A stretch of DNA of 40,431 nucleotides. Origin: Candidatus Sericytochromatia bacterium. GTDB lineage: Bacteria; Cyanobacteriota; Sericytochromatia; S15B-MN24; UBA4093. The stretch lies in NCBI GenBank assembly GCA_036676985.1, contig JAKFBU010000015.1, forward strand, positions 1 through 40,431, in the 5' to 3' direction. Numbering within the stretch: position 1 is the stretch's first letter; each line of letters begins with the position of its first letter. Below, piece by piece: positions 1 to 40,431 of the stretch. Under the pieces are notes generated by a model. The model saw only the letters and a program-made list of their open reading frames with translations, had not been told where the DNA came from and searched no databases. The position numbers were made by a program, and so were the translations under genes.

Positions 1-1
1 C

Positions 2-2908
2 CAGGTCCGCAACATCGCCCACGTCACCACGGCCGTCGCCAACGGCGACCTCTCGCAGAAGATCACCGTGGACGTGCGCGGGGAGATCCTGGAGCTCAAG
101 AACACCATCAACACCATGGTCGATCACCTGCGCGCCTTCGCCTCGGAGGTGACGCGCATGGCCCGCGAGGTGGGCAGCGAGGGCAAGCTGGGCGGACAGG
201 CCTACGTCAAGGGGGTGTCCGGCACCTGGAAGGACCTCACGGACACCGTCAACCTGCTCGCCGACAACCTCACGGTCCAGCTGCGGGACGTGTCCAAGGT
301 GGCCACGGCGATCGCCAAGGGCAACCTCTCGCAGAAGATCACCGTGGACGTGCGCGGGGAGATGCTGCAGATCAAGGAGACCATCAACACCATGGTCGAC
401 CAGCTCTCGCGCTTCGCCGACGAGGTGACCCGGGTCTCGCGGGAGGTGGGCACCGAGGGGCGGCTCGGCGGCCATGCCCTGGTGCCGGGGGTCGCGGGCA
501 CCTGGAAGGACCTCACGGACAGCGTCAACATGCTCGCCGACAACCTCACGGTCCAGCTGCGGGACGTCTCCAAGGTGGCCACGGCGATCGCCAAGGGCGA
601 TCTCTCCCGGAAGATCACCGTGGACGTGCGCGGCGAGATGCTGCAGATCAAGGACGTCATCAACACCATGGTCGATCAGCTCTCGCGCTTCGCCGACGAG
701 GTGACGCGGGTGGCGCGGGAGGTCGGCACCGAGGGCCGGTTGGGGGGACAGGCGCAGGTCAAGGGCGTGTCGGGCACCTGGAAGGACCTGACGGACAGCG
801 TCAACCTGCTGGCCGGCAACCTGACCTCGCAGGTGCGCGCGATCGCGGAGGTCTCGACCGCCGTCGCGCAGGGCGACCTGAGCCGCACGATCACCATCGG
901 GGCGCAGGGCGAGGTCTCCGAGCTCAAGGACAACCTCAACCGGATGATCGCCAACCTCCGGGAGACGACCGAGAAGAACACGCAGCAATCCTGGCTGAAG
1001 ACCAATCTCGCGCGGTTCTCCCGCCTGTTCCAGGGTCAGAAGAGCCTCGAGCAGCTCTCCCGCCTCTTGATGACCGAGCTGCCGCCGGTCGTCGAGGCGT
1101 CGTACGGCGCTTTCTACTTGCAGGAGGCCGAACAGGACACCCCGATCCTGCGCCGCATCGACGCCTACGCCTCGCACGAGGGTACGAACCTGCCGGATCG
1201 TTTCAAGCTGGGGGAGGGCCTGGTGGGGCAGGCCGCGCGCGATCGCCGGCCCATCCTGCTCAAGCAGGTGCCGGGCGACTTCATGCGCATCGCCCTGGGC
1301 CCGGGGGCTGCCCCGCCCGTCAACTTCGTCGTCCTGCCGGTCGTCTTCGAGGGTGAGGTCAAGGCCGTCGTCGAGCTGGCCTCGTTCCAGCCCTTCAGCC
1401 CGATACACCTCTCCTTTCTCGATCAGCTGATCGAGAGCCTGGGGGTGGTGCTGAACATGCTGGCGGCCGACACGCGCACCGCGGCCCTCCTGGAGGAGCT
1501 CAGGCGGTCCAACGCGGAGCTCGGGGCCAAGGCCGGAGAGCTCGAGGAGAAGGCGAGTCAGCTCCAGGCGACGAACAAGGAAGTGGAGCTCGCCTCGGTC
1601 TCCCTCGAGGAGCGTGCCGAGCAGCTCGCCCTCGTCTCGCGCTACAAGTCCGAGTTTCTCGCGAACATGTCGCACGAGCTCCGCACGCCGCTCAACAGCC
1701 TCCTCATCCTGGCCAGGCTCTTGGCCGAGAACAAGGAGGGCAACCTCGATTCCAAGCAAGTGGAGTACGCCACCACCATCGTTGCGGCGGGTTCCGACTT
1801 GCTGTCGCTCATCAACGAGGTGCTCGACCTGTCCAAGGTCGAGTCCGGCAAGATGCCGGTCGACGCCCACCTCTCCTCGCTCTCCGCGTTGCGGGACTAC
1901 GTGCGGCAGACCTTCTGCCCGATCGCCCAGCAAAAGGGCGTGGACTTCACGGTCGACCTCGACCCGGATCTGCCCGAGGCGATCTGCACCGATGGCGAGC
2001 GCCTGAAGCAGGTGCTGCGCAACCTGCTCGCGAATGCCTTCAAGTTCACGGAGGAAGGCCGGGTGACGCTGCACGTCGGCTGGGCCCCGGAGGGAGGCGC
2101 GTTCGAGAGCGAGACGTTGCGGAGGTCGCCCCGGGTGTTGGCCTTCGCGGTCACCGACACCGGCATCGGCGTTCCCGCGGAGAAGCATCAGCTCATCTTC
2201 GAGGCCTTCCAGCAGGCTGACAGCACCACGAGCCGCAAGTACGGCGGCACGGGTCTCGGCCTCACCATCAGCCGCGAAGTCTCCGGGCTCCTGGGCGGCG
2301 AGATCCACGTCGAAAGCGAGCCTGGTCGGGGGAGCACCTTCACCCTCTACTTGCCGCAGACCTTCGACGTTCCCGACGGGGAGCCGGATCTCTTCGCCTA
2401 CGGAAGCCGAATCCAAGCCCCTGGCCACGTGAGCTTCGCCCCTGGCCCGCCGCCGGCCGAGCCTCCGGCCGTCGCTCCGGCGGTGCCCGAGGCGCCTTCT
2501 TGCTCGCCGGACGACCTCCTGTCGGGCAAGACCCTTCTGGTGGTGGAAGACGACATGCGCAGCCTCTTCGCCATGACCAGCCTGCTCGAGCGGAAAGGGG
2601 CCAAGGTGATCTTCGCCAATTCCGGCCAGGACGCCCTCGACCTGCTGGCGAAGCACCCGGAAGTGGACCTGGTGCTGATGGACCTCATGATGCCCGGCAT
2701 GGACGGGGCGGAGACGGTGCGGGCCATCCGCCACATGCCCGGCTTCCAGGAGTTGCCGATCATCGCGCTCACCGCCAAGGCCATGAAGGGCGATCGCGAG
2801 AAGAGCCTCGCGGCAGGAGCCTCGGACTACATCACCAAGCCCGTGGATGCCGAGCTCTTGCTCTCGATGCTGTGCGCGTGGCTCGAGCCGTCGCTCCGGA
2901 CGAGGTAA
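2..2908 (+). CDS. Hybrid sensor histidine kinase, poly-HAMP-GAF-HisKA-HATPase-REC (5'-truncated by window edge)
   Basis: Frame is open from base 2 ([22 protein letters not shown]). 92-aa HAMP repeats (GTWKDLTD motif), H-box [15 protein letters not shown]-box [11 protein letters not shown]-boxes DTGIG and GGTGLGL, C-terminal receiver (VVEDD, LMDLMMP, YITKP). Confidence 0.95.
68..830 (+). repeat. Intragenic tandem ~276-bp repeats encoding poly-HAMP units
   Basis: GTGGACGTGCGCGG recurs at 68, 344 and 620 (276-bp period, 92 aa). Confidence 0.9.
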
Positions 2909-2916
2909 TTATCGCC

Positions 2917-4119
2917 ATGACAGACGAGGCGAAAACCAACATCCTGCTCGTCGACGACCGCCCGGAGAACCTCTTGGCCCTGGAAGCCGTGCTGGGCGAG
3001 CTGGGACAGAACCTGATCACCGCCTCCAGCGGGGCGGAGGCGCTCAAATGGGTCCTCCTGGAGGATTTCGCCGTCATCCTGCTCGACGTCCAGATGCCGG
3101 GCATGAGCGGCCTGGAGACGGCGCAACTGATCAAGCAGCGCGACAAGTCCCGCCACATCCCGATCATCTTCATCACGGCCATCGACCAGGACGCCCCCCA
3201 CGTCTTCCAGGGCTATTCGGTGGGGGCCGTCGACTACCTGTTCAAGCCCTTCGACCCCGAGATCCTGCGATCCAAGGTGGCCGTCTTCGTCGACCTGGCC
3301 CGCAAGAACATGCGGATCCAGCAGCAGGCCGCGGAGCTCGAGATCGCCAACCGACAGCTGAAGGAGAGCGAGCGCCACAAGGACGAGTTCCTGTCCGTGA
3401 TCAGCCATGAGCTGCGCACGCCGCTCAACCTCATCATGGGGTTCGGCGAGATGCTGGACGACGAGGTCGCCGGCAGCCTCAACGCCCAGCAGCACGAGTA
3501 CATGCGCGAGATCTTGCAGGGAGCCAATCGCCTGCAGATGCTGGTCAACGACCTGATGGACGTCGCGGCGATGCAGGCCGGCACGCTCGAGCTGCATCCC
3601 GTGCCGACGCCCTACGAAGGGGTCGTCGACGAGGTCGTCTCCACCTTCGAGCCGGTCGCGAGGCAGAAGGGCCTCACGCTGACCACAGAGCTGGAGCCGC
3701 CGCTCCTCATCGAGATCGACGGCCCGCGCCTCGTGCACGTGCTGAGCAACCTGGTGAGCAACGCTATCAAATTCACGCCGGAAGGAGGTGCGATCCGGAT
3801 CAAGGTCTACCGTCACGAGCAGGACCTGGTGACGGAGGTCTGCGACACCGGAATCGGGCTGGCCGAAGAGGATATCCCCTTGCTCTTCACCCGCTTTCGC
3901 CAGCTGGACATGAGCACCACCCGTCCGGCCGGCGGAACGGGGCTCGGGCTGAGCATCGCCAAGATGCTGGTCGAGTCGCACGGGGGCACCATCACCGCCA
4001 TGAGCCCCGGCAAGGGTCGAGGCAGCGTCTTCAGCTACACGTTGCCGATCGTGAAACGAGAGCCGTGTGATGCCGATCAGGGGGAGCAACTGTCCCTAGA
4101 GGGCCAGGAACGTGGCTGA
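2917..4119 (+). CDS. Hybrid response regulator / histidine kinase (REC-HisKA-HATPase)
   Basis: ATG 8 nt after the upstream stop. ILLVDD, LLDVQMP and LFKPF receiver motifs, then [27 protein letters not shown]. Confidence 0.93.
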   Translation: MTDEAKTNILLVDDRPENLLALEAVLGELGQNLITASSGAEALKWVLLEDFAVILLDVQMPGMSGLETAQLIKQRDKSRHIPIIFITAIDQDAPHVFQGYSVGAVDYLFKPFDPEILRSKVAVFVDLARKNMRIQQQAAELEIANRQLKESERHKDEFLSVISHELRTPLNLIMGFGEMLDDEVAGSLNAQQHEYMREILQGANRLQMLVNDLMDVAAMQAGTLELHPVPTPYEGVVDEVVSTFEPVARQKGLTLTTELEPPLLIEIDGPRLVHVLSNLVSNAIKFTPEGGAIRIKVYRHEQDLVTEVCDTGIGLAEEDIPLLFTRFRQLDMSTTRPAGGTGLGLSIAKMLVESHGGTITAMSPGKGRGSVFSYTLPIVKREPCDADQGEQLSLEGQERG

Positions 4120-4201
4120 CCTCCCATCTTCCGCCGGGAGCATCGCAGCGGACTCCGGTCGAGCGACCGGAGCCCGCTGCTGACGTCGCGGCCGTGGAGC
4201 G

Positions 4202-5320
4202 CTAGGGGCAGACCTTCATGTCGATGGCGTTCGGGAGGTCGCCGGTCGACACGGTGGCTACCAGGGTGTTGGTCGCCGTATCGAAAATCGAGATCCAATC
4301 ACTGTTCCCGTTCGCGACCCAGAGCCGGGTGCCATCGGGCGTGATGTCGGCATCGATCGGGCTCGAGCCGGCCGACCCGAAGGTCGTGGTGACCGCGTTG
4401 GTCGTGGTATCGAACTGCGAGATGGAGTCCGCGTTCGCATGGGTCACCCAGCCCGTCAGGCTGTTCGGCAAGAAGGCCTTGCCGAAAGGCACCTGCGGCA
4501 CCGCAACGTCGTCGACGGCCGTGTCCGTGACGGTCGAGATGACCGGAATGAAAAAGGAGTTGATCGAGACGTAGACGAAGAGACCGTTGGGGGTGATTTC
4601 GATGCCATGGTCAATCGGACTATTCCCGACGGGAATCGTCGCCCCCAGGGTGTCGGCCGGGAGGTTGATGACCTGGACGGTGTTGTCGCCTTGGTTTCCG
4701 ACGTAGGCTTTGGTGCCGTCGGGCGTGATGTCGATGGGCCGTGGCTGGTTGAAGCCCATGATCGTGTTGATGACGGTGTTGGTGGCCGTATCGACGACGA
4801 CGACGGTGCCTTCGAAGACGGTGACGTACGCGCGGGTGCTGTCCGGGGTGACGGCCACCTCGAGGGGAGTACCGGCGATGGGGATGGTGGCGATCGGCAT
4901 ATTGTTGCCGTCGAATACCGAGACGGTACTGTCCCCGCTGTTCGTCACGTAGACCCGTGTGTTGTTGGGAGCCACGGCCACGTCGACAGGGGAGATGCCG
5001 ACGGACAGGGTGGCGACACTCGTGTTGGTGGTGTAGTCGAACACCGAGACGTTGCTGGTCACGACGTTGACGACGTACGCCAGGGTACAGGGTAGGGGAA
5101 CCGGTGTCGGCGTGGGGGTCGGCGTCGGGGACATCGTCGGCGACGGCGTGCAAACGGGCTCCTGGTAGTCTCCATACCCGGGGATGCTCGCCAGGAAGGC
5201 CTTGTTGGCGCCATTGGAGTGCTTGGTGGTACTCGGTCCCCCCGGAGGGGACGTGTTACACCCGAGCAGGATGGCGAAGGTGGTCAGGGCAGCGGCAAGT
5301 TTTGGCCAACGTTTTGCCAC
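4202..5320 (-). CDS. YVTN/YncE-family beta-propeller lipoprotein
   Basis: Lipobox LLGC, Pro/Thr linker, repeated blades such as VAPNNTRVYVTN, ITPDGTKAYVGN, ITPDGTRLWVAN. Confidence 0.9.
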   Translation of the reverse strand: MAKRWPKLAAALTTFAILLGCNTSPPGGPSTTKHSNGANKAFLASIPGYGDYQEPVCTPSPTMSPTPTPTPTPVPLPCTLAYVVNVVTSNVSVFDYTTNTSVATLSVGISPVDVAVAPNNTRVYVTNSGDSTVSVFDGNNMPIATIPIAGTPLEVAVTPDSTRAYVTVFEGTVVVVDTATNTVINTIMGFNQPRPIDITPDGTKAYVGNQGDNTVQVINLPADTLGATIPVGNSPIDHGIEITPNGLFVYVSINSFFIPVISTVTDTAVDDVAVPQVPFGKAFLPNSLTGWVTHANADSISQFDTTTNAVTTTFGSAGSSPIDADITPDGTRLWVANGNSDWISIFDTATNTLVATVSTGDLPNAIDMKVCP

Positions 5321-5678
5321 GTGAATTACTCCTTTTTTTTCATGTCAAGACGGCAATGTCAGCAGCTTATCGAAACCGGCCAGCCCTACCTACGACCAAG
5401 CAGACAAGGGTTTATGGCGACCGCGCGATCGCTCCGCCCGGCGCTGATTCGCCCTCATCCTATGCGCCCGTTAGGCCCTCGATGAATCGGGTAGGGAGGG
5501 GCGACTCGATGCAGCCCGGCTGGCAACCAGTCGCGGGCGGCCACCAGAAGGCCGCGCCCCGTCCCCTTGCCGCCTAACGTTGGGGGCAAGTGCGTGCATC
5601 ATTGACGTGTGCACCTATGGCAGTCTAGGGTTGTAGCGAAGCCCCTGCCTACTTGCTTCATTTGAAGGAGAACGACCT

Positions 5679-6167
5679 ATGACTCGCCCTGCTGCTTACC
5701 AACCCGATCCCCGACTCGACCTCGTGCTCGAGCGGGTGGTGGACATCCCCCCTGCCCTCATCTGGAAAGCCTGGACCACGCCCGAGCACCTCATGCAGTG
5801 GTTCTGCCCCAAGCCCTGGACCACGGTGGAGTGCGAGATCGACCTGCGCCCGGGCGGCATGTTCCGGACGGTCATGCGCTCGCCCGAGGGCGTGGACATG
5901 GAGCCCGGCGAGGGCTGCTACCTCGAGGTGGTCGAGAACGAGCGCCTCGTCTGGACCGATGCCCTCAAGCCCGGTTATCGTCCGGCCGACAAGCCGTTCT
6001 TCACGGGCATGATCCTGCTCGAGCCCCATGGCACCGGGACGAAGTACACGGCGATCGCCGTCCACAAGGACGAGGAGTCGGCCAAGCAGCACGCCGAGAT
6101 GGGCTTCCTCGACGGCTGGAGCATCGTCCTCGACCAGCTGGTGGCGTACATGAAGGCCACCGTCTAG
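5679..6167 (+). CDS. SRPBCC (AHSA1-like) domain protein
   Basis: [38 protein letters not shown] pattern; RBS AAGGAG. Confidence 0.9.
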
Positions 6168-6182
6168 TCGAGTTGGTTATCG

Positions 6183-6220
6183 AAGAGGGGACTGCCATCA
6201 GGCAGTCCCCTCTTTCCTTT
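6183..6220 (+). terminator. Intrinsic terminator
   Basis: 14-bp stem AAGAGGGGACTGCC-atca-GGCAGTCCCCTCTT followed by a T-rich tract. Confidence 0.8.
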
Positions 6221-6406
6221 CATGCCACCGGAACGTCGGGCCCGCGACCCTCACTTCGCATGTGGGAGACGTGTTTCGGTCTCAAATTTCCTTGTGACGC
6301 CCCCTTGTGATCGGCACCGTGGCGTTCTGCGTCTGCCGGAGCTTACGCTAGTGGCAGATGACGCGCTGTCCGCGTCCGCTTCGCACCACCTTCAAGGGAG
6401 GATTCC

Positions 6407-6949
6407 GTGGTCAAGAAGATTGCTGCTATCGTCGCTCTTGCCGTCGGCGTGCCGGCCATAGGCCTGCTCGGTTTTTCCGCGACCAAGCCCGACACGTTCC
6501 GAGTCGAGCGGTCGACGACCGTTCAAGTGGCCCCCGAGCAGGTCCATGCCCTCGTCAACGACTTCAACAACTGGGGCGCATGGTCCCCCTGGGAAAAGCT
6601 CGACCCCGCAATGAAGAAAACGCTCAGCGGCGCGGCGAGCGGCAAGGGCGCCGTCTACGAGTGGGAAGGCAACGACCAGGTCGGCAAGGGGCGCATGGAA
6701 ATCGTCGAGTCCGCCCCGCCCTCCAAGGTCGTGATCAAGCTGGATTTCCTCCAGCCCTTCGAAGCCCATAACACCACCGAATTCACGTTTGCGGCCGAGG
6801 GCGACGCCACGAAGGTCACGTGGGCCATGCACGGCCGCAACAACTTCCTCTCGAAGGTCATGTCGGTCTTCATGAACATGGACCAGATGATCGGGGCGGA
6901 TTTCGAGCGGGGGCTCGGTGACATGAAGGCCGTGGCGGAGAAGAAGTAG
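6407..6949 (+). CDS. SRPBCC / polyketide-cyclase-like protein with N-terminal membrane anchor
   Basis: KPDTFRVERS, WSPWEKLDP, GKGAVYEWEGN, VGKGRMEI, MDQMIGADFERGL motifs; RBS GGAGG. Confidence 0.88.
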   Translation: MVKKIAAIVALAVGVPAIGLLGFSATKPDTFRVERSTTVQVAPEQVHALVNDFNNWGAWSPWEKLDPAMKKTLSGAASGKGAVYEWEGNDQVGKGRMEIVESAPPSKVVIKLDFLQPFEAHNTTEFTFAAEGDATKVTWAMHGRNNFLSKVMSVFMNMDQMIGADFERGLGDMKAVAEKK

Positions 6950-6973
6950 TCTCGGCGCACAGCGATAGGAAAG

Positions 6974-7003
6974 GGGGGAGGGCGATCGCGATCGCCCTCC
7001 CCC
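6974..7003. terminator. Hairpin between convergent genes
   Basis: GGGGGAGGGCGATC / GATCGCCCTCCCCC inverted repeat. Confidence 0.7.
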
Positions 7004-7024
7004 TCGTGCTTGATCGGTTTCGGC

Positions 7025-7294
7025 TCAGTCCATGCTCAGGACGGCCCGGATCTCGACGGTCGTGTGCATCATGAGCCCGCTTTCCATGAAGCTCTGGAGA
7101 ATGTCGTGCGCCGACGGCGCGTCGAGCACGAGGAAGTTGGCATGGCCCGGGGGATCGGCCCAGCGACCGATGGTCCTGATGTTCCGATCCTTCAGGAGGT
7201 CCTGCATCTTGTTGAGGCAGGGGATGATCTCCTCGTTACCGGGACGCCCCGGGCACGACTCCGGGCTATGGGTGGCAATCACCATGTGCAGCAT
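7025..7294 (-). CDS. Small ferredoxin-like-fold protein (DUF3303/GYD-like)
   Basis: 89 aa; HSPESCP, W..PPGH..FLVLDA and VEIRAV pattern; directly downstream of the moeB-like gene. Confidence 0.6.
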   Translation of the reverse strand: MLHMVIATHSPESCPGRPGNEEIIPCLNKMQDLLKDRNIRTIGRWADPPGHANFLVLDAPSAHDILQSFMESGLMMHTTVEIRAVLSMD

Positions 7295-7316
7295 GGGGGG
7301 GATCCTTTCCGTGACG

Positions 7317-8447
7317 TCAATAGAGAGGCATGGTGGGGTCGATGTGCTGGGCCCATCCGTGCAGGCCGCCCTCCAGGTACTGGACCGACTGGAATCCTGC
7401 CTGGGTTAGCATGGCTGCGGCCTTGATCGACCGGGGACCGCGGTAGCAATGAACGACGACCGGCCGGTCCCGGTCGACCTCGCCTAGCCGGGACGACAGC
7501 TCCTTGAGGGGAATCAGCAGACTGCCCGGCAGGCGACAGATCTCCCACTCGTGGGGATCGCGACAGTCGAGCACGGTGAGGTCCTCCCCCGCCTCCAGCC
7601 GCCGTTTGAGCTCCTGCGGCCCGATCGAGGGCACAGGAGGCGATGCTTCGGCGGCCGGAGCGGCCAATGGCAGCGGGAGGCTCGGAGCCGTGGCCGCACG
7701 TCCACAAGCCGGGCAACTGGGGTCCTTGGGCAGGGCGAGCTCGTTCCAGGTCATGGCGAGGGCGTCGAAGACCAACAGCCGGCCAACCAGCGAGTGGCCG
7801 ACGCCCAGGATCAGCTTGATGGCCTCGGTCGCCTGCATGGTGCCGAGGATGCCCGGCAACACCCCGAGCACTCCCGCCTCGGCGCACGAGGGGATCTGGT
7901 CGGGAGGCGGCTCCACGGGAAACAGGCATCGGTAACAGGGGCCGCGGCTCGCGTCGAAGACCGAGACCTGCCCCTCGAACCGATGGATCGAGGCCCAGAC
8001 ATCCGGCTTGCCGAGCCGGACGCAGGTGTCGTTGACCAGGTAGCGCGTGCGGAAGTTGTCCGTGCCGTCGATGATGACGTCATAGCCGCGCAGGAGGTCC
8101 GCCGCGTTCTCGGGCGTGAGGCGCACGTCGTGGGTCACGAGCGCGACGTCCGGGTTCAGGGCCGAAAGCGTCCGGCGCGCGGCCTCCACCTTGCGAGCAC
8201 CGACGTCCTCCGTGCGGAAGAGCACCTGCCGGTGCAGGTTCGACGTATCGACCTCGTCCGAGTCGAGCAGGCCCACGCGGCCGACCCCGGCGGCCGTCAG
8301 GTAGAGGGCGGCGGGGCTGCCGAGGCCGCCCGTCCCGATGCAGAGCACCGAGGCCTTGGCGAGCTTGCGCTGGCCGTCGAGGCCCACCTCGGGCAACGTC
8401 AGGTGGCCCCGGTACCGGGTCAGATCGAGATGATCGGGCTGTGACAT
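7317..8447 (-). CDS. moeB: MoeB/ThiF-family adenylyltransferase with C-terminal rhodanese domain (MoeZ-like)
   Basis: GTGGLG nucleotide-binding loop, SNLHRQ, DGTDNF, CYRC and CPAC Zn sites, SCAEAGVLG, rhodanese HCYRGPRS. Confidence 0.92.
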   Translation of the reverse strand: MSQPDHLDLTRYRGHLTLPEVGLDGQRKLAKASVLCIGTGGLGSPAALYLTAAGVGRVGLLDSDEVDTSNLHRQVLFRTEDVGARKVEAARRTLSALNPDVALVTHDVRLTPENAADLLRGYDVIIDGTDNFRTRYLVNDTCVRLGKPDVWASIHRFEGQVSVFDASRGPCYRCLFPVEPPPDQIPSCAEAGVLGVLPGILGTMQATEAIKLILGVGHSLVGRLLVFDALAMTWNELALPKDPSCPACGRAATAPSLPLPLAAPAAEASPPVPSIGPQELKRRLEAGEDLTVLDCRDPHEWEICRLPGSLLIPLKELSSRLGEVDRDRPVVVHCYRGPRSIKAAAMLTQAGFQSVQYLEGGLHGWAQHIDPTMPLY

Positions 8448-8612
8448 GGGTGCCTCGCTTCGAACGTGCCGGGACCTCGAATCGGCGGTGGACCGCCCGC
8501 ATCCTCGCGATACCTTCCCCCAAGGGGCGCCTTGCTGTCAAGCAACCGGACTTGGGACCGCCAAAAAGTGTCGAGTCCGGTTGGCATGAGGACGATGCGG
8601 TGATCCATGTCC

Positions 8613-8641
8613 TTGACGAATAGAACGCTTGTTCGTAGGAT
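8613..8641 (+). promoter_or_regulatory. Sigma70-type promoter with a LexA-like box in the spacer
   Basis: TTGACG (8613-8618), 17 nt, TAGGAT (8636-8641); AGAAC-GCTT-GTTCG at 8622-8635. Confidence 0.6.
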
Positions 8642-8732
8642 GGTGCGACGGTCGGCGAGCGAGCGTTACCCATCGGGTTCCGAGCGCCGCGCGACCACTC
8701 CGTCGTCATGCCTCTGTCAGGAGAATGTCACC

Positions 8733-9149
8733 ATGCAATCGAGAGTGAATCCTTACATCAGCTTCAAGGGCAACGCCCGCGAGGCCATGGAGTTCTACCG
8801 CACCGTCTTCGGCGGCAACCTCACCATGAGCACCTTCGGCGAGTTCCAGGGGGCCATGCCCATGGACCCCGCCGAGTCCAACCTCATCATGCACGCCATG
8901 CTCGAGTCCGAAGGCATCACCTTCATGGGCTCCGACACGCCGAGTAGCATGCCCTACGATGCGGGCATGCGCATCTCCATGGCCCTCAGCGGCGACGACG
9001 AGTCCCAGCTCAGCGGCTACTACCAGAAGCTCTCCGAAGGCGGCCAGGTCGTGATGCCCCTCAACAAGGCTCCCTGGGGGGACTCCTTCGGCATGGTCAA
9101 CGACAAGTACGGCGTGACCTGGATGGTCAACATCGCGGGCCAGAAGTAA
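8733..9149 (+). CDS. VOC family protein (PhnB/YjdN-like)
   Basis: NPYISFKGNAREAMEFY, IMHAML, MGSD, APWGDSFGMVNDKYGVTWMVN; RBS AGGAG. Confidence 0.92.
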   Translation: MQSRVNPYISFKGNAREAMEFYRTVFGGNLTMSTFGEFQGAMPMDPAESNLIMHAMLESEGITFMGSDTPSSMPYDAGMRISMALSGDDESQLSGYYQKLSEGGQVVMPLNKAPWGDSFGMVNDKYGVTWMVNIAGQK

Positions 9150-9171
9150 GGCTCAGCCGCTTCGCCAAAGC

Positions 9172-9203
9172 AGCCGCCGGGGCCCGAGGCCCCGGCGGCT
9201 TTC
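9172..9203 (+). terminator. Intrinsic terminator
   Basis: AGCCGCCGGGGCC / GGCCCCGGCGGCT stem followed by a short T tract. Confidence 0.7.
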
Positions 9204-9258
9204 GCGTGCGCTATCATGGTGAAGCGAACAAGCATGGCAGAGGCGCGAGGGAGGGACG

Positions 9259-9450
9259 ATGGTCGGACAGGAACGCCAGGATATCAAGATCGGCCTGGAG
9301 GTGGGCATCGTGCTCAAGGCCGACCAGCGCACCAACCGGATCACCCGTGGCGTGGTCCAGGACATCCTCACCAAGTCGCCCTTCCATCCCCACGGCATCA
9401 AGGTGCGCCTGACGGACGGTCAGGTCGGCCGGGTGAAAGAGATCTACTGA
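9259..9450 (+). CDS. YwbE family protein (DUF2196)
   Basis: VLKADQRT..TRGVVQDILT.S.FHPHGIKVRL.DGQVGRV signature. Confidence 0.9.
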   Translation: MVGQERQDIKIGLEVGIVLKADQRTNRITRGVVQDILTKSPFHPHGIKVRLTDGQVGRVKEIY

Positions 9451-9461
9451 GCGATCCGGCG

Positions 9462-9947
9462 CTACTCCGCCTCGGTGAAGATCTCCTGCTGAATCTCGGC
9501 GTACTCCGCCTTGCCCTTCGTGAGCCGGATCTCGGCCCAGGCCGTCACTTCGGCGGTCGCCTGGTTCATGTAGCTCTGGTAGCGGATGTGCCTGGCCGTC
9601 TTCGTCGGGTGCTGGTAGTCGATGGGATCGAACTCCATGACCTTCAGGACCTGATGGGCGTCTGTCAGGGCCATGGGACGCTTGCGGTGGAAGGTGTAGC
9701 GGATGACGGACGGCTCGACGCTCATGACGAGCACGCCGTCCGCGAAGCGAATGAACCTCGAGCCCATCTCCTTGCTGTTCACCTTGGTGATGGCCGAGCG
9801 GAAGCTCTTGGCAAGCGGCGTCTTGACCGTCAGATCGGGCGGCACGTCGAAAACGGTCGTGCCGGCCCAGGCAGGGCCGGCCGTCAGCACGACGAGGGCG
9901 GCGAGCGGGAGCGTGAAGCGGGTCAAGCGATTCGTGAACTGGTGCAT
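9462..9947 (-). CDS. Hypothetical secreted protein
   Basis: RBS GGAGG before ATG at 9947; Sec signal ending in PAWA; GC3-biased codons. Confidence 0.7.
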   Translation of the reverse strand: MHQFTNRLTRFTLPLAALVVLTAGPAWAGTTVFDVPPDLTVKTPLAKSFRSAITKVNSKEMGSRFIRFADGVLVMSVEPSVIRYTFHRKRPMALTDAHQVLKVMEFDPIDYQHPTKTARHIRYQSYMNQATAEVTAWAEIRLTKGKAEYAEIQQEIFTEAE

Positions 9948-10204
9948 GCGGCCTCCTCTTGACGTCATGCCAGGCACGTACCCGCTGCTTGCTCGCTCGA
10001 AACCCGGGGGCCCGGTTCGAAGGCCGGCTCGAGAGCGGCGTCGGGTGGCGCCTACAAGGCGAGCGTGATACAGTTTTGAGTAGCCACCCGACGTCCGATG
10101 GCGGCGTGACCAGCGAGTCGCGACCGTAGGGCGTAAGCAGGGCGGCTTTCCTTTTTGAAGGGCTGCCCCATCATCCTCTCATTCCTTGCATCCAGGAGGG
10201 CCCC

Positions 10205-11236
<1,032 letters not shown>

Positions 11237-11268
11237 CTCGACCTCATCCCGGAGCGCAGGCTCCATGA

Positions 11269-11302
11269 CCGAGGCCCGACACCGCACGGTGTCGGGCCTC
11301 GG
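11269..11302. terminator. Long hairpin between convergent genes
   Basis: CCGAGGCCCGACACCG / CGGTGTCGGGCCTCGG perfect inverted repeat. Confidence 0.7.
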
Positions 11303-11319
11303 GGCGTGAACGGGACCGA

Positions 11320-11871
11320 CTACTCGGCGTCGATCAGCTGGGGGGCGGTCCGGCTGAACTCCAGCTCGGACGAGTGGGCCGACTGGTAGACGTGGAAGAT
11401 GTTGAGGTGAATGGCGCTCCGCGAAGGCTCCCACTCATGGGCGCCGTCCAGCCTGTAGTCGAGGCGATCGCCGAGGGTCAGGCGACCCGACGTGGGGGCC
11501 TGGTAGGTGGCGACCCGATACCAAAGCTCCGTGTTGGTGGCTCCGGACGAGATGTAGACGCCGCCGTCCTTCGCCAGGAAGAGGCGGCTGCCGCTGCTGC
11601 TGCCCCGCCACCTGCGGGTCTTGTAGTCCATGAACCGATAGAAGGCGTAGTCCTGCACGATGTTCTTCGCGAGGGGGCGTTTGGCCTCGAGGGTCATGGT
11701 CAGGACGTCCCGGCCGACGAGCTTGGAGTGGCCAACCGTTCCGACGATGCGGGTCTCCAACCTGGTTGCCTCGGTCGAGGCCGGGTCCGTGGCTTGGAAG
11801 GTATGAAGGGGCGCCGCGCCGCAACCGGCGAGGAGCGTCAGGGAAAGCGCGGGGATGAGAAGTCGGGTCAT
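11320..11871 (-). CDS. Hypothetical lipoprotein
   Basis: Lipobox LLAGC after a hydrophobic N-terminus; no family recognised. Confidence 0.7.
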   Translation of the reverse strand: MTRLLIPALSLTLLAGCGAAPLHTFQATDPASTEATRLETRIVGTVGHSKLVGRDVLTMTLEAKRPLAKNIVQDYAFYRFMDYKTRRWRGSSSGSRLFLAKDGGVYISSGATNTELWYRVATYQAPTSGRLTLGDRLDYRLDGAHEWEPSRSAIHLNIFHVYQSAHSSELEFSRTAPQLIDAE

Positions 11872-12002
11872 GGGGAGGGTCCTTTAATTAACACTTAATT
11901 GATGCCTAACCTGTCGTTAAAGTTATCGCCGGCTGGCTACGGAGTCTTCTTAAGGCGATAAAATGGTTAGGTTAAAGTTTGGGATTGCGGCTGCGCCAAG
12001 AA

Positions 12003-12031
12003 CAGGCGCCCCGGGAAGACCGGGGCGCCTG
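12003..12031 (-). terminator. Intrinsic terminator of the DUF885 gene
   Basis: CAGGCGCCCCGG / CCGGGGCGCCTG stem followed by TTCTT on the minus strand. Confidence 0.7.
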
Positions 12032-12054
12032 ATCCGCGAGCGTGGCGAGTGGGG

Positions 12055-13848
12055 CTACTTCGAGCGTCTCGCGATCCATTGATCGACGCGCTGCTCGAGG
12101 ATGTCCAGGGGCAGCGCTCCCTGGCTCAAGACCTCGTGGTGGAAGTCGCGCAGGTCGAACTTGGTGCCTAGCTTCGCGGTGGCCTTGGCTCGAAGTTCCT
12201 GGAGCTTCAGCTCGCCGACCTTGTAGGACAGGGCTTGACCCGGCTTTGCCAGGTAGCGGTCCACCTCGTTGGTGGCCTCCAGCTCGGTCTTGGCGGCATT
12301 CTCCAGGAAGAACTTGATGGACTTCTCGCGATCCCAGCCCTCGTGGTGGAGGCCCGTGTCCAGGACGAGCCGCAGGGCGCGGCGCATCTCCATGTTCAGC
12401 TTACCGAAGTAGACGTACGGGTCGTCGTACAGCCCCAGCTCGTTGCCCAGGGACTCGGCATACAGGCCCCAGCCCTCGATGTAGGCCGTGTAGCCGCCGA
12501 AGCGCCGGAAGGACGGCAGCTCGCTCTGCTCCTGCGCGAGGGCGATCTGGAGATGGTGTCCCGGCACCGTCTCGTGCAGGGCGAGGGACGTCATCTCGTA
12601 GGTGGGGCGCTCTTCCGACCGATAGAGGTTCACGTAGAACGTCCCGGGGCGTGAGCCGTCGGGCGCCGGCCCCATGTAGTAGGCGGCGCTCGAGTTGGGC
12701 GCAAGCTCCGTGGGAACGGGCTCGATGGCATACGGCGCCCTCGGCAGGACCTTGAAGAGCTTGGGCAGCAAGGGATCGATGCGCCGCGACTGCGCCCGGT
12801 ACTCCTGGAGGAGGGCAGTGGCGTCCGCGCGGAAGTACTGCTTCTGCTGCTTCATGTGGGCGAAGAACTCGTTCAGGGTGCCCTTGAAGCCGACCTTGGC
12901 CATGACACCTTCCATCTCGCGCCGGATGCGCGTGACCTCGGAGAGGCCCAGCTGATGGATGCGCGAGGGGGACATGGCGGTGGTCGTGTAGTAGCGCGCG
13001 TAGTAGCCGTAGAGCTGCTCGCCGTTGGGCAGGTTTCGCAGGCCGACCTTCACGGGGCTCGCGGGCAGGTACTCGTGCGTGAAGTAGGCGTCGAACTTGC
13101 GGAAGGACGGAACCAGGTGGGTCCGGATGGCCTCGCGCGCCTGGCGCCGCAGGCGCTCCTGCTCGGCGGCCGGGATCCCCGGGGCCATCTTCTGGAAGGG
13201 CTTGTAGAAGGGGCTCTCGTCCGGGTTGGCGGGCATCTGGAGCTTGAGCTGGCTCGGAATGCGGCTCAGGATCGCACGGGCGGGGATCTGGCCGGCCGCC
13301 TTGCCTTCCTGCAAGAGCACGATGGTCTGGTCCATGTAGGCGGGGAAGGCCTTCATGCGGCCGATCCAGTCCTCGTAGTCCTTGATGTTGTCGAAGCGCA
13401 GGAAGTCCACGATGTCGTGGGCGATGTGGATGCCTTCCTTGTGGCTTAGGGGCATGCGGTCGGCCCCGAGGGCCGCCTCTTCCGCCAGGAGCTCGATCTC
13501 GCGCTTAAAGAGGTCGAAGTTCAGCTGGTCGGAGGGCGAGAGCTTGTTCCGGTCGATGGCCTTGAGCTGCTTGAGCGTCTCACCATAGTGGCGGGCCCGG
13601 GCTGCCCGCGCCGTGGCGCTCAGGTCCTTCCAGCGATCGTTGAAGCGATAGTCTCCGAGGGCTGAGGCCCAGAGCGGATCCTGGGACATCGTGTACGACC
13701 ACTCTGTCTCGAAGAGCTGGTGCAATCCGGCGGCCTGAGTGAGCTGCATGGCCATGGCAGGCCGGGGGGCCAAGATTTGAAGGCTCCCGAGGGTCAGGAT
13801 GCCTGCCAATGCGATCGTCGCAATCCTCACGAATGCATTCCTTTCCAT
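12055..13848 (-). CDS. DUF885 family secreted protein (putative metallopeptidase-like)
   Basis: Signal peptide; IHQLGLSEV, PDGSRPG.FYVN, LHETVPGHHLQ, YIEGWGLYAE, EVDRY..PGQALSYKVG motifs. Confidence 0.92.
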   Translation of the reverse strand: MERNAFVRIATIALAGILTLGSLQILAPRPAMAMQLTQAAGLHQLFETEWSYTMSQDPLWASALGDYRFNDRWKDLSATARAARARHYGETLKQLKAIDRNKLSPSDQLNFDLFKREIELLAEEAALGADRMPLSHKEGIHIAHDIVDFLRFDNIKDYEDWIGRMKAFPAYMDQTIVLLQEGKAAGQIPARAILSRIPSQLKLQMPANPDESPFYKPFQKMAPGIPAAEQERLRRQAREAIRTHLVPSFRKFDAYFTHEYLPASPVKVGLRNLPNGEQLYGYYARYYTTTAMSPSRIHQLGLSEVTRIRREMEGVMAKVGFKGTLNEFFAHMKQQKQYFRADATALLQEYRAQSRRIDPLLPKLFKVLPRAPYAIEPVPTELAPNSSAAYYMGPAPDGSRPGTFYVNLYRSEERPTYEMTSLALHETVPGHHLQIALAQEQSELPSFRRFGGYTAYIEGWGLYAESLGNELGLYDDPYVYFGKLNMEMRRALRLVLDTGLHHEGWDREKSIKFFLENAAKTELEATNEVDRYLAKPGQALSYKVGELKLQELRAKATAKLGTKFDLRDFHHEVLSQGALPLDILEQRVDQWIARRSK

Positions 13849-13926
13849 GTCGTGTATGGTACGTTTGCCCATTATGCCCTGACAGGCGAGCAACCACTCG
13901 CCATCGGGCTCTCGCAGGAGGACCGA

Positions 13927-14397
13927 ATGCGCGTCTCTCGTCGCCTCGGGCTATCGTTGGGCGTTGCCGTCTTGGCGGCCGGGTGCGCCGCAGGACACTC
14001 GTCGGTCCGTCAGGCCCCCGAGCCTGCCGTCTGGTACGAGGCCAATCCGGCCGCCATCTCCTACCTGAACGGACCAGCCACTGCCGTGGCCGGCACGCCT
14101 GTGGTCCTGACGGCCCGGGTGATCGTCGGCAGCGGCTCGTGCGATCGCTTCAAGGAGCTCACGGCACGCGTGGACGAGGCCTCCCGCTCGGTGGTCCTCG
14201 CCGCGGTCCGGGAGAGCCTCCGGTCGGACCAGCCCGTGCCATGCACCCGGGACCTACGCTCGACGATCGCGACGGTGTCGGTGTCGTTGCCGTCGCCGGG
14301 AACGTATCGGGTGACGGCCGAGCGGTTCGAGCCGACGGCCTTCTCTGCCGACGAACCGCCTCGGGCCTCTTTCGACATACAGGTCACCGCCGAGTAG
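13927..14397 (+). CDS. Hypothetical lipoprotein with a beta-sandwich domain and a Cys pair
   Basis: RBS AGGAGG, lipobox LAAGC, GSGSCD...PCT pair, PGTYRV strand. Confidence 0.75.
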   Translation: MRVSRRLGLSLGVAVLAAGCAAGHSSVRQAPEPAVWYEANPAAISYLNGPATAVAGTPVVLTARVIVGSGSCDRFKELTARVDEASRSVVLAAVRESLRSDQPVPCTRDLRSTIATVSVSLPSPGTYRVTAERFEPTAFSADEPPRASFDIQVTAE

Positions 14398-14441
14398 CGG
14401 GAGACGAGAGCTGGCTAACTAGCTGACGCAGGCCCCTACAG

Positions 14442-14575
14442 TGGACCCCCGCCTTCGCGAGGGTGACGGGAGCGCCGGCTTTGCGCTAAAGGGGCTTGTC
14501 CTCGATACGAGAAAGTGCGCTTGCCCTTGAATCCTGAATAGGCACTCCCGTCACCCTCGCGCAAGCGGGGGGCCA
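14442..14575. repeat. REP-flanked MITE/REPIN-like element, copy 1
   Basis: Terminal inverted arms TGGACCCCCGCCTTCGCGAGGGTGACGGGAG and CTCCCGTCACCCTCGCGCAAGCGGGGGGCCA; internal core shared with 39185-39340. Confidence 0.8.
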
Positions 14576-14601
14576 GGGTCGCCGCCCCGGTTGTCGGGTG
14601 G

Positions 14602-14790
14602 TTACAGCCGCCGCAACCGCTTGATCGGCACTCGTACCAGGGGACCGTTGTTCGGAAGGATGCTCGCCAACCCATCGTCGCGCAAGACGAGAACCGTCCG
14701 GCAGGACGGGCAGTAATGCCCGTTCTGGCTGCTGGCGGCTACCTTCATCCTGCCCCCGCACGTGGGGCACCTGAAGGAAAGTTGGAGCAT
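14602..14790 (-). CDS. Small zinc-ribbon protein
   Basis: 62 aa, CPTCG...YCPSC, RBS AAGGAG. Confidence 0.7.
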   Translation of the reverse strand: MLQLSFRCPTCGGRMKVAASSQNGHYCPSCRTVLVLRDDGLASILPNNGPLVRVPIKRLRRL

Positions 14791-15137
14791 CGTCTACTCC
14801 TTCCGTCAGGGAGCCCGGGACCGTCCACCCCTGGGGCCGAGCGCCTTGGCCCTACGTCATCAGCCGGACGCCATCGTCCCTCTCAGGCTGAAACATCAAG
14901 GCCTTGGCCTAGCTTAACATACCGTAACATCGCTGTGAACCCTTGTCTGGCACATTCAAAGTTACGGTCACTACGACCGAAGGACCTCTCGCCCATCTTT
15001 CGATCCTACAAGTAGGCGAAACAGCCTCTTTGATCCCATCTTAGACACTTGATAGCTCAAATTTAGCCGCCCGTTAAGAAATGGTGGCGCGGCCGCAACG
15101 ATAACACCTCAGGTACACACGTTCGAAGACGAGGAGG

Positions 15138-16109
15138 GTGATCGTGCGCTTGAGGCAAAGGGCTCCGTGGCTCGCGCTCGCGTTGACCATGTCCATGCTG
15201 CTCGGAGGCTGCGGGATGACCGGGACCTCCGGTGTCGGCTCCTCACAGGGCGCCTCGTTCGGCGTGCTGGGGCAGTTGCCCTTCCAGCGCCTGGACCCGG
15301 TTCCGGTCCATGCGCAGCGCTTTCCGGCCCGTATCATCGCTCACCGCGGCTTTTCCGGCCGCTTCCCCGAGAACACGATCGCGTCCATCCGTGGCGCCGT
15401 CCAGGCGGGGGCCGATCTCGTGGAGATCGACGTCCAGCTCACCAAGGACGGCGAGCTCGTGGTCTTGCACGACGACACCGTTGATCGCACCACCAACGGC
15501 AAGGGGGAGGTCAAGGCCCTCACCCTGCAGGAGATCCGGGCCCTGGATGCCGGCGTCAAGTTCGATGCGACCTTCACGGGCGAGCGCGTGCCCACCCTCG
15601 AGGAGGCCCTCGACGCCGTGCGCGGCGGCGCCATCCTCAATATCGAGGTCAAGGGTATCGAGCAGGCCGGTATGCGGCCGGTTGTGGCCAAGAAGATCAA
15701 AGACCTCGTCGAGCTGAAGAACTACGGGCCGCACGTCCACCTCATGTCCTTCGATGAGGCGTTCATGCAGGAGATGCGCCAGCAAGCTCCCACCTGGAGC
15801 ATGGGGCTCCTGGGGGTCGCCGACCCGTTCAACCTGAAGCTCAAGCAGGCCCAGAAGCTCAAGATGGACGGCCTGCACCTCCTGCACAAGGCCGTGAGTG
15901 CCGACGAGGTCTTGGACATCCATAGGGCGGGTCTGAGCACCCACGTCTACACCGTCAACCGGCCGGGCTCCATGCTCAAGGTCCTGCGCCGGGGCGTGGA
16001 CGGGGTCATCACCAACCACCCGGACCTCGCCGGGACGGTCATGGAGACGCATTTCAGCGGTAAGCCGCTGCCGACGTTGCCGGAGCCTCTGGACGAGGAC
16101 ATCGACTAG
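15138..16109 (+). CDS. Glycerophosphodiester phosphodiesterase (GDPD) family lipoprotein
   Basis: Lipobox LGGC; IAHRGFSG.FPENT, VEIDVQLTKDG..VVLHD, NIEVK, VYTVN, GVDGVITNHP. Confidence 0.93.
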   Translation: MIVRLRQRAPWLALALTMSMLLGGCGMTGTSGVGSSQGASFGVLGQLPFQRLDPVPVHAQRFPARIIAHRGFSGRFPENTIASIRGAVQAGADLVEIDVQLTKDGELVVLHDDTVDRTTNGKGEVKALTLQEIRALDAGVKFDATFTGERVPTLEEALDAVRGGAILNIEVKGIEQAGMRPVVAKKIKDLVELKNYGPHVHLMSFDEAFMQEMRQQAPTWSMGLLGVADPFNLKLKQAQKLKMDGLHLLHKAVSADEVLDIHRAGLSTHVYTVNRPGSMLKVLRRGVDGVITNHPDLAGTVMETHFSGKPLPTLPEPLDEDID

Positions 16110-16134
16110 TTGCTTCTCCTGGCCCGAGGATGCC

Positions 16135-16211
16135 GTCACCCCGGCGAAAGCCGGGGGCCAGGGCCTGCGCTCGTAGCATCGACCCTGGATTCCGGCTTTC
16201 GCCGGAATGAC
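16135..16211. repeat. Inverted REP doublet (GTCA..CCGGCGAAAGCCGG..CCA family)
   Basis: GTCACCCCGGCGAAAGCCGGGGGCCAGGG ... CCCTGGATTCCGGCTTTCGCCGGAATGAC. Confidence 0.85.
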
Positions 16212-16243
16212 GCGCTTTCCACTGTTGTACACCAATCTGCCAT

Positions 16244-16283
16244 AAAGAGAGCGGCCGATGTTCCGGCCGCTCTCTTTGTTTCT
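16244..16283. terminator. Bidirectional intrinsic terminator
   Basis: AAAGAGAGCGGCCG / CGGCCGCTCTCTTT stem between convergent genes. Confidence 0.8.
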
Positions 16284-17983
16284 TACCGCTTGTTCCGTCG
16301 GAGCCTCAGGTAACCGAAGATTCCCAGGTAGGCCACGCCGTACACGCCCGCCTCGCCCGCACCCTGCAGGGGGTTGGCCGGCGCGCCGCCCGGCAAGTTG
16401 CAGCCGCAGCCGGGGCCCACACCCGCCAGCTTCTCGGCCGCGCTCACCGCACTCGCGACCGAGGCGAACTGGTTGAGGAGGTTCTGGATCTGCTGGCGGT
16501 TGTCCTGGACGACCGTGCCGACATCGATGGGGTTCAGCTGCTCGACCACCATGGCCGTCGGCATGTCCGGCACCGAGACGGGCCGGGCGCGGGTCACGGC
16601 AAAGGTCGTTCCGTCCTTGAGCTTGATGCGGACGGGAGCCTGCGCGGTGGTCAGGTGGGGGCTGCAGAGGATGGTGGCCTCGGCCGTCCGTACGTTCGAG
16701 ACGTCCGGGAGCCCCGTGTTGTAGTCGAGGATGGGGTCCACCGTCATTTCCTCGGCCGACATGGTCGTGTAGAAGCGGGTGAGGTAGGGCACCTGGCCGA
16801 AGGCCTGGTGCGCCTTCACCAGCGGCTGGACGAAGACGGTGTTCAGCTCGTCCTTGAACGCCTGTGCCTGCTCGGCGGTCATGGCCTGCTGAGCGAGCTG
16901 GGACTGGTAGTTCCACATCATGTTGTAGAAGTCGGTCTCCGAGACCTGCCCCTGCAGCGAGTCGGGCATGGGGATGTGGCGCTTGAGGACGGCCTGGAGC
17001 TGTGGGCCCCGCGGGAACGCCTGGTTCTGGATGTGGAGGAAGGCGCTCCACGCGTTGGTGACGCCTTCGAGGCCGCTCAGGTTGTAGTTGGAGACGAGCG
17101 CCGGCTGGATCGTGCTGCTCTTGGCGGCGATGTCCGTGACGAACGCGCGCCCTCCGCCCTCATCGACGGCCCTGGACACGAGGTCGTTGTAGTTGCGGCC
17201 GCCGCCGAGCCAATCGATCAGGGCCTCGTTGACCTGGACATGGCGATAGTTAGAGGGGATGGCGCGCCCGGGCCCGAGCACGTAGACGGTGATGGGCATG
17301 TTGGGCCGTGCGGCGATCGAGGTCAGGATCAGGGGTACGCAGGGCTCGTTGGAGTTGTACGAGAAGACGATGGGCGCGAGGTCGCCCGTGTCGCGATCGC
17401 GCCGCAGCCGCAGGGCGATGAAGTAGTTGTCCTTCTTCACGTAGGTCTTGGTGACCTCGTCGAAGCGCGGCGGGATGGTGTAGTGGTTGTCCGTGAGCCA
17501 CGTCTGTAGCTCGGCGACCGTGTCGGCCTTGAGGATGGCCGAGTCGTAGGGGCCTATGACCTGTTGCGACACGACCGTCACGCCGGCGGCCTTGTCGACG
17601 GCCACGGTACCTTCCGCCATGGGCATGGCCAGGAACGTGTTCCCATCGGTCTTGCAGCTGCCCTCGGGGTTGGTGAACTGCAGCTGGTACCGCACCTGGG
17701 TCGCGGGCTCGAGCCGCGAGAAGATCTCGTCCGAGCCCACCGACAGGGTCGGCAGGGCCGGCACGGGCACGACCCACGAGAAGTCCTCGGCGCTGCCCTG
17801 ATACTGGATCTGGACGTAGGCCGTGAGCTTCTGGGGCTCGACCAGGAAGAGGATCTTCTCGCCCGACTGGTCGATGGGCGCCGTGGCGCAGAAGAAGCCC
17901 CCGCAGGCGCTCGCGGCGAGGCCCAGGGGGCCTCCGACGAGCAAGACGCACATGAGAAGTAACGCGGACAGGCGAGAGGACAC
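16283..17983 (-). CDS. DUF2330 domain-containing exported protein with a C-terminal GCGC-TM-basic tail
   Basis: Signal peptide then ACGGFFC, IDQSGEKILF, QIQYQG.AEDFSWVVPVP, IGPYD, WL.DN.Y, PCVPLILT, YLTRFYTTMS.EEMTVDP. Confidence 0.85.
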   Translation of the reverse strand: MSSRLSALLLMCVLLVGGPLGLAASACGGFFCATAPIDQSGEKILFLVEPQKLTAYVQIQYQGSAEDFSWVVPVPALPTLSVGSDEIFSRLEPATQVRYQLQFTNPEGSCKTDGNTFLAMPMAEGTVAVDKAAGVTVVSQQVIGPYDSAILKADTVAELQTWLTDNHYTIPPRFDEVTKTYVKKDNYFIALRLRRDRDTGDLAPIVFSYNSNEPCVPLILTSIAARPNMPITVYVLGPGRAIPSNYRHVQVNEALIDWLGGGRNYNDLVSRAVDEGGGRAFVTDIAAKSSTIQPALVSNYNLSGLEGVTNAWSAFLHIQNQAFPRGPQLQAVLKRHIPMPDSLQGQVSETDFYNMMWNYQSQLAQQAMTAEQAQAFKDELNTVFVQPLVKAHQAFGQVPYLTRFYTTMSAEEMTVDPILDYNTGLPDVSNVRTAEATILCSPHLTTAQAPVRIKLKDGTTFAVTRARPVSVPDMPTAMVVEQLNPIDVGTVVQDNRQQIQNLLNQFASVASAVSAAEKLAGVGPGCGCNLPGGAPANPLQGAGEAGVYGVAYLGIFGYLRLRRNKR

Positions 17984-18107
17984 GTGGGCTCCTTTCCGGT
18001 CGGGACGTTCAACGACCTGGCAAGCATGCTACCGCCATTGAATCACACGCGCGATCACATGGCACGGACCGCCATCACCGGCTCGCCCCCGCGCGCGCCA
18101 TGAGAAA

Positions 18108-18134
18108 GCGGGGGAGAGTCTCGCTCTCCCCCGC
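18108..18134 (-). terminator. Intrinsic terminator of the lipoprotein operon
   Basis: GCGGGGGAGAG / CTCTCCCCCGC stem with TTTCT following on the minus strand. Confidence 0.75.
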
Positions 18135-18148
18135 CGGGAATCAGACCG

Positions 18149-20026
18149 CTACTGGAGCCACTGGAACTGGACGTCCCCAACGAAGTGCTGGGACCGGTTG
18201 TTCAGGACGCGCGCCCGGACCGTATCCGAGTCGCTGACCTTGCGGGCGCCGTAGTTCGTCACCGTGAAGGTCATGTTGTCGTAGACGCCCGGATCCAGGT
18301 TCTCGTTGGCCGGGACGTTGATGACGACGGGCGACGTCTGGGTCGGGTTGATGGGCAGGGGCAGAGTGCCCGCCGCGGGGTTCGGCAGCTTCAGGGGGAA
18401 GGACTGAGCAAACGCCTGGGTGTTGGTGAGCGAGCTGGTCCGAATGCTCTCCGAGGCGATGATCGGTCCACCCGTGCGCTCCAGGTAGACCCAGGTCTTG
18501 GTGCCGTCGGCCGGATCCGTCAGGAACTTCAGGGTGTAGGCATGGTTGCCCACGCCGAAGTTGCCCCGGTTGGCATCCCAGATCCAGAAGGGCACGTCGA
18601 GGCGAGTCATCCGGATGGGGCTGTCGCCGCCGCCCGACATGGTCGCCGAGTAGGTGGCCGCCGTGGTGATGGGGCCGGGGGCCGTGCTGCCCTGGGTGTA
18701 GGTGCCGGATCCGCTGACCGTGCCGATCGTCCGGCCCGGCAGCATGAAGGGATTGGTCAGGGTGCGCGGGTCGGGGCTCGTCGAGTAGCCGACCACGGCG
18801 TAGTCCATGGTGATCCCCGCGTTGGCGAGGCGCACGGCCGCGAGGCTCTGCTGGTTGACGCTCGGGACGTTGCCCGCCACCAGGTTGCCGTAGGTGTCGC
18901 GCAGGTCGTAGTAGACCGTCGCCGTCTGGTTTGGAGAGACGTGGGCCGTCGAGCCATAGAAGCGCGAGGCGGAAATGTCGGCAAGCGCCGGCCAGACCGC
19001 GATGCGCGGGGCGTTGGCGTAGTTCGTCGTGTAACCGTTCTCGCTCACGGCCTGACCGCGGGCGAGCCACAGGCGCCAGGCCGCAGGGGCGGAGTTGACG
19101 GCCCCGATGGTGGCCCGGGTCGGCGTGAAGCTGACGGTCGAGGCCGTGGTGTCGATGGCCGGAGCGTAGGGGTGCAGGCTCGCCGAGCCCACGTCCGCGA
19201 TGCCGTTCGACAGCGTGAAGCCGCTCGGATCCGAGAGCGCCACCCGATCGGAGGCCTGGACGTTGGCGATGTCGCTGACCGGCAGGGAGACGGCCTCACC
19301 GGCGGTCACCTCGCGGGTGCTGGACCAGAGCCCATCGCCCCAGCGCGGGGCCTGGCGCACGTTGACCGTGACGGTCGTGGTGGAGCCGGGGTTGATGGAC
19401 TGGGTCGCGCCCCCCAGGCCGAAGCCCGCGTTGGTGGTCGAACTGTCCGAGCGCAGGGACCAGGGCAGCACGTCCGCGGCGTTCAGGTTCGCCGGCGCGA
19501 ACACCAGGAAGTTGGAGTTGCGGTTGCCGCTGATGACCCGGATCTCGGTCTCGTCCGCATCGAAGGCGTCGTCCGCATCCCCGTCGAGGAAGAAGACGTC
19601 GCGCAGGCCGTCGAACTTGACGGGGCCCGCAGCGCTCAAGAGGCGCTGGTGGCTCGTACGCACCGTGAGGGTGAAGGTGCCCGGCAGGACGTTGAAGAAG
19701 GTCACGTTGACCGAGCCCGCCGACCGCGAGGTGTTGAGGTAGGCGTTGCGGACCACGTACTGCACGCTCTCGTTGCCCAGGCTGTCGCGCAGCCGGACCT
19801 CGACGGTGTTGATGTAGGCGTTGCTGTAGGCGTACTGGACGCCGCGGTCCTCACCGAGGGCCGGCATGTTGAGGGGCACGACGATGTTGCCCTTGGCCTC
19901 GTGGCGGATGACCTGGGTCTGGGCATCGCTCATAGCGAGCGAGCTTGCGGGGGGATGGGCGGCACAGCCGGCGACCAGCAGGGTAGCGGCCGCGATCGCC
20001 CCGTAGATTCGAAGGAACTTGCTCAT
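18149..20026 (-). CDS. Large beta-rich surface lipoprotein (625 aa), unknown family
   Basis: RBS GGAGG, lipobox VAGC, Thr/Val/Asn-rich beta-sandwich-like composition, acidic loop DGDADDAFDADE. Confidence 0.85.
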   Translation of the reverse strand: MSKFLRIYGAIAAATLLVAGCAAHPPASSLAMSDAQTQVIRHEAKGNIVVPLNMPALGEDRGVQYAYSNAYINTVEVRLRDSLGNESVQYVVRNAYLNTSRSAGSVNVTFFNVLPGTFTLTVRTSHQRLLSAAGPVKFDGLRDVFFLDGDADDAFDADETEIRVISGNRNSNFLVFAPANLNAADVLPWSLRSDSSTTNAGFGLGGATQSINPGSTTTVTVNVRQAPRWGDGLWSSTREVTAGEAVSLPVSDIANVQASDRVALSDPSGFTLSNGIADVGSASLHPYAPAIDTTASTVSFTPTRATIGAVNSAPAAWRLWLARGQAVSENGYTTNYANAPRIAVWPALADISASRFYGSTAHVSPNQTATVYYDLRDTYGNLVAGNVPSVNQQSLAAVRLANAGITMDYAVVGYSTSPDPRTLTNPFMLPGRTIGTVSGSGTYTQGSTAPGPITTAATYSATMSGGGDSPIRMTRLDVPFWIWDANRGNFGVGNHAYTLKFLTDPADGTKTWVYLERTGGPIIASESIRTSSLTNTQAFAQSFPLKLPNPAAGTLPLPINPTQTSPVVINVPANENLDPGVYDNMTFTVTNYGARKVSDSDTVRARVLNNRSQHFVGDVQFQWLQ

Positions 20027-20062
20027 ACGTATTGAAACCTCCAAAAAGGCAATCGTTGCGCG

Positions 20063-21208
20063 CTAGGGGTTCACGTTGCCCGTCTCATCCCCGCTGTAGG
20101 CGGGCATGTTGACGGGGCTGTCGACCGTGCCCGTGTTGATCAGGGGCATGTTGACGTTGATCGAGGCCGTGCTGTGGCGGTCGGTGGTCGTCAGCGTGAC
20201 GGCCGCCGTGATGCTGCCCGACCGGGCGGTGATGACCGCGGTGCCCGGCCGGTAGGCGTAGACCATGCCGTCCTGGGTCACGAAGGCCACCGCGGGGTTG
20301 GAGCTCGACCAGGTGAGGATGGGGTACGAGAGCGTCGGCGAGGCGTCCAGCGCGAAGGCCTGGAGGTTGCTCGTGGCGTCGTACCACTCGCCCACCGCGC
20401 GGGTCACGACCATCGGCTCGATGACCATGCGGTCGACCGCATAGAAGTTGCCGACGAAGACCTCGATGCCGTCGACCTTGAGCCAGACCTTGGGACGTCC
20501 CGTGAGGCCCTGCGGCACGGTGACGAGCAGCTTGTCCTGCTCGGGGTCCTGCATCTGGTTGACGCCCGTGTAGGTGTCGGCTTTGCGGCGGCTCAGGATC
20601 TCGACGTTCGGGGACTTGACCCGGGTGCGGTTGTCCCAGCCGAACCAGACCTCGACCGTGTCGGCCGAGACGACCGGACGGTTGAAGAAGCGCACGGTGT
20701 CGAGCGTGAACTGTGAGCCGATGCCGCCCGCCGAGGCGGACATGGCGCCGTAGGTGGGCGCCTGGGCCACGAGGGTCATGGAGAGGTCCGTCTTGAGGTT
20801 CGTCTTGATGACCACATTCGAGGACGAGCCCATGGCCGTGGGGACGCTCAGGGCGGTCGGGTTGATCTCTCGGTAGGCCCGCGCCTCGAGGGTGTAGGTG
20901 CCGGCCCGCAGGCGCAGGTTGGCGACCTGCATGTCACCCTCCGAGCGCCGGAGGACCAGCGTGCCCGCCTCGCGGCCGAGGCTGTTGAAGGCCTGGACGA
21001 TGAGGGTGTTGGCGCTGAGCGGGATGGCCTGGGTCGAGCGCTCCGGCCAGCGGATGCGCACCTCGACGTTGCCGTACTCGGCGGTCTGCACGCTCATGGC
21101 GGGCGGGGTCGTGCCGCCGGAGGTCGTCTGGAACGGGACGCCCTGGCACCCTAGCGCGAGGGCTGCGAGCCCCGTCAGGGAGAGGGCCAGGAAGGATTGT
21201 GGCTTCAT
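20063..21208 (-). CDS. Lipoprotein with a C-terminal bacterial Ig-like (Big_2) domain
   Basis: Lipobox ALGC; LTWSSSNPAVAFVTQDGMVYAYRPGTAVITARSG is a typical Big_2 pattern. Confidence 0.85.
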   Translation of the reverse strand: MKPQSFLALSLTGLAALALGCQGVPFQTTSGGTTPPAMSVQTAEYGNVEVRIRWPERSTQAIPLSANTLIVQAFNSLGREAGTLVLRRSEGDMQVANLRLRAGTYTLEARAYREINPTALSVPTAMGSSSNVVIKTNLKTDLSMTLVAQAPTYGAMSASAGGIGSQFTLDTVRFFNRPVVSADTVEVWFGWDNRTRVKSPNVEILSRRKADTYTGVNQMQDPEQDKLLVTVPQGLTGRPKVWLKVDGIEVFVGNFYAVDRMVIEPMVVTRAVGEWYDATSNLQAFALDASPTLSYPILTWSSSNPAVAFVTQDGMVYAYRPGTAVITARSGSITAAVTLTTTDRHSTASINVNMPLINTGTVDSPVNMPAYSGDETGNVNP

Positions 21209-21216
21209 GGCGCCTC

Positions 21217-21747
21217 CTACTTCAGCTCGAGCGAGAGCTTGCCGTCGTTGCGCAGGACGACGGAGGTCGTCGCGACGATCGTCGGGTCACTCTTGAGGCG
21301 GGCGGTGATGAGGATGGTGCCGCTGGTCCCGGGATCCACCGACCGGATCCAGCCGGTGTGGTCGACCGCCACCAGCTCGGGGTTCGAGCTGATCCAGTCG
21401 AGGTCGGTGGCGGCGGTGCGGTTGCCGGCCTCGTCCATGAAGCTCGGCCACAGCCTGGCGGTGGTGGGATAACCCGCCACCTCGCGCTCGGAAAGCGCCG
21501 CTTCGGTCTCGGACTGGTAGCCGCCGTAGCTGTACGGGGCGTTGAGCTCGACGCTCGTGGGGTCGAGTGCGAGGCTCGCAACCTTGGGAGCGGGCGTTGG
21601 CGTCGCCTGAGACTGGACGCTCGTGGTCCCGGTGCCTGTGGTGCCGGTTCCCGAGGTGCCGAGCGGATTCTGTTGAAGCGCAGTGCAGCCTGCCACGGCC
21701 ACCAGGAGGCCAATCAGGGCCATCCGGCGCGGAATTTTGCGAATCAT
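21217..21747 (-). CDS. Lipoprotein with a single Big_2-like Ig domain
   Basis: Lipobox VAGC, Thr/Gly/Pro linker, LDWISSNPELVAVDHTGWI...GTILITAR. Confidence 0.82.
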   Translation of the reverse strand: MIRKIPRRMALIGLLVAVAGCTALQQNPLGTSGTGTTGTGTTSVQSQATPTPAPKVASLALDPTSVELNAPYSYGGYQSETEAALSEREVAGYPTTARLWPSFMDEAGNRTAATDLDWISSNPELVAVDHTGWIRSVDPGTSGTILITARLKSDPTIVATTSVVLRNDGKLSLELK

Positions 21748-22022
21748 CCGCCATCCTTTCCCCCGCGATCGGGGCGTTGGGTAGAGGAACGGGTCGAGGG
21801 ATCGTCAGCGATCGCCTGCTACGCGTAGCCCCGTCTCTGTCCTCCGGGAGTTGGCGACAGGTGGCGGAAAGAAGCAGTCAAGCGGCGCTCAAAGTAGATT
21901 AGAGGACGATTGAGTGCTAGTCAATTCATGGGGGGACGCATGAGGCAATGTTCGGGCGGCGGACGGGCGGGTATGATGGTCCAAGCGCCCCCACCGCCGA
22001 CCCGAGAGCAGGAGCCAGGTCC

Positions 22023-22241
22023 GTGCAGCCGACGCGTTCCCCGATCCGACCCAAGGTCTTCGTGCCGCTCGTCGTGATGACGGTCGCCACGATCGCCGTC
22101 CTGGCCGCCTGCACTCCCTCCGGCCTGCCGTCGCAACCCCCGGGGACCGCCGGGACGCCCGGCACCACTTCCGAGGCCACGAGCAGCACGCCGGCGGCGA
22201 CGAGCTCCGCCGGCAACGTGGTCCCCGTCATCAACTTCTGA
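22023..22241 (+). CDS. Tiny lipoprotein (72 aa): signal, lipobox, S/T/P/G linker, terminal strand GNVVPVINF
   Basis: RBS AGGAG before GTG at 22023; lipobox LAAC; stop overlaps the next start (TGATG). Confidence 0.68.
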   Translation: MQPTRSPIRPKVFVPLVVMTVATIAVLAACTPSGLPSQPPGTAGTPGTTSEATSSTPAATSSAGNVVPVINF

Positions 22242-22603
22242 TGCGGCCGGACGAGGCCTGGCGTGCGGGCCGAGCGGCCTACGAGCGCGGGGACTACTTC
22301 GAGGCCCACGAGCACTGGGAGGCCGTCTGGCGGGCGGCTTCTTCTTCCGAGCGCCGGGGCTATCAGGGCCTCATCCAGCTCGCCGCGTCCTGCTACAAGC
22401 TCCAGCACAACGAGCTTCGTCCCGCGCGAAAGCTGCTGAGCCGGGCGATCGCGGCCTTCGAGGCGACGTCGTCCTTGCCCGAGGTGGATGTGACGGCGCT
22501 GGCGTCCGCTGCCCGGGACCTCGGGCGTCGCCTGGACGACCTGGGGCCCGCTTTTGCCTTCGACCCGAGCTGGGTGCCGCGTCTTGGGCCGGAGCGGGCT
22601 TGA
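22241..22603 (+). CDS. DUF309 family protein
   Basis: GDYFEAHEHWEAVW...YQGLIQLA signature. Confidence 0.9.
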   Translation: MRPDEAWRAGRAAYERGDYFEAHEHWEAVWRAASSSERRGYQGLIQLAASCYKLQHNELRPARKLLSRAIAAFEATSSLPEVDVTALASAARDLGRRLDDLGPAFAFDPSWVPRLGPERA

Positions 22604-22655
22604 CCGACGGTGCTGGGCTCGCTACAAAGGTTCATGCGCCCCCAAGGAGGACACG

Positions 22656-22799
22656 ATGCCCCGGGACGTCCAACCCCTCGTCACGTCGGACGGCAAGCGG
22701 ATCTACGTCTGCGACCTGTGCAGCACCGTGATGCTCGATTTGCACTGCAAGCTCGTTTGCCAGTCGTGCGGCTACAAGCGGGACTGCTCGGATCCCTAA
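22656..22799 (+). CDS. Cys-rich zinc-finger microprotein (HVO_2523-like pattern)
   Basis: 47 aa; RBS AAGGAGG; CDLC...HCKLVCQSCGYKRDCSDP. Confidence 0.8.
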   Translation: MPRDVQPLVTSDGKRIYVCDLCSTVMLDLHCKLVCQSCGYKRDCSDP

Positions 22800-22800
22800 C

Positions 22801-23127
22801 ATGACCGAAGACATGGAAATCACCTGCGAGGCCCTCCAGGAGCGCCTGGCGTCCGGGCAGCCCCTGCGCCTATTGGACGTGCGCGAGGCCTGGGAGCATG
22901 CGATCGCGGCCCTGCCCGACTCGACCCACATCCCGTTGAATCAGCTGCCGGCACGGTCGCAGGACCTCGAGCCGGGTGCCGAGTGGGTGGTCTACTGCCA
23001 CCACGGCGTGCGTAGCCTCTACGCCACCTCTTTCTTGCGCCAGCAGGGGCTCGAGGGCGTCCGCAGCCTCCGGGGCGGCATCGACGCGTGGTCGCAGCGG
23101 ATCGACCCCGGACTCCCGCGCTACTAG
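22801..23127 (+). CDS. Single-domain rhodanese (sulfurtransferase)
   Basis: LLDVREAWE, YCHHGVRS active-site loop, LRGGIDAW..IDP..PRY. Confidence 0.92.
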   Translation: MTEDMEITCEALQERLASGQPLRLLDVREAWEHAIAALPDSTHIPLNQLPARSQDLEPGAEWVVYCHHGVRSLYATSFLRQQGLEGVRSLRGGIDAWSQRIDPGLPRY

Positions 23128-23230
23128 CGATCCGGACCCTCGGCCGTCGCTAGGCGCCGCCGCCGCTCCTCCTTATACTCGGACCCGACTCCACCTGAAG
23201 TCCCGCCCGTTGCGAAAGTCGAAGGTGGCC

Positions 23231-24886
23231 ATGGAAAAGGTGTCGGGAAATCTGCGCGGCCTGAAGCCCAGTGAGCTTCGCATGCTCGAGCGCCTGATGC
23301 GCCGGCGCCTGGCCCCCCGACAGCTTGCCAGCTACGAGCTCATCGACCGCACGGCCGAGCTCGCGCGCCTCCTGGGCCGGGACCTGGGTCTGCTCATCTC
23401 CCGCCGCGGGCACGTGGAGCGGGTGATCGTGGCCGACGGCCAGCTGGACCTGCCCGCCGAGATCGAACGCTACGGCGCGGCCCGCCTGTCGGGCGATCGC
23501 CTGATCGTCGTCCGCAGCAAGGGCGGCGGCATCGGCCGCGCCGAACTCGTGCTCCTGCAGCGCCATCGCCTGGATCTCCTGGCCGTGATCGAGCCGGAGC
23601 CCGCCGACATGACCCGCTCGCAGGTCTGGATGGCGACGCTCGCGCCGGTGCCGGACGCCGAGGGCCACACCTGGCGCCTGGACGAGCCGCGCAGCCTGCG
23701 CGAGGTCCTCGATCTGGTGGACGTTCCCTATCTCGTCGACGAGATCGAGCGCGAGTTCGCGCGGTATTCCCGGGCGATCGCCGTGGGTACCGGTCAGGAG
23801 CGGGCGGTCCTCATCGGCCTCCAGACCGAGGGCAAGTCCCCTCATGACGCCGAAGAGAGCCTCGAGGAGCTGTACCAGCTCGCCCTCACGGCGGGAGCGG
23901 AGGTGCTCGCGCGGGTCATGCAGCGCCGCAGCCGCCCGGACCCCGCCACCATGATCGGCCGGGGCAAGGCCGAGGAGGTGGCGCTGCTCTGCCAGGAGCA
24001 GGGGGCGACGACGGTCCTCCTCGACGCGGAGCTCTCGCCGAGCCAGCAGACGAATCTGGAGGCGATCATCGGGGTCAAGGTCGTCGACCGCACGGGCCTC
24101 ATCCTGGACATCTTCGCCCAGCGGGCGCGATCGCGCGAGGGCAAGATCCAGGTGGAGCTGGCCCAGCTGCAGTACCTGTTGCCTCGCCTGACGGGCATGG
24201 GCCAGGTCCTTTCGCGACTGGGCGGCGGCATCGGTACCCGCGGGCCCGGTGAGACGAAGCTCGAGACGGATCGCCGGCGCATCCGTCGGCGCATCACGCA
24301 GCTGGAGCGCGAGGTCAAGGAGCTGCAGCGCCACCGGGCGGGCCTGCGGCGGGGGCGATCGCAGTTGCCGCTCTTCGCGCTGGTGGGCTACACCAACGCC
24401 GGCAAGTCCACGCTCTTGAACGCCCTGACCCGCTCGTCGGTGCTCGCGGAGGACAAGCTCTTCGCCACGCTCGACCCCACCACGCGCCGGCTCGTGCTTC
24501 ACAACCAGGACGTGGTGCTCCTGACGGACACCGTCGGCTTCATCCAGCACCTGCCGCACACGCTGGTGGCCGCCTTCCGGGCGACGCTGGAAGAGGTGGT
24601 CGAGGCGGACGCCCTCATCCACGTGGTCGACGGCAGCCATCCGAACGTGGAGCGGCAGGTCCAGACGGTGCTCGAGGTGCTGGACGAGCTGGGGGCGCAC
24701 GGCAAGCCGATGATCACGGCCATCAACAAGCGCGACCTCATCGACGGCCCGCGCCTCATCCGCGCCCTGCCCGTCGAGCCCTCGCGGCCGGTGCTCGTCT
24801 CGGCCCTCCATCGCACGGGGCTCGACACGTTGCTCCAGGAGATCGAGAGTCTCGCCGGGAAGCTGCAGCCGCATCCCGCGCGATAG
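23231..24886 (+). CDS. hflX: Ribosome-splitting GTPase HflX, long N-terminal form
   Basis: ILDIFAQRA.S.EGKIQVELAQL, GTRGPGETKLE.DRR, G1 GYTNAGKS, LFATLDPTTR, DTVGF, NKRD. Confidence 0.96.
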   Translation: MEKVSGNLRGLKPSELRMLERLMRRRLAPRQLASYELIDRTAELARLLGRDLGLLISRRGHVERVIVADGQLDLPAEIERYGAARLSGDRLIVVRSKGGGIGRAELVLLQRHRLDLLAVIEPEPADMTRSQVWMATLAPVPDAEGHTWRLDEPRSLREVLDLVDVPYLVDEIEREFARYSRAIAVGTGQERAVLIGLQTEGKSPHDAEESLEELYQLALTAGAEVLARVMQRRSRPDPATMIGRGKAEEVALLCQEQGATTVLLDAELSPSQQTNLEAIIGVKVVDRTGLILDIFAQRARSREGKIQVELAQLQYLLPRLTGMGQVLSRLGGGIGTRGPGETKLETDRRRIRRRITQLEREVKELQRHRAGLRRGRSQLPLFALVGYTNAGKSTLLNALTRSSVLAEDKLFATLDPTTRRLVLHNQDVVLLTDTVGFIQHLPHTLVAAFRATLEEVVEADALIHVVDGSHPNVERQVQTVLEVLDELGAHGKPMITAINKRDLIDGPRLIRALPVEPSRPVLVSALHRTGLDTLLQEIESLAGKLQPHPAR

Positions 24887-24959
24887 GCCTCGTCTCTTTC
24901 TTGTGATGCCGTCGAGGGGCTCCTATGCTGGGGGCGCGACCCGAGACAGGAGGCTAGCG

Positions 24960-25385
24960 ATGGCAGAACGTGAATTTCGCTCCGAGCTCCCCGCCACGAT
25001 GACGCGCCCGACCGCAACGGCGGTGGTCCATTCCCTCGACGAGCCCACCAAGACCAAAAAGCCGCCGCATGGCGTCATCGAACTGGTGGACGTGGGGGAC
25101 ACGACCATCGGCCGGACGCGCTTCGAGCCGGGCTGGAAGTGGTCGACCGACGTGAAGCCCCAGGCGGGCGGCGACAGCTGCCAGCTCCTGCACCGGATCT
25201 TCATGGTGTCGGGGTGCCTGCACATCAAGATGGAGGACGGGCAGGAGTTCGACCTGGGGCCCGGCGAGGCCGCCTACATCCCCCCGGGTCACGACGCGTG
25301 GGTCGTGGGGGACGAGGCCGTGGTCAACGTCAGCTTCTCGCACGCGGGGCAGGGGGACACGGGGGAGGACAAGAGCAAGGATTGA
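24960..25385 (+). CDS. Cupin domain protein
   Basis: FEPGWKWS.DVKP..G.DSCQ..H and IPPGHDAWVVGDE motifs; RBS AGGAGG. Confidence 0.88.
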   Translation: MAEREFRSELPATMTRPTATAVVHSLDEPTKTKKPPHGVIELVDVGDTTIGRTRFEPGWKWSTDVKPQAGGDSCQLLHRIFMVSGCLHIKMEDGQEFDLGPGEAAYIPPGHDAWVVGDEAVVNVSFSHAGQGDTGEDKSKD

Positions 25386-25472
25386 GGCAACGCGTGCCCT
25401 CGGTCCCTCTTGCCAGAGGGCCGAGGGCTTGGGTATGGTGATCGAGCTGCATACGAAGGAGATCACCCGCTC

Positions 25473-25871
25473 ATGGCCACGTTCCTGCTCAAGACCGAAC
25501 CCGAGACCTACAGCTTCGACGACCTCGAGCGCGAGACGCGCACCGGCTGGGACGGCGTGCGCAATGCCCTCGCCCAGCGCCACCTCAAGACGATCGCCCC
25601 GGACGACGAGCTCTTCATCTATCACTCGGGCAAGGAGCGCCAGGTCGTGGGCATCGGCAAGGCCCTGACCGGTCCGGTCCCCGATCCCACCGACGATGCC
25701 GGCAAGTCCAGCAAGGTGGACGTCGGCTTCGGCCGCCGCCTCAAGCGCCCCGTCACGCTCGCGCAGTTCAAGGCCGCCGGCTGGGACCAGTTCGACCTGG
25801 TCCGCATGAGCCGGCTGTCCGTCATGCCCGTGCCGGACGACGTCCGGGCCTGGATCCTGGACCAGGAGTAA
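25473..25871 (+). CDS. EVE domain protein
   Basis: LLKTEPETYSFDDL, WDGVRN..A, FIYHSG, LVRMSRLSVMPV. Confidence 0.93.
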   Translation: MATFLLKTEPETYSFDDLERETRTGWDGVRNALAQRHLKTIAPDDELFIYHSGKERQVVGIGKALTGPVPDPTDDAGKSSKVDVGFGRRLKRPVTLAQFKAAGWDQFDLVRMSRLSVMPVPDDVRAWILDQE

Positions 25872-25878
25872 GCCGGCC

Positions 25879-26286
25879 CTAGCCCTTGAGCTTTTCGGGC
25901 GATACCTGCTGCTCCATGGCGCCCGTGGTGATCAGGATGGCCGTGAAGACCCCCACCATGTGGCGGTGCAACAGGATCGGGAGGATGACCGCGCCGGGCA
26001 TCAGGACCCAGAGCGTCTGCTCGATGTCCCACTTGAGGGGCCAGACGAGGATGACGAACAGGATCCCCAGGAGCGCGACGCTCACGACGTAGCCGATGTA
26101 GGCGCCGCCCGTGAACTCGCCCTCCTTGAGCTTGAAGACCTGGCCGCAAACATCGCAATACTCGCGAGGCTTGAAGAGGCCGTCGCTGATCTTGCCCTTG
26201 CCGCACCGCGGACACCGCAGGGTGAGGCCTCGGAGGACGGCCGTGACGTAGGGCGGACGCGGAGGTAGTGAAGACGCGGTGTTCAT
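25879..26286 (-). CDS. DUF983-like membrane protein with a Zn ribbon
   Basis: RGL.LRCPRCGKG...CDVCG followed by two transmembrane segments. Confidence 0.8.
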   Translation of the reverse strand: MNTASSLPPRPPYVTAVLRGLTLRCPRCGKGKISDGLFKPREYCDVCGQVFKLKEGEFTGGAYIGYVVSVALLGILFVILVWPLKWDIEQTLWVLMPGAVILPILLHRHMVGVFTAILITTGAMEQQVSPEKLKG

Positions 26287-26374
26287 GGGCAGCAGACCTT
26301 TCTAGAAGACAGGAAGATTAGTATCTTCTAATGTCGCCAGGGCGGCATCGGGCCGGACTACTGATCTTGGGGCC

Positions 26375-26644
26375 TTATTTCGTCTCGACGATGTAGGACA
26401 TGTTGGTCTGGACGTACTTGCCTTCGGAGTAGAAGTAGATGTAGTCGCCGTCCGCTTCGGCGCGCGTGACCTTGGAGCGGCCGATGTCGTAGGTCCGGAC
26501 GGCCTTTCCGTCCAGGCTGTAGAGCGTCACGGTCTTGGCCGAGGAGTCCCACGACCGCTGGAACTGGTTGAAGAACTCCGAGATGCGGGCGCAGCCCGTC
26601 ATGGTGGCAAGCAGCGTGGCGACGACGAACACACGAAGCAACAT
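26375..26644 (-). CDS. Small hypothetical lipoprotein (possibly DUF5052-like)
   Basis: Lipobox MTGC; amphipathic helix then TVTLYSLDGK.V.TY beta-rich domain. Family assignment is tentative. Confidence 0.7.
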   Translation of the reverse strand: MLLRVFVVATLLATMTGCARISEFFNQFQRSWDSSAKTVTLYSLDGKAVRTYDIGRSKVTRAEADGDYIYFYSEGKYVQTNMSYIVETK

Positions 26645-26735
26645 GGGAAAGGTCCTTTCTACGAGCGCCTTGCGGGTAAACAGGCTACCACGAATAGCCC
26701 GCGTCTGCTGACTCGCGGGCGGTTGGCCACTCCGG

Positions 26736-26741
26736 TAGAAT
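26736..26741 (+). promoter_or_regulatory. Putative -10 element of a leaderless transcript
   Basis: TAGAAT ends 6 nt before the GTG at 26748; no canonical AGGAGG. Confidence 0.45.
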
Positions 26742-26747
26742 GGGGGC

Positions 26748-28484
26748 GTGGCCTACGAAGAGCTTCTGACGGCCGACGACCTCGAGCGCGCGGCCACAGC
26801 CCTGGCCCAAACCGAGGCCATCGGCGTCGACACCGAAACCACGGGGCTGGATCCCTGGCGCGATCGCCTCCGCCTGATCCAGCTCGCGACCCCCGAGACC
26901 GTCTACCTGATCGATGCCGACCGCTGGGCGGACCTCGGCCCGATCAAGGACGTGCTCGAGGCCGCGCGCCCCTTCAAGGTCCTGCACCACGCCAAGTTCG
27001 ACGCCAAGTTCCTCGCGCGTCGCTACGGCGTGACCCTGGGCGGCGTGGTGGACACGCTCGTCGCGAGCCAGCTCCTGGGCGCCTCGGACGGCGCGGGTCA
27101 CGGCCTGGCTGCCGTCGCCGCCCGCTACCTCGACGTGGAGCTGGACAAGTCCTTCCAGCGGGCCGACTGGCGGGGGCCCCTGTCCGAGGGCCACAAGCGC
27201 TACGCCGCGAAGGACGCCGAGATCCTCCTGCCCCTGCGGCGGGTCATGCGCGAAGCGCTCCTCAACGAGCGACTCGTGAGGGTCGCCGCCCTGGAGTTCC
27301 CGGTGGCGCCCGTCCTCGGGTACATCGAGCTCGCCGGCATGCGGCTGGACCCGGACCTGTGGCGCCAGGTCGCGGCCGAGCGAAGCGCCGAGCACGAGCG
27401 CCTCGCCTCCGAGTTGCAACAGGAGCTCGGGGCGGCCAATCCCCAGTTGACGCTCTTTCCCGGGGTCGGCAGCCTCAACCTCAACTCCGTGCCCCAGGTC
27501 ATGCGGGCCCTCGCCCACATGGGCCTCGAGGTCCCGGACACGGACGATCTCACGCTGGGGCCCCTGGCCTCCACCCATCCGGTCATCGCGAAGCTGCTCG
27601 AGTACCGCCATGCCGCCAAGGCCCTGAGCAGTTACGGGGAGCAGTTCCTCGGCTACATCCGCCCGGAGACGGGCCGCATCCACGCCGATTTCCACCAACT
27701 GGGCGCCGATACGGGCCGCATGGCCGCAAGCAACCCCAACCTCCAGCAGATTCCGAATCAGGAGCGCTACCGAGCCTGCTTCGTGCCAGACCCTGGCAAC
27801 GTGCTCGTCATCGCCGACTACTCCCAGATCGAGCTGCGCATCCTCGCCGAGGTCTCCTCGGACCCGAACCTCCTGCACGCCTTCGAGACGGGCGTCGATC
27901 TGCACCGGCTCACGGCGTCGCGCATGTTCGGCGTGCCCCTCGAGTCGGTGGACAAGGAGCAGCGCCAGCGGGCCAAGGCCCTGAACTTCGGCATGGTCTA
28001 CGGCATGGGGCCGACGGGCCTGGCCGTCCGGATCCAGTCGACGCTGGAGGAGGCCCGCGAGCTCATCGATCGGTACTTCGAGAGCTACCCGGGCGTGCGC
28101 CGTTGGCTGGCCCAGGCCGCGCGTCAGGCCGTCGAGACCGGCGAGTGCTGGACCCTCGGCGGGCGCCGCATCCGCTTCGGGCGGCCGGACCCCGAGAATC
28201 GGCGTGCCGTCTCGGGCATCGAGCGCGTCGGCAAGAACGCCCCCCTGCAGGGCACGAGCGCGGACATCACCAAGCGGGCGATCGCCATGCTCCACACCGC
28301 CCTCGCGGGCGAGGGGCGCATCGTGAACGTGGTGCACGACGAGGTGGTCGTGGAAGCGCCCCGGGAGAGCGCCTCCGGCGTCGCCGAGGTCATGCGCCGC
28401 GAGCTGGTCGCGGCGGGGATGGCCTACCTCAAGCGGGTGCCGGTGGAGGTCGAGGTCGGAACGGCCACCGCGTGGACCAAGTGA
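26748..28484 (+). CDS. Family A DNA polymerase with 3'-5' exonuclease, lacking the 5'-nuclease domain
   Basis: ExoI VDTETTGLDP, ExoII HHAKFD, ExoIII YAAKD; polymerase motifs ADYSQIELR, RQRAKALNFGMVYG, VHDE; 578 aa. Confidence 0.93.
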   Translation: MAYEELLTADDLERAATALAQTEAIGVDTETTGLDPWRDRLRLIQLATPETVYLIDADRWADLGPIKDVLEAARPFKVLHHAKFDAKFLARRYGVTLGGVVDTLVASQLLGASDGAGHGLAAVAARYLDVELDKSFQRADWRGPLSEGHKRYAAKDAEILLPLRRVMREALLNERLVRVAALEFPVAPVLGYIELAGMRLDPDLWRQVAAERSAEHERLASELQQELGAANPQLTLFPGVGSLNLNSVPQVMRALAHMGLEVPDTDDLTLGPLASTHPVIAKLLEYRHAAKALSSYGEQFLGYIRPETGRIHADFHQLGADTGRMAASNPNLQQIPNQERYRACFVPDPGNVLVIADYSQIELRILAEVSSDPNLLHAFETGVDLHRLTASRMFGVPLESVDKEQRQRAKALNFGMVYGMGPTGLAVRIQSTLEEARELIDRYFESYPGVRRWLAQAARQAVETGECWTLGGRRIRFGRPDPENRRAVSGIERVGKNAPLQGTSADITKRAIAMLHTALAGEGRIVNVVHDEVVVEAPRESASGVAEVMRRELVAAGMAYLKRVPVEVEVGTATAWTK

Positions 28485-28491
28485 GGCGCCG

Positions 28492-29625
28492 TCAACGCGG
28501 CGTCTTGGGCGGATGTTCCGTCGTCACGGGGGGCACCTCGAGCTTCCTCGGCAACTCCGCGATCACCCGATTGGCGAACTCCTCGGTCGGCAGGGACACC
28601 ACGCCCGCCGGACAGACGTCGCAGGTGCGGGCGCCCGACTCGAGGGCGGCCGCGACGGCCTCCCGGATGGAATGGCAGGCCTCCGCGTCATCGAAGGCGT
28701 AGTGGAGCATCATGGCCCCCGCCAGGATAGCGGCGGTCGGATTGGCGATCCCCTTGCCGACGAGGTCGGGTGCCGAGCCATGGCTGGGTGAGAAGAGACC
28801 TTTGGTCTGGCCGCCCAGCACAGCAGACGGGTGCAGGGCGAAGGTGCCAGTCAGAGCACTCGCTTGCACCGACAGCAGGTCCCCCACGACGGCGTCCGCG
28901 AGGATCACGTCGAACATGGTCGGCTCGAGCGTCATCTTCAGCACGCATGTGTCCACGTCCATACGCTGGTAGCGGACGTCAGGATACCCTTTCGCCACGG
29001 CGGCCACGACCTCGTCCCAGAGCTGGCCGGTCTCGAGGATCTTGCCGATGCCGGCCAGCACGACATGGCCACGGCGCTCCAGGGCGATGTCGAAGGCCAT
29101 GCGGGCCACCCGCTCGATCTCCCCGCTCGAGTAGGTGAGGGTGTTGGTCGCGATCCGCCGACCGTCAGGCGTCTCCTCGATGCCCCGGGGACGCCCGTAG
29201 TAGAGCCCCGACGAGACGTCCCGGACGACCATGATGTCGACGCCCCGGATGACCTCCGGCTTCAGCGTCGAGGCGTCGATCAGCGATTCGTAGACCTGGA
29301 TGGGCCTCAGGTTGGCGTAGGTGCCGAGCCAACCGAGCAAGGAGAGGACAGCCTGCTTGGGGTGGCTCATGCTGGTGGGTTTCGACCAGCGGGAGCCGCC
29401 CACCGGTCCCAGCATCACTCCATCCGCCTTGCGGCAGAGCTGGATGGTCTCGATGGGCAACGGGTTGTTGGTGGCCTGCAGGGCCGCCTGGCCGATGAGG
29501 CCTTCCGTCACGTCCAGCTCGAAGCCGAACCGCTCCCCGGTCGCGTGCAGGACCCGCATGGCCGTCCGCATCACGTCCGGACCAATCCCGTCACCATTGA
29601 GGAGCGCGACCTTGAACTTGCGCAT
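28492..29625 (-). CDS. 3-isopropylmalate dehydrogenase (LeuB)-like protein with a degenerate active site
   Basis: GDGIGP, YANLRP, GLYYGRPRG, HGSAPD..GKGIANP are retained; DKAN, LSD and FEP motifs are altered. Confidence 0.88.
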   Translation of the reverse strand: MRKFKVALLNGDGIGPDVMRTAMRVLHATGERFGFELDVTEGLIGQAALQATNNPLPIETIQLCRKADGVMLGPVGGSRWSKPTSMSHPKQAVLSLLGWLGTYANLRPIQVYESLIDASTLKPEVIRGVDIMVVRDVSSGLYYGRPRGIEETPDGRRIATNTLTYSSGEIERVARMAFDIALERRGHVVLAGIGKILETGQLWDEVVAAVAKGYPDVRYQRMDVDTCVLKMTLEPTMFDVILADAVVGDLLSVQASALTGTFALHPSAVLGGQTKGLFSPSHGSAPDLVGKGIANPTAAILAGAMMLHYAFDDAEACHSIREAVAAALESGARTCDVCPAGVVSLPTEEFANRVIAELPRKLEVPPVTTEHPPKTPR

Positions 29626-29872
29626 GCCGGCCTCCAGGGAAACTCCCGTCCCCCATCCTTAGCGCGGGGGGCAGGGGGTGCGCAAGGGACGATTAGAGGG
29701 TCTGGCTCCGGCGCTGGGCGTTCATCGGCGCTGCGCCCGGGGGACGCCCAGCGAGGCCGAGCCCTTGGCGACGTCTCGCCCCTGGGGGACCGCCAGGGGG
29801 TACCATGGACCAACCGCTCGCGACGGCGTCGGAACAATCCGAGCGACCGAGGGGTCGAAGCAGGAGGGTACG

Positions 29873-30217
29873 ATGGCACGGACGTTTGACGACTTCGAGG
29901 CCTTCTGGCTCTATTACCTCGCCCAGCACCGGGATCCGGTCTGTCGCCGCCTGCATTTCGCGGGCACGACCCTGGCGCTGGCCTGCCTGGCGCTCGCCGC
30001 CCGGTGGCCGGCATGGCTGCTGATCGCTCCGCTTGCAGGCTACGGGCTGGCGTGGTACGGACATTTCGTCTTCGAGAAGAACCGGCCCGCGACCTTCGGC
30101 CACGCCTGGTGGTCGCTGCGGGCGGACTTCCGGATGTATCGCTACATGTGGCTCGGCCGGCTGCAGGCCGAGCTCGAACGGTCGCAGGCGGCTCAAGGGG
30201 CCGATGCGGCCGGCTAG
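29873..30217 (+). CDS. DUF962 (Mpo1-like) membrane protein
   Basis: F..FW.YYL.QH....RRLHF.GT and GYGLAW.GHFVFEKNRPATF signatures. Confidence 0.92.
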   Translation: MARTFDDFEAFWLYYLAQHRDPVCRRLHFAGTTLALACLALAARWPAWLLIAPLAGYGLAWYGHFVFEKNRPATFGHAWWSLRADFRMYRYMWLGRLQAELERSQAAQGADAAG

Positions 30218-30226
30218 GAGTTCACG

Positions 30227-30601
30227 ATGGATCGCCTCTTTTTCGTCCTGGGAGCCGTGAGCGGCTTCCTGAGCGTTGCCCTCGGCGCCTTCGGCGCCCA
30301 TGCCCTGCGCCAGCGCCTTCAGCTTCCCCCCGATCTGTTGCGGATCTGGGAGACGGGCGTGCAGTACCAGTTCATGCATGCCATCGCGTTGCTCGTCGTG
30401 GGGCTCGCGGCCTCTCGCTTCGCCAACGGTCCGTGGCAGGCCGCAGGATGGTGCTTCGTCGCAGGCACCGTCGTCTTCTCGGGCAGCCTCTACACCCTGT
30501 CCCTGACCGGGATGCGCTGGCTGGGGGCGATCACGCCCATCGGGGGCGTGCTCTTCCTTGTCGGCTGGATCCTGCTGGTCGTCACCGCGTTGCGGAGCTA
30601 G
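30227..30601 (+). CDS. DUF423 (YgdD/TMEM256) membrane protein
   Basis: ALGAFGAHAL, WETGVQYQFMHA, FSGSLY.LSL, LGAITPIGG. Confidence 0.93.
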   Translation: MDRLFFVLGAVSGFLSVALGAFGAHALRQRLQLPPDLLRIWETGVQYQFMHAIALLVVGLAASRFANGPWQAAGWCFVAGTVVFSGSLYTLSLTGMRWLGAITPIGGVLFLVGWILLVVTALRS

Positions 30602-30660
30602 GCTCAAGGCGCGATCGCCGCCGAGTAGCCCCTGCCCCGACTCCCACCGCCCCGGCGGGG

Positions 30661-30666
30661 TACAAT
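30661..30666 (+). promoter_or_regulatory. Putative -10 element of a leaderless transcript
   Basis: TACAAT ends 7 nt before the ATG at 30674; no Shine-Dalgarno between them. Confidence 0.5.
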
Positions 30667-30673
30667 AGAACGT

Positions 30674-32869
30674 ATGAGCCAGTCGTTGCCAGAGTTCGAG
30701 ACCCTGTCGGGGATCGTCGAACGGGTCACCTACCACAACGCCGAGAACGGCTACACCGTCGCCAAGCTCAAGGTGCCGCGGGAGCACGACCTGGTCACGC
30801 TCATCGGCAACTTCGCGCAGATCAACGCGGGCGAGAGCATCCGCGCGCGTGGCCACTGGGGCAACCACCCCAAGCACGGGACGCAGTTCAAGGCCGTCTT
30901 CGTGGACGTCCTGGCGCCGGCGACGGTGGTCGGCCTCGAGAAGTACCTGGGCTCCGGGCTCATCAAGGGGGTCGGTCCCGTCACGGCCAAGCGCATGGTC
31001 AAGTTCTTCGGGCCTGCGATCCTCGACATCATCGACCAGGACCCAGAGCGCCTGCACGAGGTGCCCGGCGTCGGTCCCAAGCGCATCCGGATGATCATCC
31101 GTGCCTGGGCCGAGCACAAGGCCATCAAGAACGTCATGGTCTTCCTGCAGGGGCACGGCGTGTCGACCACCTACGCCGTCAAGATCTACAAGACCTACGG
31201 GGACGACGCCATCAACGTCGTCTCGCACCAGCCCTACCGGCTCGCCGAGGAGATCTGGGGCATCGGCTTCGTCACGGCCGACAAGATCGCCCGGGCGCTC
31301 GGCGTGAGCGAGACGGATCCGGGCCGCCTCCGGGCCGGCGTGCTGTACGCCCTGAACCAGGCGGCAGAGGAGGGCCACGTCTTCCTGACGCGACCGGAGC
31401 TCCTGGCCAAGACCGCCGAGCTACTCAAGATCGACCCGGAGCTCTTGCCTGCGCCCCTCGAGCAGATGACGGCGGACAAGGCCGTCATCCAGGACCCCAT
31501 CAATGCCTCGCTCGACGCCTTCTACCTGCCCGCGCTCTACTACTGCGAGGTGGGCGTGGCGCGGCGCCTGCGGGCGCTCCTGGCGGTGCCGCCCGACCTC
31601 GATCCCGAGGACCTGACCGAGCGCCTGGAGCGCATCGAGGCCGAGGAGGACTTCCACCTCTCGGACGGCCAACGCGAGGCGGTGCTCGCGGCCGTTCGCA
31701 ACCGCTGCTTCATCTTGACGGGCGGTCCGGGCACGGGCAAGACCACGGTGACGCGCACCATCGTGCGCATGTGGGAGTCCCTGGGCAAGGAGGTGCTGCT
31801 CGCGAGCCCCACGGGACGGGCGGCCAAGCGCCTGAGCGAGGTCACGGGTGCCGAGGCCAAGACTCTCCACCGGCTACTCAGCTTCGCGCCGGACAAGATG
31901 GCGTTCGAGCATGACCAGGAGAACCCCCTGCCCTGCGACGTGGTGGTGGTCGACGAGGCCTCCATGCTTGATTTGACGCTCACCAACAGCCTCTTGAAGG
32001 CCATCCCGGACGGGGCGCAGGTCCTGTTCGTCGGGGACTCGGATCAGCTGCCGAGCGTGGGCGCGGGGCGCGTCCTGCAGGACATGCTCGACTCGGGGGT
32101 GATGCCGCACGTGCGGCTGACGGAGGTCTTCCGGCAGGCGGCCCAGTCGCTGTTGGTGCAGAATGCGCACCGGATCAACCGCGGGGAGATGCCGACCCTG
32201 GTGGTGCCGGACGGCACGCGGGTCTCGGACAGTTACTTCGTGCCGGTGGAGAGCCCGGAGGAGATCGGGCCGACGATCGCCAAGATCGTGGGGCGCAGCC
32301 TGCCCAAGCGGTTCGGGCTGCACCCACGGGAGGACCTGCAGGTGCTGTGTCCCATGAACCGCGGGGCGGCGGGCGCGCATGCGCTCAACGGGATCCTGCA
32401 GGATGCCCTGAACCCGATCTCGCCCGGGTCGCCGACGGCGAGCTTCGGGGGCAAGACGTTCCGGATCGGGGACAAGGTCATCCAGTTGAAGAACAACTAC
32501 GACAAGGAGGTCTTCAACGGGGACACGGGGACGGTGGTGGCCATCGACCTGGAGGCCCAGGAGGTGCAGGTGGCGTTCTGGGAGAACGAGGTCACCTACG
32601 ACTACTCGGACCTGGGCGAGCTGGCGCTGGCGTACGCCATCTCGGTGCACAAGAGCCAGGGCAGCGAGTACCCGGCGGTGGTGATGCCCGTGACGACCCA
32701 GCACTTTCCGATGCTGATGCGCAACTTGCTGTACACGGGCTTCACGCGGGCCAAGAAGCTGATCGTGCTGGTGGGGACGAAGCGGGCCATCGGAATCGCC
32801 TTGCGGAACACGGAGGGGAGCGATCGCTGCACCCGGCTGCAGGAGCGGCTGGTGTTTCCGGACTTCTGA
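30674..32869 (+). CDS. recD2: ATP-dependent RecD2 (SF1B) DNA helicase
   Basis: N-terminal OB and HhH region (IKGVGP, VPGVGP), TGGPGTGKT, PTGRAAKRL, VDEASM, VGDSDQLPSVG, AYAISVHKSQGSEY, LYTGFTRAK. Confidence 0.96.
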   Translation: MSQSLPEFETLSGIVERVTYHNAENGYTVAKLKVPREHDLVTLIGNFAQINAGESIRARGHWGNHPKHGTQFKAVFVDVLAPATVVGLEKYLGSGLIKGVGPVTAKRMVKFFGPAILDIIDQDPERLHEVPGVGPKRIRMIIRAWAEHKAIKNVMVFLQGHGVSTTYAVKIYKTYGDDAINVVSHQPYRLAEEIWGIGFVTADKIARALGVSETDPGRLRAGVLYALNQAAEEGHVFLTRPELLAKTAELLKIDPELLPAPLEQMTADKAVIQDPINASLDAFYLPALYYCEVGVARRLRALLAVPPDLDPEDLTERLERIEAEEDFHLSDGQREAVLAAVRNRCFILTGGPGTGKTTVTRTIVRMWESLGKEVLLASPTGRAAKRLSEVTGAEAKTLHRLLSFAPDKMAFEHDQENPLPCDVVVVDEASMLDLTLTNSLLKAIPDGAQVLFVGDSDQLPSVGAGRVLQDMLDSGVMPHVRLTEVFRQAAQSLLVQNAHRINRGEMPTLVVPDGTRVSDSYFVPVESPEEIGPTIAKIVGRSLPKRFGLHPREDLQVLCPMNRGAAGAHALNGILQDALNPISPGSPTASFGGKTFRIGDKVIQLKNNYDKEVFNGDTGTVVAIDLEAQEVQVAFWENEVTYDYSDLGELALAYAISVHKSQGSEYPAVVMPVTTQHFPMLMRNLLYTGFTRAKKLIVLVGTKRAIGIALRNTEGSDRCTRLQERLVFPDF

Positions 32870-32885
32870 TCGCCAACCGGGTACC

Positions 32886-33033
32886 ACCCCCCCAACCCCC
32901 CCTGCTTCGCAAGGGGGGCTTTTCGTGGACAGCCCCCTGGCGGGGGCAGATTCCTCGTGGGCAGCTCAAGCAACAATCCTGCGCAGCAGGACTCCTTGTG
33001 CCCCCCTTGCGAAGCAGGGGGGGAAGGGGGGGT
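32886..33033. repeat. C/G-run palindromic element between convergent genes
   Basis: ACCCCCCCAACCCCCCCTGCTTCGCAAGGGGGG ... CCCCCCTTGCGAAGCAGGGGGGGAAGGGGGGGT, 33-bp near-perfect inverted arms. Confidence 0.8.
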
Positions 33034-33045
33034 AAAAAGCAACGC

Positions 33046-33945
33046 CTACACCGTACACGTCAACCAGTGCGGATTCCGCACCGTCCCATCGTGCTCCTGC
33101 GTCGTCTTGTACTCCTCGAGCCGTCCCGCCAGCGCATGAGGCTTGGTCCTCGCCAGCAAGTCCCGCCGCTCCGCCTCTCCCATCGGCCGAAAGCCCCGAC
33201 CCACCCGAATCGCCTGCTCCACGTCCCCGACCGACTCACAGCCCGTGATCACCACCGACGTCGGCAGGCTCAAGGCGTACTGCAGGCACTCCTCGGCCGT
33301 GGCCACCCCGCTCTCCACCGCCATTCCCGCGGCCAGGGGCTTCATCCCCAGCACCCCGATGCCGCGCTCCACCAGCACCGGCAAGACCAGCTCCTCGAAG
33401 CTCCGGAAGTGCGCATCCAGGCAGTTCAGGGGCATCTGCACCGTGTCCCACGCGAAGTCCTGCGCCAGCATCTTGAGGTGGATCTTCGGGTCCTTGTGCC
33501 CCGTGAACCCGATGTACCGGAGCTTCCCAGCCTTCCGGGCCTCCACCAGCGCCTCGATGGCGCCCCCCGGACCGAAGATCCGGTCCGGATCCTCATGCCG
33601 GATGATCTCGTGCAGCTGCACCAGGTCGATGCAGTCGGTCTGCAGTCGACGCAGGCACTGGTCCAGCTGCGAGGACGCCGACTCGCGGGTCTGGCCGTCG
33701 ACCTTGGTCATGAGGAAGACGCGATCGCGGTACCCGCCCTTGAGGGCCCGGCCCATGCGGACCTCGCTCTCGCCGTTGTGGTAGTCCCAGCTGTTGTCCA
33801 TGAAGGTGATGCCGCCGGCGATCGCTGCGTGCACGATCCGCTCGGAGGTCAGGGGGTCGGGGATGCCCATGTGAAACCCGCCCAGCCCGATGGCGCTCAC
33901 CCGCTCACCGGTCTTGCCGAGCTGCCGGTAGACCATCTCGCTCAT
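33046..33945 (-). CDS. Aldo/keto reductase
   Basis: VSAIGLGG, FMDNSWDY, FLMTK, LQTD.IDLVQLH catalytic tetrad pattern, RYIGFTGHK. Confidence 0.93.
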   Translation of the reverse strand: MSEMVYRQLGKTGERVSAIGLGGFHMGIPDPLTSERIVHAAIAGGITFMDNSWDYHNGESEVRMGRALKGGYRDRVFLMTKVDGQTRESASSQLDQCLRRLQTDCIDLVQLHEIIRHEDPDRIFGPGGAIEALVEARKAGKLRYIGFTGHKDPKIHLKMLAQDFAWDTVQMPLNCLDAHFRSFEELVLPVLVERGIGVLGMKPLAAGMAVESGVATAEECLQYALSLPTSVVITGCESVGDVEQAIRVGRGFRPMGEAERRDLLARTKPHALAGRLEEYKTTQEHDGTVRNPHWLTCTV

Positions 33946-34011
33946 ACGTGACCCTCCCGCTCGTCGGACGACCGAAAAGACGGTAGCAGGAGCGTCCGGG
34001 ATGCGTAACGG

Positions 34012-34539
34012 CTAAAGGCCCAAAAGGTCCGAGTAGGAAGCGCGGATGGCGTCCGAGTCCCTGAGCCCGAAGTGGGTCATCAGAGCCTCCATCCGATCCA
34101 GGTCCGAGCAATCGTCTCCGGCCGAGAGCACCTCGAACTCCAGGAACGTCCCCAGCCCCTCGACCTGATCGAGGTGAAGGCGGCAGTCGTTCCAGAGGTA
34201 CAGGTGACGGCGCTTGGTAACCGTCCCGCGCAGCCCCATGCTCTCGGTCAGGAGGGCCTTCATCCCGATGGGATCGGGCACGGCCACCACCCGGAACTGG
34301 CTCCAGCGCTGTGCTGCGTCTTCCGGGCGGTCGTAGGCGATGAGCTGGGCCTCGATGCCGTTGATCTCGCGCAGCTTGAGCCGGCCGTGCGGGGCGTTGA
34401 AGTAGGTGTCCACCTGGAGGAGCAAGCCGCCTTCCGAGGCCCCGATCCGATCGGCCGTGCGCTCGGCGGCCTGAAGGTCCGCGATCCGGGCCTTCAACTC
34501 CAGGTTCTTGCGGGACGTTCCGTCTGCGACTGATGCCAT
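34012..34539 (-). CDS. CYTH domain protein (class IV adenylate cyclase / triphosphate tunnel family)
   Basis: NLELKAR, Q.DTYF, GRLKLR, LIAY.RP, V.K.R.LY, HLD.VEGLG.FLEFEV, SY.DLL. Confidence 0.9.
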   Translation of the reverse strand: MASVADGTSRKNLELKARIADLQAAERTADRIGASEGGLLLQVDTYFNAPHGRLKLREINGIEAQLIAYDRPEDAAQRWSQFRVVAVPDPIGMKALLTESMGLRGTVTKRRHLYLWNDCRLHLDQVEGLGTFLEFEVLSAGDDCSDLDRMEALMTHFGLRDSDAIRASYSDLLGL

Positions 34540-34541
34540 GG

Positions 34542-35525
34542 CTACCGTCCTGCGAGCAGTCGCTGCTTGGAATAGTAGAGCGACGGGTGGTAGGGGTTCA
34601 TCCGATCCGGAGTGTGGCCGAAGTAGACATCGAGCGAGTGCTGGCCCGCAGTGCTCGACAGGTCGATCTTCTCGGCCTGCCGGATGTTGCCCTGGACGGA
34701 GTTGAACGTCAGCCGGTTGGGCAAGTCGCGGCTCGAGCCGCGCTTCGCGAGGCGGCCGTCCCCGTAAGCCACCAGCCCCCCGTCCGCCTTCGGCTTGACG
34801 CAGTTGGAGATCGGCACGACGGAATGGCTGCCCCGACCGATGTCCACCGACGGGCGGCCGTTCGCATCCTTCAGGAGGTCCTCCCAGGGCGTCATGATGC
34901 CGCCGTGGTGCCAGGAGGTGTACATGTAGGCGGGCTTGAGCTTGCCGTCCTGACCCGGCTTCAGGTAGACCGACACCGTGCTCCAGTCCCCGTCGTGGTA
35001 GCCGCTCGCGACCTTGTTGTCCACGTAGTAGCTGTTGTACTGGAGGACGTAGAACTCGCCCTTCTTCGCCACGCTGAAGTTCATCTGCACGGCCTGATCG
35101 CCGCCCACGACGCCGTGGTCGTAGTTCCGGGCGTCGTTTGTCACATCGAGATCGCCGTCGTAGCCGGGCCGCACCGGGAACGAGTCCTCTCGGCCGTCGA
35201 AGTGGAAGTTGGGGGCGTACTGGAACGGATCCCACGTGCCGTCGGGCGAGTCGGGATTGGGGATGTCCACCACCGAGAAGGTCGGGCCGTTCTTCGTCAC
35301 GCCCGCCGTCGGGATGGCGATCTCCTCCGGGTGCCGGGCGCGGATGTCGGAGATCTTGGCCTTGCTCTTGTCGTCGCGAAGGGTGTTGAGGCCGAGCCCC
35401 TTGCCCGGGGCCGCGACCGCTTCCAGGCGTTCGCCCAAGATCTGCATGATGCCCTTGAGCTTGCTCTTGGCGTTCAGGTCGAACGGCGTTTCAGGGACGA
35501 CGCGGAAGATCGGCTCGGAAATCAC
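34542..35525 (-). CDS. Hypothetical protein with a Vps62/NPP1-like catalytic motif set
   Basis: RBS AAGGAG before GTG; YAPNFHF...EDSFP, LQY..YY.DN, HDGDWS.VSV.L, Y.SWH.GG, GSH. Confidence 0.65.
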   Translation of the reverse strand: MISEPIFRVVPETPFDLNAKSKLKGIMQILGERLEAVAAPGKGLGLNTLRDDKSKAKISDIRARHPEEIAIPTAGVTKNGPTFSVVDIPNPDSPDGTWDPFQYAPNFHFDGREDSFPVRPGYDGDLDVTNDARNYDHGVVGGDQAVQMNFSVAKKGEFYVLQYNSYYVDNKVASGYHDGDWSTVSVYLKPGQDGKLKPAYMYTSWHHGGIMTPWEDLLKDANGRPSVDIGRGSHSVVPISNCVKPKADGGLVAYGDGRLAKRGSSRDLPNRLTFNSVQGNIRQAEKIDLSSTAGQHSLDVYFGHTPDRMNPYHPSLYYSKQRLLAGR

Positions 35526-35628
35526 GTGGCGCTCCTTGCAGGGGGGACTGGTTCTGGTATCGTTAACTCAGAGCATAGATTGCGTTAAGATTTGGTAAAG
35601 CTATCGGCGAGTTCAGCAGGAGGGCGGC

Positions 35629-35904
35629 ATGGCCAGGCGGGTGCATCTGTTCGTCACCGGACGGGTGCAGGGGGTGTGGTTCCGGCAGGGCACGGAGCAG
35701 CGGGCACGCGAGTTGGGCGTGACGGGCTGGGTCCGCAACTTGCCGGACGGTCGGGTCGAGGCCGTGGCCGAGGGCGAGGCGACGGCCGTATCCCAGCTGG
35801 TGGACTACTGCCGCCAGGGCCCGCCCCTCGCGCGGGTGGATCAGCTCGACGTCGAGGACGAGCCCGCGACCGGAGAGTTCGCGGGCTTCGAGGCCCGGAG
35901 GTAA
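35629..35904 (+). CDS. acyP: Acylphosphatase
   Basis: [11 protein letters not shown] and [15 protein letters not shown] signatures. Confidence 0.95.
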
Positions 35905-35905
35905 C

Positions 35906-36352
35906 ATGCGCGCCTTGATTCAACGGGTCTCGCGGGGCAGCGTCACCATCGCGGGCGAGGTCGTCGGCGCCATCGACCGGGGCTACGTCGTGCTCCTGGG
36001 GGTGGCCCATGCGGACACGCCGGCCGAGGCCGAGTGGCTCGCCCAGAAGATCCTGGAGCTCCGGCTCTTCGAGGACGAGGACGGCAAGATGAACCGCTCC
36101 TTGCTCGACGTGGAGGGCGGGTTGCTCGTCGTCTCCCAGTTCACGCTCTATGCGGACGCGCGCAAGGGGCGCCGTCCGAGCTTCACGGACGCAGCACCCC
36201 CTCCGGTGGCCATTCCCCTCTACGAGCACTTCGTGTCACGCTTGCGCGCGTCTGGTCGCCCGGTCGCGACGGGTCGCTTCGGGGCCGACATGCAGGTGGA
36301 AATCCTCAACGACGGTCCGGTCACGATCTGGCTGGAGCGCGACCCCCAGTGA
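35906..36352 (+). CDS. dtd: D-aminoacyl-tRNA deacylase
   Basis: [29 protein letters not shown]...NDGPVT. Confidence 0.97.
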
Positions 36353-36413
36353 CCTAGGCGGATCGTCCCCCGAGGCCACCACCTTCCTGGTCAAAAGCAC
36401 TTCCCAGCGTGTG

Positions 36414-36443
36414 TTGACACCCATGGGTCCAGGAGTATACTCC
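36414..36443 (+). promoter_or_regulatory. Sigma70-type promoter of the KGG stress gene with overlapping palindromes
   Basis: TTGACA (36414-36419), 16 nt, TATACT (36436-36441); the -10 lies inside the perfect palindrome GGAGTATACTCC. Confidence 0.55.
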
Positions 36444-36500
36444 TTCACAAAGCGTTACATTTGCGCTTTGAATGAGCGTTTGTGAGCGAAGGAGGGCAGC

Positions 36501-36791
36501 ATGCCAGGACGGAATCCGGAGAAAAAGGGTGATATGACCGTCCGCGAAGCGGGACATCTGGGTGGTGAGACCGTCAAGGAAAAAATGGGCAAGGAGTTCT
36601 TTTCCGAGATAGGCCACAAGGGCGGCGAGAAGACCGCCGAGACCCACGGCAAGGAGTTCTACCAGGAGATCGGCCACAAGGGCGGCGAGGCCGTGAAGGA
36701 GAAGTACGGTCCCGAGTTCTACTCCGAGATTGGCCATGAAGGCGGACAGAAGGTCAAGGAGCTCATCGACAAGGGCAAGCAAAGCGAATAG
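36501..36791 (+). CDS. KGG-repeat general stress protein (GsiB/Em/LEA-like)
   Basis: MTVREAGH.GG then three 20-aa repeats G.EF[FY].EIGH[KE]GG (60-bp DNA period). Confidence 0.92.
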   Translation: MPGRNPEKKGDMTVREAGHLGGETVKEKMGKEFFSEIGHKGGEKTAETHGKEFYQEIGHKGGEAVKEKYGPEFYSEIGHEGGQKVKELIDKGKQSE

Positions 36792-36804
36792 CTTGTGAGA
36801 GAAA

Positions 36805-36834
36805 GGCCCCCGGCGCACGCCGGGGGCCGATTTC
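36805..36834. terminator. Bidirectional terminator
   Basis: GGCCCCCGGC / GCCGGGGGCC stem flanked by AAA and TTT. Confidence 0.7.
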
Positions 36835-36857
36835 CTGGGAAGGCCGGCGTCGCCGGG

Positions 36858-38474
36858 TCAGGACTGCGCTGTTCGGGTGCGCGCGGACTGCGAGCGGCTC
36901 TTGACCGGCTTGACCGACGGCTGGGCCTTGGCGATCGCGGGCAGCACCACCGTGAAGGTCGTGCCCACGCCCGGCTCGCTGCGGACCTCGATGCGGCCGC
37001 CGTGCCGCTCGACGATCTCCTTGGTGATGAAGAGGCCGAGGCCCGATCCGGACGTCTGGTTCTCGTTGACCCGGTAGAAGCGGTCGAAGACGTGGGGCAG
37101 GGACTCCTCGGGGATGCCGATGCCCTCGTCCGAGACTTCGAGCACCCAGCGATCGCGCTGCTTCTGCGCCGACATGCGGATGGTCCCGCCTTCCGAGTAC
37201 TTCACGGCGTTGGAGACCAGGTTGACCATCACCTGGGTGAGGCGGTCGTAGTCGGCAAGAATCATGCCGCGCGGCGGGGTCACCGAGAGCTCGAAGCGGT
37301 GGGCCGAGTTTCGGACCTCGAAGGGGCGCAGCACCGTCTTGAGCAGCGACTCGAACCGGAACTTCTTCAGCTCGAGGCTCAGGCGGTTCGACTGGATCTT
37401 GGAGAGGTCCAGCATGTCGTTGATGAGCCGGCCGAGGCGTCCCGCCTCGCTGTGGATGACCTCCAGCAGGGGCAGCTGGTCCGCCCGGGGGATGTCGCGG
37501 GCCATCATCATCTCGACGAAGCCCGAGATGCTCGTGATGGGCGTGCGCAGCTCGTGGGAGACGGTCGAGACGAACTCGTCCTTCATGCGGTCGATCTGGG
37601 TCTCGATGGTCACGTCGCGCACCGAGAGCACGCCGCCGGTGATCTTGCCCGAGGGCTCCACGATGGTCGTGAAGCTGATGGACACGGGCACCTGCTTGCC
37701 GTTGGAGCTCGTCATGGTGGCCGGGCAGCGCGCGTTGAAGCGCTCGCCGTCGCGCAAAGCGCCGTTGAAGGCCTCGAAGATGGCCGCGTAGCGCTCGTTG
37801 GCCTCGACCAGGTCGTCCCAGTAAAGCGTGTAGAGCTCGGCGGCGGACAGGCCGGACAGGGCCTTGAAGGCCTCGTTGAAGGAGACCACTAGCCCCCAGG
37901 AGTCCACGACGAGCAGGCCGTCGATCATGCTCGACAGCACCGCCTCGAGCTCGGCGCGCCGCGTGAGGTTGACCCGGCTGATCTCGACGTTCTCGAGGTG
38001 GATGGCGAGCGGCAGGGCCACCACGCCCAGGATGGGCATGTCCTCGAGCGTGAAGGGCGGCAAATTCTCCGAGCGGAAGAAGACCATTCCGCCGATGAGG
38101 CGCTCGTCGCTCACCAGGGGCACGCCGATGAGGCTCGAGGCCTCGCGGCTGCCGCCGACGGCGAGCGAGGGCCGCTGGTGGTGAAAGATCTCGTTGTAGA
38201 AGGCCCGGATCACCTCGGCGTCGTGGGCCTCTTCGCGGAAGAGCGGGCCGACCTCGGCCATGAGGCGGAGGTTGGTGGGGTCCGTCGCCGACAGCAGGTA
38301 GCCACCGGTGGCTCCGAGGCTCTCTCCGAGCTCCTGGAGAAAATCCTTGAGGATCTCGCCGAGGTCGCCGCGGACGGCGAGCTTGCCGAAGAGCCCGTGC
38401 ATGAGCCCGATCAGGCGCATGGGCGTCATGACGACGGAAGGATTCGTTGGGTTGGGCACGGCCGGTTGATTCAA
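36858..38474 (-). CDS. Cytoplasmic GAF-PAS sensor histidine kinase
   Basis: GAF (LIGVPL..DERLIG), PAS (MIDGLLVVD..G.VV.FN), VSHELRTPITSI, NAVKYS, DEGIGI, GSGLGL. Start uncertain (TTG at 38474 or a downstream ATG). Confidence 0.92.
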   Translation of the reverse strand: MNQPAVPNPTNPSVVMTPMRLIGLMHGLFGKLAVRGDLGEILKDFLQELGESLGATGGYLLSATDPTNLRLMAEVGPLFREEAHDAEVIRAFYNEIFHHQRPSLAVGGSREASSLIGVPLVSDERLIGGMVFFRSENLPPFTLEDMPILGVVALPLAIHLENVEISRVNLTRRAELEAVLSSMIDGLLVVDSWGLVVSFNEAFKALSGLSAAELYTLYWDDLVEANERYAAIFEAFNGALRDGERFNARCPATMTSSNGKQVPVSISFTTIVEPSGKITGGVLSVRDVTIETQIDRMKDEFVSTVSHELRTPITSISGFVEMMMARDIPRADQLPLLEVIHSEAGRLGRLINDMLDLSKIQSNRLSLELKKFRFESLLKTVLRPFEVRNSAHRFELSVTPPRGMILADYDRLTQVMVNLVSNAVKYSEGGTIRMSAQKQRDRWVLEVSDEGIGIPEESLPHVFDRFYRVNENQTSGSGLGLFITKEIVERHGGRIEVRSEPGVGTTFTVVLPAIAKAQPSVKPVKSRSQSARTRTAQS

Positions 38475-38593
38475 GGGTTTGCCTGCGCTGGAACGGACGG
38501 TTGACCGTTAAGAAGCCGATAATCAGGGTATGGAGTCACTATACACCACGGGATCGGGGATCCGATAGTAGTCCCCGAAAGGGGGTGAGAAAA

Positions 38594-38770
38594 ATGCTCA
38601 ATCCGAGGGACATGGTGGGCATCCACTTCCTGGTGAGCACCCAGACGGAGGAGGGGACGTACCAACGGTTGGTTCGCGCGTTCGACGAGGAGGACGCGAT
38701 CGAACAGGTGGTAGCTTATTTAGCGTCCGAAGGGATCCAGTATGGCGACGTCACGACACAGCGATTCTAA
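38594..38770 (+). CDS. Small hypothetical protein (58 aa)
   Basis: GGGGGTG SD-like motif; beta-beta-alpha-like pattern LVRAFDEEDAIEQV; followed by a terminator hairpin. Confidence 0.6.
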   Translation: MLNPRDMVGIHFLVSTQTEEGTYQRLVRAFDEEDAIEQVVAYLASEGIQYGDVTTQRF

Positions 38771-38793
38771 GGCGCCCGAGGGCGACCTGCGAT

Positions 38794-38822
38794 AGCCGGC
38801 CCCCGTTTCTGGGGCCGGCTTC
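38794..38822 (+). terminator. Intrinsic terminator
   Basis: AGCCGGCCCC / GGGGCCGGCT stem. Confidence 0.65.
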
Positions 38823-38825
38823 GTG

Positions 38826-38855
38826 TTGACAGGCCATCAAGATATTCGGTATTAT
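38826..38855 (+). promoter_or_regulatory. Sigma70 promoter of the tRNA operon
   Basis: TTGACA, 18 nt, TATTAT, about 40 nt upstream of the first tRNA. Confidence 0.7.
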
Positions 38856-38894
38856 CCTCAAGTCGTCGCGAGGCGAGAGTCTTACGATGTACTC

Positions 38895-38967
38895 GGGGCT
38901 GTAGCTCAGTTGGTAGAGCGCTTCAATGGCATTGAAGAGGTCAGGAGTTCGATTCTCCTCAGCTCCA
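38895..38967 (+). tRNA. tRNA-Ala (GGC), CCA not encoded
   Basis: Acceptor GGGGCTG/CAGCTCC-A with G3:U70, D-arm GCTCAGTTGGTAGAGC, anticodon arm CTTCA-ATGGCAT-TGAAG, T-loop TTCGATT. Confidence 0.97.
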
Positions 38968-39043
38968 CTTCCCCGAAGCGACTGGGATCGTTAACCATCC
39001 CTTGATCTTTTCATCGGCTTCGATTAAACTAAATAGTGTTCCT

Positions 39044-39116
39044 GGGGTTGTAGCTCAGTTGGTAGAGCGCTTCAATGGCATTGAAGAGGTCAGGAGTTCG
39101 ATTCTCCTCAGCTCCA
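39044..39116 (+). tRNA. tRNA-Ala (GGC) second copy, CCA not encoded
   Basis: Identical to 38895-38967 except C5 to T. Confidence 0.96.
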
Positions 39117-39118
39117 CT

Positions 39119-39152
39119 AAAGGCCCTCGCGTAAGCGGGGGCTTTTTCCTTT
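39119..39152 (+). terminator. Intrinsic terminator of the tRNA operon
   Basis: GCCCTCGC-gtaa-GCGGGGGC followed by TTTTT. Confidence 0.85.
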
Positions 39153-39184
39153 GGTTTCACCTGCTGCGGCCGTAGTCGTGGCGA

Positions 39185-39340
39185 TGGACCCCCGCTTGCG
39201 CGATGGTGACGGGCGTGCCGACTGGCGCCAAAGGTCTGGCTCTCAAAGCGAGAACTAGGTCTTGCTCTCGAAACGAGAACGAGCGCTTGCCTATAAACGT
39301 GAATCGGCACTCCTGTCATTCCCGCGGAAGCGGGAATCCA
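39185..39340. repeat. REP-flanked MITE/REPIN-like element, copy 2 (with internal 25-bp duplication)
   Basis: TGGACCCCCGCTTGCGCGATGGTGACGGG ... CTCCTGTCATTCCCGCGGAAGCGGGAATCCA; core similar to 14442-14575. Confidence 0.8.
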
Positions 39341-39363
39341 GGGCAGGGAACGGGCCAGTAGCG

Positions 39364-40071
39364 CTAGATCCCCGGCGGCGGCGTCAGGAACCCCGTCCCC
39401 CCCGTCTTCCCCTTCACGCCCGTGATCTGCTTCAGGATCAAGAACAGCTTCGTCTGCACGTCGCGGCACTTCTGCAGCTCCGCCTCGAGCGCCGCTCGCG
39501 CCTCCTGAAACGCGCGCTTGCCCTCGATCCGATCCAGGACCGCCTGCACCTCGGGCGGCAGCTCGCCGTCCGGCCCCGGCTCGAAGGCCGGGATCTCTTC
39601 GTCCTCCTCGCGCAGGTTGTAAGGCTCGGCCTGGACGAGGAAGAGCCGGAGCTTGCCCTCCAGACCCGCCGAGAGCTCGCTCTGATAGCTGCGCTCGTCC
39701 GAGACGATCTTATAGACGTACTTCGGATCCCTGAAGGCTGGCACCGTGCTCGGGTCCTTGAGGTACGCCATGATGAAGGCCAGGCGCTTCTGCGACTCCT
39801 CGGCCTTTTGCTCGGGCGTGAGCTCGATGGGCGGAGCGGCGAGGGGCGCCGTGATGGGCGTGGACAAGGGGCCCGTCGAGCGCACGAAGGTCGAGCTCTG
39901 GCTCTGGGGCGGGCGCTGAGCCTGGTTGCCACGGCCGGGCTGCTGCGGCGGGACGTTGCCGGTATTGGGGCGGGACGGAGCGGGCGGCTGGGCCTGGGGA
40001 GCGCCCAGGTTGTCCGTGACCTTCTTGAAGAGGTTTCCAAAGAACCCCTTGCCGGATTCGCCGTTCGACAT
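39364..40071 (-). CDS. Hypothetical protein, P/Q-rich N-terminus and helical/coiled-coil C-terminus
   Basis: RBS AGGAG, GC3-biased codons, 235 aa; no family recognised. Confidence 0.8.
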   Translation of the reverse strand: MSNGESGKGFFGNLFKKVTDNLGAPQAQPPAPSRPNTGNVPPQQPGRGNQAQRPPQSQSSTFVRSTGPLSTPITAPLAAPPIELTPEQKAEESQKRLAFIMAYLKDPSTVPAFRDPKYVYKIVSDERSYQSELSAGLEGKLRLFLVQAEPYNLREEDEEIPAFEPGPDGELPPEVQAVLDRIEGKRAFQEARAALEAELQKCRDVQTKLFLILKQITGVKGKTGGTGFLTPPPGI

Positions 40072-40311
40072 GTGTTTCTCCTGTGTCGATCCGCCCTGAC
40101 TGGCTTCTCTATACCCGTTGCGAGGTCTACCCGCACTCTGGACGAGTAAGCGAGCGAACCCTCGTTTGTGTGGCTACCATCAAAAGTCTATTAAATATCT
40201 GTGAAACGCAGAAAGAAAGGCAGGGGGAAGTGGCATAAGGGAGCAGGAAGGGTTACGGTTAAGCGTAACCAAAGTGGTTGGTAAAGTTCAGTATTTTAGG
40301 AGGATTCAAAA

Positions 40312-40431
40312 ATGGGAGCACCTGTTTCCGCTTCGGGTAGCCCTGGGTTCGATCAGGCTTCGGCCAACGCGACGATTGCGGTTCAGAACGCATCGCAGCA
40401 GGTGGCTCAGAAGGTCAAGGAGATGGACGAC
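40312..40431 (+). CDS. Hypothetical protein, 3'-truncated by window edge
   Basis: Strong RBS AGGAGG then ATG; open to the end: MGAPVSASGSPGFDQASANATIAVQNASQQVAQKVKEMDD. Confidence 0.7.
   Translation, partial: MGAPVSASGSPGFDQASANATIAVQNASQQVAQKVKEMDD

Follow-up and report, generated by a model that had tools for sequence, protein, structure and literature searches.

A four-lipoprotein locus of a Candidatus Sericytochromatia bacterium as a possible anchor-adaptor-tip hetero-oligomer assembled by beta-strand complementation

Introduction

Do four neighbouring lipoproteins of a Candidatus Sericytochromatia bacterium join by passing a beta-strand from one subunit to the next, and if so, what do they build? 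Assembly of this kind is known from type V pili, which the cited text describes as unique to Bacteroidia (PMC13655056). In Porphyromonas gingivalis these pili consist of an anchor (FimB/Mfa2), a stalk (FimA/Mfa1) and tip and adaptor subunits (Mfa3-5). An earlier note on the locus had suggested that comparable logic operates here, with a neighbour's C-terminal strand filling the place of a first strand that is lost by cleavage.

We read the locus as an anchor-adaptor-tip hetero-oligomer that uses donor-strand assembly with proteins unrelated to Bacteroides pili. On balance, and from evidence that is computational throughout, we lean towards a conserved module whose four lipoproteins would be linked in a head-to-tail chain through beta-strand complementation; the product would be a short hetero-oligomer with lipid anchors rather than a long pilus.

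Results

Genes and synteny. The window is the whole stretch of DNA analysed (40,431 nucleotides). The operon of three lipoprotein genes and the divergent small lipoprotein gene given in the earlier note were recovered as open reading frames (Table 1). Each product begins with a positively charged N-terminus followed by a hydrophobic stretch and a lipobox (VAGC, ALGC, VAGC, LAAC). The lipobox cysteine is invariant in family alignments A2 and A3, nearly so in A1, and also invariant across six mini-lipoproteins. Genes are tightly packed, with 8 nt, containing GGAGG, between the stop codon of the 176-aa gene and the ATG of the 381-aa gene. Two genes have alternative starts: the 631-aa protein is 625 aa long from the ATG at 20026, and the mini-lipoprotein is 72 aa long from the GTG at 22026 or 97 aa from the ATG at 21948, in an ORF divergent from the triad. 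The host is a soil bacterium related to cyanobacteria.

Table 1. Coordinates of genes and proposed strand elements in the window
Feature	Position	Strand	Description
176-aa lipoprotein	21217-21747	-	Big_2-like domain and extra C-terminal strand; proposed anchor subunit
381-aa lipoprotein	20063-21208	-	N-domain 44-150, IPT/TIG-like 149-259, Big_2 258-343, disordered C-tail 343-381; proposed adaptor
631-aa lipoprotein	18149-20044	-	N-domain, IPT/TIG-like, Ig-like domain with large insertion; proposed distal (tip) subunit
Mini-lipoprotein	22026-22241	+	Signal peptide, lipobox LAAC, Pro/Thr/Ser-rich linker, one conserved C-terminal strand GNVVPVINF
176 donor strand RNDGKLSLELK (residues 166-176)	21220-21252	-	Proposed; conservation, complex model and natural fusion
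381 strand 1 and WP motif YGNVEVRIRWP (residues 45-55)	21044-21076	-	Proposed exchangeable anchor strand
381 C-tail (residues 343-381)	20066-20182	-	STASINVNMP, GTVDSPVNMPAY and SGDETGNVNP, in this order; proposed to supply donor strands to 631 N-domain
631 strand 1 GNIVVPLNMPAL (residues 52-63, 631 numbering)	19856-19891	-	Proposed anchor strand, copied by 381 tail

The synteny check in related genomes that had been suggested for the locus gave the same order, 176-like, 381-like, 631-like, in 10 of 10 loci. These loci were picked solely by their match to the 631-aa protein, and one of them is a paralogous triad that the same genome carries on contig C33; in all 10 the 176-like gene lies immediately upstream of the 381-like gene. 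A mini-lipoprotein adjoins the triad in six of the seven orthologous loci with enough flanking DNA. It is divergent from the 176 gene in four (the window, L009, L010 and L011) and directly downstream of the 631-like gene in two (L013 and L014), so its linkage to the triad holds in two different gene arrangements.

Domains and folds. The N-terminal domain that the 381- and 631-aa proteins were said to share is real, though weak by sequence. BLASTP aligns the two N-domains at E 2e-4 (26% identity over 111 aa), hhalign aligns the two families at E 6.5e-4 (probability 27.6%), and the same strand order opens both AF2 models, of 381 aa (mean pLDDT 77.3) and 625 aa (mean pLDDT 82.2). Strand 1 spans residues 45-53 of the 381-aa protein, with pLDDT of about 61-68 against 81-91 for the remaining domain; in the 625-aa model it spans residues 46-54 at about 70 and is followed by a loop below 50. 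Together with its WP, strand 1 is the best-conserved part of the family. Its hallmark, G-x-h-x-h-x-h-x-W-P (h, hydrophobic), is present in 64 of the 86 listed relatives of at most 950 aa; a lipobox accompanies it in 62 of the 64.

Comparison with type V pilin domains, another of the suggested checks, returned the N-terminal domains of type V pilins as the best single-domain PDB matches of the 381 N-domain (VIA-align): Mfa3 (5nf4; Z 8.8, rmsd 2.6, 98 aligned residues), 3up6 (Z 8.0) and 4qdg (Z 7.9), where Z 8-9 is a range in which the tool warns of a mere common arrangement. The alignment begins at the first strand of the pilins, described as cleavable in PMC5789003. Further along the 381-aa protein, VIA-align matches the middle domain to IPT/TIG folds (Z about 9-10) and the Big_2 domain to LigA (Z 13.0, rmsd 1.5 over 83 residues); Pfam likewise finds Big_2 in this protein and in 20 of 22 family members. 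The 176-aa protein is Big_2-like by its BLASTP likeness to the 381 C-domain, and in the 631-aa protein VIA-align places an IPT/TIG domain at 225-345 and an Ig-like domain over 346..625.

From the 176-aa to the 381-aa protein. The C-terminal strand of the 176-aa protein, one of those singled out in the earlier note, is a conserved extra strand with six residues invariant in 18 sequences (N167, D168, G169, K170, L171 and E174). Its likeness to 381 strand 1 is limited to the alternating hydrophobic pattern after a glycine, which is a common pattern. The suggested co-folding of a truncated N-domain with a C-terminal strand was run for this pair, using residues 58-150 of the 381-aa protein (strand 1 removed), residues 50-176 of the 176-aa protein and the family alignments. 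The complex scored 0.77 (runs 0.77, 0.77 and 0.76) against 0.00 for the best of three controls, passing a mark that was attained for 58 of 80 solved complexes and for 2 of 110 mismatched pairs. Runs share at least 95% of their contacts, with a partner pLDDT of at least 86. Donor residues 168-172 contact both 98-102 and 137-142 of the 381-aa protein (expected error 0.5-0.6 A), so in the model the donor is flanked by a strand on either side instead of lying along the edge of a sheet. Since strand 1 was deleted beforehand, the model shows that the slot can hold the 176 strand; it does not show strand 1 vacating that slot in the cell. The predicted interface of the 176-aa protein is rich in family-invariant residues, at 15 of 26 versus 5.9 expected (p 1.2e-5), or 9 of 15 versus 3.0 expected without the tail (p 2.5e-4), an overlap that is not fully independent because the model was given the family alignments.

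A natural fusion points the same way. In P0023, known from one metagenome-assembled genome (G018, locus L012), a 176-like end (...DGRIEAEIK) runs straight into a 381-like N-domain. The reading frame continues cleanly across the junction, where signal peptide, linker and strand 1 are all missing, and the 176 strand stands in the place of strand 1. From the model and the fusion we infer that the donor takes the slot of 381 strand 1, as the idea of a neighbour's strand replacing the first strand had predicted.

From the 381-aa to the 631-aa protein. The strand that had been noticed to recur at the 381 C-terminus is strongly confirmed as a match to 631 strand 1. The 381 C-tail has no secondary structure in the AF2 monomer (pLDDT 44-61), and in each of the 10 loci its second element reproduces 631 strand 1, even where paralogues share about 30% identity; examples of tail and strand-1 pairs are GTVDSPVNMPAY/GNIVVPLNMPAL, GAVSVPLEIPAY/GSVVVPLTLPAL and GTVGVPINLPSA/GSLAVPVTLPKL. 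The motif is rare. Its tail core is found in the last 30 aa of 5 of the 4502 ORFs of the genome, two of which immediately precede the two 631-type genes, the only ones it has, and the strict 631 strand-1 motif occurs in two ORFs only, the 631 gene and its C33 paralogue. More generally, of the 9 genes in this genome that lie immediately before an N-domain gene, 4 end in G-x-h-x-h-x-h-x, compared with 19 of the 4493 remaining ORFs (odds ratio 188, p 6e-8); for both this enrichment and the tail motif the p-values overstate the case because paralogues are not independent. One more such upstream gene occurs in G007, and single N-domain genes without such a partner stop at the last Big_2 strand. These sequence patterns support a putative donor-strand replacement in which the same neighbour logic would extend from the 381-aa to the 631-aa protein.

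The mini-lipoprotein. This protein (GC3 0.93) has no match to a Pfam or NCBIfam family and is the only ORF of such make-up in the genome. Six sequences have C29, G63, V65 and P67 invariant, so that the C-terminal strand GNVVPVINF flagged in the earlier note retains a constant G-x-V-x-P. An anchoring role had been suggested for both the 176- and the 72-aa proteins, and it fits their make-up, the mini-lipoprotein being just an anchor, a linker and one conserved strand. We propose that it may serve as a lipid-anchored donor strand and thus as a second anchor. To our knowledge, a single-strand anchor of this sort has no described counterpart, and literature searches found none.

The 631 C-terminus. 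The fourth recurring strand, GDVQFQWLQ, did not hold up as a donor. The last strands of the 631-aa protein (600-609 and 612-623 in the 625-aa model) have pLDDT 91-97 and complete an Ig-like domain within their own chain, so this end is not a free donor.

Proposed assembly. Each protein would be exported and lipidated, as its lipobox suggests. The 176 strand NDGKLSLELK would enter the 381 N-domain between strands 93-102 and 137-142, where its fit was modelled; the slot is probably that of strand 1, GNVEVRIRWP, which would be displaced in the cell. The 381 tail, because it mimics 631 strand 1, may replace that strand likewise. Having no free C-terminal strand, the 631-aa protein would end the chain as the distal subunit. 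From its linkage and single conserved strand, the mini-lipoprotein is proposed to give a further anchored donor strand, most likely to the larger 631 N-domain as candidate acceptor. Displaced first strands might be removed by cleavage, as happens in type V pili, or might just be pushed out.

Discussion

Could the four proteins instead be co-expressed but independent envelope lipoproteins, adhesin- or S-layer-like with tandem Ig domains, whose motifs are ordinary strands or sorting signals? Fold searches with whole models retrieve only surface proteins of a generic, multi-Ig kind (S-layer proteins, intimin, LigA), alternating strands are common, and the 631 C-terminus is simply part of its own domain. 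We nevertheless think this unlikely, given a complex model that passes while all controls score 0.00, an interface enriched in invariant residues, tail copies of strand 1 that persist even in distant paralogues, a mini-lipoprotein conserved in one strand only, and an extra strand after Big_2 in proteins encoded directly upstream of N-domain genes. The linkage and conservation would also fit a hetero-complex held by beta-sheet contacts without exchange, in which every subunit keeps its lipid anchor and a membrane-bound lattice or patch results. Two similar strands can pair together, a highly conserved strand 1 with WP suits a permanent structural role, and neither a cleavage site nor a protease was found. 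We consider such a complex quite unlikely: the natural fusion has the 176 strand where strand 1 should be, the modelled donor lies between two strands and not at a free edge (in a domain from which strand 1 had been removed), and the lone strand of the mini-lipoprotein fits slot filling better than a lattice.

The earlier note had leaned the other way, towards cleavage near R-x-x-Q and an undescribed surface filament with the 381- and 625-aa proteins as adaptor, stalk or tip. Taken in full, this would be a genuine pilus of the type V kind. The 381- and 631-aa proteins would each be cleaved by a protease behind strand 1, the 381-aa or another subunit would polymerise through donor-strand exchange to give a long filament, and the 176-aa protein and mini-lipoprotein would be the anchors. 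All four proteins are indeed lipoprotein precursors, the N-domain and its first strand resemble those of Mfa3, and the donor sits in a groove in the complex model. At the end of 381 strand 1 stands a basic residue, R in 18 of 21 sequences and H in 2, which recalls Arg43, reported to end the first strand of Mfa3 (PMC5789003), and the two strand elements of the 381 tail recall the two donor strands ascribed to Mfa1 (PMC13655056). Such a pilus is still very improbable. What the 381 tail copies is strand 1 of the 631-aa protein and not that of the 381-aa protein itself. No subunit with a donor matched to its own groove is therefore seen, and nothing points to a self-polymerising stalk or long homopolymeric filament; adaptor (381) and tip (631) are the roles we retain. 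R-x-x-Q is not conserved, the loop arginine being present in 9 of 21 sequences of the 381 family and 25 of 29 of the 631 family; no conserved cleavage site was found, and there is no protease in the operon or window. Pilin architecture with two transthyretin-like domains is missing, and the genome, rated 100% complete, yielded no gene of the FimA or Mfa2 family.

The short hetero-oligomer that we favour shares with type V pili, as these are described in PMC13655056 and PMC5789003, subunits that are lipoprotein precursors, a first strand after the lipidated cysteine embedded in a beta-sandwich N-domain, the proposed replacement of that strand by the C-terminal strand or strands of a neighbour, an anchor subunit that has a donor strand and keeps its lipid, and a distal subunit without a free donor strand. 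Kinship does not follow. Membership in the FimA/Mfa families was rejected, as the sequences show no relationship and the locus combines its N-domain with IPT/TIG and Big_2 in place of two transthyretin-like domains. The locus also shows no self-matching stalk subunit, which makes a defined hetero-oligomer likelier than a polymer, and neither a conserved Arg/Lys loop site nor a gingipain-like protease was found for it. The first, discarded strands of type V pilins are described as poorly conserved (PMC13655056), whereas strand 1 is the most conserved element of the family studied here, and the pili themselves are described from Bacteroidia (PMC13655056), not from the lineage of our host.

Other systems share single features with the locus. 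In chaperone-usher pili (Fim/Pap), too, the next subunit contributes the strand that an incomplete Ig-like fold lacks, and engineered single-chain self-complemented pilins of this class are a laboratory counterpart of the natural fusion P0023. Polarity is opposite, with an N-terminal extension as donor and a missing C-terminal strand. Unlike the locus proteins, the subunits are not lipoproteins, and they need a periplasmic chaperone and an outer-membrane usher; PapD_N and Usher were not found in this genome with profiles that matched E. coli controls. Big_2 and IPT/TIG surface proteins (intimin/invasin, Leptospira Lig, SbsC, Sap) have similar tandem Ig-like domains, but each of them is one long chain attached through a beta-barrel, an SLH domain or one lipid anchor. 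The locus instead divides the chain among subunits that are lipidated separately and whose terminal strands match. The N-domain heads many other lipoproteins of the lineage, with varied distal domains, and therefore looks like a general docking module of that lineage.

Gene content of the locus

The three minus-strand genes of the triad, named by the length of their products, are tightly packed; the gap between the stop codon of the 176-aa gene and the start of the 381-aa gene is just 8 nt and contains a GGAGG. A small divergent ORF encodes the mini-lipoprotein, which has a signal, a lipobox, a linker and one C-terminal strand. All four proteins have a charged N-terminus and a hydrophobic stretch followed by the lipobox. 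The earlier note described the four proteins as lipoproteins, and as far as precursors go this is borne out: the lipobox is found in 4 of 4 ORFs, and its Cys is invariant or nearly so in all four family alignments (A1, A2, A3 and A7). Judging from these sequences, the four proteins are probably lipidated at the lipobox Cys.

Among the four, the sole domain recognised by Pfam is Big_2 in the 381-aa protein, and NCBIfam recognised no family in any of them. Elsewhere in the window, the genes are of housekeeping and signalling types, with no secretion, pilus or protease genes among them. The DNA is present in soil and groundwater metagenomes, and no RNA data set is listed among the sequencing runs that contain it.

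Features of the lipoprotein locus and of the surrounding window
Feature	Coordinates	Strand	Remarks
176-aa lipoprotein	21217-21747	-	ORF
381-aa lipoprotein	20063-21208	-	ORF
631-aa lipoprotein	18149-20044	-	ORF; 625 aa when counted from the ATG at 20026
Mini-lipoprotein, 72 aa	GTG at 22026, end 22241	+	Small ORF, divergent from triad
DUF2330 protein	16283-17983	-	Pfam E 2.3e-36; N-terminal signal, CGGFFC motif; 166 nt downstream of 631-aa gene, same strand
DUF309 protein	22241-22603
GDPD (glycerophosphodiester phosphodiesterase)	15138-16109	+	E 2.4e-55; lipobox-like N-terminus LLGGC
81-aa small ORF	22554-22799	+	Cys pairs CDLC...CKLVCQSC, zinc-ribbon-like; between DUF309 and rhodanese genes
Two tRNA-Ala(GGC) genes	38895-38968, 39044-39117	+	Tandem, 75 nt between

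Conservation and synteny

A 631-like gene is present in 11 of 41 related genomes (6/9, 1/1, 3/8 and 0/8 in families f1, f2, f4 and f3, respectively) and was found in none of these genomes from the remainder of the class. We compared ten loci picked solely by their 631 match. Synteny in relatives had been put forward as a check, and it is complete: 176-like and 381-like genes lie directly upstream of the 631-like gene, in the same order, in 10 of 10 loci. One of the ten triads is a paralogous copy on another contig (C33) of the window's own genome. Close homologues are labelled Candidatus Sericytochromatia bacterium, Cyanobacteria bacterium UBA8530 or compost metagenome by their sources; a cluster look-up of ten family members gave a named entry for one only.

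The DUF2330 and DUF309 genes were considered as parts of the system and ruled out, each adjoining a triad in 0 of the 10 related loci. The GDPD gene likewise lies beside a triad in none of the ten. Because they were found in none of the ten loci, we place these three genes outside the module.

The 176-aa protein as proposed strand donor to the 381-aa protein

Members of the 176 family carry an extra strand beyond the last Big_2 strand; across 18 sequences, N167, D168, G169, K170, L171 and E174 do not vary. Pfam finds nothing in the 176-aa protein, and BLASTP aligns it to the Big_2 domain of the 381-aa protein (E 1e-4).

The 176/381 pair was chosen for a complex model because a natural fusion of the two offered a precise prediction and the alignments were deeper. 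The input was 381 residues 58-150, which lack strand 1 (the first strand of the N-domain), and 176 residues 50-176, each with its own family alignment. Co-folding of a truncated N-domain with a neighbour, a test proposed in the earlier note, gave a positive result, with a score of 0.77 (runs 0.77, 0.77 and 0.76) against 0.00 for the best of three controls. Of 80 solved complexes, 58 reach the mark set for this score, as do 2 of 110 mismatched pairs; these counts are rough with user-supplied alignments, and the score by itself is no proof of binding in the cell. Contacts coincide between the runs to at least 95%, with a partner pLDDT of 86 or higher. The 168-172 segment of the 176-aa protein is flanked by 381 residues 98-102 and 137-142 and touches both (expected error 0.5-0.6 A); in the model, the donor lies between two 381 strands, not at a free edge. 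The groove that it fills is probably the slot of strand 1, which would be displaced or cut in the cell.

Three conserved loops of the 176-aa protein, NAPYS (69-73), 88-95 and 139-142, also contact the acceptor in the model. At the 176 interface, 15 of 26 residues are invariant versus 5.9 expected (p 1.2e-5), and without the tail 9 of 15 versus 3.0 (p 2.5e-4); this overlap is not fully independent, because the model had the alignment as input.

The modelled position of the donor agrees with the natural fusion. In a relative (G018), locus L012 on contig C71 has a single reading frame (7777-9360, minus strand) that joins a 176-like to a 381-like gene and encodes P0023, 503 aa as deposited. Its 176-like part is complete to the final residue (...VRPDGRIEAEIK) and runs directly into the sequence found after strand 1 in 381-family proteins (GFPASAASLVIRAF...). 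The second protein lacks its signal peptide, lipobox, linker and strand 1, the intervening stop codon is missing too, and the junction DNA is clean. In P0023, the 176 strand sits where strand 1 of the 381-like protein should be.

The 381 tail as a copy of 631 strand 1

The second element of the 381 tail is a copy of the 631-type strand 1 of its own locus in 10 of 10 loci, three paralogous triads included. In a crude set of 4502 ORFs from the window's genome, the 8-residue core motif occurs 38 times, only five of them within the last 30 residues. Two of these five belong to the 381-aa protein and its paralogue, each directly upstream of a strict 631 strand-1 gene, of which the genome has only two.

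Second element of the 381 tail and strand 1 of the 631-type protein at the same locus
Locus	381 tail	631 strand 1
Window	GTVDSPVNMPAY	GNIVVPLNMPAL
L009	GAVSVPLEIPAY	GSVVVPLTLPAL
L011	GPVEVPLSIPTY	GDVTVPLTLPAI
L012	GDVTTSIGIPAY	GTVTVPIAMPAL
L016	TEVSVPIDLPSA	GALTVPVTLPKL
L017	GTVGVPINLPSA	GSLAVPVTLPKL

Predicted structures and fold matches

The AF2 model of the 381-aa protein (mean pLDDT 77.3) has three beta-sandwich domains and an unstructured tail (343-381, pLDDT 44-61). We searched folds with VIA-align against 48,161 PDB representatives. Residues 258-343 are a Big_2 domain (LigA 8gyr, Z 13.0, rmsd 1.5, 83 aligned) and residues 149-259 an IPT/TIG fold (Z 9-10). The Pfam Big_2 match (PF02368) covers residues 299-340 at 26.1 bits, with a curated cut-off of 22.8, and 20 of 22 family members match the profile. 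In the AF2 model of the 631-aa protein (mean pLDDT 82.2), strand 1 at 46-54 has a pLDDT of about 70 and the loop behind it falls below 50; an IPT/TIG-like domain (225-345) and an Ig-like domain with an insertion (346..625) follow. Sequence and profile searches of the PDB returned Big_2 or Ig-like matches only, and the ESM Atlas had no usable match to the 631 insertion (420-605). The N-domain said to be common to the 381- and 631-aa proteins is indeed shared, the two copies being weakly related by sequence (BLASTP E 2e-4; hhalign E 6.5e-4, probability 27.6%).

The 381 N-domain (44..150) matches best the N-terminal domain of Mfa3, a tip pilin of type V (5nf4_B 34..191, rmsd 2.6, 98 aligned), with a Z of 8.8; the tool warns that a Z near 8 can mean a common arrangement, so we take the likeness as resemblance only. 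The other Mfa3 chain, 5nf4_A, has Z 8.7 among the best 1000 chains from Foldseek. Next in the VIA-align search are a lyase domain acting on rhamnogalacturonan at Z 8.3 and a pilot protein of a secretin at Z 8.1, followed by two Bacteroides proteins, 3up6_B ('putative cell adhesion protein', Z 8.0) and 4qdg_B ('putative adhesin', Z 7.9), which we take to be fimbrillin-type proteins. The 631 N-domain has Z 6.5 to 3up6_B by VIA-align. Language-model neighbours of the N-domain include Mfa2, DUF4493 and DUF5119, a lead with scores of only 0.79-0.81. Foldseek had been proposed as a check against fimbrillins, and its outcome is divided: the whole models match generic multi-Ig surface proteins only, with no fimbrillin among the matches listed, whereas the 381 N-domain alone resembles Mfa3.

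The Mfa3 match includes the cleavable first strand, since the aligned range begins at residue 34. In that strand, the anchoring residues L38, V40 and A42 precede the cleavage residue R43, according to PMC5789003. Strand 1 of the 381-aa protein has V48, V50 and I52, then R53. Just before WP, sequences of the 381 family have R in 18 of 21 cases, H in 2 and L in 1. The R-x-x-Q motif near which the earlier note placed a cleavage is not conserved: the loop Arg is found in 9 of 21 sequences of the 381 family and 25 of 29 of the 631 family. A Peptidase_C25 search of the genome gave no match, but its control was equally silent, which makes the search uninformative.

Proposed assembly and comparison with known systems

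We propose that the proteins could form a short lipid-anchored stalk of three or four parts. The 176-aa lipoprotein would be the anchor, its terminal strand donated to the N-domain of the 381-aa protein; the latter would be the adaptor, its tail presumably given to the 631 N-domain; and the 631-aa protein would be the distal subunit. The mini-lipoprotein may supply one more anchored strand; the linkage of its gene to the 631-like gene in two loci (L013 and L014) makes the larger 631 N-domain its likeliest acceptor. Strand donation is putative for 381→631 and for the mini-lipoprotein, as are the place of the complex in the cell and its role.

A long filament is an alternative to such a stalk, and it would call for a subunit that accepts its own kind. 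No self-polymerising subunit is seen, because the 381 tail matches strand 1 of the 631-aa protein and not that of the 381-aa protein. The C-terminus of the 631-aa protein, put forward earlier as a further donor, is not free, because its last two strands (pLDDT 91-97) close its own Ig-like domain (346..625). As far as the sequences indicate, a defined chain 176→381→631 is more in line with the evidence than a long filament.

According to PMC13655056, donor-strand assembly of lipoprotein subunits has so far been described only for the type V pili of Bacteroidia. A search of freely readable full texts turned up no description of anything similar from Cyanobacteria or Sericytochromatia. The likeness to type V pili claimed in the earlier note holds in silico for strand exchange, given the 176→381 model and the fusion; membership by sequence, architecture and taxon falls. 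The fimbrillin families P_gingi_FimA (PF06321) and Mfa2 (PF08842) have no match in the window's genome, which is rated 100% complete, and the control rang in B. thetaiotaomicron; a Pfam search of the N-domains of 22 sequences gave nothing significant at E up to 10 (DUF4493 once, E 0.13). A type V pilin has two transthyretin-like beta-sandwiches, whereas the N-domain is followed by IPT/TIG-like and Big_2 domains in the 381-aa protein and by an IPT/TIG-like domain and an Ig-like domain with an insertion in the 631-aa protein. Type V pili belong to the class Bacteroidia, and the N-domain here was found, among the genomes sampled from the phylum, only in three families of the window's order. By these computations the locus would work like type V strand exchange, but it is no member of that family. 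It also recalls the donor-strand complementation of chaperone-usher pili but lacks chaperone and usher: PapD-like chaperone (PF00345) and usher (PF00577) profiles have no match in the same genome, and their controls rang in E. coli.

The mini-lipoprotein

The mini-lipoprotein is conserved in related loci although tblastn missed it. In L009, L010 and L011, a lipoprotein ending G-x-V-x-P-[VI]-[IV]-x-[FL] is encoded divergently from the 176-like gene, and in L013 and L014 the mini-lipoprotein gene directly follows the 631-like gene on the same strand. Conservation is limited to the lipobox Cys and the last strand; the Pro/Thr/Ser-rich linker differs between genomes. For the window's ORF, GC3 is 0.93, and two regex scans of the genome detected no second ORF of this type. 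With the patterns used, neither L012, which has the fusion, nor any of the paralogous loci L015-L017 showed a mini-lipoprotein alongside (L002 is not long enough to judge). Pfam and NCBIfam gave nothing usable on it; an 'invert_tail' match (E 0.024-0.027) in one of six mini-lipoproteins lies over the signal and low-complexity part.

In L015-L017, the 381-like tails end ...APGNLPV(I/S)SDP, similar to the mini-lipoprotein strand GNVVPVINF. One may speculate that this strand is built into the 381-like tail in these three loci and encoded by a separate gene in the orthologous ones.

A wider family of N-domain lipoproteins

An N-domain profile matches 258 cluster representatives among 1.84 billion at E of at most 0.001; Pfam has no family for this domain. 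The motif G-x-h-x-h-x-h-x-[W]-P (h, hydrophobic) stands near the N-terminus in 64 of the 86 matches listed of up to 950 aa, and 62 of these 64 have a lipobox, 57 the W and 39 a basic residue before the W. Among 151 genomes sampled from the phylum, the N-domain occurs in 19, all within three families of the window's order (f1 9/9 plus the window's own genome, f4 8/8, f2 1/1), with 0 of 8 in f3 and none elsewhere in the sample. The profile has 14 matches in the window's genome and 23 in G018. In relatives of the family, the N-domain is followed by distal domains of several kinds, among them NHL and Kelch propellers and adhesive domains. This suggests that the N-domain is a docking module for varied payloads.

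In the window's genome, a G-x-h-x-h-x-h-x ending is seen in 4 of the 9 genes directly upstream of an N-domain gene and in 19 of the 4493 remaining ORFs (odds ratio 188; p 6e-8, a generous value as paralogues are not independent). On contig C23, ...DGDINLEVN precedes GWLNLTIRWP and ...LGDLELEIE precedes GTLSLTVRWP; one further example comes from another relative (G007). On C1, C30 and C56, where the gene next downstream is not an N-domain gene, N-domain lipoproteins stop at the usual final Big_2 strand.

Tentatively, and with the odds somewhat against it, this lineage of Sericytochromatia relatives may have its own general lipoprotein-assembly system. The N-terminal 'G-x-h-x-h-x-h-R-W-P' beta-sandwich would be a socket in which the C-terminal strand of the preceding gene's product takes the place of the lipid-bearing strand 1, gene order would be assembly order, and a one-strand lipoprotein anchor would be included. 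Such a system would have arisen independently or be very distantly related to type V strand exchange, and would be the first outside Bacteroidia. If the strand exchange proposed for the locus holds, the same building logic exists in unrelated proteins of non-photosynthetic cyanobacterial relatives, strand exchange can yield defined hetero-oligomers instead of polymers, and an anchor needs no more than a lipid, a linker and a single strand. A large lipoprotein family, so far uncharacterised, would also gain a first clue to its function. The strand-exchange idea is directly testable with recombinant proteins.

Further N-domain operons of the window's genome lie on contigs C23 (4279-9580), C4 (131122-136209 and 8881-10593), C33 (18213-21753), C1, C30, C56 and C74. 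Several operons of this genome follow the same rule, with a strand at the end of the upstream product and an N-domain at the start of the downstream one; their distal domains differ, one example being NHL-like.
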